A DNA stretch of 61,481 nt, counting the filler. It is 5 parts of 5 records of this genome, joined end to end, with 100 filler letters (N's around TTAATTAATTAA, not from the genome) between each part and the next. Parts side by side here need not be neighbours in the genome. Positions count along the whole stretch, not along the records: positions 48,047 to 53,633 come from SRR31156797_11508; 4 more parts are not named here. One strand, written 5' to 3'. This document shows, piece after piece, positions 1 through 61,481 of the stretch. Below the pieces are notes generated by a model. It was not told the origin of the DNA and made no database searches. It saw only the letters and a program-made list of their open reading frames with translations. A program made the position numbers and the translations under genes. The first letter of the stretch is position 1. Each line of letters begins with the position of its first letter.

Positions 1-34
1 ATAGATTTTCTAATGCATATTACGGGTTTATACC

Positions 35-1321
35 ATGAACACTATTCAAATTATCATATCAATTAGCATTTCCATTGCTTTTACTTCCATAATAAGCTAT
101 TTATTTTTTCAGTTAAGGCTCAAAAAACAGGATCAAAATAGTTTACAGTTTGAGCTTGAAACCAAACAACTTAAAGAAGAAAATGATAAACTATCAAAAG
201 AAAAGGATAGATTGCAAAAGGACTTAATGCAGGCTAACATGCATATTGCTTCCATTGATACAGAGAATGCACACTTACTTAAAATCAACCAACAAAAGAC
301 CGAAGAAGTAAAAGAAATACAAGCTAAGTTATCCTCCGAATTCGAAAATATTGCCAACAAGATATTATTACATCACTCCAAAGAAATCAGCGCTCAAAAC
401 CAGGAAAATATTGGACAATTGCTTACACCTTTAAAAGAAAAGATTGGGCAGTTCGAAAGAAAGGTATCTGAAACCTACGACAAAGAAGTCAGAGACAAAT
501 TAAGTTTGCAGGCTGAGGTAAAGCGACTATACGAGCTAAATCAAAGAATCAGTCACGAAGCTAATAATCTTACCAAAGCATTAAAAGGCGATGTAAAAAA
601 GATGGGTAACTGGGGCGAGATGATTTTGGAAAGAGTGCTGGAGCAATCCGGCCTGACCGAGGGCAGAGAATTTAGAAGAGAGGTAAGTGATAAAAATGCA
701 GAAGGAAAATCTATTCGCCCGGATGTGATAATTGATTTGCCGGACAACAAACACTTAATCATTGATTCCAAACTTTCGTTGCTGGCTTATGATGAATATA
801 TTAATGCACAAACTAAAGAAGAAAAAGATGCTGCCTTAAAAAAACAGATTCTGAGTTTAAGAGAACATATTAAAGGTTTGCATGAAAAAAATTATCCATC
901 TGCACTAAGCATAAATAATCCTGATTTTGTATTGATGTTTATTCCTGCAGAAGCTTCCTTTGCTATAGCCGTTGAAACCGATAGTGATTTATTTTCCTTT
1001 GCCTGGGAACGAAAAATTGTACCTGTAAGCCCATCGACTCTTTTAGCTACATTAAAAACAGTGTCCTCCATCTGGAAGCAAGAAAATCAAACCAAAAATG
1101 CTCGTGAAATTGCGCGTCAAAGCGGTGCTTTGTATGATAAACTCGTGGGTTTTGTGAGTGATTTGCAAAAAATAGGTGCCAACATAAACACCTTACAAGG
1201 CAACTATAACGAGAGCATGCAGAAACTAAAAAACGGCAAAGGTAACTTGATTAGCAGAGCTGAAAAGATGAAGGAATTGGGAGCAAAAACCAACAAGTCT
1301 ATTCCTGACAATTTGCCTTAA
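35..1321 (+). CDS. rmuC: DNA recombination protein RmuC
   Basis: N-terminal TM helix and coiled coil; RmuC motifs GNWGEMILERVLE, RPDVIIDLP, IDSK, DFVLMFIP, VSPSTLL. Confidence 0.95.
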   Translation: MNTIQIIISISISIAFTSIISYLFFQLRLKKQDQNSLQFELETKQLKEENDKLSKEKDRLQKDLMQANMHIASIDTENAHLLKINQQKTEEVKEIQAKLSSEFENIANKILLHHSKEISAQNQENIGQLLTPLKEKIGQFERKVSETYDKEVRDKLSLQAEVKRLYELNQRISHEANNLTKALKGDVKKMGNWGEMILERVLEQSGLTEGREFRREVSDKNAEGKSIRPDVIIDLPDNKHLIIDSKLSLLAYDEYINAQTKEEKDAALKKQILSLREHIKGLHEKNYPSALSINNPDFVLMFIPAEASFAIAVETDSDLFSFAWERKIVPVSPSTLLATLKTVSSIWKQENQTKNAREIARQSGALYDKLVGFVSDLQKIGANINTLQGNYNESMQKLKNGKGNLISRAEKMKELGAKTNKSIPDNLP

Positions 1322-1325
1322 AGAA

Positions 1326-3539
1326 TTACGCCATTACTCTTAAATTTGGCTTGGTGCAGAAATTAGTTGACGCCAAAGTATAATTACTGACTTTTTTAAA
1401 AGGTATGCTAAAGTAAAATCCAGCTCCTTCACCCGGAACAGAGTCCATCCATATTGTACCCTGCATTTGGGTAACCAAACCTTTACAAATTGATAAGCCC
1501 AGACCAACACCTCCATGTATTTTCGTATTCGATTCATCCACTTGCCTGAAAGGATCAAAAATAAGTTGTTGTTTATCTTTAGGAATACCAATACCACTAT
1601 CCTTTACAAAAAATATAATTCTTGATTTTTGCACTTTGTGTCCCAAGGTGATATGACCTTCGGAGGTAAACTTTACTGCGTTTTCCATCAATCGATCCAA
1701 TACATCAAGAACCCTTTGTTTATCAATGGTCAAAATGTCCAGATAATCTGAACCTGCCACTTCTTCGTAATTAACCTGAAGCAACTTTTTGTCCATTTCG
1801 GAGGCTTTGGTAATGGCTTTGAGTTTCAACTCATCTGCAAATTCCTTAAGATTCACATTTTTATACTCAAGCTTAAAATCATCGCTCTCCAGACGCGAAA
1901 CAGCTATCATATCTTCGAAAACCTTTAAAAGTTCTTTACTGCTTTTTTCGATTATATCATGATAAACCTGTCTTTCGTTTAGCGTGAAATTTTTATTTTT
2001 TAATAAAGTTGTAAATCCTAAAATGGCATTAATCGGCGTTCTGATTTCATGGGAAATATTAGCCAAAAAAGCAGATTTCAAACGATCAGATTCCTGTGCT
2101 TTTCTGCGTTCTCTTTTAAGCAAATTGACATACTCATATCTTTCCGAAATGTCTACAATGACTCCTCTATATCCTTTTTGCTCTCCATTAACAACGATCT
2201 CATCCATGTATAACAAAGCCGGAAACCAAGATTTATCACTACGATGTGCCACAACCTCATGTTGTTCTTTTATGCCTTTTATATTTTTTCGTCGGGAGAT
2301 GATTTGATTCATATTCAAGTTATATTCAACTTCTGACTTTTGATACCCAAAATAGTCCTGCCATACTTTATTCACATAAAGTAGCACACCAGAATTATCT
2401 GTTTCAAACAACCCCTGAGGTAATTTATCTGCCATTTCGCGGTATTTCTTTTCTCCGGCAGATAATTGAATAATCAGTACATCTTTTTCTTTTTGGTTTT
2501 GATTAAGCTGATCTATCATCAAATTAAATTCGCGATACAAAACCTTAATTTCATGCGTATTAATTGCCTTGCCTAAACTTGGCATTTTCCTAAAATCATT
2601 TAATAGAATACCTTCAATAAACCGGGTTAGTCGAGATAGAGGTTTAGTGACCTGACGAGATAAAATATTAGCCAGAAAGAAACAAATTAGCAGAATAAAA
2701 GCCACCGTTAGAATAAAAGTTTTCTCAATTTGAGATATAGCAGCTTCTTTATTGAAATTAGCAATATTGAGTGCTTCGTTAAATTTTAGCTCAACCTCCT
2801 TGTCCACTTCATTCAGCTTTCCTTTCAATCCACTGTTGTCATGCAGTCCCATTTTTGTATCTAGTTGAGACACTTTCAAAAACATAACATTGTATTGTTT
2901 TAGCTCATATAGAATTTCTTCAGCCTCAGGATGAGAACTTGAAACAGCCATCAATTCGTGTCTGATCTTATCTGCTATTTTGTTAAAATACTGCACGTAT
3001 ACATAATGGTGACGCAGCAAGTAATCTTTTTCTCTTCGTCTCAAACTAAGGAGATCTACTTTGTTTATCAGTTGCTTTTTCTCCAATCGATGGGCATAAT
3101 CCCGCATGTGACCAATCATTCCATAATCCTTAAATCCTCTTTGTGCGGCAAAAACCGATAACATAGAAAAAATAGAATCCCTTCCTCTTAACGCCCCTTC
3201 TATTTCCTGAATGGATTCAATAACATTGGTTGAATGTTCGTGCTTTAATATCAAATCTTTGAGCGATTCTCTAATGTGTGTAGTTTGCAAATAAGCCTGC
3301 TCTAAATATTCACTTTCGCCAGTCACATAAAAAGTAGTATCAATGGTTTCCAATGCAAAAAAGTCATTGGTAATATTTTTTAGCTTAAGAAAACCAAAAT
3401 AGACATTATTAATGTCGCCAGATAAATCTGATGCCTTTTGTTTTGTATTAAAAAAAGACCAACTAATCCCAATGGTAATTGTAGCTATTACAACAGAAAC
3501 CACAGAAAACCAAATCAATAACTTACTACTTAACTTCAC
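1326..3539 (-). CDS. Membrane sensor histidine kinase (periplasmic sensor, HAMP, PAS, HisKA, HATPase)
   Basis: Two TM helices; H-box FLANISHEIRTP, N-box NAVKFT, G boxes DSGIGI and GVGLGLSI; PAS-like region before the H-box; GTG start. Confidence 0.9.
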   Translation of the reverse strand: MKLSSKLLIWFSVVSVVIATITIGISWSFFNTKQKASDLSGDINNVYFGFLKLKNITNDFFALETIDTTFYVTGESEYLEQAYLQTTHIRESLKDLILKHEHSTNVIESIQEIEGALRGRDSIFSMLSVFAAQRGFKDYGMIGHMRDYAHRLEKKQLINKVDLLSLRRREKDYLLRHHYVYVQYFNKIADKIRHELMAVSSSHPEAEEILYELKQYNVMFLKVSQLDTKMGLHDNSGLKGKLNEVDKEVELKFNEALNIANFNKEAAISQIEKTFILTVAFILLICFFLANILSRQVTKPLSRLTRFIEGILLNDFRKMPSLGKAINTHEIKVLYREFNLMIDQLNQNQKEKDVLIIQLSAGEKKYREMADKLPQGLFETDNSGVLLYVNKVWQDYFGYQKSEVEYNLNMNQIISRRKNIKGIKEQHEVVAHRSDKSWFPALLYMDEIVVNGEQKGYRGVIVDISERYEYVNLLKRERRKAQESDRLKSAFLANISHEIRTPINAILGFTTLLKNKNFTLNERQVYHDIIEKSSKELLKVFEDMIAVSRLESDDFKLEYKNVNLKEFADELKLKAITKASEMDKKLLQVNYEEVAGSDYLDILTIDKQRVLDVLDRLMENAVKFTSEGHITLGHKVQKSRIIFFVKDSGIGIPKDKQQLIFDPFRQVDESNTKIHGGVGLGLSICKGLVTQMQGTIWMDSVPGEGAGFYFSIPFKKVSNYTLASTNFCTKPNLRVMA

Positions 3540-3659
3540 GTCTTACCTTTCTAAAATGGGTTTACTAAAATATGCCGACAGCGTAATTTCGTGAAATTTT
3601 AAGGATAAACTTATTGTTATGCTTGCATTAATACATGGTTAAATAAAATGTAAAAAAAC

Positions 3660-4784
3660 TTAATTCTTAGAAACCGCTCTTCCCTTCCATTTAGTAATGT
3701 TTAGTACCGATAAAAACACAATAACTGATGTATAAAGCGGATAACATAATGAGAATAGGATAAATGCTAATTTAGGTAGTTGAATATGAAAGAAAGAGGC
3801 TCCTTTTCGAAGTAATATATAATCTATTATGCATTTACCTAAAAGTGCCAGAATAAATGCATATCCAAAAGTGTTGGGACAGAAAACAAGCCCTACCAGT
3901 AAAACTGACAGTAATAGATTCGTTATAAAAACAAGCCATGCTACAAACAAAGAAAAGCGATCTTTGTACGCTTTGCTTTTTGAAGTCCATCTAATTCTTT
4001 GAAAAAACAAATCTTTCAAACTTTCGGCAGGATAAGTATCTACAATGGCACTTGAATTTAATAAAAAGGAAACTTTCTTTTGCTGCGCTTTGCAGTAATG
4101 TAAAAGAAATACATCGTCTCCTGAAAGGTATTTATGATTCAGATGTTGCCTTACTTCTTGCCAGACTTGCTTTTTTACTACCAGGTTAGCTCCATTGCAC
4201 ATAATGGCATTATTCATTCCAATTGCTCCGGCGCCACAGGTAACCAAACTGAGAAAATCAATAACCTGAAAACGTTTTAATGTAGAATTGGCATTAACCA
4301 GTCGCACCGGCCCTACCAACAAATCAGGATTATCCTTAAGTATACCTTTAGCAATTGATGCTAACCAATCTGTTTTCAACAAACAATCCGCATCCGTCAT
4401 CACAACATATTCCGTGGATACCAAATCCATCGCTGTAGCAATAGCTTCCTTTTTGCCCACTCCTTTATTGTTTATGAGCCTAAAGTGAGGATATGCCTTT
4501 ATTTCCTCTTGTACTATTTTCTCTGAACCATCATCACTATCATCATTTACCAGAATTACACTATATTGATCGTTGGGATAATTTTGCAGAACAAGTGATT
4601 TTATTAAAGAGTGCAAATGTTTTTCCTCATTTCTGAAAGCTACCACAACAGTAAGCGGTATTTCGCATCTCCTTATTTCTTCTTGTTTAGGATAGCTTAA
4701 TCGATTCCATCCTTTGATAAAATAGACAATCAAAGCAATGTAAGTCAAAACACAAACAGCTGTTATGATATTAAAGATTTCCAT
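3660..4784 (-). CDS. Glycosyltransferase family 2, membrane-bound
   Basis: VVVAFRNEE, DDSDD, TDAD (DXD), GDD and QRIRW motifs; C-terminal TM helices. Confidence 0.9.
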   Translation of the reverse strand: MEIFNIITAVCVLTYIALIVYFIKGWNRLSYPKQEEIRRCEIPLTVVVAFRNEEKHLHSLIKSLVLQNYPNDQYSVILVNDDSDDGSEKIVQEEIKAYPHFRLINNKGVGKKEAIATAMDLVSTEYVVMTDADCLLKTDWLASIAKGILKDNPDLLVGPVRLVNANSTLKRFQVIDFLSLVTCGAGAIGMNNAIMCNGANLVVKKQVWQEVRQHLNHKYLSGDDVFLLHYCKAQQKKVSFLLNSSAIVDTYPAESLKDLFFQRIRWTSKSKAYKDRFSLFVAWLVFITNLLLSVLLVGLVFCPNTFGYAFILALLGKCIIDYILLRKGASFFHIQLPKLAFILFSLCYPLYTSVIVFLSVLNITKWKGRAVSKN

Positions 4785-4812
4785 TAGGAATGTTACAAGA
4801 GTTAATGCAAAT

Positions 4813-4849
4813 AAAAAATCCCGAAATCAGCTTAACTAATCCCGGGATT
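4813..4849 (-). terminator. Intrinsic terminator after the SPOR gene
   Basis: Minus strand AATCCCGGGATTAG-ttaag-CTGATTTCGGGATT followed by a T run. Confidence 0.75.
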
Positions 4850-4868
4850 ATATTTTTTAAGTTCGTTG

Positions 4869-5942
4869 CTACTTTATTGTATACAACCAGCTTTCTAGTT
4901 TTTGATTGTTTAAAACATCCTGTTGCTTCGCTTCAATAACGCTATACGATTTATCAGAATCAATACTTACTAAATTCATATTGCCTTTTTTAATCATCAT
5001 CGCATTTTCAAAACCTTGACCACGCAACTTTTCTACCATCTTAATAGCATTATCTTCTTCTTTAAAACCTCCTACAATAATATGAATCTGTCCTTTTGCA
5101 GTATTCAATAAAGGAGCAGGTTCCTCTTTTTTAATTTCTTCCGGTTTTTCAACTACAGGTTCAACAGGCATAGAGTCTGTTACTTCAGGTTCTTTAATCT
5201 CTGGTTTTACAATCTCTTGTTTAACCTCCTGCAATTTATTCTTACTCGGAGTATCCTTAAAAACGAAGAAGTAAATAGCCAATACGGCTAAAACAACAAT
5301 AGCTGCCACAATAAGAATAACACGCTCGTTTTTCTTACGCTCTTTCTTCATTTTTTCAGCGTAAGTATTTGTTACGAAAGTCTTGCTTTCTTCTTTCTCT
5401 TCGGCTATAGCTGATGATACTGCAGGTTCTTTTTTATGTTCCTCTTTGGTATCAGGTACTTCAGTCTTTTCCTCAGCAGTTGCTTCTTCATTATGCTCAA
5501 CTACTTTATCTTCTTCCACATCTAAAACAAAAACCTTTTTGCCAGACTCTTCCTTGGGAGATTCATCCTTTTCCTCTTCAGTCGTTTCCGAATCTTTTTC
5601 CTTTGAATTGGCAAGCTGATCAGCGAAATCATCGGCTTGTTGAAAACGAAGAATCCCATTTTCATCCTTTCTAAAAGTACCTAGTTTATCTATTTCGTAG
5701 GTTCCTTTCTCATCTAACTCACCCTTTAACTTATCTACATATTCAAAAACCTCTTCTGTTGCAATAATGGTATCTACACCTTTCTTCTCCGCCACGTAAT
5801 TCACTAACAATCCATCATTAAAACTTAGAAAGTTGTTGAATAAGATACTTATTCCATGTTCTTTGGAAACGATAAATGCACCAAAATTAGGAATGATAAC
5901 TCTATTGTTTTCTGCGATTAAGTCTAATATATATTGTTCCAT
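4869..5942 (-). CDS. HU/CCDC81-like N-terminal domains, TM helix, C-terminal SPOR domain
   Basis: VIIPNFGAF and FNDGLL N-terminal motifs; acidic linker; one TM; HIIVGGFKEEDNA SPOR-like motif. Confidence 0.85.
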   Translation of the reverse strand: MEQYILDLIAENNRVIIPNFGAFIVSKEHGISILFNNFLSFNDGLLVNYVAEKKGVDTIIATEEVFEYVDKLKGELDEKGTYEIDKLGTFRKDENGILRFQQADDFADQLANSKEKDSETTEEEKDESPKEESGKKVFVLDVEEDKVVEHNEEATAEEKTEVPDTKEEHKKEPAVSSAIAEEKEESKTFVTNTYAEKMKKERKKNERVILIVAAIVVLAVLAIYFFVFKDTPSKNKLQEVKQEIVKPEIKEPEVTDSMPVEPVVEKPEEIKKEEPAPLLNTAKGQIHIIVGGFKEEDNAIKMVEKLRGQGFENAMMIKKGNMNLVSIDSDKSYSVIEAKQQDVLNNQKLESWLYTIK

Positions 5943-6059
5943 TGTAGTTCTGTCAATATTAAAGGTTTATACCCGGAAAAATTGAACTAAAGATAATGAG
6001 TTTTTAACAATTAAAGATATTTTACTTTAAAACTTTGCTAAACACCTATAACAACGATG

Positions 6060-7007
6060 CTAAGCTCTTGTTCGAACTATAAAATAACTACCTAACAGTG
6101 CCGGAATAACCTGATTCACCAGCCATACTAAAAAAACAGCTAATAATACACTGAACTCACCAATTGAATAAGCTGAAAATAAGAACAATGCAACCGATCC
6201 CCTGACGCCCATATCAGAAAGAATAAAAGAAGGTACAATCGAAATAAATAGAAAATAAACAGGGATTTGATAAACAACATCGATAAGTTCCCAACCCATC
6301 ATAAAACATAGCATTAGCAAGAGTTGCAGACTATAAATTACGTAGCGAAAAAAACTAAAACCAACAATTTTCACTATCGACGCAACCGATAACTGTTTTA
6401 TTTGGCTTTTTAAATGATTCAAATTCTGAAAAACACTTAGTTTCTTAAACAGGCTTTTTATTGATAATCTTTTCAGCCACAATAACGAGGTGGCTACAAT
6501 GGCGATAAAAAGAAAGATAATAAAGAAGTTCAGCAAAGATGAGAGTTCAGTATATGCCTTGTTTTTTAATCCCAAAAACAAGCTTATTAAACCAACAATA
6601 ACGATGATTGTATTGTGAACAACTCCACCCAGGTAATTTAATACGGCTCCGCTTGCCCAATATTTTTTGTCGTAATTCATTAATCGGCCCAACGGTTCTC
6701 CTAACTTGGCTGGGGTAAAAATACCTGATGCAAAACCTGCCAATACCATTTGTATCGATTCTACAATCGAAACCTTAAAAATTGGCTCAATCAGAGTTTG
6801 CCACTTTTTTGATTCGAAAAATATATTAAAAAACAGCAGTGCAATCTGAATAAGAAGTAACAGCCCCCAACTATACCAGGGCTGTCCTAGCGAAGAAAAA
6901 AATCCTTCCTCCGGCCGGAACTGAAAAATTCGGTAAAAAATATAGCTATAACTCAACAAAGCCAGGAGTATTCCCAACCATTTACGCGATATAAGCCATT
7001 TGCCCAT
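6060..7007 (-). CDS. Lysylphosphatidylglycerol synthase TM-domain (flippase-like) protein
   Basis: Polytopic membrane protein with KWQ, FTPAKLGEPLGR and DMGVRG motifs. Confidence 0.8.
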   Translation of the reverse strand: MGKWLISRKWLGILLALLSYSYIFYRIFQFRPEEGFFSSLGQPWYSWGLLLLIQIALLFFNIFFESKKWQTLIEPIFKVSIVESIQMVLAGFASGIFTPAKLGEPLGRLMNYDKKYWASGAVLNYLGGVVHNTIIVIVGLISLFLGLKNKAYTELSSLLNFFIIFLFIAIVATSLLWLKRLSIKSLFKKLSVFQNLNHLKSQIKQLSVASIVKIVGFSFFRYVIYSLQLLLMLCFMMGWELIDVVYQIPVYFLFISIVPSFILSDMGVRGSVALFLFSAYSIGEFSVLLAVFLVWLVNQVIPALLGSYFIVRTRA

Positions 7008-8020
7008 TAAGCTTTTGGACGATTAATAACCGGCAAAACAATCAAAGAAACGATACCCATGACTACAATCATGGCATTAATAGAGCTCCACACAATTAAA
7101 GCAAAAGCTGCACTCTCGGTTTTAGAGATACCGTACATCTGCAAAGATGCAATAACCATAAAGTGCCAAGGCCCCATGCCTCCCTGAACCGGCGCCACCA
7201 TACCTAAACTTCCGAGCACAAATACTGATAATCCGGCCAGCGCCGTTAAATGCGAAGTAAACTCAAAACCAAAGAAACAAACGTAAATCATAAAAAAATA
7301 CATCACCCAGATAAAAACGGTATGAAAAGCAAAAGCCCATTTATTCTTTACATTTTTAATGGCTAAAAATCCTTCTGCAAACTTAGCCCACAGTGCCTTT
7401 AATTTAATATATGGTGTTGTTTTTGAAAACCAGCGCTTAAAACTACGTACCAGCATCACAATGGCTAAAATAACCACATACGTCCATATGTTTGTAAATA
7501 GATTGGTAAACTTGGTAAAGTCTGTATTTTTAAAAAGAAAGTCGGCTACTATATTAAACTGCAAGGCCAATACCAGTAATAAACAAAGCAACAGCATAAT
7601 CACATCCATTAACCTTTCTACCACTACTGTACCGATTAATCTGGAAACCGAAATATTTTCGTATTTACTTAATACGCCACAACGGGATATTTCTCCCATG
7701 CGGGGAATTAATAAGTTGGCAAAATAGCCCATCATTACGGCAAAAAAGGTATTGCTAATGCGTGTTTTCTTTTCAATGGGTTCTATAATCATTTGCCACC
7801 TGATGGTACGACTAAAGTGACTCGCCAATCCGGCAACCATGGCTAAAAACAACCACCAGTAATTTACACCATCACTTAAGGTTGCTTTTAATTCCTGCAT
7901 ATCATAATTACGATATACCCACCACATCAAAGCTCCTCCTATCGATAAATAAATAAGAAATTTGATGATATTAATGAATGATTTTTTCAATGCGTTTTTT
8001 TTAGAGCTCCTCCCCGACAC
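7007..8020 (-). CDS. Lysylphosphatidylglycerol synthase TM-domain (UPF0104) protein
   Basis: RTIRW, NLLIPRMGEISRC, GTVVVERLMD and PVQGGMGPWH motifs; shares a base with the next gene's start. Confidence 0.85.
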   Translation of the reverse strand: MSGRSSKKNALKKSFINIIKFLIYLSIGGALMWWVYRNYDMQELKATLSDGVNYWWLFLAMVAGLASHFSRTIRWQMIIEPIEKKTRISNTFFAVMMGYFANLLIPRMGEISRCGVLSKYENISVSRLIGTVVVERLMDVIMLLLCLLLVLALQFNIVADFLFKNTDFTKFTNLFTNIWTYVVILAIVMLVRSFKRWFSKTTPYIKLKALWAKFAEGFLAIKNVKNKWAFAFHTVFIWVMYFFMIYVCFFGFEFTSHLTALAGLSVFVLGSLGMVAPVQGGMGPWHFMVIASLQMYGISKTESAAFALIVWSSINAMIVVMGIVSLIVLPVINRPKA

Positions 8021-8189
8021 TAAAATATAAGTATAATTAATAATTTAAAATTATACCTTTGCCGCAGATTCGAGGGTGCAATTTTAAAAAAGATTATTTG
8101 TTTGTGCAAAGTTTTTAACTTTAGTCGCATGAAACACTTGCCCTTGCGCTCCCAATTAGCTGAGTTCGGATTAAATACTATTGTAAAGG

Positions 8190-8972
8190 ATGAAAAACGT
8201 ACGAGCAAAAAAACACCTGGGACAGCATTTCTTAACCGATGAAAAAATAGCAGAAAGAATTGCCGACGGGTTAACAAATTACAAAACCAACGTACTGGAA
8301 ATTGGTCCCGGGATGGGCGTTTTAACCAAGTATTTAATTCACAAAGAAGGTATTCGATTAAAGGTAGTGGAGTTAGATACCGAGTCGGTTGAATACCTTG
8401 AGGCCAACTACAGCGAGTTGCATGGCAACATAATTTCAGGTGATTTTTTAAAAATGAATCTGAAAGAGATTACTGAAGAACCGCTTAGCATTATTGGTAA
8501 TTTCCCATATAACATTTCGAGCCAGATCTTTTTTAAGGTACTGGATTACAAAGATCAGGTTCCAGAAGTGGTGGGAATGTTGCAAAAAGAGGTGGCAGAA
8601 CGACTAACTGCACCTCCGGGAAGTAAGACCTATGGTATATTAAGCGTATTACTGCAAGCATACTATGATGTAGAGTATTTATTTACGGTTCATGAAAATG
8701 TGTTTAATCCTCCTCCAAAAGTGAAATCGGGAGTAATTCGTATTGTACGAAATCAAACCAAAGCATTGCCTTGCAACGAAAAATTGTTTTTCAGGGTAGT
8801 AAAAGCCGGATTTAACCAGCGTCGAAAAACATTGAGTAATTCTTTAAAAGCCATTCCTTTTAACAGGGAAAATATAGCAGAACTGGAATTATTTAAGAAA
8901 AGACCTGAACAATTGGGCGTGGATGAGTTTATACAACTGACACAATTCATCGAAAAGAATTTACAGGATTAA
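8190..8972 (+). CDS. rsmA: 16S rRNA m6,2A1518/1519 dimethyltransferase RsmA/KsgA
   Basis: [42 protein letters not shown]. Confidence 0.97.
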
Positions 8973-8994
8973 ACATCACTAAACAAAGAATACG

Positions 8995-10359
8995 ATGGCT
9001 AACTTTATTTTAACCAGAGAATTTGTAGACAAAATCAGGGAGCAAATAGAGCTTAAAGAGGAAAAAAAGATTCTGATTGAGCTGGAAGAAATGTATCCTG
9101 CAGATATTGCCGACTTATTCAGAGAACTGGATTTAGAGGAAGCCAAATATGTTTACTTTTTAGTTGATGATGAAACCGCTGCCGATGTAATTACGGAACT
9201 CGACGAAGATGAGCGTTCAAGATTTCTGGATTCCTTACCCAGTGAAGTAATTGCTAAGAGATTCATCGACAAGATGGATTCAGATGATGCTGCCGACGTA
9301 CTGGGTGAAATGGACGATGAGCGCCAGCAAGAGGTGCTTTCGCACATGGAAGACCTGAAATCGGCTGGCGATATTGTTGATCTGTTAAACTACGACGAGA
9401 ATACTGCGGGTGGTTTAATGGGTAAGGAATTTATTAAGGTAAAAGAATCCTGGAACCTGCCTACATGCTTACGAAGTATGCGCCGTCAGGGAGAGGAAGT
9501 GGACGAGGTATACTATGTGTATGTGGTAGATAATGATGGTGTTTTAAAAGGAACACTTTCTTTAAAACGACTATTATTAAGTAGCGAAAAAGTTACGGTA
9601 AAAGATATTTACAATCCCGATTTAATTTCGGTTAAAACCGATGCCAAAGGCGAAGAAGTAAGCTCTATTATGGAACGCTACGATTTGGTTGCCCTTCCGG
9701 TTGTTGATGGAATTGGTCGCCTGGTAGGTAGAATCACCATTGATGACGTGGTAGATTTTATGCGTGAAGAAGCGGAGAAAGATTACCAGTTGGCTTCCGG
9801 TATTACAGAAGATGTAGAAACCTCCGATAGCATTTGGATTCATACCAGAGCGCGCATGCCCTGGTTATTAATTGGATTACTTGGAGGTGTTTTATCCTCT
9901 AGGGTCATTCTAGGTTTTAGTGAATTAACCGATGCGCACCCAACCATTTCTATTTTTATGACATTAATTGCTGCAATGGCGGGTAATGTTGGAATGCAAT
10001 CCTCCGCAATCATAGTACAATCACTGGCTTCGGGAAATATGGGACTGGAAACAACCTGGACAAAACTTATTAAAGAGTTTGCCATTTCCTTATTAAATGC
10101 CTCTATATTATCTACACTACTATTTATTTTTAATTGGATAGATAATGCCGATAATTCACTCACTTATTCTGCCAGTATAGCGCTCTTCTCTGTAGTTATA
10201 TTTGCATCCTTACTTGGCACTTTTATTCCTTTATTAATGAATAAACTTAAAATTGATCCGGCCGTTGCTACCGGGCCTTTTGTTACCACACTGAACGATA
10301 TAACCGGAATGGCTATTTATATGACAGTAGCCAGTTATTGTTATACTATTTTTGTTTAG
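8995..10359 (+). CDS. mgtE: Magnesium transporter MgtE
   Basis: PADIA N-domain, CBS pair, GRITIDD, AMAGNVGMQS, IDPAVATGPFVTTLND. Confidence 0.96.
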   Translation: MANFILTREFVDKIREQIELKEEKKILIELEEMYPADIADLFRELDLEEAKYVYFLVDDETAADVITELDEDERSRFLDSLPSEVIAKRFIDKMDSDDAADVLGEMDDERQQEVLSHMEDLKSAGDIVDLLNYDENTAGGLMGKEFIKVKESWNLPTCLRSMRRQGEEVDEVYYVYVVDNDGVLKGTLSLKRLLLSSEKVTVKDIYNPDLISVKTDAKGEEVSSIMERYDLVALPVVDGIGRLVGRITIDDVVDFMREEAEKDYQLASGITEDVETSDSIWIHTRARMPWLLIGLLGGVLSSRVILGFSELTDAHPTISIFMTLIAAMAGNVGMQSSAIIVQSLASGNMGLETTWTKLIKEFAISLLNASILSTLLFIFNWIDNADNSLTYSASIALFSVVIFASLLGTFIPLLMNKLKIDPAVATGPFVTTLNDITGMAIYMTVASYCYTIFV

Positions 10360-10474
10360 TCAATAGGTAATGGTCATTGGATGACTGGATGTTGGTCATT
10401 AGTTTATGTGTTAATCAACTATTGATTATTCAACTAATGACCCATAACCAATTACCATTGACCAATCAACCAAA
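10358..10474. repeat. Long imperfect palindrome built from heptamer-like GGTCATT/AATGACC units
   Basis: GGTCATTAGTT (10394-10404) pairs with AACTAATGACC (10432-10442); outer GTCAATAGGTAAT pairs imperfectly with ATTACCATTGAC; inner TAATCAA/TTGATTA. Confidence 0.6.
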
Positions 10475-10475
10475 T

Positions 10476-10510
10476 AAAAAAGGATGCCTCTTAAAAAGAA
10501 ACACCCTTAT
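10476..10510 (-). terminator. Intrinsic terminator after the lipoprotein gene
   Basis: Minus strand AAGGGTGTTTC-loop-GAGGCATCCTT followed by T run. Confidence 0.65.
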
Positions 10511-10536
10511 TTATTATACAACTCAATCCGGCAAAT

Positions 10537-11436
10537 CTACCTTCTACACTTAAATCTTTTACCTAATAATATCTCTTCTACATTTCCTTCCTCATCGGTA
10601 ACGGTAGCTTTATAATCACATTCTCCATCGCCATAATCCAACCAAGCTTTTGCACTAACCCCGTCTTTAGTTCTAACAATTTCAACCATGCCCGATACGG
10701 GGAATCTGCAATCTTTCATTTTTAATACAGGAGTAGTGATCTCACGTGTTACGCTATAGCCCAATGAACTTGAACCCGAAGACGTTCCTGTAATTAAAAA
10801 CTGGTCATCCCATGGATATCTTGGTGTATCGGCGCCTGCAATTAGAGTTCTTATTCTGCTCACCTGATGTGTCCAGGTAATTTCTTCGGTAGTTTCTACA
10901 GTTACATCAATATTTACCGAAAAATACCAATTGCCATCTTCATTTTGTCCTTCGTTTTTAAAGGTGCGCGAACCAACAATACTATTATCATTTACATAAA
11001 AATCTTCAAATACCACGGTTCTTTCAGATCCTGCTTCCCAGTGAGGCCCGGTTTTGGTCACAATCACCTTACCTCTTTTTAATATGCCATGACGATTTTC
11101 ACAATTTTCAGTACCATAATCATAAGTAATTACTTTAGGATAGGTAGTATCCTCAGGATGCTCTATAATAACCGCTGGACATCCCACCGGCATTTCATCT
11201 TCGCTGGCACTTTTTAGCTGGGTAGTCGAACTCATTTCGTAATCGGTAGAAAGGGTCGCTTCTATATCATCAAAAACACTTTCTACTGCATCTTCAATAG
11301 CTTCTTGTTGTTCTATCACATCGGTATCTACCGAGTTATCCAACGATTCCACAACACTACTACTATCATCGCAAGAACTAAATGCTACTAATCCTAAAAA
11401 GAATACTCCGCTTAATATTAAATTTTTCGTTTTCAT
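10537..11436 (-). CDS. Hypothetical lipoprotein
   Basis: Lipobox signal (LVAFSSC) followed by an acidic stretch; beta-rich body with YGTENC and DYGDGECD motifs typical of Bacteroidota lipoproteins. Confidence 0.8.
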   Translation of the reverse strand: MKTKNLILSGVFFLGLVAFSSCDDSSSVVESLDNSVDTDVIEQQEAIEDAVESVFDDIEATLSTDYEMSSTTQLKSASEDEMPVGCPAVIIEHPEDTTYPKVITYDYGTENCENRHGILKRGKVIVTKTGPHWEAGSERTVVFEDFYVNDNSIVGSRTFKNEGQNEDGNWYFSVNIDVTVETTEEITWTHQVSRIRTLIAGADTPRYPWDDQFLITGTSSGSSSLGYSVTREITTPVLKMKDCRFPVSGMVEIVRTKDGVSAKAWLDYGDGECDYKATVTDEEGNVEEILLGKRFKCRR

Positions 11437-11709
11437 ATCTATCTTTTTTAATCGAGGTTTTTAATTATTGTTTTTTTTCGAACATGTTCTTTTTTCTTGT
11501 CTTCGTGTTCTTGGATAGCCTCCGATTAAAAAGGTTTAAAAAGGAGTGTAGTTTTTTTGAAAGTTTTTTCGTTTTTTTTCTTGAATTCCTTTTGTATAAA
11601 GGGGTGCATAGATGTGATTTTTTTTAAAAAAACCTAAAGCCTATTCATCTTAATGGAAAAATAGATTTGTAATACACCTAAAAATATTGCTTAGCATTTA
11701 AGATGCACC

Positions 11710-12071
11710 TTATATGATTGTATCTAAAGTGTCCTTTATAAAAACGAGGCTTGTACAAGTGTAAAAAGCTTCCTTTTAAGAATAGCAACTCAATTACAAG
11801 CGTAAAAAGCACAAATGTTTTTAGGGAGGGGGTTTTTACGTCTGTAAAAAGCTTGTTTCTACAAAAGGCACCCTTTTTACATGCATAATTTTGCTTTCCT
11901 ACAAATTTTCGGCGCTTTTACGAATGTAATTTCGGCATTCATTTAACCAAGCAAGCTTTTTATACACGTAATTGACTGACTTTTTTCATAAGTGACCTTT
12001 TTACACCCGTAAAAAGCAAAAACAGAATGTGGAGGATTTAATATTTGTAAAAAGCGATATGTGGAGAATTT
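11710..12071. repeat. Non-coding array of degenerate palindromes, consensus (GC)TTTTTAC-N4-GTAAAAA(GC), period 41-42 bp
   Basis: Right-arm GTA/ATA cores at 11720, 11761, 11802, 11844, 11885, 11926, 11968 and 12009 (spacings 41,41,42,41,41,42,41), plus a degenerate copy at 12047; spacers are non-identical. Confidence 0.75.
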
Positions 12072-12237
12072 GACTTTTTAAACACAATCTATAAATACGA
12101 GTAGGTGTAAGAGTTAGGTAAAATGAGTTTAACTAAACTTTAACTAGTTGATATTGTGAGCTTATATGGTGAATAGCTATGTTTGATAAAATATAACATA
12201 AATTAATTATTCACTATTTTAACTTAAAAATACTTCA

Positions 12238-13434
12238 ATGAGAACTAGCCTTATTTTTATGATTGCTATACTTAGTACTGGTGTTTTTGCGCAAGAACCG
12301 GGAATAGTATTTACCAATGATTCAACTTTCGATCAGGCTTTAAAAAGCGCCAAAGAATCAGGGAAAGCTGTGTTTATAGATTGTTATACGGTATGGTGCG
12401 GCCCTTGCAAATGGATGTCAAAGGATGTTTTTACCCAAAAGGAAGTGGGCGACTACTTTAATTCCCATTTTATTAGTTTAAAAATGGATATGGAAACAGC
12501 AGAAGGGAGAAAGCTAAACGAGAAATTTGGTATAGCCAGCTATCCTACATTTTTGTTTTTAAATGAAAAAGGGGAATTACTTAATCGACTATCTGGACGT
12601 GTAGATTCGGAAATTTTCATTCGTTTTGCAGAGTTAGCTTTAGATAGTACACAAAACTATCCTGTATATTAAAAAAGGTTTGACAATGGCGATAGAAGTG
12701 CGATAGTTATTCACTGTCATTTACAAATGCATCCGAATGAACCGAAAAAAAAGGAATTGCTCGATAATTTCTTTGCGAATTTAAATGAAGAAGAAAAACA
12801 AACAAGAGCAACATGGAGCTTATTTTATAATTTTATTCATGATTTTGAGCATCCTTATTTTCAGTATGTCGTAGCTAACAAAAGTGCTTTTGAAAATAAG
12901 TTTGGTAAAGAGGGCGTACAATATAAACTGAATACAGCTTTTGAAACGTACATTGATAAGTATGCTTCAGATCCTGAAAAAATGGAAGTTGTAATGCGTA
13001 TTGACAGTTCTCAATGTAAACATTTGATACTAAAAAAGAACTTCAGAGATGCATCTAAAGCTATTCGCCAGGATACGAGTAATCTGCAAAAATGGAAGCA
13101 GTTTTTACTGGCAACCAAGGAATATGTAAAGCCTTTAAACCAAACAGATTGGGAACTAAATGATGCCAGTTGGTTTATTTATGAAAATTATAAAACATTT
13201 AATGATATAGCTGCATTAAAACAAGCCAAAGAATGGTCAAAAAAAACAATTGAGGTAAGTCCTGATAACCCAGCATTTAACGACACCTATGCACATATTC
13301 TATTTGATTTAGGTTACACTGAACAGGCCATTAAGTATCAGCAAATAGCTTTATCCAAGAATGTTGATGAAATTGACAAGGATTATTTAATACGAGAGCT
13401 AAATACTTTTAAGAATAGTCTAAAGACAGAATAG
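12238..13434 (+). pseudogene. Thioredoxin-fold/TPR protein interrupted by one in-frame TAA at 12670-12672
   Basis: Signal peptide and WCGPC; ORFs 12238-12672 and 12727-13434 are in the same frame; the gap reads ...NYPVY*KRFDNGDRSAIVIHCHLQMHP...; C-terminal TPR-like DTYAHILFDLG. Confidence 0.8.
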
Positions 13435-13445
13435 GTTAAAACTCG

Positions 13446-13699
13446 TGCTTAGTTCCCTTCCTAAAATTCAGGAGGGGAACCAAGCAGGACTTTCTCCATC
13501 TTTTAAACTACGCTATATTTTTTTAAGAATATAGCGTATTGCAAAAGCCCGAATGCCATGAACTTCAAAATAAGGAGCATCACTTTCTTGCGTTCGAAGA
13601 CACTCTTAATCGCAATTGACTATGCAGCATGGGAATCAACTCTCCTCCTTATTAAAAGGAGGAGTACGACGAGGTACGAGTCGGGAGGTGGTTTTCAAT
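13446..13699. repeat. Cluster of REP-like hairpins at the contig end
   Basis: GTTCCCTTCCT...AGGAGGGGAAC (within 13446-13486), TACGCTATATT...AATATAGCGTA (13509-13538), CTCCTCCTT-attaa-AAGGAGGAG (13642-13664) followed by GGGAGGTGGTT. Confidence 0.55.
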
Positions 13700-13799
13700 N
13701 NNNNNNNNNNNNNNNNNNNNNNNNNNNNNNNNNNNNNNNNNNNTTAATTAATTAANNNNNNNNNNNNNNNNNNNNNNNNNNNNNNNNNNNNNNNNNNNN
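13700..13799. other. Artificial contig linker
   Basis: N44-TTAATTAATTAA-N44 (stops in all six frames); composition changes across it. Confidence 0.99.
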
Positions 13800-13858
13800 G
13801 AAGAGTCCAGAGAAACTTTTGCAAAAGTTCCTTTGGCCTCGGAGAACCGCCGGAGGCA
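13800..13858 (-). repeat. Desulfovibrionaceae REP-like repeat (GCCTCCGGCGG...AACTTTTG.AAAAGTTTCT)
   Basis: Reverse complement reads GCCTCCGGCGGTTCTCCGAGGCCAAAGGAACTTTTGCAAAAGTTTCTCTGG; same family at 28280-28329 and 61454-61481. Confidence 0.8.
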
Positions 13859-13861
13859 TTC

Positions 13862-15268
13862 TTATTTATTCGCTCTCTTGGCAATCTCTTTTGCGGGAAT
13901 GATTCCGGTAGCGGAAGCGGAAACAATGTTTCCAGCCACACCGGGACCGTCACCGGCCACGAAGAGACCTTCCAGGGCGGTTTCAAGCTGATTGCTGGTT
14001 TCCACCTGAGTGGAGAAGAACTTGATTTCCGGTGCGTAGAGAAGGGTTTCCTCATTGGCAACACCGGGCACTACGTCGTTAAGCTTTTCAAGACCTTCGA
14101 TAAGGTTCCGCACGATACGCTCAGGCAGAGCCATGGCAATATCACCGCAGGTAACATTCTTCATGGTCGGCTCTACAAAACTGTTGCGTACGCGGTTCCA
14201 TGTGGAACGACGACCGCGCTTAAGATCACCGAAACGCTGCAAAATAGGCTTGCCGCCGCCAATAATGGTAGCGAGCTTGCCGATGGATTCACCGTAAGCC
14301 TGGTTGTCGGTAACCGGCTCTTCAAGCACAACCTTGGACAGGAAAGCGAAGTTGGTGTTCTCGGATTTCTTGTCCATGTATGCATGACCGTTTACGCAAA
14401 CAAAGTCCTGATAGTTTTCAAGAGCGACAAAGCCACCCTGATTGGTACAGAAAGTACGAACCTGATCATCGTAGGTGTTGGTGCGGATGAAGAAAGTGGG
14501 GTCATAGATCACGGAGCAGAGATCACGCATGATGTCGCCGTGAACTTCTACACGCACACCGACCTCGATACCACGCTGGGTAATGGCGAGATCGTGTTTC
14601 TTTGCAACACTCCCCATCCACTCGGAACCAACGCGGCCCGGAGCAAGAATAACGTTCTTAGCGCGATACTCGCTCTTCTTGGTCACAACCCCGGCAAGTT
14701 CACCATTTTCAATGAGGATGTCTTCTACATGCTCACCAGTACGGAAGGTCACACCATTTTCCATACAATAGTCAGCCATTCCGGCAATATGTCCGGGCAG
14801 ATTGTCACTGCCAAGGTGCTTCTGCTTAATCAACAGCAGATCGATGCCATGTTTAAGTGCATCTTTGCGGATATTTTTGGCTTCATCCATGTTGGTGGGG
14901 TAAACCTGACCGTCCATGTTGAAGCGGTTGAAAATTTCTTCGGTTTCATCAATGAGGGCCTTGGCCTCGGAAACCGACATGAACTGGGTAAGGTCGGTCT
15001 TGCCGAGCTTGTGAATATAGTTGAGCTTGCCGTCGGAAAAAAGGCCAGCCCCGCCCACGCCGGAAAGGATGTTGCAGGGTTTGCATTTAATGCATTCCTG
15101 ATCCCCGGTTATAGGACAATGTCTTTTAAGGGACGCCTTTCCCTTTTCGATGACCAGAACATCAAGGTCGGTGTTCTCGCCAAGGTAATAGGCTGCGAAA
15201 AGTCCCGCAGGACCGCCGCCGACAATAATTACATCAAATTCTTTCTTCCCGTTATCTTTCGGGCTCAT
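13862..15268 (-). CDS. NAD(P)/FAD-dependent oxidoreductase (COG2509-like) with a Cys cluster
   Basis: GGGPAG Rossmann motif, CPxxxxxxCxxCxxC, GGAGLFSDGKL, GVRVE, RTFCTN, LYAPEIKF, VAGDG; start moved to ATG 15268, which follows a GGAG RBS. Confidence 0.88.
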   Translation of the reverse strand: MSPKDNGKKEFDVIIVGGGPAGLFAAYYLGENTDLDVLVIEKGKASLKRHCPITGDQECIKCKPCNILSGVGGAGLFSDGKLNYIHKLGKTDLTQFMSVSEAKALIDETEEIFNRFNMDGQVYPTNMDEAKNIRKDALKHGIDLLLIKQKHLGSDNLPGHIAGMADYCMENGVTFRTGEHVEDILIENGELAGVVTKKSEYRAKNVILAPGRVGSEWMGSVAKKHDLAITQRGIEVGVRVEVHGDIMRDLCSVIYDPTFFIRTNTYDDQVRTFCTNQGGFVALENYQDFVCVNGHAYMDKKSENTNFAFLSKVVLEEPVTDNQAYGESIGKLATIIGGGKPILQRFGDLKRGRRSTWNRVRNSFVEPTMKNVTCGDIAMALPERIVRNLIEGLEKLNDVVPGVANEETLLYAPEIKFFSTQVETSNQLETALEGLFVAGDGPGVAGNIVSASATGIIPAKEIAKRANK

Positions 15269-15514
15269 AATATTCTCCAGTATTGGTCTTTTTCGCCTGC
15301 TTTGCGCAACCCGCGCAGGCATGCCAATATACGCTTTTACCCATCGAATTTCAAAAATGCAACCTTTTATTATTATTTTTCAAATTCAATAAAAAACATG
15401 TGTAATCAAACACTTACACCCTATAACAAAAAGAATCGGTTATTCTCAAAGCAATCCCTCTTGACCCGGAGCAATTACTTTTCTACATGGGTTAGTAAAC
15501 CAAAAGGAAATTTC

Positions 15515-15946
15515 ATGAGACTGACAACAAGAAGCAGATACGGAACCCGAATGATACTGGACATCGCCACACACTGCACAGCAGGCCCGGTCCGTATTAG
15601 TGACATTGCCAGCCGTCAGGGACTTTCAACAAAATACCTTGAAAAGCTCATCCGCGAATTGAAAAAAGCCGGATTTATTGCCAGCAAACGCGGGCCCGGC
15701 GGTGGACATTCTTTGGCAATGGCCCCTGAAGACATCACAGTAGGTGCGGTGGTTAGAAGCCTTGAGGGCGATGCCGGACTGGTTGAATGCCTTGATAACG
15801 ACGACCTCTGCAAACGGATTGACAACTGCCCCACACGCGAAGTCTGGATAAAGGCCAGTAAGGCCATGTATGCAGCCTTGGATGAGATATCCATTGCCGA
15901 CCTGCTCAAGGAAGGCTCCTTCTGCATTAAAACCAATCCATTCTAA
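15515..15946 (+). CDS. Rrf2-family transcriptional regulator (IscR-like, three Cys)
   Basis: MRLTTRSRYG, YLEKL, SKRGPGGG, C-x6-C-x5-C; AAGGA RBS before ATG 15515. Confidence 0.93.
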   Translation: MRLTTRSRYGTRMILDIATHCTAGPVRISDIASRQGLSTKYLEKLIRELKKAGFIASKRGPGGGHSLAMAPEDITVGAVVRSLEGDAGLVECLDNDDLCKRIDNCPTREVWIKASKAMYAALDEISIADLLKEGSFCIKTNPF

Positions 15947-15969
15947 AACTAAAAACATAAATTTTTTCT

Positions 15970-16008
15970 ACCCCTGATCCGCGTAGGCGGATCAGGGGTC
16001 TTTTCTTT
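15970..16008 (+). terminator. Intrinsic terminator
   Basis: ACCCCTGATCCGC-gtag-GCGGATCAGGGGT followed by CTTTTCTTT. Confidence 0.9.
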
Positions 16009-16067
16009 GTATATACAGAAGTAATTTCTCTTGCAGATCAAGCAAATAATATTCTACTCTCAGTCCT

Positions 16068-16517
16068 ATGATTTACAAACTAATCACACTCATTGTTATT
16101 ATCTGCGCTGCCGCCCTTTTTACTGCCGCCCACTTTTCTTCCCCCCCAGACAATTTGGGCATTAATGGCGGCAAACTCTCCCCATGCCCGAACAGCCCCA
16201 ACTGCATTTCCTCACAGGAAACGAACCAAGGACATACCACCCAAGCATTCAAAGCCAGCGGCACCAATAAACAGGTCATGAAAAAACTTAGATCCTGCAT
16301 CAAAAAGATGGACGGAAAAATCACTTCCCGCAGCGGACCATACCTGCATGCTGAATTCAGGAGCAAGTGGTTCCGGTTTGTGGACGACCTTGAATGTATC
16401 TACGATGAGGCAGAAGGTAAAATGGATGTCCGCTCCGCAGCACGGCTCGGTTATTCCGATTTCGGAGTGAACAAAGAACGGGTGGAAAAATTGCGCAAAC
16501 TTTTTGAAAAAGAATAA
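16068..16517 (+). CDS. DUF1499 family protein
   Basis: PCPNSPNCISSQ, FRFVDDLE, RSAARLGYSDFGVNKERVE. Confidence 0.9.
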   Translation: MIYKLITLIVIICAAALFTAAHFSSPPDNLGINGGKLSPCPNSPNCISSQETNQGHTTQAFKASGTNKQVMKKLRSCIKKMDGKITSRSGPYLHAEFRSKWFRFVDDLECIYDEAEGKMDVRSAARLGYSDFGVNKERVEKLRKLFEKE

Positions 16518-16649
16518 AATTTACCAGCAAAAACATACTATCGGGAACTAAAATACTATATCTTCACAACTATCAGATTTAAATATTCGACGAATTCTCC
16601 TGCCTGAGCTTAAGGATTGAAGCTAAACCACTATCAGGAGGAGAAACAA

Positions 16650-17084
16650 ATGAATTTTAGTAAGAAGATTATGGTAATGTTTGGATTGGCAACTCTGTTC
16701 TTATGCATTGCAAGCAATGCTTTTGCCATGAAAGACAGCTACAATTACATGAGTCCAGCAGCACTGCAGAATGCTATTAACACCAAGGCCGACGTTGCCA
16801 TTGTGGACATTCAGGTAGCTGATGAATTTAAATCCCACCACATCATGGGAGCAATCGAAACCTGCGCCTATCCGGTAAAAACCGCCGCTGACACAAATAA
16901 ACTCAACACAGCCCTGAGCAACCTCAAAAGCTCAACACAGCCCATCGTAGTCATCTGCCCACGTGGTAAAGGCGGAGCGGAAAGGACTGTCAACTATCTC
17001 GCCAAACAAGGAATCGCCCCTTACCGCTTATTCATCCTTACCAACGGTCAGGACGGCTGGCCCTATGCAGTTGAATCCAACTAA
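16650..17084 (+). CDS. Periplasmic rhodanese-like protein
   Basis: AGGAGG RBS, signal peptide (AFA), IVDIQ...HHIMGA, active-site ICPRG, C-terminal GW. Confidence 0.85.
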   Translation: MNFSKKIMVMFGLATLFLCIASNAFAMKDSYNYMSPAALQNAINTKADVAIVDIQVADEFKSHHIMGAIETCAYPVKTAADTNKLNTALSNLKSSTQPIVVICPRGKGGAERTVNYLAKQGIAPYRLFILTNGQDGWPYAVESN

Positions 17085-17107
17085 GAATAAAAAATAAATA
17101 TTTACAA

Positions 17108-17150
17108 AAGCCCCTTCCGCCAATTCTAAGGCAGAAGGGGCTTATATTTT
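17108..17150 (+). terminator. Intrinsic terminator
   Basis: AAGCCCCTTC.GCC-loop-GGC.GAAGGGGCTT followed by ATATTTT. Confidence 0.75.
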
Positions 17151-17275
17151 GCTACACGCACACTGCAAATCGCCGTATCCCCAGCATTCAGCAGCCTTTG
17201 GTAAATTGTTGACGACACCGAAGAACTATTGTGTATTACCATAACAACACAACCCCAATTAACGAGGAAAACAGC

Positions 17276-18559
17276 ATGGTAAAACTCGGAAAAGCTTCAC
17301 TTCTGGCACTAATATTCCTCCTTGCAACGGCAATAACAGCCACTGCCACAGAATGGAGATTCCCTGGAGAATTTGAAAAACAGGAAAAGGTCTACCTCGG
17401 CTGGTTAAGTAAAGAATATGTAAAAGGATACCACACTGATACTGTTCTGCTGAAAATTGTTAAACACCTCGTTCCTTACACTAAAATAACAATCTGCGTC
17501 CCCGAAAAGAATCAGCGCAACCATGTGCAGGACCTGCTCCAAAAGAACAAGCTGCCCATGGATAAAATTTCATTCCAGACCATCCCCTTCACCATGCTCT
17601 ATTGGCGAGATTTTGGGCCTGTTTTTACCGTGAACGGACAGGGACAAAAAAGTATTGCCGACTTCGGGTTCAACTGCTGGGGCTATTTCCCGCAATCGGA
17701 CACCCAATCGCGAATCATGGAACGCGTCGACCGCGACATTGCCAAACAACGCAAAATCCCCTCAAGAATGACCCGTCTGGTCAGCGAAGGTGGCGACCGG
17801 GAACTGAACGGAAAAGGAACCATACTGATCACTGAAGCCTGCGAATTTCAGCGCAATCAAAACCTTTCACGCGAAGACATTGAAGCGGAACTGAAGGAAA
17901 TGCTGGGCGTAACCAACGTAATCTGGCTGAAAAAAGGAACAGTTGACGACGATGCATATAATGTCAGCACCCTGCCCGGTCCGGGAGGCAAGGGAGTAGC
18001 CTACCGCAGTGCAGCGGCTAACAATCATATAGATGAGTATTGCCGTTTTATATCCCCGGATACAATCCTGCTGGCTGAAGTAAGTAAAGAAGAAGCGACT
18101 CAAGGTCCTGTAGAAGCTGAAAATCGCCGCCGCATGGAAGAAAACTACCGTATCCTGAAAAATGCACTAGATCAGGACGGCAAACCATTCAAGATCATCC
18201 GTATTCCTATGCCGGAGACCTTATACTTCGAAGTAACTCCGCAAGATGCAGCTTACTATGGACTGGTGTCATTCCCTCGTTTTTCAGACGGTACTGCTTT
18301 CCCCGTGGGACAGTCAGTGCAAGTTGTTCCGGCACAAAGCTATTGCAATTTTCTGATTTCCAACGGCGTAGTACTGGCCCAGAAATACTGGCATGAAGGT
18401 CTGCCTGAAAAAGTAAAAGAACGTGACGCCGAAGCGCTTGCAGTGCTCAAAAGGGCATTCCCGAATCGGAAGGTCGTCACCATAAACACCCTTGGGATCA
18501 ATTTCGGCGGCGGTGGCATCCACTGCTCGACACAGCAGGAACCGTATACGGATAAATGA
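17276..18559 (+). CDS. Agmatine/peptidylarginine deiminase family protein with a signal peptide
   Basis: PGEFE, WRDFGP, EGG, HID, SYCNF, GGGGIHCSTQQEP; hydrophobic N-terminal signal; GAGG RBS before ATG 17276. Confidence 0.88.
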   Translation: MVKLGKASLLALIFLLATAITATATEWRFPGEFEKQEKVYLGWLSKEYVKGYHTDTVLLKIVKHLVPYTKITICVPEKNQRNHVQDLLQKNKLPMDKISFQTIPFTMLYWRDFGPVFTVNGQGQKSIADFGFNCWGYFPQSDTQSRIMERVDRDIAKQRKIPSRMTRLVSEGGDRELNGKGTILITEACEFQRNQNLSREDIEAELKEMLGVTNVIWLKKGTVDDDAYNVSTLPGPGGKGVAYRSAAANNHIDEYCRFISPDTILLAEVSKEEATQGPVEAENRRRMEENYRILKNALDQDGKPFKIIRIPMPETLYFEVTPQDAAYYGLVSFPRFSDGTAFPVGQSVQVVPAQSYCNFLISNGVVLAQKYWHEGLPEKVKERDAEALAVLKRAFPNRKVVTINTLGINFGGGGIHCSTQQEPYTDK

Positions 18560-18566
18560 GGCTAAC

Positions 18567-18604
18567 AAAAAAACTCCCGCTGGAAATTCCAGCGGGAGTT
18601 TTTT
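18567..18604. terminator. Bidirectional intrinsic terminator
   Basis: A-run, CTCCCGCTGGAA/TTCCAGCGGGAG stem, T-run, between convergent genes. Confidence 0.9.
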
Positions 18605-18700
18605 ATTATCCAAAGTGTCGCCGCAATCGCTCGATCCTTACGGTAAGCAACTGCGGCTGTCGGCGGAGATCAGGTGGGGATAATCCCCTCTGCCTCCTTG
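18567..18700 (-). ncRNA. Candidate structured small RNA or 3' UTR downstream of folE2
   Basis: Two GC-rich hairpins (18620-18657, 18662-18694); TTGCCA-N16-TACTAT promoter-like sequence at 18733-18706; terminator at its 3' end. Confidence 0.35.
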
Positions 18701-18716
18701 TTATAATAGTAAGCAC

Positions 18717-19487
18717 TTATTCCGGCTTGGCAATACTTGCGAATGCACAATGATTGTGAATTGACTCAAAACTTTCCACATCAACTTGATACCACAAAAT
18801 TTTAGGGTGTTTTTCCAGTCCCATAGCAGCATTGCGGACCACGTCTTCAACGAAAGTCGGATTTGAAAAACTTTTTTCAGTGACGTGTTTTTCGTCCTCA
18901 CGCTTGAGCAAAGAGAAAACTTCACACGAGCCTGAGCCTTCGGCTATCTCCACCAAATCCTCAATCCAGACAAAACCCTTGGACTTTGTCTGGATGTGCA
19001 CTACCGCCCTCTGACTATGCGCGCCTTCATCACTAATAGCCTTGGAACAAGGACAGACAGTCATAACCGGAACTTTAACCCCAAGGGTAAATTCCAGATT
19101 ATCACCGACCATTTCGCCTTCCACCGTACATTCGTAGCTCATGATCCCTTTGCGTCCACTGACCGGGGATTTTTTTTGCAGACAATAAGGAAAGCTGAGT
19201 TCTGCATGGGCACGTTCAGCTTCAAGACGGCGCAGGATATCACTGAGCAAATTGTAAAAGCTCTGATAATCCAACTCTTCGGACCAGTCTTCGAGAGCTT
19301 CGACAAAACGGCTCATGTGAGTACCCTTGAAATGCGCGGGCAGATCTACGGATAAAGCAACTTTAGCCATGGTGCTCTGACTTCCGGATTCCCGGTCACG
19401 CACCACAAGGGGGAGAGTCAAATCCCGCACACCGACCCTGTCAATGGACATGGCGACTTTTGCGGGACTGTTCTGTACGTCTTCCAT
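18717..19487 (-). CDS. folE2: GTP cyclohydrolase I type IB
   Basis: [51 protein letters not shown]. Confidence 0.96.
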
Positions 19488-19488
19488 T

Positions 19489-19908
19489 TTAAACGAGTTC
19501 CTCGCCGGTAGTGGTCAGGCCGAGCTTGCCATGCTTTACGCCTTTTGTAGAAATAAGACGATGAGCCAATTCCTTGATCTGCTTGCCGTCACCTTTTAGG
19601 ACCATGACTTCGAGGCAATTGTCGTGGTCAAGGTGAACATGCAGAGTGGACATGATCAGATCATGACTGTCGTGCTGCAGCTCGGTGAGTCGCTGAGAAA
19701 GACCGCTCTGGTGATGGTCGTAGACGAGAGAGAGAGTCCCGGCCATTTGACCGTCAGCCTCATCCCACTCTTTTTCCACCAGCATATTGCGGATCAAGTC
19801 ACGAATAGCCTCAGAACGGGTCTGGTAACTTTTCTCGTCACAAAGCTGATCAAATTTCTCAAGAAGATCGGAATCAAGGGAAACCCCGAAACGTATAGTT
19901 TTACCCAT
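19489..19908 (-). CDS. nikR: Nickel-responsive regulator NikR
   Basis: RHH domain RFGVSL...[14 protein letters not shown] and [12 protein letters not shown] Ni ligands. Confidence 0.96.
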
Positions 19909-19926
19909 TTCAAACCTCCGTAAAAA

Positions 19927-20598
19927 TCATATGGATTTGTCGGGAACAACTTCCCGGATATTAACTGTCATTTCCGCATTACAGCAGGCTGCCTTCTCGG
20001 TCAGAGGCAATGCTGTTTTCCAGCCCAAGGATTCAAGCTTTTCCCAGACCGGAACAGAAACATCACGCCTTGGCTCGGCCATCCAGATGGTGCCGCCAGG
20101 TTTAAGCACCCGCCGGAAGAGCTTTTCCAGCGGATCAAAAAATCTTTTTTCGTAGAGAATATCTCCGCCCCAGATAAAATCAAAGGAATTCTCGGCAAGG
20201 GACGGCTCCCGCCAGTCCATCTGCAACCAGAGCGGCTGGGACGTATTATTAGATACGGCATTGTCTTTTGCAAAATAGAGCGGCGGCAATTCATAATCAA
20301 AAGCCACAACGTCAGCTCCAAGAGACTGCCCGATAACGGCAGTCAGCCCCAGTCCGCAACCGAGATCAAGGCACTTGCGCCCCTTGATCAACCCGGAATT
20401 ACGATAAAGCCACTCCCCGAGCAAAACGCTGGCCGGCCAAAGCTCTGCCCAATACGGAAGCCGCTCGTCATCGCCAAACTCATCTTCTCCGATTTCATTC
20501 CAAAGAGTCTCAAGGTCAGCGGTGCGCTCTATCTTCCAGACCCTTCCGGCGGTCTCTACTTCTATCAATTCCCGCTCACCGGAAACATAATCTTTCAA
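19927..20598 (-). CDS. Class I SAM-dependent methyltransferase (Methyltransf_16-like)
   Basis: PYWAELWPAS, LDLGCGLG, DW, GDILYE; TTG start after GGAG. Confidence 0.88.
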   Translation of the reverse strand: MKDYVSGERELIEVETAGRVWKIERTADLETLWNEIGEDEFGDDERLPYWAELWPASVLLGEWLYRNSGLIKGRKCLDLGCGLGLTAVIGQSLGADVVAFDYELPPLYFAKDNAVSNNTSQPLWLQMDWREPSLAENSFDFIWGGDILYEKRFFDPLEKLFRRVLKPGGTIWMAEPRRDVSVPVWEKLESLGWKTALPLTEKAACCNAEMTVNIREVVPDKSI

Positions 20599-20882
20599 TG
20601 AAAACTACTCCTTTTACAAAAAAGATCAGACGGTGCCTACTCAACCGTCTGCGTATGCTTTTTTTCGTCAAAAAACAAGAGCCAGTAACACGAACCGATC
20701 GAATGCAAAATTATAAAATCATTCAATTTTAATTTATGAATAATTTTACAGAATATTTTTCTGCAAATTAGCCCTGTACAAGCCTTTTATTTCTCAGGCA
20801 GGAATGCTATCAGGGGCGAGTTATCCATAAAGACACAGTCAAACAACAAAACAAATCAGTCTATCCATAAGAAGGAGGCCAC

Positions 20883-21263
20883 ATGATTCCGCAGGAACTT
20901 CTTTACGCCAAATCTCACGAATGGCTCAAGGTTGATGGTGAAAACGGTGTTATCGGTATCACCCACTTTGCTCAGGAACAGCTCGGAGACCTGACTTTCG
21001 TCGAACTCCCGCAGGAAGGCGACACTTTCGCAGCAGGCGACGAATTCGGTTCCATTGAATCCGTAAAAGCTGCCAGCGAAATGTACGCTCCGGTTGATTG
21101 TGAAGTAATCGCAGTTAACGAAGCATTGGAAGACGCACCCGAGAAAGTCAACGAAGATCCTTACGGTGAAGGCTGGCTTATGAAAATTAAAATCACCGGC
21201 CCCACTGACGCTCTTCTTGATGCTGCAGCCTATGAAAAGGTAACTGAAGAAGAAGCTCACTAA
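20883..21263 (+). CDS. gcvH: Glycine cleavage H protein
   Basis: [16 protein letters not shown], lipoyl motif [16 protein letters not shown]. Confidence 0.97.
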
Positions 21264-21297
21264 TCAGGAGCCGCTCTTTACTATATAATACACAAAC

Positions 21298-21336
21298 ATC
21301 CCCGCCGACCGCTCACGTCAGCGGGGATTTATTTTT
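21298..21336 (+). terminator. Intra-operon terminator-like hairpin between gcvH and gcvPA
   Basis: ATCCCCGC.GAC-loop-GTC.GCGGGGAT followed by TTATTTTT. Confidence 0.6.
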
Positions 21337-21351
21337 ATACCGGAGGACATA

Positions 21352-22683
21352 ATGCCTTACGTACCCCATTCCCCGGAAGAAATCCGGGAAATGCTTGATG
21401 TGATCGGCGTGAACTCCGTGGAAGATCTCTTTGCTGAAATTCCGGCTGAACTGCGCCCCAAAAGCTTTGCCCTGCCTAAAGGCAAAAGCGAAATGGCGGT
21501 TTTGCAGCAGCTTGAAAAAATGGCCGCAAAGAATACCACGGATCTGACCAGCTTCCTCGGAGCAGGATTCTACGACCATTTCATTCCCACTGCGGTTGAT
21601 GCCCTTTCCTCCCGCAGCGAATTCTACACCGCCTACACCCCCTACCAGCCCGAATCTTCTCAGGGAACCCTGCAGGCGATCTTCGAATATCAGACCGCCA
21701 TGGCCAGACTTATGGACATGGACTACGCCAACGCATCCGTTTACGACGGCGGGTCCGCGCTTTACGAAGCCACCCTCATGGCTGTGCGTAAAACAAGACG
21801 CAGAAAAATCATCGTCAGTGAAGCACTGAATCCCATTTACCGGGTCATGCTTGACTCCTACACCACCAACCTGAACCTTGAGCTTGTCACCGTGCCCCAC
21901 AACCATGGCCGCACGAACGTCAAATCCATAACCGCAGCAGTTGATAAAGACACCGCAGCGGTAATCGTTCAGAACCCCAACTTTTTCGGTTCAGTAAACG
22001 ATTTCACTGAAATGTTTGCCGCCGTGCACGAGCACAAGGCACTGGCAATCATGTCCACCTATCCGGTCATGCAGTCTGTACTGAAGACTCCCGGTCAGAT
22101 GGGTGCTGATATCGCTGTTGCAGACGGACAGTCCATTGGACAGCCTCTTTCCTTCGGCGGTCCCTACCTCGGGATCATGACCTGCTCCAAAGCGCTGGTC
22201 CGCCAGATGCCCGGACGTATTGCCGGACGCACCGAAGACGAAGACGGCAAGACCGGTTACGTTCTAACCATTCAGGCCCGTGAGCAGCATATCCGCCGCC
22301 AGAAAGCGACTTCAAACATATGCTCAAACCAGGCGCTGTGCGCCCTGCGAACCCTGATTCACCTCTGCCTGCTGGGCGAGGAAGGTCTGCGCCGCACAGC
22401 AGTACTGTCAGTTGAACGCGCCCACTACGCAGCTGAACGTATCACCGCCATTGACGGCGTGGAAATGTTCACCAAAGGCCCCTTCGGCAACGAGTTCGCA
22501 GTATCCCTTCCGGTCAATGCTTTTGAAGTAATCGACAAGCTCACCGAACGCGGTATCATCCCCGGCTTCCCTGTGGGACGTTACTACGAAGGATTTGAAA
22601 ACGTACTGCTGGTGGCCTGCACTGAAAAGACCACTGAAGAACAGATCGGCATCTTTGCTGAAATTCTGCGGGGGACAATCTAA
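21352..22683 (+). CDS. gcvPA: Glycine dehydrogenase subunit 1
   Basis: FLGAG, EFYTAYTPYQPE.SQG.LQAIFEYQ, NASVYDG, REQHIRRQKATSNICSNQ. Confidence 0.97.
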   Translation: MPYVPHSPEEIREMLDVIGVNSVEDLFAEIPAELRPKSFALPKGKSEMAVLQQLEKMAAKNTTDLTSFLGAGFYDHFIPTAVDALSSRSEFYTAYTPYQPESSQGTLQAIFEYQTAMARLMDMDYANASVYDGGSALYEATLMAVRKTRRRKIIVSEALNPIYRVMLDSYTTNLNLELVTVPHNHGRTNVKSITAAVDKDTAAVIVQNPNFFGSVNDFTEMFAAVHEHKALAIMSTYPVMQSVLKTPGQMGADIAVADGQSIGQPLSFGGPYLGIMTCSKALVRQMPGRIAGRTEDEDGKTGYVLTIQAREQHIRRQKATSNICSNQALCALRTLIHLCLLGEEGLRRTAVLSVERAHYAAERITAIDGVEMFTKGPFGNEFAVSLPVNAFEVIDKLTERGIIPGFPVGRYYEGFENVLLVACTEKTTEEQIGIFAEILRGTI

Positions 22684-24128
22684 TGAAGACAGTATTTGAA
22701 AAATCAGTTCCCGGCCGTGAAGGCTGCTGGCCTGAAGAGCCCAAGAGCAAAATCGAGGACTTCATCCCCGCTGAACTTCTGCGTGAAGAAGCGGGCATGC
22801 CCTCCCTTTCCGAGCTGGACGTAGTCCGCCACTTCACCCTGCTTTCCCAGAAAAACTTCGGTGTGGATTCCAATTTCTATCCCCTTGGTTCCTGCACCAT
22901 GAAATACAACCCCAAGTTCACCGAACAGGTGGCTGCCATGCCCGGATTTGCCAAGCTGCACCCGGTTATCTCCCAGCTCAAGGGAGCAGGACGCCATTGC
23001 CAGGGTGCACTTGAGGTTATCCACGAAACCGAAACCCTGCTCAGCGAACTGACCGGAATGGCTGCATTCACCATGCATCCCATGGCTGGTGCACACGGCG
23101 AACTGACCGGGGTTATGCTCATGGCCGCTTACCATCGCGACAAGGGCAACAAAAAAACCAAAATCGTCTGCCCTGACTCCGCCCACGGAACCAACCCCGC
23201 ATCCGCAGCAGTAGCCGGATACGATGTTGTTTCCGTTGAATCCAAGGACGGCATCATCACCCCCGAAGCTCTTGCAGAGGTTCTGGATGATGAAGTTGCA
23301 GGTGTAATGATGACCTGCCCCAACACCCTGGGCCTTTTCGAGACCCACCTGCAGGAACTGGTGGAAATGATCCACGAAAAAGACGCCCTGCTCTACTATG
23401 ACGGCGCAAACATGAACGCCATCATGGGCAAGCTGCGTGTCGGTGATGCCGGTTTCGACATCGTGCACCTTAACCTGCACAAAACCCTCGGCACCCCCCA
23501 CGGCGGCGGTGGCCCCGGTTCCGGTCCAGTTGGCGTCAGCGAAAGAGTTAAGCCCTTCCTGCCCATTTCCCGCGTAGAAAAGCTGGAAGACGGTCAGTAC
23601 TACCTTGATTACGATGCCCCTAAATCCATCGGTTATGTTGCCCCCTTCTACGGCAACTTCGGTGTTTACCTGAAGGCATACGCATACATGCTCCGCCTCG
23701 GTCGAGAAGGTCTGACCCGCGCCACCGAAGGTGCGGTCCTTAGCGCAAACTACATGCGCAAACGTCTCGAAAACCATTACGAAATTCCTTACAACCGCAT
23801 CTGCATGCACGAATTTGTTGCTTCCGCGGTTGAACAGGCTAAGAACGGCGTACGCGCTCTCGACGTAGCCAAGGCTCTGCTCGATAAGGGACATCACGCT
23901 CCGACCATCTACTTCCCGCTCATCGTAAAGGAATGCTTGATGATCGAGCCCACCGAAACTGAAAACAAAGAAACCATCGACCGCTTCATCGACGATCTCA
24001 TTGAGATTGCAGAAATGGCGGAAAAGAACCCCGAAGCGCTGCAGGCTGCTCCGCTCACCACCTCTGTTAAGAGACTGGATGAGACCAAAGCCGCACGTTC
24101 CATGGTGATTACCGATGACATTAAATAG
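22683..24128 (+). CDS. gcvPB: Glycine dehydrogenase subunit 2
   Basis: YPLGSCTMKYNP, SAHGTNPASA, PLP-Lys HLNLHKT, PHGGGGPG, MIEPTETE. Confidence 0.97.
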   Translation: MKTVFEKSVPGREGCWPEEPKSKIEDFIPAELLREEAGMPSLSELDVVRHFTLLSQKNFGVDSNFYPLGSCTMKYNPKFTEQVAAMPGFAKLHPVISQLKGAGRHCQGALEVIHETETLLSELTGMAAFTMHPMAGAHGELTGVMLMAAYHRDKGNKKTKIVCPDSAHGTNPASAAVAGYDVVSVESKDGIITPEALAEVLDDEVAGVMMTCPNTLGLFETHLQELVEMIHEKDALLYYDGANMNAIMGKLRVGDAGFDIVHLNLHKTLGTPHGGGGPGSGPVGVSERVKPFLPISRVEKLEDGQYYLDYDAPKSIGYVAPFYGNFGVYLKAYAYMLRLGREGLTRATEGAVLSANYMRKRLENHYEIPYNRICMHEFVASAVEQAKNGVRALDVAKALLDKGHHAPTIYFPLIVKECLMIEPTETENKETIDRFIDDLIEIAEMAEKNPEALQAAPLTTSVKRLDETKAARSMVITDDIK

Positions 24129-25506
24129 TTTCCCGACAGAATCACGCTCCTACGACCTCGTGGTCGTAGGAGCCGGTCCGGGCGGTTTTGATGCGGCCCT
24201 TGAGGCTGCGGAAGAAGGCATTAAAGTCGCGCTGGTGGAAAAAGACCTGCTCGGCGGAACCTGCCTCAATGTGGGCTGCATTCCCACCAAGATGTACCTC
24301 GGTGCAACCTCCCCGGTGGAAGAACTTGCCGCCCAATCCAAGGCCCGCGTAGCCAAAGGCGAAATCGAGATTGATTTCAAAGCCCTGTGCACCAAAAAGG
24401 ACCGTTTTATTGCGGCTACCCGCAAGGCCATGGCCCAGAAAGCAAAAAAACTGGGTATTGATATCTACCCCGCTGTTGCCAAGGTGATCGAGCCGGGAAA
24501 AGTTAAAGTTTACCACCCCGAAGAACAGGCAGTGCTTGAGTACAAAAACCTGATTCTCGCTACCGGTTCCCACCCCACCGTTTTCCCCGGACTCGAACCG
24601 GACAACGAGACCATTCTCGATAACACCGGATTCCTTGCGCTCGAAGAAATGCCTACTTCACTGCTGGTCATCGGCGCAGGTTTCATCGGCCTTGAAATGG
24701 CTCAAATCGCCCACCGAACCGGATGTAAAATCACCGTGGTGGACGCCCTTGACCGCATTGCGGTCTATGAAGACCCCGAAGTATCCAAAGCTTTGCAGGG
24801 AGTGTTCAAGCGTCACAAATGGAAATTCAATCTGGGTGTAAAAGTTAAATCCGTTACCGCTGAAAACGGACAGGCCGTGCTGCGCACTGAAGATGGAGAA
24901 GAGTTCACCGCCGACAAAGCACTCATCGCCATCGGACGGCGTCCCAATTCCGCAGATCTCGGCCTCGAAACTCTGGACGTGGAAACCGCAGGCCCCGGTT
25001 TCGTCAAGGTAGACGAAAACCTTGAAGCCGCCGCCAACGTTTACGCCATCGGTGACCTGAACGGTAAAATTCTGCTCGCCCACGCCGCCAGCCATCAGGC
25101 CGGTTACGTGGTCCGTCGCATTGCCGGAAAAGCAGAAGGTCCTTACGAACATGGACCTATCCCGTCCATTCTCTACGGTTCTCCGGAAACCATGCGTGTG
25201 GGACTCATGCCCGCAGACCTTGAAGGTCAGGGCGAAGTAAAGGTTTCATCCTTCCCGCTGGTGGCCAACCCTATTGCACAAGCCTATGCGTCAACGCAGG
25301 GTTTTGTAAAAGTTGTATGGCTTGATGGCAAAGTTGCCGGGATAACCGCCGTGGGACACCATGTATCCGGTTTTACCACCGCAGCAGCCATGATCGTGCA
25401 GGAAGCATGGACCAAGGATGACATTCACAAAGTAGTCTTCCCTCATCCCTCTCTGGACGAAGCACTGCTCGGAGCACTCAAAGCTGATCAGGTTGACCCT
25501 AAATAA
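24115..25506 (+). CDS. lpdA: Dihydrolipoamide dehydrogenase (GCS L protein)
   Basis: GAGPGG, GGTCLNVGCIPTK redox disulfide, GAGFIGLE, C-terminal HPSLDE; located in the gcv operon. Confidence 0.9.
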   Translation: MTLNSFPTESRSYDLVVVGAGPGGFDAALEAAEEGIKVALVEKDLLGGTCLNVGCIPTKMYLGATSPVEELAAQSKARVAKGEIEIDFKALCTKKDRFIAATRKAMAQKAKKLGIDIYPAVAKVIEPGKVKVYHPEEQAVLEYKNLILATGSHPTVFPGLEPDNETILDNTGFLALEEMPTSLLVIGAGFIGLEMAQIAHRTGCKITVVDALDRIAVYEDPEVSKALQGVFKRHKWKFNLGVKVKSVTAENGQAVLRTEDGEEFTADKALIAIGRRPNSADLGLETLDVETAGPGFVKVDENLEAAANVYAIGDLNGKILLAHAASHQAGYVVRRIAGKAEGPYEHGPIPSILYGSPETMRVGLMPADLEGQGEVKVSSFPLVANPIAQAYASTQGFVKVVWLDGKVAGITAVGHHVSGFTTAAAMIVQEAWTKDDIHKVVFPHPSLDEALLGALKADQVDPK

Positions 25507-25525
25507 AAAACAGCCACATATTCAT

Positions 25526-25575
25526 AAGCATAAAAAAGTCCCCTGTTCACCTGAACTGGGGACTTTTTTATGCTT
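25526..25575 (+). terminator. Intrinsic terminator of the gcv operon
   Basis: AAGCATAAAAAAGTCCCC...GGGGACTTTTTTATGCTT inverted repeat. Confidence 0.9.
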
Positions 25576-25646
25576 CATTTGCTACTACTATTTCTGCATG
25601 ATAATATGCTTATAAATGGTCCTCTTCTCTGAACCGCGGAGGTACA

Positions 25647-26402
25647 ATGTACAGATTAGCATCCATTTTAGTTTTGCTGCTTATTGCAATGTTTCCGACC
25701 GATTCAGCAGCACGCATGGAAATAAGATTTGCTACTCAGGATTTTTTTCCTTTCTCGTACGAAGTGAACGGAGAAATCAAAGGTCCGGGAGCGGAAATAG
25801 TACGCGAGGTATGCAAAAAGATTAACGTGAAATGTGACATTGGACTTTACCCGTGGCGCAGATCACTGGCGATGTGCAATAAAGGACAGGTTCAGGCCCT
25901 TTTCATGGTAGGAAAGAACAAAGAACGAGTACAAGATTTTTACTTCAGCCCTCCTTTAATTGCAACCGAATATGGTTTCTTCGAATGCATGGAAAAACCA
26001 ATAAATTATGAAGGAGTTACAAGCCTTTCCAACATGACAATCGGGACATACGGCCCATCAAACACATCATACAGTCTGGAAAAATTAGTCATAAATCCTG
26101 AAAGTAATATAAACATTGATATCACCCCGGATGACCTGACACAATTCAGAAAACTGGCAAGATGCAGGGTTGATGCGGTTTACTCAAACAGAGATGTCGG
26201 ACTGGCTGCGATCAAAAGATTAAAGCTGAAAAACATAGCCTATGCAGGAACTGAAAAAAGCCTGAATTACTACATCGCATTTTCTAAAATGCACACACCA
26301 TCAGTGCTTGTAAGAAAATTCAATCTTTGCCTCTCCCTAATGAAACAATCAGGACGCTTGCACCAAATTCTGCAAAAACACGGTTTGCAAGCAGCCGACT
26401 AA
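25647..26402 (+). CDS. Periplasmic solute-binding protein (family 3-like)
   Basis: Signal peptide, FFPF, PWRR, FYFSPP, YYIAFSK; GGAGG RBS; no permease adjacent. Confidence 0.85.
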   Translation: MYRLASILVLLLIAMFPTDSAARMEIRFATQDFFPFSYEVNGEIKGPGAEIVREVCKKINVKCDIGLYPWRRSLAMCNKGQVQALFMVGKNKERVQDFYFSPPLIATEYGFFECMEKPINYEGVTSLSNMTIGTYGPSNTSYSLEKLVINPESNINIDITPDDLTQFRKLARCRVDAVYSNRDVGLAAIKRLKLKNIAYAGTEKSLNYYIAFSKMHTPSVLVRKFNLCLSLMKQSGRLHQILQKHGLQAAD

Positions 26403-27577
26403 TCGTCCAACACAAACCGCTCAATCTCATCAATGCGCTGCAAATATTCCTGCGTATAAATCGGACCGTTGTCGGTGAAAGCTGCGGCGGCGTTACGATG
26501 CACCTGACACCAGTGCGCTAAAACCGGATTAGGCCAGATACGGGAATAAGTTTTGATCATATGCAGAGTATTGTGGCAGACCGGGGTAAGCTCTGCGGTC
26601 CGAGCCAGAAGCTCGGTGTAATCCTTGCCAAGGTCGAGAAAAAAAGACCCGATTGCCCGGGCGCACTGATAGTTTGCGCCGGACGAAAGCATCTCGAGAA
26701 GCTTGTCCTCGGGAAATTTTTCCGGCTGCCAAGGACGCAGCCATTCATCTGGAACCATCTCTTCATCGGAATAATCTATACGACCTTCTTTCAAAAACTG
26801 CTCTATTTTTCCGGCCAACACCGGCCACATGGAACCGATATGCTCCACATCACGGCTGGCGTGCAGCCCGGTGATGGTATTATTCTCCTCGGTTAGCTTG
26901 AATTTAAGGAACGGGCAGTGCGCTTCGATTTTTTTCTCCGATCTATCCCAAATTCCGGCAAAAATGCGATCCAACTCAACAACACTCAGATTATCGATTT
27001 CGCTTTCCCAGCTTTTAAGAACAGGTCTGGCTGTCCTCCAAAGATCAGTCCAGCCATCAAGATAAGAATAAGGATCGGGGCCGAACGCCGGATAGTGCGA
27101 AAGACGGGAAACCACAATGATAGGTACCTGAGGAAAACGCTCACGCAGATTGCCGAGCATTTCCCGATAACGCTTCAAATAGCTGCCCGGCTTGGCCTGC
27201 ACCATTCCGAAACTACCCTTCATCCATGCTTCGAATTCAGGATGTTCCTGCCACGCTTCGGGATTGACAAAAAATATATATTTAGATTCCCCATGAACAA
27301 AAAGGGGACTGTTCTCATGAAAAAGATTTATCACTATGAGCTGCGGCTGAGGATCGTCAGGCGTAATCATCTGGAACTGATGCACCAATTTCCGGTCATG
27401 ATAATATTTTTCCAGTCCGAATTTAACATCCATTTCCGCCAGTTCCTCTGGGATGATTCCCGGCGAACTGTTATATGTAAACGGGGAAGCCAGAACCCGG
27501 TAGGTGCACGAGTAACCCGACTTTTCTACCGCCCTGCCGAGGAAATCCATTTGACAGTTTCCCAAAAAGTAAAGCAT
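26399..27577 (-). CDS. Hypothetical protein, SGNH/WcbI-like
   Basis: 392-aa ORF; N-terminal YFLGNCQ and later DVEH motif. Confidence 0.7.
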   Translation of the reverse strand: MLYFLGNCQMDFLGRAVEKSGYSCTYRVLASPFTYNSSPGIIPEELAEMDVKFGLEKYYHDRKLVHQFQMITPDDPQPQLIVINLFHENSPLFVHGESKYIFFVNPEAWQEHPEFEAWMKGSFGMVQAKPGSYLKRYREMLGNLRERFPQVPIIVVSRLSHYPAFGPDPYSYLDGWTDLWRTARPVLKSWESEIDNLSVVELDRIFAGIWDRSEKKIEAHCPFLKFKLTEENNTITGLHASRDVEHIGSMWPVLAGKIEQFLKEGRIDYSDEEMVPDEWLRPWQPEKFPEDKLLEMLSSGANYQCARAIGSFFLDLGKDYTELLARTAELTPVCHNTLHMIKTYSRIWPNPVLAHWCQVHRNAAAAFTDNGPIYTQEYLQRIDEIERFVLDD

Positions 27578-27652
27578 TCTGATTCCTTGGTGATTATTGT
27601 TTAACTATCAGGATTTCACTCTATTGCAGACGCACAGTCAAGCCCCTGAAGA

Positions 27653-28276
27653 ATGAAAGAAATAAAGATCGAAACATTTGTACTCGGTCCCCTTGAGACC
27701 AACTCCTATCTGCTCACCGCCGGATCTGATGCAGTAGTAATTGACTGCGGAATGGAACCGGCCCCCATGTTACAAGCTATCCGCGAACGGCAACTCAATG
27801 TTCACTCCATATACCTGACTCATATGCACCTTGATCACGTCGGTGGTGTAAGTGCACTGCAAGAACAGACCGGGGCCACAATCTACGGCAACCACAAAGA
27901 TCTATATCTCAACGACATTCCGGTCAAAAACGGTGGCTCCCTTGAATTCAAAGAACTGCTTGATTTTGAAATAACTGACTTGAAACAGGGCCGCAAGACC
28001 ATCCTCGAGACCCCGGTAATGATCTTTGAGACCCCGGGGCACACCCCCGGAAGCCTGTCCTACTTCTTTCCTGCGCAGGGCTGTATATTTGTAGGCGACC
28101 TGCTGTTCATGATTTCTGTCGGACGTACCGATCTGCCCGGAGGTAACAGCGACGCACTGCTTAGTTCCATCAGTAACAGAATTTTCATTCTCCCCGGTGA
28201 AACCAAAGTATTCTCCGGGCACGGCCCCATGACCACCGTCAAACATGAAATGCGCAACAATCCTTTATTTGTTTAG
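27653..28276 (+). CDS. MBL-fold metallo-hydrolase (glyoxalase II-like)
   Basis: THMHLDH, TPGHTPG, GDLLF, GRTDLPGG, SGHG. Confidence 0.93.
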   Translation: MKEIKIETFVLGPLETNSYLLTAGSDAVVIDCGMEPAPMLQAIRERQLNVHSIYLTHMHLDHVGGVSALQEQTGATIYGNHKDLYLNDIPVKNGGSLEFKELLDFEITDLKQGRKTILETPVMIFETPGHTPGSLSYFFPAQGCIFVGDLLFMISVGRTDLPGGNSDALLSSISNRIFILPGETKVFSGHGPMTTVKHEMRNNPLFV

Positions 28277-28279
28277 AAA

Positions 28280-28329
28280 GCCTCCGGCGGCCCTCCGGGG
28301 GCCAGAGAAACTTTTTGGAAAAAGTTTCT
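28280..28329 (+). repeat. Desulfovibrionaceae REP-like repeat (truncated at contig end)
   Basis: GCCTCCGGCGGCCCTCCGGGGGCCAGAGAAACTTTTTGGAAAAAGTTTCT directly after a stop codon. Confidence 0.8.
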
Positions 28330-28429
28330 NNNNNNNNNNNNNNNNNNNNNNNNNNNNNNNNNNNNNNNNNNNNTTAATTAATTAANNNNNNNNNNNNNNN
28401 NNNNNNNNNNNNNNNNNNNNNNNNNNNNN
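28330..28429. other. Artificial contig linker
   Basis: N44-TTAATTAATTAA-N44. Confidence 0.99.
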
Positions 28430-28520
28430 CATTAATATCTTCTTTATAACGCTCTAATAGCAGTGCGCCATTAATAACCATCTCTTTTAACAGAGCGCCA
28501 TCAATATTTTTTAATATCAA
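28430..28520 (-). CDS. DAK2-domain protein (fatty acid kinase FakA-like), N-terminal fragment
   Basis: Not in the ORF track. TTG start after GAAAGGA gives MILKNIDGALLKEMVINGALLLERYKEDIN up to the contig edge; lies downstream of asp23 as in the conserved Firmicutes gene pair. Confidence 0.8.
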
Positions 28521-28537
28521 AATATAATCCTTTCTAG

Positions 28538-28891
28538 TTAGTCGTCCATCCTAACGCCCTGAACGCTTACATTTACTTTATCTACCTTCATTCCTGTGTA
28601 TTTTTCAACATTATATTTTACAGTATCTTTTGCACTCATTGCTACAGCATTAATAGATACACCATACTCAACAATGATATACATATCGATAGTAATGGCA
28701 TCATTGGCTGTCTTTACCTTTATTCCTTTGGCGTAATTTCTCCAATGCAATAATTCTGCCAGACCGTCACTTGCTGTCTTTGCAGACATACCAACAATTC
28801 CATAGCATTGTTCCGCTGTTTTACCTACTATTGTAGCAATTACCTCATTAGAGATAATAATATTACCCATTTCGTTTGTAATAGTTGCCAT
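28538..28891 (-). CDS. Asp23/Gls24 family protein (YloU-like)
   Basis: GNIIISNEVIATI, CYGIVGM, IIVEYGV, VKYNVE, VNVSVQGV. Confidence 0.93.
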   Translation of the reverse strand: MATITNEMGNIIISNEVIATIVGKTAEQCYGIVGMSAKTASDGLAELLHWRNYAKGIKVKTANDAITIDMYIIVEYGVSINAVAMSAKDTVKYNVEKYTGMKVDKVNVSVQGVRMDD

Positions 28892-28951
28892 ATAGTTCTC
28901 CTTTCACTAGATTACTTCATAGTATCATTATAAGCCTATGAAAGTATACAT

Positions 28952-28980
28952 ATTTTATACCAAAATTTCATTTACTGCAA
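28952..28980 (-). promoter_or_regulatory. Sigma-A-like promoter for asp23-DAK2
   Basis: TTGCAG-N17-TAAAAT on the minus strand. Confidence 0.55.
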
Positions 28981-29018
28981 GGAAAGCTAAAATAATTCAC
29001 ATTTGTTTCCAATTCGCA

Positions 29019-29966
29019 TTATATTAATTCATTAATTGCAACCATAGCTGCTCCAAGGATTCCTGCGTCGTTTTTTAAAACCGCTGGTACTATTTCTGTT
29101 TTTTCATGAAGGGGAGAGAAATATCTTTCAGCACACTTTTCACGTATCTTTTCGAACAAGAAGTCTCCAGCATTTGCTACGCCGCCACCTAAACATATCT
29201 TTTGGGGATTAAGCATATTAATGAAGCTGATTATACCATCCGTTAAATACTCGCAGTAGTCTTCATAAGCTCTTGAAGCTGCTTCATCATCTAATCTTGC
29301 ACAGTCAATTACAGTCCGTGCAGTAATATTTTCCAACCCGTTTTCAGCCGTATGTAATAGAGAATCAGGATATTTTTCGCTGTATTCCTTGCCAATTCTG
29401 ATTAATGCTGGTGCAGCTGCATATCTTTCAAAACATCCTCTTCTGCCGCAGGTACACATGTCTCCGCCTGCTACAAATGTAATATGCCCTAATTCACCGC
29501 CAGCTCGCATAAAACCGGATATAATCTTGCCGTCAACTATTACAGCACCGCCTACACCTGTTCCCAGAGTCAGCATTATAGCCTGACTGCATCCTATCAG
29601 TGAACCAAATCCCATTTCAGCCAGAGCTGCCGCATGAGCATCATTGTCAATATAAACAGGCATCTCCATAATTTCTGATAAATCTTTTCTGAACTCTACT
29701 CCATCCCAAAAGAGATTCTTTGCATAGGATAAGCCTTCTGTTGTCTCTATTCCAGGGATTCCTATACCAATTGCACGAATGCTGTCCTTTAGTACTCCGC
29801 TGTCTTGTATAACCTTATTAACTAAATCAACAATTCTTTCCAAAACTACTTTATATGGCTTTGATGCAAATGTAGGGCTGCTATCCTTATAGATAATGCC
29901 TTCCTTTTCGTCTACTATTCCGCATTTAATTTCTGTTCCACCAATATCAATTCCAATATATTTCAT
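29019..29966 (-). CDS. ROK family sugar kinase (glucokinase-like)
   Basis: GIDIGGT, DNDA, TLGTGVGG, GELGH, CTCGRRGCFE, LGGGV. Confidence 0.93.
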   Translation of the reverse strand: MKYIGIDIGGTEIKCGIVDEKEGIIYKDSSPTFASKPYKVVLERIVDLVNKVIQDSGVLKDSIRAIGIGIPGIETTEGLSYAKNLFWDGVEFRKDLSEIMEMPVYIDNDAHAAALAEMGFGSLIGCSQAIMLTLGTGVGGAVIVDGKIISGFMRAGGELGHITFVAGGDMCTCGRRGCFERYAAAPALIRIGKEYSEKYPDSLLHTAENGLENITARTVIDCARLDDEAASRAYEDYCEYLTDGIISFINMLNPQKICLGGGVANAGDFLFEKIREKCAERYFSPLHEKTEIVPAVLKNDAGILGAAMVAINELI

Positions 29967-30895
29967 TAGATTATATCCTCGTCTTCACTCATTAGTTTTT
30001 CAGTCAATGCTATTGCTGCATTGTAGCCCATTTTCTTTAATCTATGGTTACGTGCTGCAACCTCAATTATAATCGCCAGATTTCTTCCTGGTCTCACTGG
30101 AATAGTAATCCTTGGAATCTTTACTCCCAGTATAGCTCCCAAGTCCTCGCTGATGCCCAGCCTGTCATATACTTTTGTAGGATCCCATGCTTCCATCTCA
30201 ATCTGCAGATGAAGCGTCTTTTCATTAAGCACTGAACCAACTCCGTACATCTGTCTGACATCAATAATGCCAACTCCCCTGATTTCCATGAAGTGACGAA
30301 CGTTTTCCGGAGCTTTACCCTGCAGTGAGTTATCCGTATTTCGTACAATCTCTACAGCATCGTCTGCAACCAGTCTGTGACCTCGCTTTACCAATTCCAG
30401 TGCAGTCTCGCTTTTGCCTATTCCTGATTCACCAACCAGCAGTATTCCGACGCCGTATACGTCCATAAAAACACCGTGGCGTGTTATACTTGGAGCAAGT
30501 ATTTTGTCCGCATACATAACGCCCTTATGTATTAATTTTGTGGTAACTAAGTCTGACATAAATATTGGACAGCAGTGCTTTTTTGCAATCTCTATGATTT
30601 CATCAAGCAGCGCATCCTGTGACCTACTTATTATTATGCACGGTATATCTTTGCTCATTAGCTCATCCATAGCAGCATCCCTCTGTTCTTTTGTTAATGC
30701 CTGCTCCATATAGCACATTTCCACCTTGCCAAACACCTGTATTCTCTCCTCAGCAAAGTAATCAAAGAATCCAGCAAGCTGGAGTCCCGGTCTGTTTATG
30801 CTGGATGAAACTATATCTATTGTATCGCTGCCGCATACATGAATAATTTTAAGATCCATCTCTCTTGCAAAGTCTTCAATCTTTACGCTAGCCAT
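29966..30895 (-). CDS. hprK: HPr kinase/phosphorylase
   Basis: NRPGLQLAGF, GESGIGKSE, HRLVADD, MEIRGVG, PGRNLA. Confidence 0.97.
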   Translation of the reverse strand: MASVKIEDFAREMDLKIIHVCGSDTIDIVSSSINRPGLQLAGFFDYFAEERIQVFGKVEMCYMEQALTKEQRDAAMDELMSKDIPCIIISRSQDALLDEIIEIAKKHCCPIFMSDLVTTKLIHKGVMYADKILAPSITRHGVFMDVYGVGILLVGESGIGKSETALELVKRGHRLVADDAVEIVRNTDNSLQGKAPENVRHFMEIRGVGIIDVRQMYGVGSVLNEKTLHLQIEMEAWDPTKVYDRLGISEDLGAILGVKIPRITIPVRPGRNLAIIIEVAARNHRLKKMGYNAAIALTEKLMSEDEDII

Positions 30896-30932
30896 CCTAT
30901 TACCGTTCCTTTCAACATATTAATAAATAATA

Positions 30933-31739
30933 CTATAGTTTTTCCAGAATATACTTTTCTATCGCTATAGCTGCCCCATCTTTTCTGCAATCAGGCGCAA
31001 TATAATCTGCCACGGATTTTAGTTTGTCTGTAGCATTGCCTACAGCTACCCCAAAGCCTGCATCTTTTACCATATCATAGTCATTGTCACCATTACCAAT
31101 AGTCATGACATTGTCCATCTTTATATTATACATCTCGGCTAGTTTTTTACAAGCCTGCCCTTTGCTAGCCAAAGGATTGTTGAATTCAACATACTCTGGT
31201 GTAGATCTAGTGACATTCAATCTGCCTTCAAAGACCTTTATTGCTTCTTCATAGACAACATCAGCATTATATGATTCAGTGTTTATCAATAATTTTTGCG
31301 GTGCGAAATTCAATCCCTTAATCAAATCCTCACCAGTCGCCGTGCCTCTTATTCCCTGTGATCTGTGATATGAATCACTGTATTCGCAGTGTTCATAGAA
31401 ATAGTAGCCATTATCCGAATAATACTGAATATATACATCATGTTCTTTAGCAAATTCCAATACCATAGCAGCATCTTCGCGGCTAACAGTCATTTCTGAC
31501 ACTACTTCACCCGTTTTGTAATCCTTTATCAATGAACCGTTGTAGGATATTACAGGCATAGTTACATCCAGTATTTTGGCATAAGGAAGGGCAGAAATAT
31601 GCATTCTGCCCGTTGCAATTGTCACATGTATACCCGCTGATTTCACTTCTTTAATCGCCTTAGCGATACGCTTTGACGGCGGAAGAGAATTAACAAGCAA
31701 TGTATCATCCAAATCGCAGACTAATAGTTTTGTCTCCAT
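30933..31739 (-). CDS. Cof-type HAD-IIB hydrolase
   Basis: DLDDTLL, ATGR, NG, SKG, GNGDND. Confidence 0.92.
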   Translation of the reverse strand: METKLLVCDLDDTLLVNSLPPSKRIAKAIKEVKSAGIHVTIATGRMHISALPYAKILDVTMPVISYNGSLIKDYKTGEVVSEMTVSREDAAMVLEFAKEHDVYIQYYSDNGYYFYEHCEYSDSYHRSQGIRGTATGEDLIKGLNFAPQKLLINTESYNADVVYEEAIKVFEGRLNVTRSTPEYVEFNNPLASKGQACKKLAEMYNIKMDNVMTIGNGDNDYDMVKDAGFGVAVGNATDKLKSVADYIAPDCRKDGAAIAIEKYILEKL

Positions 31740-32929
31740 TAACCTACAATCTCCATTGTATCTTTTGCTATCATCAGCTCTTCGTCAGTAGCTATTGAGT
31801 AGCATGCTACCTTTGAATCATCTGTAGATATTTTTACTAAGTCATCTCTGGAATTATTGGATTCTCTGTCAATCTTAACTCCCATATATTCCATATCTTC
31901 TAGTATGTCAGCTCTCATATCAGGATTATTTTCTCCAATACCAGCTGTAAATACTATACAGTCTACACCACCCATAGCAGCAGCATATGCACCAATGTAC
32001 TTTTTGACTCTATAGTTAAAGAGTTTGTATGTTCTGATAGCATTTTCTTTTCCTTCATTTACTGCAGCCTCAATGTCTCTCATATCACTTGACAGCTCTG
32101 AAACTCCAAGAATACCGGATTCTTTATTTAATATTTTCATTACAGCCTTAATATCAAGGTTTTTAGCTTTCATTATATATTCTATAATTGATGGGTCCAA
32201 GTCGCCGCAGCGTGTACCCATTAATACACCTTCAAGCGGAGTCAGTCCCATAGTTGTATCAACGCTTTTTCCATACTTAACGGCTGAAATTGAGCCACCG
32301 TTTCCTAGATGACAGATAATTGTTCTAATATCCTCTGGCTTTTTACCCATTACTTCTGCAGCTCTTAGAGAAATAAATTTATGGCTTGTACCATGGAAAC
32401 CGTATCTTCTCACTTTATTTTCTCTATAGTACTTATATGGAATTCCATATAAATATGCCTGCTCTGGCATAGTCTGATGGAACGCTGTATCAAAAACAGC
32501 TACCTGCGGTTTTCCCGGCATATTCTTAGCACATGCATCAATGCCCATTAGGTTTGCTGGGTTATGAAGTGGTGCGAGTGCAACGTTCTCTTTGATTGCT
32601 TCTTTTACTTCATCAGTAATCAGTACTGATGATGAGAATTTCTCACCGCCGTGTACTACTCTGTGACCAATGGCATATATGTCATCCATATCATCGATTA
32701 CACCATGATCTTTGTCTACCAATGCATCAAGAACCAACTTGATTGCATCTGTGTGAGAAGCCATAGGTTTCTCAATTACAATCTTTTGACCGTTCCACTG
32801 GTGCTTTAGCTTAGAACCGTCAATGCCGATTCTGTCGGCAACGCCTTTTGCCATCACTTCTTTTTTTGCCATGCTTATTAATTGGTATTTCAATGAAGAA
32901 CTACCTGCGTTAATAACTAAAACTTTCAC
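31739..32929 (-). CDS. ackA: Acetate kinase
   Basis: INAGSSSLK, GHRVVHGG, APLHNP, VFDTAFH, YGFHGTSH, TDEE; GTG start after AGGAGG. Confidence 0.97.
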   Translation of the reverse strand: MKVLVINAGSSSLKYQLISMAKKEVMAKGVADRIGIDGSKLKHQWNGQKIVIEKPMASHTDAIKLVLDALVDKDHGVIDDMDDIYAIGHRVVHGGEKFSSSVLITDEVKEAIKENVALAPLHNPANLMGIDACAKNMPGKPQVAVFDTAFHQTMPEQAYLYGIPYKYYRENKVRRYGFHGTSHKFISLRAAEVMGKKPEDIRTIICHLGNGGSISAVKYGKSVDTTMGLTPLEGVLMGTRCGDLDPSIIEYIMKAKNLDIKAVMKILNKESGILGVSELSSDMRDIEAAVNEGKENAIRTYKLFNYRVKKYIGAYAAAMGGVDCIVFTAGIGENNPDMRADILEDMEYMGVKIDRESNNSRDDLVKISTDDSKVACYSIATDEELMIAKDTMEIVG

Positions 32930-33199
32930 TTTATTAACATCCTCCTAAAAAAATCTATCGGCTTTACTAACCGTTTTATACCCTATTCAAGCAACAGATA
33001 TTGCTTATGCAAATATATAATAGTATAATTATCTAATAAATATTAAATAATAATATAAAATAACCAACTGCCAACGTACATTATAACCTGTAACGGGCAA
33101 TATGAAAAGGCATTTTAAAAGTAATTAATAAAAATATAACGAATACCGCTTTATCGACATAAATAATATCCATACAATATAAAAGGAATCTATAATAAA

Positions 33200-34414
33200 A
33201 TGAAAATTTGCGGCATTATAGCAGAATACAATCCCTTTCATAAGGGTCACTATCATCAAATGCATCAGGCAAGAGAGAAATCAAATGCAGATATTCTGGC
33301 TATAGTAATGAGCGGCATGTTTGTTCAGCGAGGCACACCTGCTATTATTGATAAATTTAACCGAGCAAAAATGGCTGTACATGCTGGAGCTGATATTGTA
33401 ATAGAACTGCCTGTCTGCTACGCACTGCAGCCTGCAGAATACTTTGCTTTAGGCGGTATACAGATACTTGACGGTATTAATGCCTCAAAAGTTTCATATG
33501 GTACAGAAGCAATATCACCGTCACAAAGAGCTACTATAGATGATTACATTAATATTCAGATAAAAAACAGCCCAGAATATAAAAAAAACATAAAAAATCA
33601 TATTGAGAAAGGCAAACCATTCTTCACTGCAAAAATCTCTGCATATTCTGATGTGACAGGAAATAATGAAACAGATATCCTGTCTAAACCTAATGCAATT
33701 TTAGAGACAGCCTATAGACTGGCAATAAACACACTAAACTCAAATATTACGCCCCTGTCTGTAGACAGACTTGGTGACGAATATCATGCGGAAAATCCAA
33801 ACAATGATGTAACCTCGGCAACAGCTATCAGGAAGCTAATAAACAATAGCGAAGACTTTAATAAATATGTCCCCAAAACCACATATGAATTATTACAAAC
33901 CTGCGACATTGCATATGATGCCACAAGTAAAATATACGACTACTTTCTGCACGCAGCATTTGTTGCAAATAGATTTGATAATCTGAATAAAATACCAGAC
34001 GGCAGTCAGGAAATCTCAAATCGAATAATATCTGCAGTACAAAACTCAAATAACTACAATGAATTTATAGAAAATGCGACTACACGCCGTATAACAAGAG
34101 CTAGAATAAATAGAGCCATGATACATTTGATATTATCTATTGAGAGCAGTTTGATAAACGATATACGAAAATACCTTCCAGTGTATGCTAGGGTTTTAGC
34201 TCTAAGCAAAAATGGACAGAAGGCACTAGGTACTATTACAAAGAGTGCTAAAATTCCTGTAGTTACATCTCTGGCAAAATATAATCCACCAACTAAGCTT
34301 CACAAGGAATTAATGGATATTGATATATTGGCAAGTAATATATATAGCTATGCCTGTATCAACAGTCCGTCCTATAATCAGGATTTTACTACAAAGTTAT
34401 TCATAGATAATTAA
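33200..34414 (+). CDS. tmcAL: tRNA(Met) cytidine acetate ligase (YlbM-type HIGH nucleotidyltransferase)
   Basis: GIIAEYNPFHKGH, MSG.FVQRG, ELP, PN.IL, SATAIR; divergent from ackA. Confidence 0.88.
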   Translation: MKICGIIAEYNPFHKGHYHQMHQAREKSNADILAIVMSGMFVQRGTPAIIDKFNRAKMAVHAGADIVIELPVCYALQPAEYFALGGIQILDGINASKVSYGTEAISPSQRATIDDYINIQIKNSPEYKKNIKNHIEKGKPFFTAKISAYSDVTGNNETDILSKPNAILETAYRLAINTLNSNITPLSVDRLGDEYHAENPNNDVTSATAIRKLINNSEDFNKYVPKTTYELLQTCDIAYDATSKIYDYFLHAAFVANRFDNLNKIPDGSQEISNRIISAVQNSNNYNEFIENATTRRITRARINRAMIHLILSIESSLINDIRKYLPVYARVLALSKNGQKALGTITKSAKIPVVTSLAKYNPPTKLHKELMDIDILASNIYSYACINSPSYNQDFTTKLFIDN

Positions 34415-34460
34415 CAAATAGTAAACAATACCATTTACGGCATTATTGTATATTTAATAA

Positions 34461-34489
34461 TTGACTTTTATATCATAATGCATTATTAT
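34461..34489 (+). promoter_or_regulatory. Sigma-A-like promoter positioned for a leaderless mRNA
   Basis: TTGACT (34461-66)-N17-TATTAT (34484-89); ATG at 34496 with no SD upstream. Confidence 0.6.
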
Positions 34490-34495
34490 TTGTCT

Positions 34496-35518
34496 ATGAA
34501 TTCGCAACTGAAAGAATATATATCTACAATGGATACAGATGAATGCAAATGGATAATAGAACTAAATAAATACATAAAAGATAATTATAAAGATATTGAG
34601 TTTAGCTTCAAATACAAAATGCCAACCTATCAAGGAGAGCACACTTATGTAGCATTTGAAAGCCAAAGCCAATATTTTTTATTCTACTCATATGACAATA
34701 GTGCACTTGATGTACTCTCTCAGCTGCTACCTGCTGCACAGCGTAAAGAGGACTGTGTATGCATTGACTACGAAACTGAGTACGCAATATTTGCAATTAA
34801 GGTAGCTATCAATTATGCTTTCAACCCAAACAAAGTAGTATATACCAATATAAAGCCTGCAATATTTCTGGACAGACCAAATAGGTTTATTGCCAATATC
34901 ATTGTCGATGGCGAAAAACACATATGTCATGTAAAAAACACTGGTCGATGCAAAGAACTGTTGACACCAGGCGCAAATATATTTGTAAAAAAGCACAGTA
35001 ATCCAAATCGTAAAACAGACTATTCTCTTATCAGCGTTTACAAAGAGGATAAGTTAATCAATATCGACTCTCAAGTGCCAAATAAAGCTATCCACAACTA
35101 CCTTTTACAGGGTAAACTTATTGATGGCATTACAAAAATTAAGCCAGAGTACTCATTCGGGAATTCCAGAATAGACTTTTATATTGAAAAACCAAATAGG
35201 AAAATACTGCTGGAAGTAAAAGGAGTAACATTAGAAGAAGATGGTATAGCAATGTTCCCAGACGCTCCTACAGAGCGAGGCGTAGCGCATATCAATGAAT
35301 TGATAAAAGCAAAACAGGAAGGTTACACCAGCTATATAGTATTTGTAATTCAAATGACTGGCATCAAGCACTTCACACCCAATAAACATACACACAAAGA
35401 ATTTGCAGATGCACTAAAAAGAGCACAAAGAGAAGGGGTAAACATCTTGGCATTCGACACAATTGTTACGGAGAATTCCATAGCGATTAATAGCCGATGC
35501 CATATCGTATTGGATTAA
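34496..35518 (+). CDS. sfsA: DUF1801-like domain fused to SfsA nuclease-fold protein
   Basis: C-terminal ~225 aa have RPNRF, HVKNTGRCKELL, SRIDF, EVKGVTL, FPDAPTERG; N-terminal ~110 aa with YKMPTY resemble DUF1801/YdhG. Confidence 0.85.
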   Translation: MNSQLKEYISTMDTDECKWIIELNKYIKDNYKDIEFSFKYKMPTYQGEHTYVAFESQSQYFLFYSYDNSALDVLSQLLPAAQRKEDCVCIDYETEYAIFAIKVAINYAFNPNKVVYTNIKPAIFLDRPNRFIANIIVDGEKHICHVKNTGRCKELLTPGANIFVKKHSNPNRKTDYSLISVYKEDKLINIDSQVPNKAIHNYLLQGKLIDGITKIKPEYSFGNSRIDFYIEKPNRKILLEVKGVTLEEDGIAMFPDAPTERGVAHINELIKAKQEGYTSYIVFVIQMTGIKHFTPNKHTHKEFADALKRAQREGVNILAFDTIVTENSIAINSRCHIVLD

Positions 35519-35538
35519 GATTTGAAAGGTTAATAATA

Positions 35539-36570
35539 ATGATTATTCTAGAAGCACTACTGCACGAAGAAATAATGACTGAACTTTTGGCAAATGCACA
35601 CATCTTGGTTTTGCTGTTGTTGGTTGTTATAAGCCTAGCATCACTGTCAAAGGGAGCAGACTGGATGGTAGATGGTGTAGTGGCATTAGCAAAGAAATCT
35701 GGCATGCCAAAAGTAATAATCGGCGCAACTATAGTATCTCTGGGAACAACGCTTCCAGAGACTTTTGTTTCTGTATTCGCAGCTTTTTCCGGCAATCCAT
35801 CCTTAGCACTAGGTAATGGTGTCGGTTCCATCATAGCTGATACTGGTCTGATATTTGGTTTAGCAATAATTCTCGGTAAAATCCCAATGGACAACTACAT
35901 GATGGATAGATCAGGCAGATGGCAGGCAGGAGCTGCCGTTTTACTTGTAACCGTTTCTGTAGCTATGCTTATTGTCTCCCCTACTAACCCTGTACTAAAT
36001 ATATGGATTGGTGCGTTATTTATGCTGATGCTTATAACCTACATGCGAATGAGCTACAGATGGGCACAGGAAGCTGACAGCGACTTCCATGAAGACGAGG
36101 AAGAAAGTATATCAAATATTATGATTGCTGTCCTTATAATTATTGGTATTGCTCTGGTTATCCTAGGTGCAAAGATACTGATACCCTCCGTTTCAGTAAT
36201 CGCCGTACGTGCAGGTATCCCTAGCGATATTATCGCCGCAACAATGGTTGCTTTCGGTACAAGCCTGCCAGAACTAATAACTGCAATGTCTGCTATCAGA
36301 AAAGGACACCCAGAAATCATCATTGGTAATGTAATTGGCGCAGATGTGCTCAACTGCCTGCTTGTAATAGGAGCCAGTGCAATAGCCGCACCGCTGGAAA
36401 TAGCACGCAACTTCTACTTCCTGCACTTCCCTGTAATGCTGCTATTACTATTCTCCCTAAGAATATTCTATCATCGCAACAAGGAAAAGCCTCACTTCTC
36501 CAAGGGTATTGGTGTGTGGATGCTGCTGGTTTACATAGCATATGTAACTATCCAATATACTGTACTATAG
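35539..36570 (+). CDS. Calcium/sodium antiporter (YrbG-like)
   Basis: Two alpha repeats GTTLPE and GTSLPE; GN.VGS and GNVIG; GAAAGG RBS before ATG 35539. Confidence 0.93.
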   Translation: MIILEALLHEEIMTELLANAHILVLLLLVVISLASLSKGADWMVDGVVALAKKSGMPKVIIGATIVSLGTTLPETFVSVFAAFSGNPSLALGNGVGSIIADTGLIFGLAIILGKIPMDNYMMDRSGRWQAGAAVLLVTVSVAMLIVSPTNPVLNIWIGALFMLMLITYMRMSYRWAQEADSDFHEDEEESISNIMIAVLIIIGIALVILGAKILIPSVSVIAVRAGIPSDIIAATMVAFGTSLPELITAMSAIRKGHPEIIIGNVIGADVLNCLLVIGASAIAAPLEIARNFYFLHFPVMLLLLFSLRIFYHRNKEKPHFSKGIGVWMLLVYIAYVTIQYTVL

Positions 36571-36594
36571 TAATAAAACGTTAGATAAATGATT

Positions 36595-36622
36595 AAAGAG
36601 CAGCGTGCAAACTGCTCTTTTA
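36595..36622. terminator. Intrinsic terminator between convergent genes
   Basis: AAAGAGCAG-cgtgcaaa-CTGCTCTTTT. Confidence 0.75.
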
Positions 36623-36731
36623 TAATCTGCAAATATCTTGTATCATTGTTTCTTCTTTAGTAATACTTCAAGAATTAAGATCACCAAACATCTTTAAAAC
36701 ACATCAAATTAATAGTTGCATAATTAACCAA

Positions 36732-37070
36732 CTAGCTTTGTGAAATCGCATATGTTATAAGCAAAACTATAGTTGTTAATATTACTTTCCAAAGAGTGCT
36801 TAATTTTTCGCTCTTCCATATTAAAATTAATACCATTATATATGGGATAACTAGCCATCCAAGAACCTTCCAAAACCAATGATATTTCTTCTTAGGCTGA
36901 TTAACTGTATTGGCTGTATTTTTATCAGTTCCGTAATTGTTTATCTGCACATTATAATATTCTGCCTTCTGTGGTTCTTTACTATTGTTTTTTTCATAAT
37001 CTGCATTTTGGCTGCCGCAATATGGGCAGAACCTATCTGTTACTTCTGCTCCGCAATTCTTACATTTCAT
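36732..37070 (-). CDS. Zinc-ribbon membrane protein
   Basis: CKNCG...FCPYCG plus two C-terminal hydrophobic helices; GGAGAG RBS before ATG 37070. Confidence 0.8.
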   Translation of the reverse strand: MKCKNCGAEVTDRFCPYCGSQNADYEKNNSKEPQKAEYYNVQINNYGTDKNTANTVNQPKKKYHWFWKVLGWLVIPYIMVLILIWKSEKLSTLWKVILTTIVLLITYAISQS

Positions 37071-37182
37071 TTCTACTCTCTCCAAATATATTTATAACAT
37101 GAAATTCGCTGATACCTACTAATTATATCATCATAAAACATGGTTTTCAATCCAATATTAGTCATTAAATCAAGTTAATCAA

Positions 37183-37210
37183 TTGCATATTTTACCATTT
37201 ACTATATAAT
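37183..37210 (+). promoter_or_regulatory. Sigma-A-like promoter of the CPBP gene
   Basis: TTGCAT-N16-TATAAT. Confidence 0.45.
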
Positions 37211-37249
37211 GACAATAGAAACATTTACATATTATAATAGGGGTGCATT

Positions 37250-37999
37250 ATGATAAAAAAGATTTTAAAGATTATAGGTATTACAATTGGGCTTTACATA
37301 TTGATAAACTTAATTAACAAACTTGCAGCATATATTTCAAAAGTAGCATATCCTTTATTTGATGCAATTGATCCAGGCAATGTATTTATATCGAATATAT
37401 TCCATAGTGTTATACAGGCTACTGTTGCCCTTATATTAATAGTAATTATTTTAAACTTTAGCAAAAAGAAACTAAAAGATGTTGGTTTTAATACTGGAAA
37501 TATTAAAGTCTCAATAATTGTTATAATTACTTTAGTCTTAATCTGTACAATTATTCAATTTAGTATGGGATATATTGAATATATCAAATTAAACAATTCA
37601 ATACAGCCATCATTCCCTCATACTCTAAGGAATATAATAGGAACTTCTGTATTCCATATTTTCTTTTGCGGGACAAGTGAAGAAATTCTATGTCGTATGT
37701 TAATTATGGTATGCTTTATATATATTTTCAGAATCGATGCTATTGAGAACAAAAAATCAAGAATTTTGTACATTTTTATTTCCGCATTTATTTTTATGAC
37801 AATGCATATTAGCTTTAACATTACACCATTTGAAATCGCACACATTAATATCTCTAAGCTTATCAGCTGTTTTATATTCGGTGCTTTCTGGTCATTGCTG
37901 TATGCTAAAACAAAGAGTATAATCGGTCCAATAATCGCTCATAATCTACTAAACTTTATGATCCTGATTTCCGAAATAGTATTTTGCAGTATTGCTTAA
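37250..37999 (+). CDS. CPBP family (CAAX/Abi) intramembrane metalloprotease
   Basis: EEILCR, FMTMH and IIAHNLLN motifs in a polytopic membrane protein. Confidence 0.88.
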   Translation: MIKKILKIIGITIGLYILINLINKLAAYISKVAYPLFDAIDPGNVFISNIFHSVIQATVALILIVIILNFSKKKLKDVGFNTGNIKVSIIVIITLVLICTIIQFSMGYIEYIKLNNSIQPSFPHTLRNIIGTSVFHIFFCGTSEEILCRMLIMVCFIYIFRIDAIENKKSRILYIFISAFIFMTMHISFNITPFEIAHINISKLISCFIFGAFWSLLYAKTKSIIGPIIAHNLLNFMILISEIVFCSIA

Positions 38000-38096
38000 T
38001 TTACTCACAAGCAGTCAATATAATCTGCATAATTCAGAAACGTAATTATTAATAGTTATTTCCCATAGAGCTTATCCCTAAAGCAAATAAAATACT

Positions 38097-38125
38097 AAAA
38101 GAGACACCTTATCAAGTGTCCCTCT
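38097..38125 (-). terminator. Intrinsic terminator after dapL
   Basis: Minus strand AGGGACAC-ttgataag-GTGTCTCTTTT. Confidence 0.7.
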
Positions 38126-38152
38126 ATTTATATCTGATATATTATAATATTT

Positions 38153-39382
38153 TTACAATCCCTTTTCCAATCTCTCAATAGCTTTCTTTGTATTCTCAGC
38201 AGAGCCAAATCCAGTCAGTCGGAAGAATCCCTCGCCGCATTTACCAAATCCAGCACCTGGCGTGCCTACTATCTGATAATTCTCCAGCAGATGATCAAAG
38301 AACTGCCAGCTTGAAAAATCCCCCGGTGTCTTTAACCATACGTATGGACTGTTATCACCGCCATAGACAGTGTATCCCAGCTTCTGGAAACACGACTTTA
38401 TTGCTTTCGCATTGTTTATGTAATAATTTATATTCGCCTGTATCTGTGCCTTTCCCTCAGATGTATAGCAGGCTTCAGCAGCCTTTTGAATTATATAAGA
38501 TACACCATTGAATTTAGTTGCATGACGACGTGTCCACATCTTATTTAGCGATACTACTCCGCCTTCTTTTACATGAGCACGAATTTCACTAGGCACAATA
38601 GTATATGCACAGCGTACACCAGTAAATCCTGCGGTCTTTGAGAATGAGCAGAACTCTACAGCACAGGTTCTTGCCCCCTCTATCTCATATATTGACTTTG
38701 GAATTCCATCATCATTTATAAACGCCTTGTAAGCCGCATCAAACAATATTATTGAATGATTCTTATTTGCATAGTCAACCCAACGCTTTAATTGCTTTCT
38801 TGTAAATGATGTACCTGTTGGATTATTAGGAGAACACAGATATATAATATCCACACGTCTCTTTGGCAATTCAGGCATGAAATTATTCTTTTCCAAGCAG
38901 TCCATCATACGGATTTTGGAGTAATCACCAGTAGGTGATACCTTACCAGCATTGCCAGCCATAATATTTGAGTCCAGATATACTGGATATACAGGGTCAG
39001 TAATAGCAATGATATTACCTGTTCCAAACATATCTGTAAAGTTAGCAGTCTCACTCTTAGCACCAGAAGATATAAATACCTCATCCAATCCCAATTCAAT
39101 CCCTAAAGGAGCATAATCATTCTCTAGGATTGCTTCCTTTAGGAAAGTATACCCTGTGTTGTCAGGATAACCATGGAATGTATCTGGTTCACTCATATCA
39201 TCCACTGCCTTGTGCAAAGCCTTTGCTACAGCAGGAACCAGCGGAAGTGTTACATCCCCAATACCTAGTTTTATCACATCAGCATCAGGATTTTCTTCAC
39301 CAAACGCCGATACCTTCTGGGCTATTGTTTGAAAAAGATAATTGTTCTTTAACAACTGAAAATTACCATTTGCATTAATCAT
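38153..39382 (-). CDS. dapL: LL-diaminopimelate aminotransferase
   Basis: YLF, LGIGDVT.P, DPVYPVY.D, CSPNNPTG, DAAY, SFSKTAGFTGVR, TKFNG, TPGAGFG. Confidence 0.96.
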   Translation of the reverse strand: MINANGNFQLLKNNYLFQTIAQKVSAFGEENPDADVIKLGIGDVTLPLVPAVAKALHKAVDDMSEPDTFHGYPDNTGYTFLKEAILENDYAPLGIELGLDEVFISSGAKSETANFTDMFGTGNIIAITDPVYPVYLDSNIMAGNAGKVSPTGDYSKIRMMDCLEKNNFMPELPKRRVDIIYLCSPNNPTGTSFTRKQLKRWVDYANKNHSIILFDAAYKAFINDDGIPKSIYEIEGARTCAVEFCSFSKTAGFTGVRCAYTIVPSEIRAHVKEGGVVSLNKMWTRRHATKFNGVSYIIQKAAEACYTSEGKAQIQANINYYINNAKAIKSCFQKLGYTVYGGDNSPYVWLKTPGDFSSWQFFDHLLENYQIVGTPGAGFGKCGEGFFRLTGFGSAENTKKAIERLEKGL

Positions 39383-39415
39383 ATTAATTATTGCTTAGAA
39401 ATCTAAGCGTCCTTT

Positions 39416-40261
39416 CTATAGTATAATTTCGATTTCCCCTTCGAAAACTTCCGTCGCAGGACCTGTCATATACACATGATTGCCCTCGCTGTATTCAATA
39501 GTCAATTTACCTCCTACAAGCTGCAAATCGACTCTGTTATCAACTAAACCCAGTTTAATGCAGGCAACCGCCGTTGCACACGCACCAGTTCCGCAGGCTA
39601 ATGTCTCGCCTGTTCCCCTCTCATACACACGCATTTTTATCAAATTTTTGTTAATGACCTCAGTAAACTCAATATTACTTCTCTCAGGAAATACTTCGTG
39701 GCTTTCAAGCGGAGCACCGATACCATCCACGTCAAAGTTATCAACATCATCCACAAAGATTATTGCATGAGGATTGCCCATTGATACGCAGTGAACTTTG
39801 TAATCTGTGCCATTTGATTCAATAGCGGAGCCAAATGGTTCGTTCAGATTAACTGGTATGTCCTTAGCATCAAATATTGGTTCACCCATATCGACTCTTG
39901 CTCTGGCTACCTTACCAGTATCATCAATAAACATATCTATGTATTTTGTGCCTGCCAATGTTTCAATGGCAGTAGATAACCCCTTTATCATGCCTCTGTC
40001 TGCCACATATTTTGCCACACAACGAATGCCATTGCCGCACATCTGGCTCTCTGAACCATCGGCATTAAACATTCTCATCTTATAGTCAGCAATTTCAGAT
40101 GGGCAGATAAGTATCAGTCCGTCCGAACCAATACCATAATGCCTGTCGGATACAATACGGGCAATCTCGCTTATATGTTCATCCGGCAGTTCTACCTCAA
40201 CCGCGTTGACATAGACATAGTCATTGCCTGCGCCTTCCATCTTTGTAAATGGTATTTTCAT
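39416..40261 (-). CDS. dapF: Diaminopimelate epimerase
   Basis: KM.GAGND, NADGS...MCGNGIRC, SMGNPH, ERGTGETLACGTG. Confidence 0.97.
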   Translation of the reverse strand: MKIPFTKMEGAGNDYVYVNAVEVELPDEHISEIARIVSDRHYGIGSDGLILICPSEIADYKMRMFNADGSESQMCGNGIRCVAKYVADRGMIKGLSTAIETLAGTKYIDMFIDDTGKVARARVDMGEPIFDAKDIPVNLNEPFGSAIESNGTDYKVHCVSMGNPHAIIFVDDVDNFDVDGIGAPLESHEVFPERSNIEFTEVINKNLIKMRVYERGTGETLACGTGACATAVACIKLGLVDNRVDLQLVGGKLTIEYSEGNHVYMTGPATEVFEGEIEIIL

Positions 40262-40284
40262 TTTGATCTCCTTAATGAGCTAAA

Positions 40285-41721
40285 TCATCCCATTAGATAA
40301 TCGTCAATATCCTCTGCCGCCATACGCCCTTCGTAGACTCCCCAGATAACCAGAGACTGTCCTCTGCGCATATCACCAGCAGTAAATACATTCTTCTTTT
40401 TAGTTAAGTAAGTCTCACCAGTTTCTACTCCAAAATCCTCCAGCGCATACTTCTCTGCACCAGTAAAGCCCATACACAACAGAACCAAATCAGCTGGGTA
40501 AGTCTTTTCAGTACCTTCAATAGGCACTGGGATAAATCTGCCCTGATCGTTCTTCTCCCACTTAATTTTAACAGTGTCTACGGATTTCACTTTACCACCT
40601 TCACCATTAAACTTAACTGTATTTATTTCATATATACGAGGGTCTTCGCCCTGCAAGTATATTGCTTCCTGCTGACCATAGTCAGTCTTAAGCACTTTAG
40701 GGAACATAGGCCATGGATTATTTGCCTGACGTGTCTTTGGTGATTCCGGCATAATTTCGAACTGTACCACATTTGCACCTTTTCTAAGAACTGTACCTAC
40801 ACAGTCGTTACCTGTATCACCGCCGCCAATTACAACGACATTCATGCCCTTCATAGTTTCCTTCATAATATCAAAGCCATCTGATAGCAGCTGCTTTGTG
40901 TTCTCAGTCAAAAAGTCTACAGCAAAGCGAATGCCTTCTAGCTCTCTGCCCTCTGCATTTAAATCTCTAGGAGTAGTAGCTCCGCCAGCCAGTAGCACTG
41001 CATCGTATTTTTTCTGCAGTTCTTTAGCAGATATATCCTTACCAACATCGCAGTTTGTAACAAACTCAATGCCGACTTCTTTCATCACGTCTACTCTTTG
41101 GCGAATAACGTCTTTATCCAGTTTCATATTTGGAATACCATACATCAGCAGACCGCCTATAGCATCATTTCTTTCATATACTGTTACACTATGACCTAGT
41201 TGATTAAGTCTCCATGCAGCAGATAATCCTGCTGGACCTGAGCCAACTACAGCTACCTTTTTGTTTGTTCTTTCTACAGGTATACCGCCTTCAGCTACCC
41301 AGCCGTTAGCAAATGCTTTATCAGCTAAGAGCCTTTCGTTGTCATGAATTGTAACCGGATCATCATTTAGTCCGCATGTACATGCACCCTCACATGGTGC
41401 AGGACATACACGGGATGTCATCTCCGGCAGGGTATTAGTCCTTGATAGTCTCTCCCATGCTTCCTTGTAATTACCCTGATATATCAGCTCATTCCATTCA
41501 GGTATCAGATTACCGTTTGGACAGCCTGATACTGCATTGCCATACAAAACCCCAGACAAGCAGAACGGTACACCGCAGTTCATACATCTGGCTGCCTGTT
41601 CTCTTTGCTGCTCCTCTGTGAGAGGAACAACGAATTCGTCAAAGCCTGCAAGCCTTCTTTCCGGCTCAATGTGCCCTGCACTCTTTCTATCATATTCCAT
41701 AAATCCTGTGATTTTACCCAT
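40285..41721 (-). CDS. gltD: Glutamate synthase small subunit
   Basis: MGKITGF, RCMNCGVPFC, RVCPAPCE, GSGPAG, GGGDTG.DC, AGDMRRGQSL. Confidence 0.96.
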   Translation of the reverse strand: MGKITGFMEYDRKSAGHIEPERRLAGFDEFVVPLTEEQQREQAARCMNCGVPFCLSGVLYGNAVSGCPNGNLIPEWNELIYQGNYKEAWERLSRTNTLPEMTSRVCPAPCEGACTCGLNDDPVTIHDNERLLADKAFANGWVAEGGIPVERTNKKVAVVGSGPAGLSAAWRLNQLGHSVTVYERNDAIGGLLMYGIPNMKLDKDVIRQRVDVMKEVGIEFVTNCDVGKDISAKELQKKYDAVLLAGGATTPRDLNAEGRELEGIRFAVDFLTENTKQLLSDGFDIMKETMKGMNVVVIGGGDTGNDCVGTVLRKGANVVQFEIMPESPKTRQANNPWPMFPKVLKTDYGQQEAIYLQGEDPRIYEINTVKFNGEGGKVKSVDTVKIKWEKNDQGRFIPVPIEGTEKTYPADLVLLCMGFTGAEKYALEDFGVETGETYLTKKKNVFTAGDMRRGQSLVIWGVYEGRMAAEDIDDYLMG

Positions 41722-41745
41722 GATTATATTCCTTTCAAAGAATGA

Positions 41746-44700
41746 TTATTTCGCAGCTACTTTGCGCTCAAACGCAGTTGTCAGCATTTCCTCACCAGTC
41801 AGTCCTTCATTTTTCGCCTTATCTATTTCACTTAGCATCTGTGCATAGTCGTCAGGCATTACCTTGACCATTTTCTTTACGCTGTCTGCCCACTTACTGA
41901 GTATCTTCTCACCTACAGAAGAACCAGTGTATTTTACATGATTTTCAATCAGTGATTTCACTTCAGCAATTTCTGCTTCCATTTCCAGTGGATATAGAGT
42001 AACCATATCCAGATTACATCTTTCTTCCAGATCACCAATAGTATCGTACACATATGCTACACCGCCAGACATACCAGCAGCGAAATTATATCCTACAGTA
42101 CCAAGTATCACAGCCTTACCGCCTGTCATGTATTCACAGCCGTGGTCTCCAGCACCTTCAACTACTGCATGAACACCTGAATTACGAACGCAGAATCTCT
42201 CTCCTGCCATGCCTCGTGCATACAGTTCACCGCTTGTAGCTCCATAGCATGCAACATTACCAATGATAGTATTTTCTTCTGCAACATATGCAGCATCTTC
42301 TGGCGGAGCAACGATAATCTTACCGCCGCACATACCCTTTGCTACATAGTCGTTAGCATCACCTTTTATATTCAGCGTAATTCCCTTTGGCAGAAACGCA
42401 CCCAAAGACTGACCTGCAGTACCGGTAAAGTTATATGTTATTGTATCATGATCAAGACCATCATCACCATAACGCTTTGCCAGCCAGCCGCCAAGCCTTG
42501 TGCCGGTTGACCTGTCAATATTACCGATTGGCATATTAATTTCAACTTTCTGCTTTGTTTCAATCATTGCCTCAATAGCAGCAAAGTAATGATTCCATTC
42601 TGATGCACCTGCCAATGGTGCCATATGTTTTCCGTTAAGTGGCTTCGGATTAGCTATAACAGATGTCAAGTCTATAGAATTCGCCTTGTCATTACCCTCT
42701 ATTTTCTTTTGCTTTAGTATGGATGACTGACCGATTAATTCTTCCATAGACCTATATCCTAATTCAGCCATAATCTCACGCATATCCTGAGCAATAAATC
42801 TTAGCATATTCTCCACATGTTCAGGTTTGCCTGCGAATTTCTTGCGAAGTTCAGGATTCTGAGTTGCTACACCTACAGGACAAGTATTAAGATTACATAC
42901 TCTCATCATTACGCAACCAATAGCAACTAGTGGAAGAGTCGCAAATCCATATTCCTCAGCACCCAGTAAAGCTGCTATAACTACATCACGACCTGTCATC
43001 ATCTTGCCGTCTGTTTCTAGTAAAACTCTGTCACGAAGACCATTCATCTCCAATATCTGATGAGTTTCTGCTAAGCCAAGCTCCCAAGGTAGACCAGCAT
43101 GCTGTGTAGATGTTCTAGGTGAAGCCCCTGTACCGCCGTCAAAGCCAGAAATCAATATTACATCAGCACGACCTTTTGCAACACCTGCAGCAATAGTACC
43201 AACACCAATCTCTGATACCAGTTTAACGTTGACCTTAGCTGCTGGATTTGCATTCTTTAGGTCATATATTAATTGTGCCAAATCCTCAATAGAATAAATA
43301 TCATGGTGCGGTGGTGGAGATATCAAACCAACACCTGGTGTTGAATGACGCACTCTGGCAACCCAAGGATATACCTTGTGACCTGGCAGGTGTCCGCCTT
43401 CTCCTGGTTTTGCACCCTGTGCTACCTTAATTTGAATTTCCTTTGCACTAGATAAATATTCAGCAGTAACTCCAAATCTACCAGATGCAATCTGCTTGAT
43501 GGCAGAGCACATAGAATCTCCATTTGCAAGTGGTGTGAATCTCTTTCTATCCTCGCCGCCTTCACCGGAGTTTGACTTACCCTTTAGTCTATTCATAGCA
43601 ATAGCCATTGTTGTATGTGCTTCTTCTGATATTGAACCATAACTCATAGCACCTGTCTTGAATCTCTGTACAATTCTGTTAACAGGCTCTACTTCATTGA
43701 TATCAACTTGTTTTCTGTCAGAATCAAACTCTAGCATTGAGCGCAGAGTATAGTTCTCAACTTCTTCACTCTGGAGCTTATCTACATACTGCTTATACAT
43801 ACCATAGTCATTGTTTCGTACAGCCTGCTGGAACAGATGTATGGTCTCTGGATTATACATATGCTCCTCACCGTCACGCTTGAATTGAAATATACCACCG
43901 GAAGGCAATGTATCCTTTGCACGCCTGCCATAACCCATACTGTGTCTTTTTGCAGTTTCATCAGCAATATGCTTTAATGTCAGCCCCTCAATACGAGATG
44001 TACAGCCTGCAAAGTATTTATCTACTACTTTTTTACTGATACCAAGTATTTCAAATATCTGTGCTCCCTGATATGATGCTACACATGAAATACCCATCTT
44101 TGACATAACTTTTATTATGCCTTTAACTACAGATTTCTGATAGTTCTTTAGTGCTTTTGCTTCGTCTACTTTGCCTGTATATCCACGAGCAACACATTCC
44201 TTAACCAATCTGTATGCCATATATGGATGTATAGCTGATACACCGAAACCAACAAGTGTTGCAAAGTGATGTACTTCACTAGCCTCTGCTGTGTCTAGTA
44301 TTATATCAGCACGACCTCTTAAGCCTTTTCTAATCAAATGATGATGCAGTCCGCCAACAGCCAATAGCGCAGGTATACCAGCGTTTTCTTCATCAAAACC
44401 TCTGTCTGATAAAATCAGGATTGTTGCTCCCTTTGAAATAGCCTTTTCTGCATCTTTAAATACCTTGTCCAGTGCTTTCTCAAGACCAGAACCACCGCTT
44501 TTCGTCTTGTAGGATATTGGAATAATTTCAGATTTAAATCCGTCAGTATTAAGAGCTGCAATATTTGCATAGCTCTGAGTATCAAGAACCGGAGATTCTA
44601 ATCTCAGCTTCTTACAGTTTTTATCAACGTCTTTTGTGAAGTCGCCGGAAGCGCCAACAAATACTTCCGTACCAGTAACAATCTCTTCCCTCAATGCATC

Positions 44701-46317
44701 AATAGCAGGGTTTGTTACCTGTGCGAATAGTTGCTTGAAATAATTATACAATAGCTGAGGCTTTTTGCTAAGTACTGGCAGCGGAATATCCATACCCATT
44801 GCGGAAATCGGCTCTTTTCCGTCTCTAGCCATAGGAGTGATTATGGACTGCACTGCCTCAAATGTATAACCAAATGCCTTTAGTCCTGCACCAAATTTTG
44901 CTTCATCCATATCATGATTTTCTTTAGATGCAGGTATCATGTCCATTGTCAGTCTATATTTATCAAGCCATGCAGCATAGTCATGACGCTCTGCATAGTC
45001 TTCCTTTACCTGATGATCTTTATAGAGTTTACCCAGCTCAGTATCAACCAATACCATTTCACCAGGACCTAATCTGCCTTTTTCTACTGTCTCGCTGGCA
45101 GCAATATCAAGTACTCCAGCTTCTGATGAAAGTATAACCCTTCTGTCCTTTGTCACCTGATAACGTGAAGGACGAAGTCCGTTTCTGTCAAGAATAGCTC
45201 CTGCATATCTTCCGTCTGAGAAACATATAGCGGCAGGACCGTCCCAAGGCTCCATTATATTTGCTGAATATTCATAGAATGCTTTCATCTCAGGAGAAAT
45301 ATCAATAGCCTTACTCCATGCTTCAGGAATCATCATCAGAAGAACCTGCGGCAGTGGTCTGTCCTGCAAGCACAAGAATTCTAAACAGTTATCAAATTTA
45401 ATTGAGTCTGAGCCTTCATTATCTATAACTGGTATTACAGCATCTTTTACATCTTTAAAGACACCTCCGTCATTAACGCTCTCACGTGCCTTGAACCAAT
45501 TCTCATTTCCTCGAAGTGTATTTATCTCACCATTATGAGCTATAAATCTACATGGCTGAGCTCTGTCCCATGACGGGAAAGTATTTGTAGAAAAACGTGA
45601 ATGAACCACGCAGATAGATGTCTCCATCCTAGGGTCATCTAAATCAGGGAAGAATTTACGTATCTGCCACGCATGAAGCATTCCCTTGTATACAATAGTC
45701 CTAGAAGACAAGGATGAGAAATAATAGTCATCATTGCCAGCAACGCGTATCTTCTGCTCTAGCATACGGCGCAGAACATATATCTTGTGTTCGAAGCCGC
45801 CTTCTACAGAGAAATTACCTTCTCCTGTGATAAACAATTGATAAAAGCTGGGCATACAGTCTCTGGCAGCAGGACCAGCATCAAAGTAACTGTATGGCAT
45901 CTTTCTCACATACAGCAGATTAAAGCCCATCTCTTCAACTACCTTTTTTGTCTCCTCCAGCAGTTTGCTGCATTTTTCTTCTTCTCTTGGAAGAAATGTC
46001 ATCGCTACAGCATATTCTCCTAAAGGCGGCAATGTAATATCTGCCTCCTCTTTACATACTGCACGAAGAAATTTATCAGGCATAGCCATCAATATACCAG
46101 CGCCATCGCCTGTATCTTCCTCTGCACCAGTACCCCCTCTGTGAACCAGACGTTCAAGAATAATCAAACCATCATCCACGATTGCTCTGGATGGCTTGCC
46201 GTCCATATGGGCAATGAAACCCATTCCGCAGGCATCATGTTCGAAGTTCTTGTCGTATAGTCCTTGTGATTCAGGTCTCTGGTTGAAAGGAATAACCTTT
46301 TTCTCCATAATGCTCAT
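41746..46317 (-). CDS. gltB: Glutamate synthase large subunit
   Basis: EHDACG (N-terminal nucleophile Cys), HSRFSTNT, HNGEIN, GAMSYGS, QGAKPGEGG, CVMMRVCNLNTCP, GXGXG domain. Confidence 0.98.
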   Translation of the reverse strand: MSIMEKKVIPFNQRPESQGLYDKNFEHDACGMGFIAHMDGKPSRAIVDDGLIILERLVHRGGTGAEEDTGDGAGILMAMPDKFLRAVCKEEADITLPPLGEYAVAMTFLPREEEKCSKLLEETKKVVEEMGFNLLYVRKMPYSYFDAGPAARDCMPSFYQLFITGEGNFSVEGGFEHKIYVLRRMLEQKIRVAGNDDYYFSSLSSRTIVYKGMLHAWQIRKFFPDLDDPRMETSICVVHSRFSTNTFPSWDRAQPCRFIAHNGEINTLRGNENWFKARESVNDGGVFKDVKDAVIPVIDNEGSDSIKFDNCLEFLCLQDRPLPQVLLMMIPEAWSKAIDISPEMKAFYEYSANIMEPWDGPAAICFSDGRYAGAILDRNGLRPSRYQVTKDRRVILSSEAGVLDIAASETVEKGRLGPGEMVLVDTELGKLYKDHQVKEDYAERHDYAAWLDKYRLTMDMIPASKENHDMDEAKFGAGLKAFGYTFEAVQSIITPMARDGKEPISAMGMDIPLPVLSKKPQLLYNYFKQLFAQVTNPAIDALREEIVTGTEVFVGASGDFTKDVDKNCKKLRLESPVLDTQSYANIAALNTDGFKSEIIPISYKTKSGGSGLEKALDKVFKDAEKAISKGATILILSDRGFDEENAGIPALLAVGGLHHHLIRKGLRGRADIILDTAEASEVHHFATLVGFGVSAIHPYMAYRLVKECVARGYTGKVDEAKALKNYQKSVVKGIIKVMSKMGISCVASYQGAQIFEILGISKKVVDKYFAGCTSRIEGLTLKHIADETAKRHSMGYGRRAKDTLPSGGIFQFKRDGEEHMYNPETIHLFQQAVRNNDYGMYKQYVDKLQSEEVENYTLRSMLEFDSDRKQVDINEVEPVNRIVQRFKTGAMSYGSISEEAHTTMAIAMNRLKGKSNSGEGGEDRKRFTPLANGDSMCSAIKQIASGRFGVTAEYLSSAKEIQIKVAQGAKPGEGGHLPGHKVYPWVARVRHSTPGVGLISPPPHHDIYSIEDLAQLIYDLKNANPAAKVNVKLVSEIGVGTIAAGVAKGRADVILISGFDGGTGASPRTSTQHAGLPWELGLAETHQILEMNGLRDRVLLETDGKMMTGRDVVIAALLGAEEYGFATLPLVAIGCVMMRVCNLNTCPVGVATQNPELRKKFAGKPEHVENMLRFIAQDMREIMAELGYRSMEELIGQSSILKQKKIEGNDKANSIDLTSVIANPKPLNGKHMAPLAGASEWNHYFAAIEAMIETKQKVEINMPIGNIDRSTGTRLGGWLAKRYGDDGLDHDTITYNFTGTAGQSLGAFLPKGITLNIKGDANDYVAKGMCGGKIIVAPPEDAAYVAEENTIIGNVACYGATSGELYARGMAGERFCVRNSGVHAVVEGAGDHGCEYMTGGKAVILGTVGYNFAAGMSGGVAYVYDTIGDLEERCNLDMVTLYPLEMEAEIAEVKSLIENHVKYTGSSVGEKILSKWADSVKKMVKVMPDDYAQMLSEIDKAKNEGLTGEEMLTTAFERKVAAK

Positions 46318-46418
46318 AATAAATCCCCTTATAAAAATATTAGTGAAATTTTCCTAATCGGTTTTCATCCAATTAATGTCTAATTCAAGTTAATAATTAG
46401 TGTTTTTGTAATTACTCC

Positions 46419-46478
46419 AAATATACAAACAGAGCAACACAATCAAAGCTCTTTTCAGTCTTCATTGACGTATTACTC
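46419..46478 (-). promoter_or_regulatory. Candidate ANTAR-regulated terminator/antiterminator in the gltB leader
   Basis: Minus-strand hairpin GAGTAATAC..CAATGAAG/CTTTGATTG..TGTTGCTC followed by a T-rich tail; its 5' arm overlaps GTC-AATGAA-GAC, a 3-bp stem with an A1/G4 hexaloop (46469-46458). Confidence 0.55.
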
Positions 46479-46538
46479 AACTATTTTCTAATCTATTTAT
46501 TTAATGCATATATCTGCATTAAATTCCTCCCATACTAC

Positions 46539-47135
46539 TTAATACCGATAGAACTCCACACCATCTGTTTCTATTACCCTTTTTGCTATTTCTTTTATGG
46601 GTATTCCTGTGTCCATTGATGTCTTCTGCAATGCACGATAGGCACTGGGTTCATCCATATTATATTTTTCCATCAGCAATGCTTTTGCCTTATTAACTAT
46701 TGCACGCTGGTCTTTCTCCTTTTTCAATCGGTCCCGTTCAGCACGCATATTGCCATATCTTTGGCGGTTCTTCCACGTTATTTCCAGGGCATGCTGCAGC
46801 ACCATTCTAGATACCGGTTTTACCAGGCATGTAATATCGTAATTTTCATACCTCGACTCAATACTTACCTTATTTCTTTCAGATGTAATCATTATAACAC
46901 TGGCATCACTGCGGTCCATCAAGTCCAGGGCCATAGACAGTCCGCTCATATCTGGCAAGTTCTCACTGCACAGTATTATATCATAATTGTGGTAGCTGGT
47001 TCCTCTGAGAGCACTTCCGCCGGAGTGGCATACTTCTACTACTCGATATCCCAGAGACTTAAGCAAGGTGCACAGCTTCTTTACAGTATCGCCGCCCCGC
47101 ATAACAACCAGTATCTCACAAATGCCTTCTGGCAT
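46539..47135 (-). CDS. ANTAR-domain regulator with a degenerate receiver (NitR/NasT/AmiR-like)
   Basis: C-terminal IVNKAKALLM...EPSAYRALQKTSMD ANTAR motif; receiver-like LPDMSG and KP; located between glnA and gltB. Confidence 0.9.
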   Translation of the reverse strand: MPEGICEILVVMRGGDTVKKLCTLLKSLGYRVVEVCHSGGSALRGTSYHNYDIILCSENLPDMSGLSMALDLMDRSDASVIMITSERNKVSIESRYENYDITCLVKPVSRMVLQHALEITWKNRQRYGNMRAERDRLKKEKDQRAIVNKAKALLMEKYNMDEPSAYRALQKTSMDTGIPIKEIAKRVIETDGVEFYRY

Positions 47136-47256
47136 ATGAAACTCCTTTCAGTTGGTTTTCATATAGTGAAAACTAAAAGCCTGCTATACTTATTTTGTTG
47201 CTTGTATATATTCCTGCTACTAGGAAGATATACTCAATATTAGTATATTATAGTCA

Positions 47257-47287
47257 GCTCAAGAGACTATATAAAAGTCCCTTGAGC
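47257..47287 (-). terminator. Hairpin after glnA (weak terminator or stability element)
   Basis: Minus strand GCTCAAGGGACT-loop-AGTCTCTTGAGC, no clear U tract. Confidence 0.5.
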
Positions 47288-47297
47288 ATATAGTCTG

Positions 47298-47946
47298 CTA
47301 GCAGGTTGGCAAGTATTTATCTATCTCCCACTCGGTAACAGTTGAAATATATTCCTTCCATTCTGCTTCCTTAGCCATTACATAGTTTGTGAAGATATGC
47401 TCGCCAAGAGTCTCCTTAACCAATTCATCTTTCTTCATTGCGCATATTGCATCATAGAGATTTGCTGGAAGTGCCTTCACTCCTGCTTCGCTTAATGCTT
47501 CTTCGCTCATTGAGAAAATATTTTGTTCAACGCTTTCAGGCGGTGTTTTTCCATTCTTTATTCCATCAAGTCCAGCCTTTAACATACATGCAAATGCCAA
47601 ATATGGATTACATGATGGATCAGGATTACGAAGCTCTATTCTAGTGCCCTGTTCTCTTGCTGCTGGTATACGGATAAGAGGTGATCTGTTCTTTGTTGCC
47701 CATGCTGCATATATTGGTGCTTCATATCCAGGTACCAGTCTCTTATATGAATTTATTAATGGATTAGTTAGTGCAGTAAAGCCCTGCACGTGATCTAAAA
47801 CGCCTGCAATATAGCTGTAGCAGTCTTTTGACAGTCCTCTTTTATCACTTTCATCGCAGAATGCATTCTTGCCATCCTTAAACAATGATTGGTTTGTGTG
47901 CATTCCTGAACCGTTTATGCCGAATATTGGCTTTGGCATAAATGAT
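47298..47946 (-). CDS. glnA: Glutamine synthetase type I, C-terminal part (5'-truncated by contig edge)
   Basis: FMPKP..GINGSGMH, NSYKRLVPGYEAP, NRSPLIRIP, RIELRNPDPSCNPYL. Confidence 0.96.
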
Positions 47947-48046
47947 NNNNNNNNNNNNNNNNNNNNNNNNNNNNNNNNNNNNNNNNNNNNTTAATTAATT
48001 AANNNNNNNNNNNNNNNNNNNNNNNNNNNNNNNNNNNNNNNNNNNN
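47947..48046. other. Artificial contig linker
   Basis: N44-TTAATTAATTAA-N44. Confidence 0.99.
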
Positions 48047-48231
48047 GAAAAAAGCAAAGTGTCGCTGTAGTGATAAGAAGCTTTAGGAAAGCTTGATTAC
48101 AGCAGATGAAATTTTTATGGGATATATCCTTGAGTTGGCAACTGATTTTTTATTGCCTTTGTACATGAATCTATTAGTCAACAAGCAGGTATGTCCGGTT
48201 ATGGCGGAGCATGAAATGGATGTGTTGAAAG

Positions 48232-51200
48232 GTGATGATGACTGAGCCAAAGCTAATTGTGTACCAAAAATTGATCCGGGATAAAATTCCTCAACTTATT
48301 AAAGCTAAAGGTAAAGAAGCACACGTTAGGAAAATACGGGGCCGGGAGCTTAAGGATGCGGTGGGACGCAAAATTCTTGAAGAAACCTTTGAACTTCTTG
48401 ATGAATGGCAGAAAGAAAATCGAGACGATATTTTAAAGGAATCTGCTGATCTACTTGAAATTGTTCTTAAGGCCTTATCCGTACATGGCTTTACATTGGA
48501 TGATCTGCTGCAACGGCGGCAGGAAAGAGCAGCAGGCCGGGGGGCTTTTGAAAAACAATTCTTTCTGGATCAGGTCGGCGGCAGTGAGTTGATTGAGAGC
48601 CAAACCTCTAACCAACCGGCAATGGTATTCAACCCAACTCAACAGAAAGAATTGTTCTGGATTATCAGAAGTGAACTGAAACTGAGCCGCTGTGTCCGGA
48701 TTGCCTCCGCCTTTTATTCGCCGGGAGCCACAAACCTGATTATGGCGGAGCTGACCCACTTCATTGAAGCGGGCGGTGATTTAAAAGTGATTCTTTCCAC
48801 CATGGGAAATATAATCAAACCGCTGTATTTTTCCCATTTTAAAGATAACCTGCCTGGAGCAGACCTGCGGGTGTTTCATCCGCCCCATATCCCTTTAGAA
48901 CAATCTCCGCCCGGCTTCCATGTTAAGACCTGGCTTTTTGAGCATCATGACGGTCAGGGCGCTTTTATTATAGGTTCATCCAATCTGACCCGGAAAGGGC
49001 TGACGCAGAATATCGAGTGGAACTATTATTCCGCAGGAGAGGTGAACCTGACCTTTGATGGAAAGGACTCTCCCCTTTCATCCTCAGTCAATGAATTTGA
49101 ACGGGTATGGAAAAATGAGACCACGCAAGTCACCGACGATTTTCTGAAAGCCTATGATCGGAGACGCAAATTATCTGAAACAAAGCCAGACGCTTCCGGC
49201 AATGTGGAATTCGCTGTGTTTGAAGATGTCGCCAGCTATAACCCGCTTCCGGAATCTGTCTGGCCGTTACCTGCTATATCTCCAAACAGCGCTCAGCAGG
49301 AGGCTCTGATAAATCTTACAGAGTTCAGGGGCCAGGGCGTAAGCAAGGCCGCTGTAATTGCGGCCACAGGCGTTGGTAAAACCTGCATGGCTGCCTTTGA
49401 TTTCAAGAATAGCGGATGCCGCACCATGCTTTACGTTGCCCATCGGGAGGATATTTTGATCAAATCCCGGGAGACATTTTGCAGGGTGCTGGAAACCCAG
49501 TCTTTCGGCGATATCCTTGGCCGTGGCCGGATGGTATCTGAAGACCGTGAGGGCGTCTTTGCCATGATCCAGACCTTGAGCCGGAATAATCACCTTGAAT
49601 CTTTTCTGCCCGGGGATTTTGACTACATTGTCATTGACGAGTTCCATCATGCCGCTTCGGACAGCTATCGGCGGATACTGGACTATTTCCGCCCCAGGTT
49701 TCTGTTGGGGCTGACCGCAACGCCGGAACGGATGGACGGTCGAAACGCGCTGGCCTACTGCGATTATAATATTGCCTATGAAGTTCGGTTGCTGGATGCC
49801 GTTGATCGGGGATATTTGGTGCCGTTCCAGTATTATGCCATTTATGATGAAATCGATTACAGTCAACTGACTTGGCGGGGCAACCGGTATGATGGAAAGG
49901 AATTGGAGCGGGCCCTTGAAAACGATACCCGTACCCGGATAATTGTCCGGAATCTGAAACGGTATCTGCCGTCTTCAGGGAAAATCAAGGCGCTTGCATT
50001 CTGTTCATCGGTGAGCCACGCCCGGTATACCGCAGACCGCATGACTCGGGATTATAACCTTCCGGCCATTGCCCTGTGGGGAGACTCCGGAGACGGAAGC
50101 CGTCATGAGGCCGTTGAAAGGCTTCAGAATGAATCCGATCCCCTGAATGTAATCTGCACTGTAGATATTTTCAATGAGGGCACCGATATACCGGCCTTAA
50201 GCCACGTCCTGCTGCTACGTCCCACCCAGTCGTTCACAGTGTTCCTCCAGCAGATGGGCCGGGGTCTAAGAAAAGCGGATGGTAAGGATTTTCTTGTGGT
50301 TCTGGATTTTGTTGGCAATTTTAAAAAGGCCCATGTGGCCCCGCTGGCCTTGTCCGGCCATACCTCGTTGGATCAGTTTACCGCATCTTTTGGTAGCTCA
50401 CCGAAAGAAAAATTGGAAACCTGTTTGCCCAAAGGGTGTTTTTTAAGCTCGGATACCCGGGTTCGGCGGATCTGGGACGCTGAAATTAAAAAAATTGTAA
50501 GCAAGGGCATAACCGTAGCCGAACGTCTGAAAATAGCGTACCAAGAAATCAAGGAGAACCTGGGTAAAGATACGCCATTAAACCTTATGGACATGATGGA
50601 CAATGCCCTGGATATAGATCCTTGCCTGTTCCTGAAGCCCAAACCCTTCGGGGCCTGGCTCAGGGCAAAAGATTACTGTGAAGACGGTAATATTCCGGCT
50701 CGGGAAAAATCATATATGGGTACCCCAGGAGAATATCTGCTTAGGCATATTGAAGCAGGGCTCAAACCCACCAAATCTTATAAAATGGTGGTACTCCTTT
50801 CCCTGCTCCAACTTGGTGGTACATCCTGGGCGGTGGATGATATTGCGGAAAAATTTCTCTTCCATTACCTGGACCATCCGGATCAGATGTCTGACTGGGA
50901 TGCTCTGGCAAGGCATTCAATACCGGCAGATTTTCCCTTGTCTATAGTGAGGACTCATTTAAAAAATATGCCCCTGGAAAAGATGAGCAATGCAAACACG
51001 GACTGTTTTGTGTTGGTCAAAAAAAACAATCAATTCAGTTTGAAACCGGAATACGCAAAATTTTGGAACGATCCTTTTTTCATACACCTTGTTAAAGACA
51101 GGGTCGATTTTGTCCTATCCAGATATTTCAAACGGGAACGACTCAATCAGCTTCTGAAAATTGATCCGGCGGGATTTACCAGCGGTGTTATCCTGAATAG

Positions 51201-51462
51201 CAAGTTTGCTGAAACCTTCCTTCAGAACATGCCCCTATACCCGGGTAAAAAACGGAGCGTAACGTTCATGATAGGAGAGACATCCCTCAATGCATCGCTG
51301 GTACGGCGCAAACCGGAAGGTGATTATTATTTATTTTGTTCAGGGAAAAGCAGTCTGCATGAACAGATTTGGGCTCACTTGGCAGTATCTCAGGACAAGG
51401 AAAAAGCAACCTGCTGTTTGACAGCAGATAAAACCAGATTGAGAATAAAAATGATCAAATAA
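48232..51462 (+). CDS. MazG/HisE-like NTP pyrophosphohydrolase + PLD nuclease + SF2 helicase fusion (SauUSI-like core)
   Basis: YQKLIRDKIP...EETFE...ESADLLE...RGAFEK; FHVK...GSSNLT...NIEWN; ATGVGKT, DEFHH, GLTATPER, FNEGTDIP, QQMGRGLR; true start may be ATG 48238. Confidence 0.88.
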   Translation: MMMTEPKLIVYQKLIRDKIPQLIKAKGKEAHVRKIRGRELKDAVGRKILEETFELLDEWQKENRDDILKESADLLEIVLKALSVHGFTLDDLLQRRQERAAGRGAFEKQFFLDQVGGSELIESQTSNQPAMVFNPTQQKELFWIIRSELKLSRCVRIASAFYSPGATNLIMAELTHFIEAGGDLKVILSTMGNIIKPLYFSHFKDNLPGADLRVFHPPHIPLEQSPPGFHVKTWLFEHHDGQGAFIIGSSNLTRKGLTQNIEWNYYSAGEVNLTFDGKDSPLSSSVNEFERVWKNETTQVTDDFLKAYDRRRKLSETKPDASGNVEFAVFEDVASYNPLPESVWPLPAISPNSAQQEALINLTEFRGQGVSKAAVIAATGVGKTCMAAFDFKNSGCRTMLYVAHREDILIKSRETFCRVLETQSFGDILGRGRMVSEDREGVFAMIQTLSRNNHLESFLPGDFDYIVIDEFHHAASDSYRRILDYFRPRFLLGLTATPERMDGRNALAYCDYNIAYEVRLLDAVDRGYLVPFQYYAIYDEIDYSQLTWRGNRYDGKELERALENDTRTRIIVRNLKRYLPSSGKIKALAFCSSVSHARYTADRMTRDYNLPAIALWGDSGDGSRHEAVERLQNESDPLNVICTVDIFNEGTDIPALSHVLLLRPTQSFTVFLQQMGRGLRKADGKDFLVVLDFVGNFKKAHVAPLALSGHTSLDQFTASFGSSPKEKLETCLPKGCFLSSDTRVRRIWDAEIKKIVSKGITVAERLKIAYQEIKENLGKDTPLNLMDMMDNALDIDPCLFLKPKPFGAWLRAKDYCEDGNIPAREKSYMGTPGEYLLRHIEAGLKPTKSYKMVVLLSLLQLGGTSWAVDDIAEKFLFHYLDHPDQMSDWDALARHSIPADFPLSIVRTHLKNMPLEKMSNANTDCFVLVKKNNQFSLKPEYAKFWNDPFFIHLVKDRVDFVLSRYFKRERLNQLLKIDPAGFTSGVILNSKFAETFLQNMPLYPGKKRSVTFMIGETSLNASLVRRKPEGDYYLFCSGKSSLHEQIWAHLAVSQDKEKATCCLTADKTRLRIKMIK

Positions 51463-51560
51463 AGGTTCAACCTGTATTCCGTACCAGATAAAAATTTAGC
51501 GCTCTTCGGGTGGGCTTGACAGATTCTTGATAGATGGTGTTGTGGACAAATTAAAACTCT

Positions 51561-52730
51561 ATGTTTGGATTTGTCCGTAATATGTTTGATAGAAAAATTG
51601 AAACTGAATTAAAAATAACTGCCGGGGAATATCCGGTTATTAACATTATCGGGCCTCGACAGTCTGGAAAAACCACCCTGGCTAGAAATTTTTTCCGGAA
51701 TCATACCTATGTAAATCTTGAAAATCCTGAACTTCGCAGCCTTGCAGCAGATGATCCCAAAACATTTATGCTGCGCTACCCTGCACCTGCAATATTTGAC
51801 GAGATACAAAATATCCCTGAATTATTATCATGGATTCAGGTGTCTGTTGATGAAACGCCTGAACTGACCGGGGGATATATTCTGACCGGCAGTCATCAGC
51901 TGCAATTAAGAGAGGCAATTACACAATCCCTGGCAGGAAGGACAGCGTTACTGACGCTTTTTCCTTTTGCCCTGAATGAATTTGAAAAAGCTGATATTCA
52001 ACTTGAAAGGGAGGTCTTGATTCATAAAGGATTTATGCCAAGGCTTCATGATAAGAATATAAGACCTGGACGCTTTTACATGGATTATTTCCAAACTTAT
52101 GTTGAAAGAGACGTTCGGAAACTGATGGCCATTGAAAACAGCCAAGTATTTGAGCTTTTCCTTAGACTTTTGGCCGGTCGGGTTGGCAGTGAGATCAACT
52201 ACAGCGCACTATCCGGACAGGTTGGTATCAGCGCGCCGCAGATAAAAAAATGGATTAGCCTTTTGGAAGCCTCTTTCATTATTTTCAAAGTTCCCCCGTT
52301 TTTTAATAATTTCGGTAAACGCCTTACTAAATCGTCAAAAATTTATTTTGTTGAGGTAGGACTTGCCTGTTATCTTTTGGGGATAGAAACCCCGGAGCAA
52401 CTGGAACGGGATATGGCCTTTGGCGGGCTCTTTGAGAATATGGTGATTGCTGAAGCTTATAAATCAAGGATAAACAAAGGTCTGGAACCGCGCCTTTATT
52501 TTTATCGCGACCGGCATCAACATGAGATTGATCTTCTCTACCCTTCCGGCTCATCCTTTACCCCGATTGAAATAAAATCATCACGAACCTATAGAGATGA
52601 ATTTTTAAAGGGCATCCGTTATTTTCAAAAAATTTCCGGGTCCAACCAGCCTGGAATACTGATTTATGATGGCGACATTGAAATGGACAAAGAAGAAGCC
52701 TTGATCAGAAATTTTCGACGAGTCTGGTGA
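51561..52730 (+). CDS. AAA_14 ATPase with DUF4143 domain
   Basis: GPRQSGKT, FDEIQ, LTGS, SLAGR, TYVERD, KIYF, FEN, YFYRD...EID, IEIKS; start may be ATG 51582. Confidence 0.92.
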   Translation: MFGFVRNMFDRKIETELKITAGEYPVINIIGPRQSGKTTLARNFFRNHTYVNLENPELRSLAADDPKTFMLRYPAPAIFDEIQNIPELLSWIQVSVDETPELTGGYILTGSHQLQLREAITQSLAGRTALLTLFPFALNEFEKADIQLEREVLIHKGFMPRLHDKNIRPGRFYMDYFQTYVERDVRKLMAIENSQVFELFLRLLAGRVGSEINYSALSGQVGISAPQIKKWISLLEASFIIFKVPPFFNNFGKRLTKSSKIYFVEVGLACYLLGIETPEQLERDMAFGGLFENMVIAEAYKSRINKGLEPRLYFYRDRHQHEIDLLYPSGSSFTPIEIKSSRTYRDEFLKGIRYFQKISGSNQPGILIYDGDIEMDKEEALIRNFRRVW

Positions 52731-52791
52731 TAGGGCCGATAGTGAAGGAGACCTCCATACTACTTATGGCAGTCTTGCCCTGTTTGAAAGT

Positions 52792-53633
52792 TTATGATTC
52801 TGTAATTTTAAAATCCTGCAGTTGAATCCCATGGTCATTAAGTAATTCTGATAGTTCGTCTGAAGGTAAACCGAAGTCGCTTAAATCAAGCCAATCAAAG
52901 GAAGATAGTTTTTCATCAAATCTGAACTGGTCATCGCAATGCGGGTAGCCGTCCCCGATATACGTTCTTAAAATTGGCGACAGCTGATTGATATAATCAA
53001 TGTGTATAGTCCAGGAATGATTACCGTCCATTTTGCGTTTGTTAAGCATTTCATAAGCTTTTTGGCATTCGGATTTAATTGTTTTAGTGTTCCCTACAGA
53101 AAACAGAAGGTCGGTTGCCTCCTGGATAGCGTCTGTGTATTTGTTGAAAAAATACTTGATATCTTTTTGTAGAACTTTTGGCATGGCGTTATAGGGTTTG
53201 AGTCGGCTAAAATGACTTAAGGCAAAATGGACAAGCAGGTCATTTCGTCTGTTAGATTCGGCAGCCTCAAAATTTGATTTGCCATGGATGTCAGTCAGCA
53301 GTGTCAAGGCTTTTTGATGAGGTCCGCAGACCGCTCTGAGTTGTTCAGATTTTTGATATTCTGAATTCAGGAGCAGTCGACCGAATTCGAGGCAGTTCTC
53401 CCAAAAATCGTCCAAAAGATCCTTATGCCGCGCATAAAAGGCTTTCAGTTTGATCTTCAAGCGGTCCGGAGGATCAGTATATGATATTTTTTTCCAGTTT
53501 TTTCTTCGACGCTGCCTGCCAATCAAAAACTGTTGTTCTTCGATTTTATCTCGAAAAATGTAGAAAAGGCCGGGGCCAACAGCGATTGCAGATTCCCCTA
53601 ATGAATTTTCTATGTAGTCGCGGAATTCATTTT
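52792..53633 (-). CDS. C-terminal part of a DNA phosphorothioation-associated putative methyltransferase-like protein (5'-truncated, possible internal deletion)
   Basis: Frame is open to the contig edge (NEFRDYIENSLGESAIAVGPGLFYIFRDKIEEQQFL...); RRNDLLVHFAL, LQKDIKYFF, LLFSVG and LRTYIG match my recollection of the TIGR04096 family. Confidence 0.65.
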
Positions 53634-53733
53634 NNNNNNNNNNNNNNNNNNNNNNNNNNNNNNNNNNNNNNNNNNNNTTAATTAATTAANNNNNNNNNNN
53701 NNNNNNNNNNNNNNNNNNNNNNNNNNNNNNNNN
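53634..53733. other. Artificial contig linker
   Basis: N44-TTAATTAATTAA-N44. Confidence 0.99.
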
Positions 53734-54771
53734 CAGAGCGGCAATGGGAATCTGTTCAATATATTGAGATGTGAATAGGATAAAGAACAGCAACGCCCCG
53801 GCCGCGACAATACCGGACAGACGCCCTCGCCCGCCCGAGGTGATATTGATGATGCTCTGCCCGATCATGGCACAACCTCCCATCCCTCCGAACATTCCAT
53901 TGACGAAGTTGGCGACTCCCTGCGCCATGCACTCCCGGTTGCCGGACCCGCGAGTCTCAGTCAACTCATCGATAAGAGACAGAGTCATCAGTGACTCGAT
54001 CAGCCCGATAGCCGCCAAAATGAGCGCATAGGGCACAACGAACACAAAGGTTTCCCATGTGAAGGGCACGGTCGGTATGGCGAATGTCGGCAGTCCGGCC
54101 TTGATGCCGGAACCGCCATTGGCTTGGATAAAAGAAAGCACGGTCTGGGTGTCGATATGGTTAAAGATTACCAACAGCGAGACTGAAATAATGGCGATGA
54201 GCGCACCGGGGGCCTTCTTGTAAACTTTGGGAACGGCATACAAAATTGCCATGGTCAAAGCCACGAGGCCAGCCATGATCCACAGAGGCTCACCCTGCAA
54301 CCACTCGCCACCGGTTTGAAACATCTTCAACTGAGACAAAAAGATAACGATGGCCAGTCCGTTGACAAAACCCATCATGACGGATCGCGGCACCATGCGA
54401 ATAAATTTGCCGAGACGAAAGACACCCGCGAGAATCTGAAATATCCCGACAAGCAGCAACGTGAAGAAAAGATACTGAAGGCCGGCATGTGAACCGGCTC
54501 CGCCAAGGGTGTTGCCTTCAAGCACAAGATTGACCATGACAACGGCCATAGCGCCTGTAGCACCGGAAATCATGCCCGGACGTCCACCGAGCACGGCGGT
54601 AATCAAACACATCATGAATGCGCCATACAGACCGACCATGGGTGACACGCCTGCGACAAACGAAAAAGCAACGGCTTCGGGGACAAGGGCCAGAGCTACG
54701 GTCAGCCCGGAAAAAATATCGGCTTGGGCACTGCCTTCCGATTTTGCGACAAAAGAGTGGCTTGTTTCCAC
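53734..54771 (-). CDS. SulP family anion transporter (3'-truncated)
   Basis: [46 protein letters not shown] 54771 after GAGGA RBS. Confidence 0.93.
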
Positions 54772-55185
54772 AAAAAATCCTCTGGAATACTCGAATGATA
54801 TTGATGTTACGAACAAAGGCAACAGCAATGGAAAAGCACCGGGAAATTCCCAGATGCAAACATAGTTGGCGAGCCGGGTAAGGCTGTCAGCTGAAATGGA
54901 AGCGATACATTATGAAGAACAAGACGAAGGACTGAAAACAGGAACGTCGAACTGGCGCCCATAAATATGCGAACTCTCAAGCGGCGTGCTCTATGACCAA
55001 TATATTGGGGGGAGTCAACTGATAAGTCTGTTGAGGGATGTGATAATCCCAAAAACCAACAGTTTTTTCTAGCCTTCACCTTTAATCAAAAAAACCACGA
55101 TCTCGGTTGACAACTTCATGTATAGAATGTGTAGATTTAGTTACTACGCATTAGATATTTAACTCATTATTCGGATTGACAAAAC

Positions 55186-55953
55186 ATGACGCAAAAAACA
55201 CAACATTGTTACATGTGCAAAGCTGTGGCTACTTCAAAAGAGCATGTGCCACCACAATGCCTCTTTCCTAAAGCAAATGAAGGAAACGGAAAAAACTATC
55301 GTCAGGATTTAATTACAGTGCCGTCGTGCGATAAACATAATTCAAAAAGATCTTGCGACGACCAATTTCTAATGCTCAGTTTGATAGGGTTATTTGGTAA
55401 CAATGATATCGCTGCCGAATTAGAAAAAGGACGAGTATCACGGACGCTTGACAGAAAACCTCACATAATCGAATCAATTTTTCTTGATCGCCAAAAAATC
55501 TACTTAAAAAACGACAACGCTCCTTTAAAATTGATTATAGGAAAACCAGACTACATCAGATTGCAATCGTGTTTTGAGAAAATTTTTTATGGGCTCTACA
55601 GACACCATTTCAATCGCAATTTTACTGGAACGATAAAAATTTTCTGTGATTTTCTACAGTACACAAATGAAAATTCTATTATAAGCCAGAAAATAATAAA
55701 AAAGCTTGATCAACAGGACTTTTCTGATGTTCCAGTATTCGGAAGTAATCCTCAAATATTCTATTATAAATTCACCAAGCCAGATATTAACAACATAGTC
55801 GCATGCAAAATTGTACTATACAATAACGCCTGCGTTTATGGAGCCTTTGCTAATACTGAGCCCAATGATTTAGTATCGTTGCTTATTAAAAACGGCATGG
55901 AAATTAATTTCGATTTTGAGTCTGAAATCCTCACCTTAAATAAGTACAAATAA
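55186..55953 (+). CDS. Putative HNH-like endonuclease/zinc-binding protein, AT-rich
   Basis: N-terminal CYMC...EHVPP...VPSCDKHN pattern; visibly much lower GC than the flanking genes. Confidence 0.65.
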   Translation: MTQKTQHCYMCKAVATSKEHVPPQCLFPKANEGNGKNYRQDLITVPSCDKHNSKRSCDDQFLMLSLIGLFGNNDIAAELEKGRVSRTLDRKPHIIESIFLDRQKIYLKNDNAPLKLIIGKPDYIRLQSCFEKIFYGLYRHHFNRNFTGTIKIFCDFLQYTNENSIISQKIIKKLDQQDFSDVPVFGSNPQIFYYKFTKPDINNIVACKIVLYNNACVYGAFANTEPNDLVSLLIKNGMEINFDFESEILTLNKYK

Positions 55954-56062
55954 AATATTAACCATAAGCAACCAAATTTAAAACACTATTTCACCATAGT
56001 CCCTATCAAGAAGACCTTCAGTCTTGCACTCAATCCGACCTTCAGATAGGTTCTCCAAATCA

Positions 56063-56220
56063 CGATGTCCTTCAGGTGGCCGGTAGGCCATAACAGGGAA
56101 TCCGGTGTAAAGCCGGAGCGGTCCCGCCGCTGTAATCCTCTTGTATTTTGTTCCATCAAGCCACTGCTTTAGCGGGAAGGCGGAACGAACGGGGAGAGCC
56201 AGAAGACCTACCTGAAGCGT
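56063..56220 (+). ncRNA. Cobalamin riboswitch
   Basis: AGGT...AACAGGGAATCCGGTGTAAAGCCGGAGCGGTCCCGCCGCTGTAA...GCCACTG...GGGAAGG...B12 box GAGCCAGAAGACCTACC; closing CTTCAGGT/ACCTGAAG. Confidence 0.95.
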
Positions 56221-56402
56221 TTCTGTCGGTGACGGTCCGCGGAGCCCGTTTACAGACAAGAAAGTTCATACCAGACAACATAGTTGCCTGATTTTCAGCG
56301 GTCCTGCCGCGTCAATCACAACGGCAACGGGGCAAACAACGCGACGCCGACAATCCTCGGTGTCGATCTCATCCGCATCCCACTGTTTGCCACAGGAAAT
56401 TT

Positions 56403-58466
56403 ATGCCAATTCAGATTCAAAAACGTGATGGTTGTATCGAAACATGGTCAACCAAACGCATCGGTGACGCCATTTTCAAAGCACTTAAAGGGAGCGGCAT
56501 CAAAGACCCGCTGCTCGCCAGCCGACTGGCTGGAAAAGTAGAAAAAAAGCTCGACGGCGTTGATGTTCCAGAACAGGAACAGGTGCAGGATACTGTACAG
56601 CAGGTGCTCATGGAAGCCCGCCTGTACAAGGTCGCCGAACGCTACATCATATACAGAGAAAAACGCAGGGAACTGCGCACACAGAATGAAGCTTATCTGG
56701 ACATTTCCGGTGTCACAGAAAGCTACCTCGACAATGTGGACTGGCGTGTGAGTGAAAACTCAAACATGGTTCACTCCTATCAGGGACTCATTCTGCACAT
56801 GGCTGGCGCGGTTCAAGCGCGCTACATGCTGGAGAAATACCCTGAAGAAGTCCGTATGGCCCACACTCACGGCTACTTCCACATCCACGACCTTTCCTTT
56901 GGTCTGGCCGGTTACTGCTCAGGATGGAGCTTGCGCGACCTGTTGCTGGAAGGCTTCAACCTGCGCGACCGTTGTTCATCCACACCGGCCAAGCACTTTG
57001 ATGCAGCCTGCGGACAAATCGTCAACTTCCTCGGCACCCTCCAGAACGAATGGGCCGGAGCTCAGGCGTTCAACAACGTGGATACCTACCTCGCTCCGTT
57101 CATCCGTTACGATGGACTGGACTACGAGACCGTGAAGCAGCAGATTCAGAAATTGCTGCACAACCTGAACGCCACGTCCCGCTGGGGCGGTCAAAGCCCG
57201 TTCACCAACTTTACCTTTGACTTTGTCCCACCGTCCCACATTGCCAACGAAGCAATCATTATCGGCGGCCAGTTGCAGGATTCCACCTACGGCGAATATG
57301 CCGAGGAAATGGCCATGATCAACAGGGCCTTCCTTGAAGTCATGCTCGAAGGCGATGCCGATGGCCGCATCTTCTCCTTCCCCATCCCCACGTACAACGT
57401 GACCAAGGACTTCCCCTGGGAATCCAAGGAAGGCAAGCTGCTCCTTCAGATGACCGCCAAGTATGGCGCGCCTTACTTCCAGAACTTCATCAACTCCGAC
57501 CTCAACCCGGAAGATGTTCGTTCCATGTGCTGCCGTCTGCAGATGGATCTGCGTGAAATCCGCAAAAAGACCGGCGGCCTGTTCGGTGCTGGCGATCTGA
57601 CCGGCTCCATCGGCGTTGTCACCTTGAATCTGGCAAAACTCGCTTATCTGGCACACAACGAAGAAGACTTCTTCGACCTCGTCAACGAGTATGCACATCT
57701 CGCCAGCGAGTCTTTGGAATTCAAACGCAAGGTCGTGGAAAAGAACCTGAACGCCGGAATGTTCCCGTTCTCCCGCCGCTACCTGAAAAACGGTTTCAAG
57801 GGCCACTTCTCGACCATCGGTCTCATCGGCGGCCATGAGGCGTGCATGAACCTGCTCGGCAAGGGCGTGAACACCGAATCCGGCTCCCGCCTGATGCAGC
57901 GCACCCTCAATCAGTTGCGCGGTCTGGTCGTCAAGTTCCAGGAAGAGACCGGCAACCTGTACAACCTTGAAGCGACACCCGGCGAAGGCACCTGCTACCG
58001 TCTGGCCAAGATCGACAAGGAGCTGTACTCCGATATCTACACCTCTGGTGGCGAGACTCCCTACTACACCAACTCCACGTTGCTGCCGGTGGGTTCCAGC
58101 TCGGATGTCTTCTTCGCCCTTGAGCATCAGGATAAATTGCAAACCCTGTACAATGGTGGCACGGTCTTCCACACCTTTCTCGGCGAAGCTGCTCCAGATG
58201 AAGAGAGCGTAAAGAACTTCCTGATCAAGGCCATGACCAAGACCAAGATTCCATACATCTCGGTTACACCCACGTTCTCAGTCTGCGAAGATCACGGGTA
58301 CATTTATGGCGAGCATTTCGAATGCCCCACTTGTAATAAAGAAACCGAGGTTTACACCCGTGTCGTCGGATACTACCGCCCTGTTGGTCGGTGGAACAAG
58401 GGCAAGCAGGAAGAATACAAGGAACGCCTTGAGTATTCGCAGCAAACGTTCTGCAAAACAGCCTAG
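56403..58466 (+). CDS. nrdD: Anaerobic (class III) ribonucleoside-triphosphate reductase with ATP cone
   Basis: IQKRDG ATP cone, HIHDL, YC, SMCCRL, YNLEATP.EG, CEDHG...CPTC, glycyl-radical motif TRVVGYYRP. Confidence 0.96.
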   Translation: MPIQIQKRDGCIETWSTKRIGDAIFKALKGSGIKDPLLASRLAGKVEKKLDGVDVPEQEQVQDTVQQVLMEARLYKVAERYIIYREKRRELRTQNEAYLDISGVTESYLDNVDWRVSENSNMVHSYQGLILHMAGAVQARYMLEKYPEEVRMAHTHGYFHIHDLSFGLAGYCSGWSLRDLLLEGFNLRDRCSSTPAKHFDAACGQIVNFLGTLQNEWAGAQAFNNVDTYLAPFIRYDGLDYETVKQQIQKLLHNLNATSRWGGQSPFTNFTFDFVPPSHIANEAIIIGGQLQDSTYGEYAEEMAMINRAFLEVMLEGDADGRIFSFPIPTYNVTKDFPWESKEGKLLLQMTAKYGAPYFQNFINSDLNPEDVRSMCCRLQMDLREIRKKTGGLFGAGDLTGSIGVVTLNLAKLAYLAHNEEDFFDLVNEYAHLASESLEFKRKVVEKNLNAGMFPFSRRYLKNGFKGHFSTIGLIGGHEACMNLLGKGVNTESGSRLMQRTLNQLRGLVVKFQEETGNLYNLEATPGEGTCYRLAKIDKELYSDIYTSGGETPYYTNSTLLPVGSSSDVFFALEHQDKLQTLYNGGTVFHTFLGEAAPDEESVKNFLIKAMTKTKIPYISVTPTFSVCEDHGYIYGEHFECPTCNKETEVYTRVVGYYRPVGRWNKGKQEEYKERLEYSQQTFCKTA

Positions 58467-58488
58467 CCCTCGACCATGAGGAGAGCCA

Positions 58489-58725
58489 ATGATTCTTGAC
58501 GCCAACCAGCTTATTGCAATCCGACAGCGCAACGATGAAGAAGTACGTAGAGGGAACCGAGGAACCCATGGCTATCCAGCCCACACGGTCCAAAACCTGC
58601 TGCATACAATCGAAGCGCTAAAAAAGGAAAAACGCAAATGGAAAAAGTTGGCACAAGCACGAGGCAAGGCTCTGCATGAAATAGGCGACATTGCGATGGA
58701 ATCAAATGGCTCTCACGAGTCCTAA
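58489..58725 (+). CDS. Small hypothetical protein co-transcribed with nrdD
   Basis: GAGGAG RBS, starts 22 nt after the nrdD stop, followed by a terminator; basic helical C-terminus. Confidence 0.75.
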   Translation: MILDANQLIAIRQRNDEEVRRGNRGTHGYPAHTVQNLLHTIEALKKEKRKWKKLAQARGKALHEIGDIAMESNGSHES

Positions 58726-58748
58726 ATTCTGTCCCAATATGCACACAT

Positions 58749-58783
58749 AAAGGCCTGCGGTCATATGATCGCAGGCCTTTTCT
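58749..58783. terminator. Intrinsic terminator (possibly bidirectional)
   Basis: AAAGGCCTGCG.TCA-ta-TGA.CGCAGGCCTTTT. Confidence 0.88.
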
Positions 58784-58800
58784 CATATAAAAGAATGTTT

Positions 58801-60591
58801 CTATTTGATGGGGATTGAAAAACAGAACCGACTCCCTTGTCCATGCTGGCTTTCAACCCAAATTTCACCACCATGATAACTGACTATTTCCCGAGAAATG
58901 GGAAGGCCAAGACCTGTGCCAGAAGGCTTGCCGCTTTTCCGAGTTTGTAGTTGACTAAATTTGCTAAAAATAATCTCATGCTGATCTTCAGGAACACCTA
59001 TCCCGGTATCAGCAACGCAAAACAGAAGGTCTTTATCCCGCATCGCCACGCCACAGGTAACAACGCCCTCGTGAGTGAACTTCACGGCATTGGAAATAAG
59101 ATTTATCAGCACCTGAAGCAACCTGTCAGAATCCCCAGTGAATGGAGGTAGATCTTTCTCCACGTCAACCACCAGATCAACTGCATCATCATGGAAGAGA
59201 GAATGAGTCGTCGTACGCGCCCGTTCAATCAATTCCTCTGAAACAATCCTGTCATTACGCCATTCGACTCGGCCCGATTCCAACTTCGACAAATCAAGAT
59301 GATCGTTGATCAATTCCGTCAACCGACCACTTTCAGACATAATGATACCAAGGTTGCCCCGGATACGTCCCGCCTGCTTCGTCAAACGCTCATCACCTTC
59401 TGCCAACGGCTCAAAATGATTCCTGACCGTCTTATCGATAAGCTTGGCAAATCCCTGTACCGAAGTCATGGGAGTCCGTAATTCGTGCGATACCATATCG
59501 AGGAATTCAGACATGAGACGGCTCGTGGTTTCAGCCATCTCCTTGGCTTCAAGCATGGCCTGTTCAGATTGCTTACGTGACGTTATATCCATGATGTTCT
59601 CAATAATCTGAATCAACTTCCCGTCTTCATCGAACACGGGATAAGCGTGAATTTCCACGTATGACACAGTGCCATCAGGGTTAATGTGATCATGCTGAAC
59701 AACCGCAGGTTTTTTCGTTTTCTTGACGACATGCACCGGACAAACATTCTCTCCACACGGCATGTCGCTGCCATGCAACAGCTTATGACAACAGACATCT
59801 TCCACCAAGCGTCCTTCAGAGGCCGCGGAGTTGGCAAGCTTGACGGTATAGTCTTCAATATCAATAACTACGAGCCCATGATTGATGGAATTAATGACTG
59901 AATTAAGGAAATCGCTCTTGGCACGACTTTCCTTTTCCGCCTTTATACGTTCCTTAATTTCACGCTCTAAAAAAAGATTGGTTGCAGCTAACTCGGCAGT
60001 CCGCTCTTCAACCCGCTGCTCCAATTCATCATGCGCCAGTCTCAACGCCTCTTCGGCTCTCTTGCGATCAGTAATGTCAAGCATGACACCGAGCAGCCCA
60101 GCTGTCTTTCCCGCCGTATCCTGAAATAAGGATTTCGTAAAAAATACCTCATGTATGGTACCATCGGCAGACTGCAACTGTGTTTCATATCGTTGTTCAC
60201 CACCCACAGCAAAAAGATCGTCGTCTGCTTTCTTGTATATTCCGGCAAATTCTCTCGGGGCCAAATCAAAAACCGTCTTGCCCACTATTTCATGCATTTC
60301 ACGTCCGAGCATCGTACGAAAAGCTTTGTTGCACCCAAGATATTCCCCCTTCGTATCTTTATAAAAAACAGGGCTCGGAATATTATCAATCAATGTTTGC
60401 AAAAAAAGATTCTTCGCGCGCTGCCGTCTTTCGTCTTCGCGCCTCCTTATAAAGCTCACGACAACAAATGTGATGGCAACGGCGAAACCCAATAAAAAGA
60501 GGTCAAAAACGATACTGTGATCAAACAAACTCAAACTCCATAGGTTCTTTGACGAGTCAACAGTATCGCAAAAAAAAACCAACATGCTCAA
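58801..60591 (-). CDS. PAS-PAS sensor histidine kinase
   Basis: One TM, two PAS/PAC domains (DITDRKRAE, DITSRKQSE), SHELRTP, NAVKFT, DTGIG, GTGLGL; start uncertain. Confidence 0.9.
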   Translation of the reverse strand: MSMLVFFCDTVDSSKNLWSLSLFDHSIVFDLFLLGFAVAITFVVVSFIRRREDERRQRAKNLFLQTLIDNIPSPVFYKDTKGEYLGCNKAFRTMLGREMHEIVGKTVFDLAPREFAGIYKKADDDLFAVGGEQRYETQLQSADGTIHEVFFTKSLFQDTAGKTAGLLGVMLDITDRKRAEEALRLAHDELEQRVEERTAELAATNLFLEREIKERIKAEKESRAKSDFLNSVINSINHGLVVIDIEDYTVKLANSAASEGRLVEDVCCHKLLHGSDMPCGENVCPVHVVKKTKKPAVVQHDHINPDGTVSYVEIHAYPVFDEDGKLIQIIENIMDITSRKQSEQAMLEAKEMAETTSRLMSEFLDMVSHELRTPMTSVQGFAKLIDKTVRNHFEPLAEGDERLTKQAGRIRGNLGIIMSESGRLTELINDHLDLSKLESGRVEWRNDRIVSEELIERARTTTHSLFHDDAVDLVVDVEKDLPPFTGDSDRLLQVLINLISNAVKFTHEGVVTCGVAMRDKDLLFCVADTGIGVPEDQHEIIFSKFSQLQTRKSGKPSGTGLGLPISREIVSYHGGEIWVESQHGQGSRFCFSIPIK

Positions 60592-60669
60592 TTATTAAAT
60601 GGCAAAAGACCGAGCATGCCTGCAAGCACACTCGGTGTAGTAACAAAGATGTCTATGACACGCAGTGAG

Positions 60670-61446
60670 CTATGGGCTCAAACGACTCAACAACTCCCCA
60701 ATATATCCATCCAAACGATCAACTTCCGGCAATGACAAAACGGAGGCATCCGTCATCTGTCGTCCCACCAATCCATCAAGCGGAGGAATGGAAAGCGACC
60801 ACTCCGGCAAACCATCCAAATCCGGTGGTTCACCTCCTGCGTATCGATTGAGGACCAAAGCCTGATTGGTCAATCCGAGATCAGAAGCCATGCGCCCCAC
60901 CTCGGCACCGGTCTGCAAACTCCGCATGGACGGCTCGGACACAATCACCAATCCATCCACGTGGGTCACGGTTCCACGTCCCAGATGTTCGACACCGGCT
61001 TCAAGATCCACCAGAACCCATTCGTCCCGATCCATAACAATATGCGCCAACAAAGCCTTCAACAACGCATTGGCGTCACAGGCACAACCGCCGCCCGCAT
61101 TGGTCACGGCACCCATAACGAGAAGCCGTTTGCGCCCCGGTGTCACGCCGGCAACCGGCTCTCCACCCAACGGCACATCCACGGCCAGTTCTTCAGGCAG
61201 ATCTCCGACGTCCGGGTTCAAATTCAGAAATCCCCCGGCATGAATACGTTCCCGCACCAAATCCTCTCGCTGAATGAGTGGCTGCGGTAACTGATCCAAT
61301 GCCATGCCAGAGGCCTGCCCCAACGACAACGCGGTATCCGCATCCACCAACCAGACATTCTTCCCGTTCCGGGCCAACCAGTCGGCAGTCCACGCTGCCA
61401 ACGAGGTCTTGCCAACCCCACCTTTCCCGGCAAAAGCTATTTTCAT
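60670..61446 (-). CDS. cooC: CO dehydrogenase nickel-insertion ATPase CooC/AcsF
   Basis: MKIAFAGKGGVGKT, GGGCAC metal motif, DLEAGVEHLGRG, VSEP. Confidence 0.88.
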   Translation of the reverse strand: MKIAFAGKGGVGKTSLAAWTADWLARNGKNVWLVDADTALSLGQASGMALDQLPQPLIQREDLVRERIHAGGFLNLNPDVGDLPEELAVDVPLGGEPVAGVTPGRKRLLVMGAVTNAGGGCACDANALLKALLAHIVMDRDEWVLVDLEAGVEHLGRGTVTHVDGLVIVSEPSMRSLQTGAEVGRMASDLGLTNQALVLNRYAGGEPPDLDGLPEWSLSIPPLDGLVGRQMTDASVLSLPEVDRLDGYIGELLSRLSP

Positions 61447-61453
61447 GAATGTG

Positions 61454-61481
61454 CCTCCGGCGGCTTAAGAACCTTTTGGAA
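61454..61481 (+). repeat. Desulfovibrionaceae REP-like repeat (truncated at window end)
   Basis: GCCTCCGGCGGCTTAAGAACCTTTTGGAA, same family as 28280-28329. Confidence 0.7.

Follow-up and report, generated by a model that had tools for sequence, protein, structure and literature searches.

We describe a gene that, judged from its sequence and modelled domains, joins a small MazG/HisE-like NTP pyrophosphohydrolase to a SauUSI-like PLD nuclease and SF2 ATPase in one polypeptide, with a winged helix and a B3 barrel that appear to stand where SauUSI has its SRA domain. That the product is a SauUSI-plan enzyme that would act alone, with the fused pyrophosphohydrolase domain cleaning up dNTPs, is in our judgment an evenly balanced proposition.

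The gene lies in a window of 61,481 nucleotides (the whole stretch of DNA analysed), which consists of several contigs connected by artificial N44-TTAATTAATTAA-N44 joints (Table 1). Because the window is concatenated, only two neighbours are truly linked to the gene, whose own contig spans positions 48047-53633 and provides 5.6 kb of linked context. Of the defence island proposed in the original prediction, these two genes, both of a defence type, can be retained, while the supposed upstream neighbours belong to other contigs beyond the left joint; likewise, a glutamine-synthetase fragment upstream is not a neighbour, since the gene's contig is limited to the above span. The TIGR04096-like gene covers profile positions 178-350 of 478 and is convergent to the main gene, two genes away. 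In the loci surveyed, it has no homologue beside relatives of the main gene, and the AAA_14 + DUF4143 gene is not conserved beside them either. The open frame of the main gene is uninterrupted, as originally proposed, with a GTG start and no internal stop, and its translation contains all motifs named at that time. ATG codons follow the GTG at 48235 and 48238. Two close homologues (P0002 and L081) are both 1074 aa long, so the ATG at 48238 is the likelier true start.

Table 1. Predicted features of the gene (P0001) and of its contig; positions count along the window.
Feature	Residues or size	Position	Strand	Basis
Whole gene, single chain (MazG-like / PLD / SF2 ATPase / coupler / winged helix / B3)	1076 aa	48232..51462	+	
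All-alpha NTP pyrophosphohydrolase domain	aa ~8-112	48253..48567	+	Pfam, model, Foldseek, residue conservation
Linker, low model confidence	aa ~113-135	48568..48636	+	pLDDT 64-48, blocks 121-143
Single-HKD PLD-family nuclease	aa ~136-330	48637..49221	+	SauUSI alignment, homologue hits, conservation
SF2 (DExH) helicase-like ATPase	aa ~345-700	49264..50331	+	ResIII, Helicase_C, 7clg alignment
Helical coupler	aa 701-830	50332..50721	+	Model and VIA-align; first 60 residues low confidence
Extended winged-helix module	aa 831-970	50722..51141	+	VIA-align, local HMM
B3-type DNA-binding pseudobarrel, C-terminal	aa 971-1076	51142..51459	+	Foldseek, VIA-align
AAA_14 + DUF4143 ATPase	389 aa	51561..52730	+	PADLOC candidate defence gene PDC-S01, E 1e-91
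TIGR04096-like 'DNA phosphorothioation-associated putative methyltransferase', cut by contig end	C-terminal 280 aa	52792..53631	-	
Artificial joint N44-TTAATTAATTAA-N44, left end of the gene's contig		47947..48046	.	
Artificial joint, right end of the gene's contig		53634..53733	.	

The N-terminal domain carries the motifs EETFE (aa 50-54) and ESAD (aa 70-73), which fit EExxE...ExxD, the metal-binding motif of the all-alpha NTP pyrophosphohydrolase superfamily. The predicted metal-binding residues are E50, E51 and E54 (48379-48393) and E70, D73 and E76 (48439-48459), and the C-terminal RGxF motif of the family is found at aa 102-106. With the whole protein as Pfam query, MazG (20.1 bits, cut-off 22) and PRA-PH (17.6 bits, cut-off 21.3) stay below their thresholds; with the isolated piece of aa 1-143, both exceed them (24.2 and 22.3 bits, respectively). 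The domain is modelled with a pLDDT of 88 and helices at aa 37-60, 64-84 and 89-103, and the first 17 Foldseek matches of this model are all HisE or MazG, with probabilities mostly between 0.96 and 1.0 and weak E-values (0.045-0.6). Its best sequence match in the PDB has an E-value of 0.02. A search for relatives of this domain returned 3187 sequences (E ≤ 0.001), the best 150 of which are for the most part 100-130 aa in length. The isolated-piece scores, the model and the Foldseek matches thus bear out the earlier description of a ~105-aa pyrophosphohydrolase with intact acidic motifs, and the domain is predicted to be a full-length member of the small MazG/HisE-like NTP pyrophosphohydrolases. 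It shares the acidic ligands and the fold with the stand-alone enzymes of about 105 aa that JGI names 'predicted house-cleaning noncanonical NTP pyrophosphatase, MazG superfamily', and differs in being fused to a nuclease-motor. Among the relatives found, none of this exact subfamily has a known substrate.

The fusion is real. The same N-terminal domain is found in the same chain in 105 of the 120 best database relatives (it is absent from about 15 of 121), including P0002, a fused protein with 92% identity encoded on a 596-kb contig, and L081, an independent metagenome contig that matches the whole ORF at 92% nucleotide identity. An assembly artefact can therefore be rejected. The nucleotide homology to L081-L083 (92%) starts 87 nt before the ORF and stops 23 nt after it, with unrelated flanks on both sides, from which we infer that the gene moves alone in this lineage, as a single-gene unit.

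The nuclease and ATPase core closely follows SauUSI. The single HxK motif of the PLD nuclease (FHVK, aa 229-232, with H230 and K232 at 48919-48927) is followed by GSSNLT at aa 248-253 (GSSN, aa 248-251, at 48973-48984). PLDc_2 scores below its cut-off in the window protein (18.3 bits); PLDc_2 and RE_NgoFVII do match its homologues, and of 121 relatives in the alignment 120 retain H230, K232 and GSSN. In the ATPase, matched by ResIII (E 5.9e-31) and Helicase_C (E 4.3e-10), we find Walker A GVGKT (aa 380-384, GKT at 49375-49383), DEFHH (aa 469-473, at 49636-49650) and QQMGRGLR (aa 673-680). GKT and DEFH are conserved in all 121 relatives, among which QxxGRGxR is invariant or nearly so. The proposed single-HxK nuclease and full SF2 motif set are thus intact, and the SauUSI-like core is corroborated by the SauUSI structure 7clg (E 1.5e-88 over aa 225-714, with the nuclease aligned from aa 225) and by the PADLOC profile mREase_IV (PDLC03659, E 2e-89, covering profile positions 117-570 of 945).

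The three domains listed originally stand, and the list left aa 701-1076 undescribed. Between the ATPase and the C-terminal modules lies a helical coupler, of which model residues 61-270 align with residues 618-798 of SauUSI (7clg_B) at fold level only (VIA-align Z 8.7, rmsd 2.4 over 107 residues). The following winged-helix module is detected full-length in 45 ORFs with a local HMM and is common to PLD-helicases of ~810-866 aa that have methyltransferase or MazG partners. By VIA-align it resembles the sulfur-binding domains of Hga (8h0l_B, Z 8.5 with the whole 146-residue domain, rmsd 2.6 over 112 residues), SprMcrA (7ccd, Z 7.4) and ScoMcrA (5zmo, Z 7.3), but unrelated models commonly reach a best Z of about 8, and the winged helices of Orc/Cdc6 and DpnI score nearly as high (Z ~7). 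These matches raise the reading that the enzyme is directed at phosphorothioate DNA, with the winged helix as a sulfur-binding domain and the N-terminal domain clearing thio-nucleotides. The neighbouring match to the dnd-associated family TIGR04096 and weak matches to TIGR04095 and PbeA point the same way; however, the latter two cover the helicase only, and a profile search of the winged helix against PDB chain sequences gave no link and no sulfur-binding domain (best E 0.11). Sulfur-binding domains are, moreover, described in PMC10853773 as ordinary wHTH domains, and we regard this reading as very improbable.

The C-terminal barrel is matched by Foldseek to B3 domains, i.e. VRN1 (4i1k, E 9e-3), the N-domains of LlaJI.R1 (6c5d) and EcoRII (3hqf) and the C-domain of BfiI (3zi5), with probabilities of 0.75-1.0 and E-values from 9e-3 to 0.27. 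VIA-align gives Z-scores of 8.2-6.1 over 94-100 residues, the NgoAVII B3 domain included. The likeness concerns the seven-stranded pseudobarrel fold; sequence identity is 7-15%, too low to show common descent. B3 is optional within the family, being missing from relatives of ~960-985 aa. DUF3427 reaches only 12.9 bits in the window protein (cut-off 27.7), and a local DUF3427-like HMM found at least 40 other PLD-helicases, none of which belongs to the window clade. An SRA domain is also missing from the fold-match lists, which alone is not proof of absence; aa 761-1076 are wholly occupied by the coupler, winged-helix and B3 matches. Based on these models, the winged helix and B3 barrel would take the place of the SRA. 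Since the SRA/DUF3427 reader of SauUSI is absent, the 'cutting of modified phage DNA' suggested in the original prediction is not established.

The target may be unmodified DNA, because the structures of the EcoRII, BfiI and NgoAVII B3 domains are, by their entry titles, of complexes with ordinary cognate DNA. B3 and winged helix would then read ordinary sequence in an R-M-like or NgoAVII/CglI-like manner, outside Type IV, and the host would be protected by a separate methyltransferase, either of class I or TIGR04096-like. Besides the B3 fold common to EcoRII, BfiI, NgoAVII and LlaJI, this alternative draws on the related loci: a class I SAM methyltransferase of ~200 aa abuts 33 of the 94 related genes, including L001 (56% identical), an arrangement that fits R-M-like logic better than Type IV. 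In 30 loci the two genes share a strand and are no more than 100 nt apart. These partner methyltransferases match Methyltransf_25/11/23 and the methyltransferase region of mad2 (PADLOC, E 4.7e-18). The SauUSI-like PLD-ATPase of MANTIS is likewise proposed to act against unmethylated DNA (preprint 10.64898/2026.09.23.753747), and a TIGR04096-like methyltransferase fragment is present on the same contig. The latter gene is, however, neither adjacent to the main gene nor in its orientation, and near the window-clade type the methyltransferase cluster is found only in L001, L083 (on the opposite strand), L087 and L088. This clade numbers 18 loci: for 16 of them the central gene matches the coupler and winged helix strongly, the cut L082 is included, and L090, L091 and L093 are counted via their second ORF. 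The one partner methyltransferase inspected (L019) contains no DNA-methylase motifs of the DPPY/NPPY or PCQ type, and in its own lineage the main gene apparently moves alone, with flanks that differ from those of its 92%-identical copies. We consider restriction of unmodified DNA unlikely for the window enzyme.

Elsewhere, the MazG-like module exists as a separate, often overlapping, gene upstream of PLD-helicases. Stand-alone MazG-like homologues of ~102-120 aa were found beside the PLD-helicase in 10 of the 94 surveyed loci, with overlapping start and stop in L042, L057 and L067. A class-level genome sample shows a PLD-helicase next to the MazG-like gene for 23 of the 30 best loci, and for 5 of 20 loci of lower rank. 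The family occurs in 105 of 301 sampled genomes, with many copies not adjoining a PLD-helicase, and part of the linkage could for that reason be due to the gene being a general housekeeping one. For a further type of PLD-helicase (12 of 94, all of the DUF3427 class), the abutting gene is a MutT/NudG-like Nudix gene. Non-homologous pyrophosphohydrolases, Nudix and MazG-like, thus hold the same place next to related PLD-helicases, and the window gene can be seen as a fused, non-homologous variant of a known partnership. Xu et al. (2011) describe a MutT/NUDIX gene linked to SauUSI, with at least 60 such pairs; the link itself is accordingly not new. Because split MazG-like and Nudix genes take the same place, the 'safety device' proposed for the nucleotide domain gains support.

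We propose that the enzyme is a self-contained, ATP-dependent, restriction-type endonuclease on the SauUSI plan. The single-HKD nuclease would pair with a second copy to cut, and would be combined with an SF2 translocase motor, the helical coupler and a swapped DNA reader, the extended winged helix and B3 barrel instead of the SRA. The N-terminal domain, predicted to be active, would hydrolyse modified dNTPs, for example those freed when marked DNA is degraded, so that the mark read by the nuclease would enter DNA solely via site-specific modification and not from the nucleotide pool. As a result, the host chromosome would be spared self-restriction, or a phage would be kept from gaining the host mark. 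The enzyme would act alone, as a Type IV-like single-gene cassette. Keeping the DNA mark reliable by hydrolysis of modified dNTPs is the most likely role of the N-terminal domain.

The same evidence also serves a second defence arm, in which the N-terminal domain would hydrolyse modified dNTPs of the phage (e.g. of the hydroxymethyl-dCTP type) or canonical dNTPs, and phage replication would be starved or un-modified while the nuclease-motor attacks the phage DNA. A conserved NTP-PPase with an intact predicted active site is tightly coupled to the nuclease in both cases, and the two readings are not separated by it. The Nudix partner family is listed by PADLOC as a stand-alone defence candidate (PDC-S07, E 5.8e-45). 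Small house-cleaning enzymes of the MazG, HisE and MutT type are, however, usually of low turnover, and many MazG-like homologues (12 of 20) stand alone without a nuclease nearby, as would suit sanitising enzymes. A second arm therefore appears to us a minor, rather unlikely option.

It is improbable, too, that the domain is mainly structural or regulatory, i.e. a second dimerisation clamp or a nucleotide sensor that gates the nuclease or ATPase, with catalysis secondary. All-alpha NTP-PPases are obligate dimers, and dimerisation is also required of a single-HKD nuclease. Fusion and translational coupling, in addition, are typical of physically associated parts. The six acidic residues (EEEEDE) are nevertheless complete in all 36 operonic split genes and in 90 of the 106 fused relatives. 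The remaining 16 keep the domain with at least one of these residues lost (e.g. QEGKDE in P0040-P0042), so that in some lineages its role may be non-catalytic. Against a general clamp, Nudix enzymes of unrelated fold, which are generally monomeric, occupy the same genomic place, the model has a flexible linker between the N-terminal and PLD domains, and some relatives lack the N-terminal domain altogether. In favour of a clamp, the SauUSI dimer is held by its PLD domains (PMC7913695); judging from SauUSI and BfiI, the window enzyme would likewise be a homodimer.

Compared with known systems, the window enzyme shares with SauUSI the order of N-terminal single-HKD PLD nuclease, SF2 DExH ATPase and helical coupler as well as the genetic coupling to a small nucleotide pyrophosphohydrolase. 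It differs in having winged helix and B3 instead of SRA/DUF3427, and an all-alpha MazG/HisE fold, fused N-terminally, instead of a separate Nudix enzyme. PLD nuclease, B3-like DNA-binding domain and SF2 ATPase types also recur in NgoAVII, CglI and BfiI (the ATPase not in BfiI), as PMC7913695 sets out. In NgoAVII and CglI, however, one protein comprises PLD and B3, the ATPase is a second protein, and a cognate methyltransferase goes with them, whereas here a single chain has the order PLD-ATPase-...-B3 and an added NTP-PPase. MANTIS MtsD and PbeA (PADLOC PbeA, E 2.4e-33) contain a SauUSI-related PLD + SF2 module, but they need partner ATPase, DndE and methyltransferase genes and have no NTP-PPase; no such partner genes were found on the gene's contig or beside close relatives. 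Going by its sequence, the gene would be filed as Type IV restriction by existing tools.

In staphylococci, SauUSI forms a major barrier to gene transfer, and its conserved pyrophosphohydrolase partner was noted in 2011 (Xu et al.). Our analysis suggests that the same enzyme class has also recruited an unrelated, MazG-like fold, which in many Bacillota genomes is encoded by an overlapping gene upstream and here is fused to the N-terminus. This recruitment argues that hydrolase activity itself is part of safe or effective restriction. More tentatively, and with doubts prevailing, pyrophosphohydrolases of unrelated folds, Nudix next to SauUSI enzymes of the SRA type and MazG-like next to or within those of the winged-helix type, may be a general 'mark-fidelity' component of modification-based immunity: modified dNTPs would be destroyed, so that the self/non-self mark is written on DNA and never taken from the pool. 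Fusion would tie this clean-up physically to the motor-nuclease, which makes modified nucleotides by shredding marked DNA. Should the winged helix be a sulfur reader, the same partnership could serve phosphorothioate marks in the DNA backbone as well. Target-recognition modules other than the SRA domain (here winged helix + B3) are thus found on the SauUSI chassis, and automatic 'Type IV methyl-directed' labels may therefore be wrong. As point mutants of a single gene separate the nuclease, motor and pyrophosphatase functions, the fused form is a test bed within one polypeptide.

The gene spans window positions 48232-51462 on the plus strand, and ORF calling and translation returned the single uninterrupted frame of 1076 codons that the original prediction had described. 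It opens with GTG directly followed by two ATG codons; as the nearest relatives are 1074 aa long, translation more likely begins at the ATG of position 48238. All motifs quoted in that prediction were found in the translated protein. When the whole protein was searched against Pfam, ResIII and Helicase_C were detected (E 5.9e-31 and E 4.3e-10, respectively) and MazG, PRA-PH and PLDc_2 stayed sub-threshold; with the N-terminal 143 residues alone, MazG (24.2 bits) and PRA-PH (22.3 bits) both exceeded their cut-offs.

Motifs of the protein and other genes of the window
Feature	Location	Strand	Remarks
EETFE	aa 50-54		N-domain motif
ESAD	aa 70-73		N-domain motif
FHVK	aa 229-232		PLD nuclease motif
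GSSNLT	aa 248-253		PLD nuclease motif
GVGKT	aa 380-384		Walker A
DEFHH	aa 469-473		helicase motif
QQMGRGLR	aa 673-680		helicase motif VI
AAA_14+DUF4143 ATPase	51561-52730	+	full-length match to PADLOC candidate PDC-S01, E 1e-91
TIGR04096-like 'DNA phosphorothioation-associated putative methyltransferase', C-terminal 280 aa		opposite	144 bits against a cut-off of 150; runs off contig end
Glutamine synthetase, C-terminal 213 aa	47298-47939	-	cut by contig end

The N-terminal MazG/HisE-like domain (aa ~8-112, hereafter N-domain) was modeled with AlphaFold from 59 sequences (pLDDT 88) and displays three long helices and one short helix. In a Foldseek search with this model, every hit from rank 1 to rank 17 was either a phosphoribosyl-ATP pyrophosphatase or a MazG protein; probabilities were high and E-values weak, the latter in line with a length of only ~100 residues. 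The likeness of the model to HisE/MazG-type proteins supports the NTP pyrophosphohydrolase (NTP-PPase) domain proposed earlier. A low-confidence linker (aa ~113-135) connects it in the model to the PLD domain. The core matches SauUSI, a restriction enzyme of Type IV (structure 7clg; E 1.5e-88 over aa 225-714), and PADLOC mREase_IV (E 2e-89). The query was aligned with its 120 top-ranked relatives in the database (42-92% identity), and the resulting 121 sequences show no or almost no variation at the catalytic H and K, GSSN, Walker A, DEFHH or motif VI. A single chain carries an intact NTP-PPase, a PLD nuclease and an SF2 motor.

The N-domain is present in the same chain in 105 of these 120 relatives, including a 1074-aa protein of 92% identity that is encoded on a 596-kb contig, and the JGI name of several relatives combines helicase, HKD nuclease and MazG-type pyrophosphatase. 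The entire frame also occurs on the metagenome contig L081 (92% nucleotide identity), so that the fusion claimed in the original prediction stands. With independent contigs and 105 relatives showing the fusion, an assembly artefact (a stop or frameshift around aa 110-130) can be dismissed. Nucleotide homology to the loci L081-L083 is limited to a span from 87 nt 5' of the ORF through 23 nt 3' of it, and the flanks are unrelated: L081-L083 carry a cation-chloride cotransporter-like gene upstream, and L083 a methyltransferase downstream. Because the homology stops near the ORF ends, the gene is seen to move as a single-gene cassette. The fused form was absent from plasmid and phage collections, where among 686 and 2176 matching records no match started before aa 121 and none covered ≥ 80% of the query. 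On three metagenome contigs (L090 951-3844, L091 209-3102 and L093 10001-12894), a fused homologue of 52% identity appears as two ORFs that overlap (636 and 344 aa), which could reflect a frameshift, a pseudogene or a common sequencing error.

The window is cut by four N44-TTAATTAATTAA-N44 joints (13700-13799, 28330-28429, 47947-48046 and 53634-53733) and hence comprises at least five contigs. The gene lies on a 5.6-kb contig (48047-53633) with two further genes only. Left of 47947 the G+C content is ~0.38-0.43; it is 0.41-0.51 on this contig and rises to as much as 0.56 beyond position 56000. Since contigs of differing G+C have been joined, gene adjacency across the joints is meaningless, and the bin behind the window may be mixed. 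The truncated glutamine synthetase upstream sits on a different contig and is an assembly truncation, not a disrupted gene. The AAA_14+DUF4143 ATPase is probably an independent island gene, as no homologue was found next to relatives of the main gene in the locus survey. When the contig was scanned for promoters and terminators, neither was in excess (13 promoters versus 9.0±2.8; 9 terminators versus 7.0±2.1).

The C-terminal region differs from that of SauUSI, which has an SRA reader (DUF3427), whereas a winged helix and a B3 module take this place here. DUF3427 was not detected with Pfam (12.9 bits against a cut-off of 27.7) or with a local HMM, and for aa 760-1076 the Protein Atlas returned only leads below 0.9 ('DUF8090' 0.84, DUF3427 0.78); the precomputed family PF26350 is listed for some relatives. 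In the model of aa 701-1076 (pLDDT 86), aa 761-970 superpose on the SauUSI coupler (Z 8.7), and aa 831-967 form an extended winged helix whose top structural matches are three sulfur-binding domains, those from Hga, SprMcrA and ScoMcrA (Z 8.5, 7.4 and 7.3), a Z of about 8 falling inside the range of chance best matches. This likeness would favor a rival, though improbable, identity of the enzyme as a phosphorothioate reader. PMC10853773 equates PbeA with HKD+SF2 and terms the sulfur-binding domain wHTH. The winged helices of Orc/Cdc6 and DpnI score close behind; a winged-helix profile of 37 sequences matched no PDB chain significantly (best E 0.11), and phmmer with aa 701-1076 returned no PDB match at all. 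Because the profile matches no PDB sequences, the sulfur-binding likeness is a fold-level lead only. By model comparison, aa 971-1076 form a B3-type pseudobarrel resembling EcoRII, BfiI, NgoAVII, LlaJI.R1 and plant B3 factors. Not all relatives have this module: it is missing from those of ~960-985 aa, and those of ~1170-1185 aa carry some 110 extra residues.

To survey loci, the best 80 of at least 588 relatives in species-representative genomes and 14 on metagenome contigs were collected, after which ORFs were called and clustered by all-against-all BLAST. Three small partner families recur beside the PLD-helicase gene in these 94 loci. The first is a stand-alone MazG-like gene of ~102-120 aa, homologous to the N-domain (10 loci); in L042, L057 and L067, start and stop of this gene and the PLD-helicase gene overlap. 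The second is a MutT/NudG-like Nudix gene of ~133 aa (12 loci), matching TIGR00586 (~85 bits), PRK10546 (up to 89 bits) and PADLOC PDC-S07 (E 5.8e-45). The third is a class I SAM methyltransferase of ~200 aa (33 loci; same strand and within 100 nt in 30 of them), matching Methyltransf_25/11/23 and having a mad2-like methyltransferase region. L040 and L026 show trios made up of a MazG-like gene, a methyltransferase and a PLD-helicase, and the methyltransferase-linked enzyme of L001 is itself a fused protein (1066 aa, 56% identical). The comparison of fused and split forms proposed with the original prediction thus gave a fused N-domain in 13/94 loci and a split MazG-like gene in 10/94.

The small partners sort according to reader type. 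By a local classification, each of the 12 enzymes with a Nudix partner belongs to the DUF3427 class (DUF3427 was present in 15 of the 24 proteins tested), and enzymes of ~810-866 aa with a methyltransferase or split MazG partner carry the same winged-helix module as the main protein, which a local HMM detected at full length in 45 ORFs. A restriction-modification-like polarity, with the methyltransferase as partner and the B3 module reading sequence, is a rival explanation to be set beside these loci; according to a MANTIS preprint (10.64898/2026.09.23.753747), a SauUSI-like module can be directed at unmethylated DNA. SauUSI itself dimerizes via its PLD domains and has a coupler and an SRA reader (PMC7913695). 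Three loci (L074 8805-14989, L057 2422-12764 and L067 834-12761) contain two to three PLD/SF2 paralogues within a few kb and one MazG-like gene, and these paralogues differ in reader class (winged helix and DUF3427). The MazG-PLD-helicase relative P0121 (1120 aa) ends in a Peptidase_S24 (LexA-like self-cleaving) tail (aa 988-1105, E 1.5e-8).

At large, 3187 representatives belong to the N-domain family at E ≤ 0.001; among the best 150, the majority measure 100-130 aa. In four genomes containing surveyed loci the gene is single-copy and located at the locus. Genomes were also sampled from the class to which L042's genome belongs, and 105 of these 301 contain a MazG-like match. In this sample, the PLD-helicase starts directly after the small MazG-like gene in 23 of the 30 loci that match best (1.5-kb flanks) and in 5/20 lower-rank loci (3-kb flanks). 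Of the latter, two show a Nudix gene directly upstream and one a different helicase 1.3 kb off, and 12 contain no PLD-helicase, Nudix or other helicase in these flanks. As only some loci have a PLD-helicase, the family is partly free-standing and partly recruited. L128 (2568-3321) and L136 (2546-3300) each have a MutT-like Nudix gene immediately upstream of a free-standing MazG-like gene and no PLD-helicase within 3 kb, an apparent pairing of two different NTP pyrophosphatases. The module is also found C-terminally in long proteins (P0180, 832 aa, at 615-719; P0258, 854 aa, at 645-749) and as 12 stretches in P0174 (1253 aa).

Six acidic residues are kept in 36/36 small genes adjoining a PLD-helicase versus 20/24 other small genes. 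In the fused set (n = 121), they are intact in 90 and altered in 16, and 15 are without the domain. The 16 relatives that retain the domain with degraded acidic residues speak for a rival explanation in which the N-domain is a structural or sensor module. A fused sub-lineage (P0039-P0043, P0052, P0059, P0103 and others) has three of the six ligands replaced (e.g. QEGKDE) in a retained N-domain. Another rival holds that the N-domain is a second defence arm that depletes the nucleotide pool. An active N-domain is compatible with the pool-depleting, structural or sensor and restriction-modification-like explanations.

5-methyl-dCTP is a substrate of E. coli NudG and of human DCTPP1, which is MazG-type. 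The N-domain may likewise hydrolyze modified dNTPs, which would block pool-derived entry into DNA of the mark that the enzyme reads; we consider this the most likely role, with about an even chance of being correct. Xu et al. (2011) describe a conserved MutT/NUDIX-like gene linked to the SauUSI gene and put the SauUSI-like enzymes with a linked putative pyrophosphohydrolase at 60 or more; the function, in their words, 'remains to be examined'. Their account shows that the Nudix pairing was already known. A MazG-type partner of, or fusion with, SauUSI-type enzymes was not found mentioned in the open-access full texts searched. The original interpretation is partly supported: the SauUSI-like core and the fused pyrophosphatase hold, but with a reader that is not SRA the enzyme may or may not cut modified phage DNA.

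SauUSI-type enzymes are coupled, by fusion, overlap or adjacency, to NTP-PPases that represent two unrelated folds. Judged from its sequence, the gene encodes a predicted restriction enzyme on a SauUSI chassis, in which the reader is swapped and the pyrophosphohydrolase partner of the family is replaced by a fused, non-homologous version. Its value lies not in a new kind of system but in the argument from convergent recruitment and in a one-gene test system for the pyrophosphohydrolase partner of the SauUSI family, which has long been unexplained.
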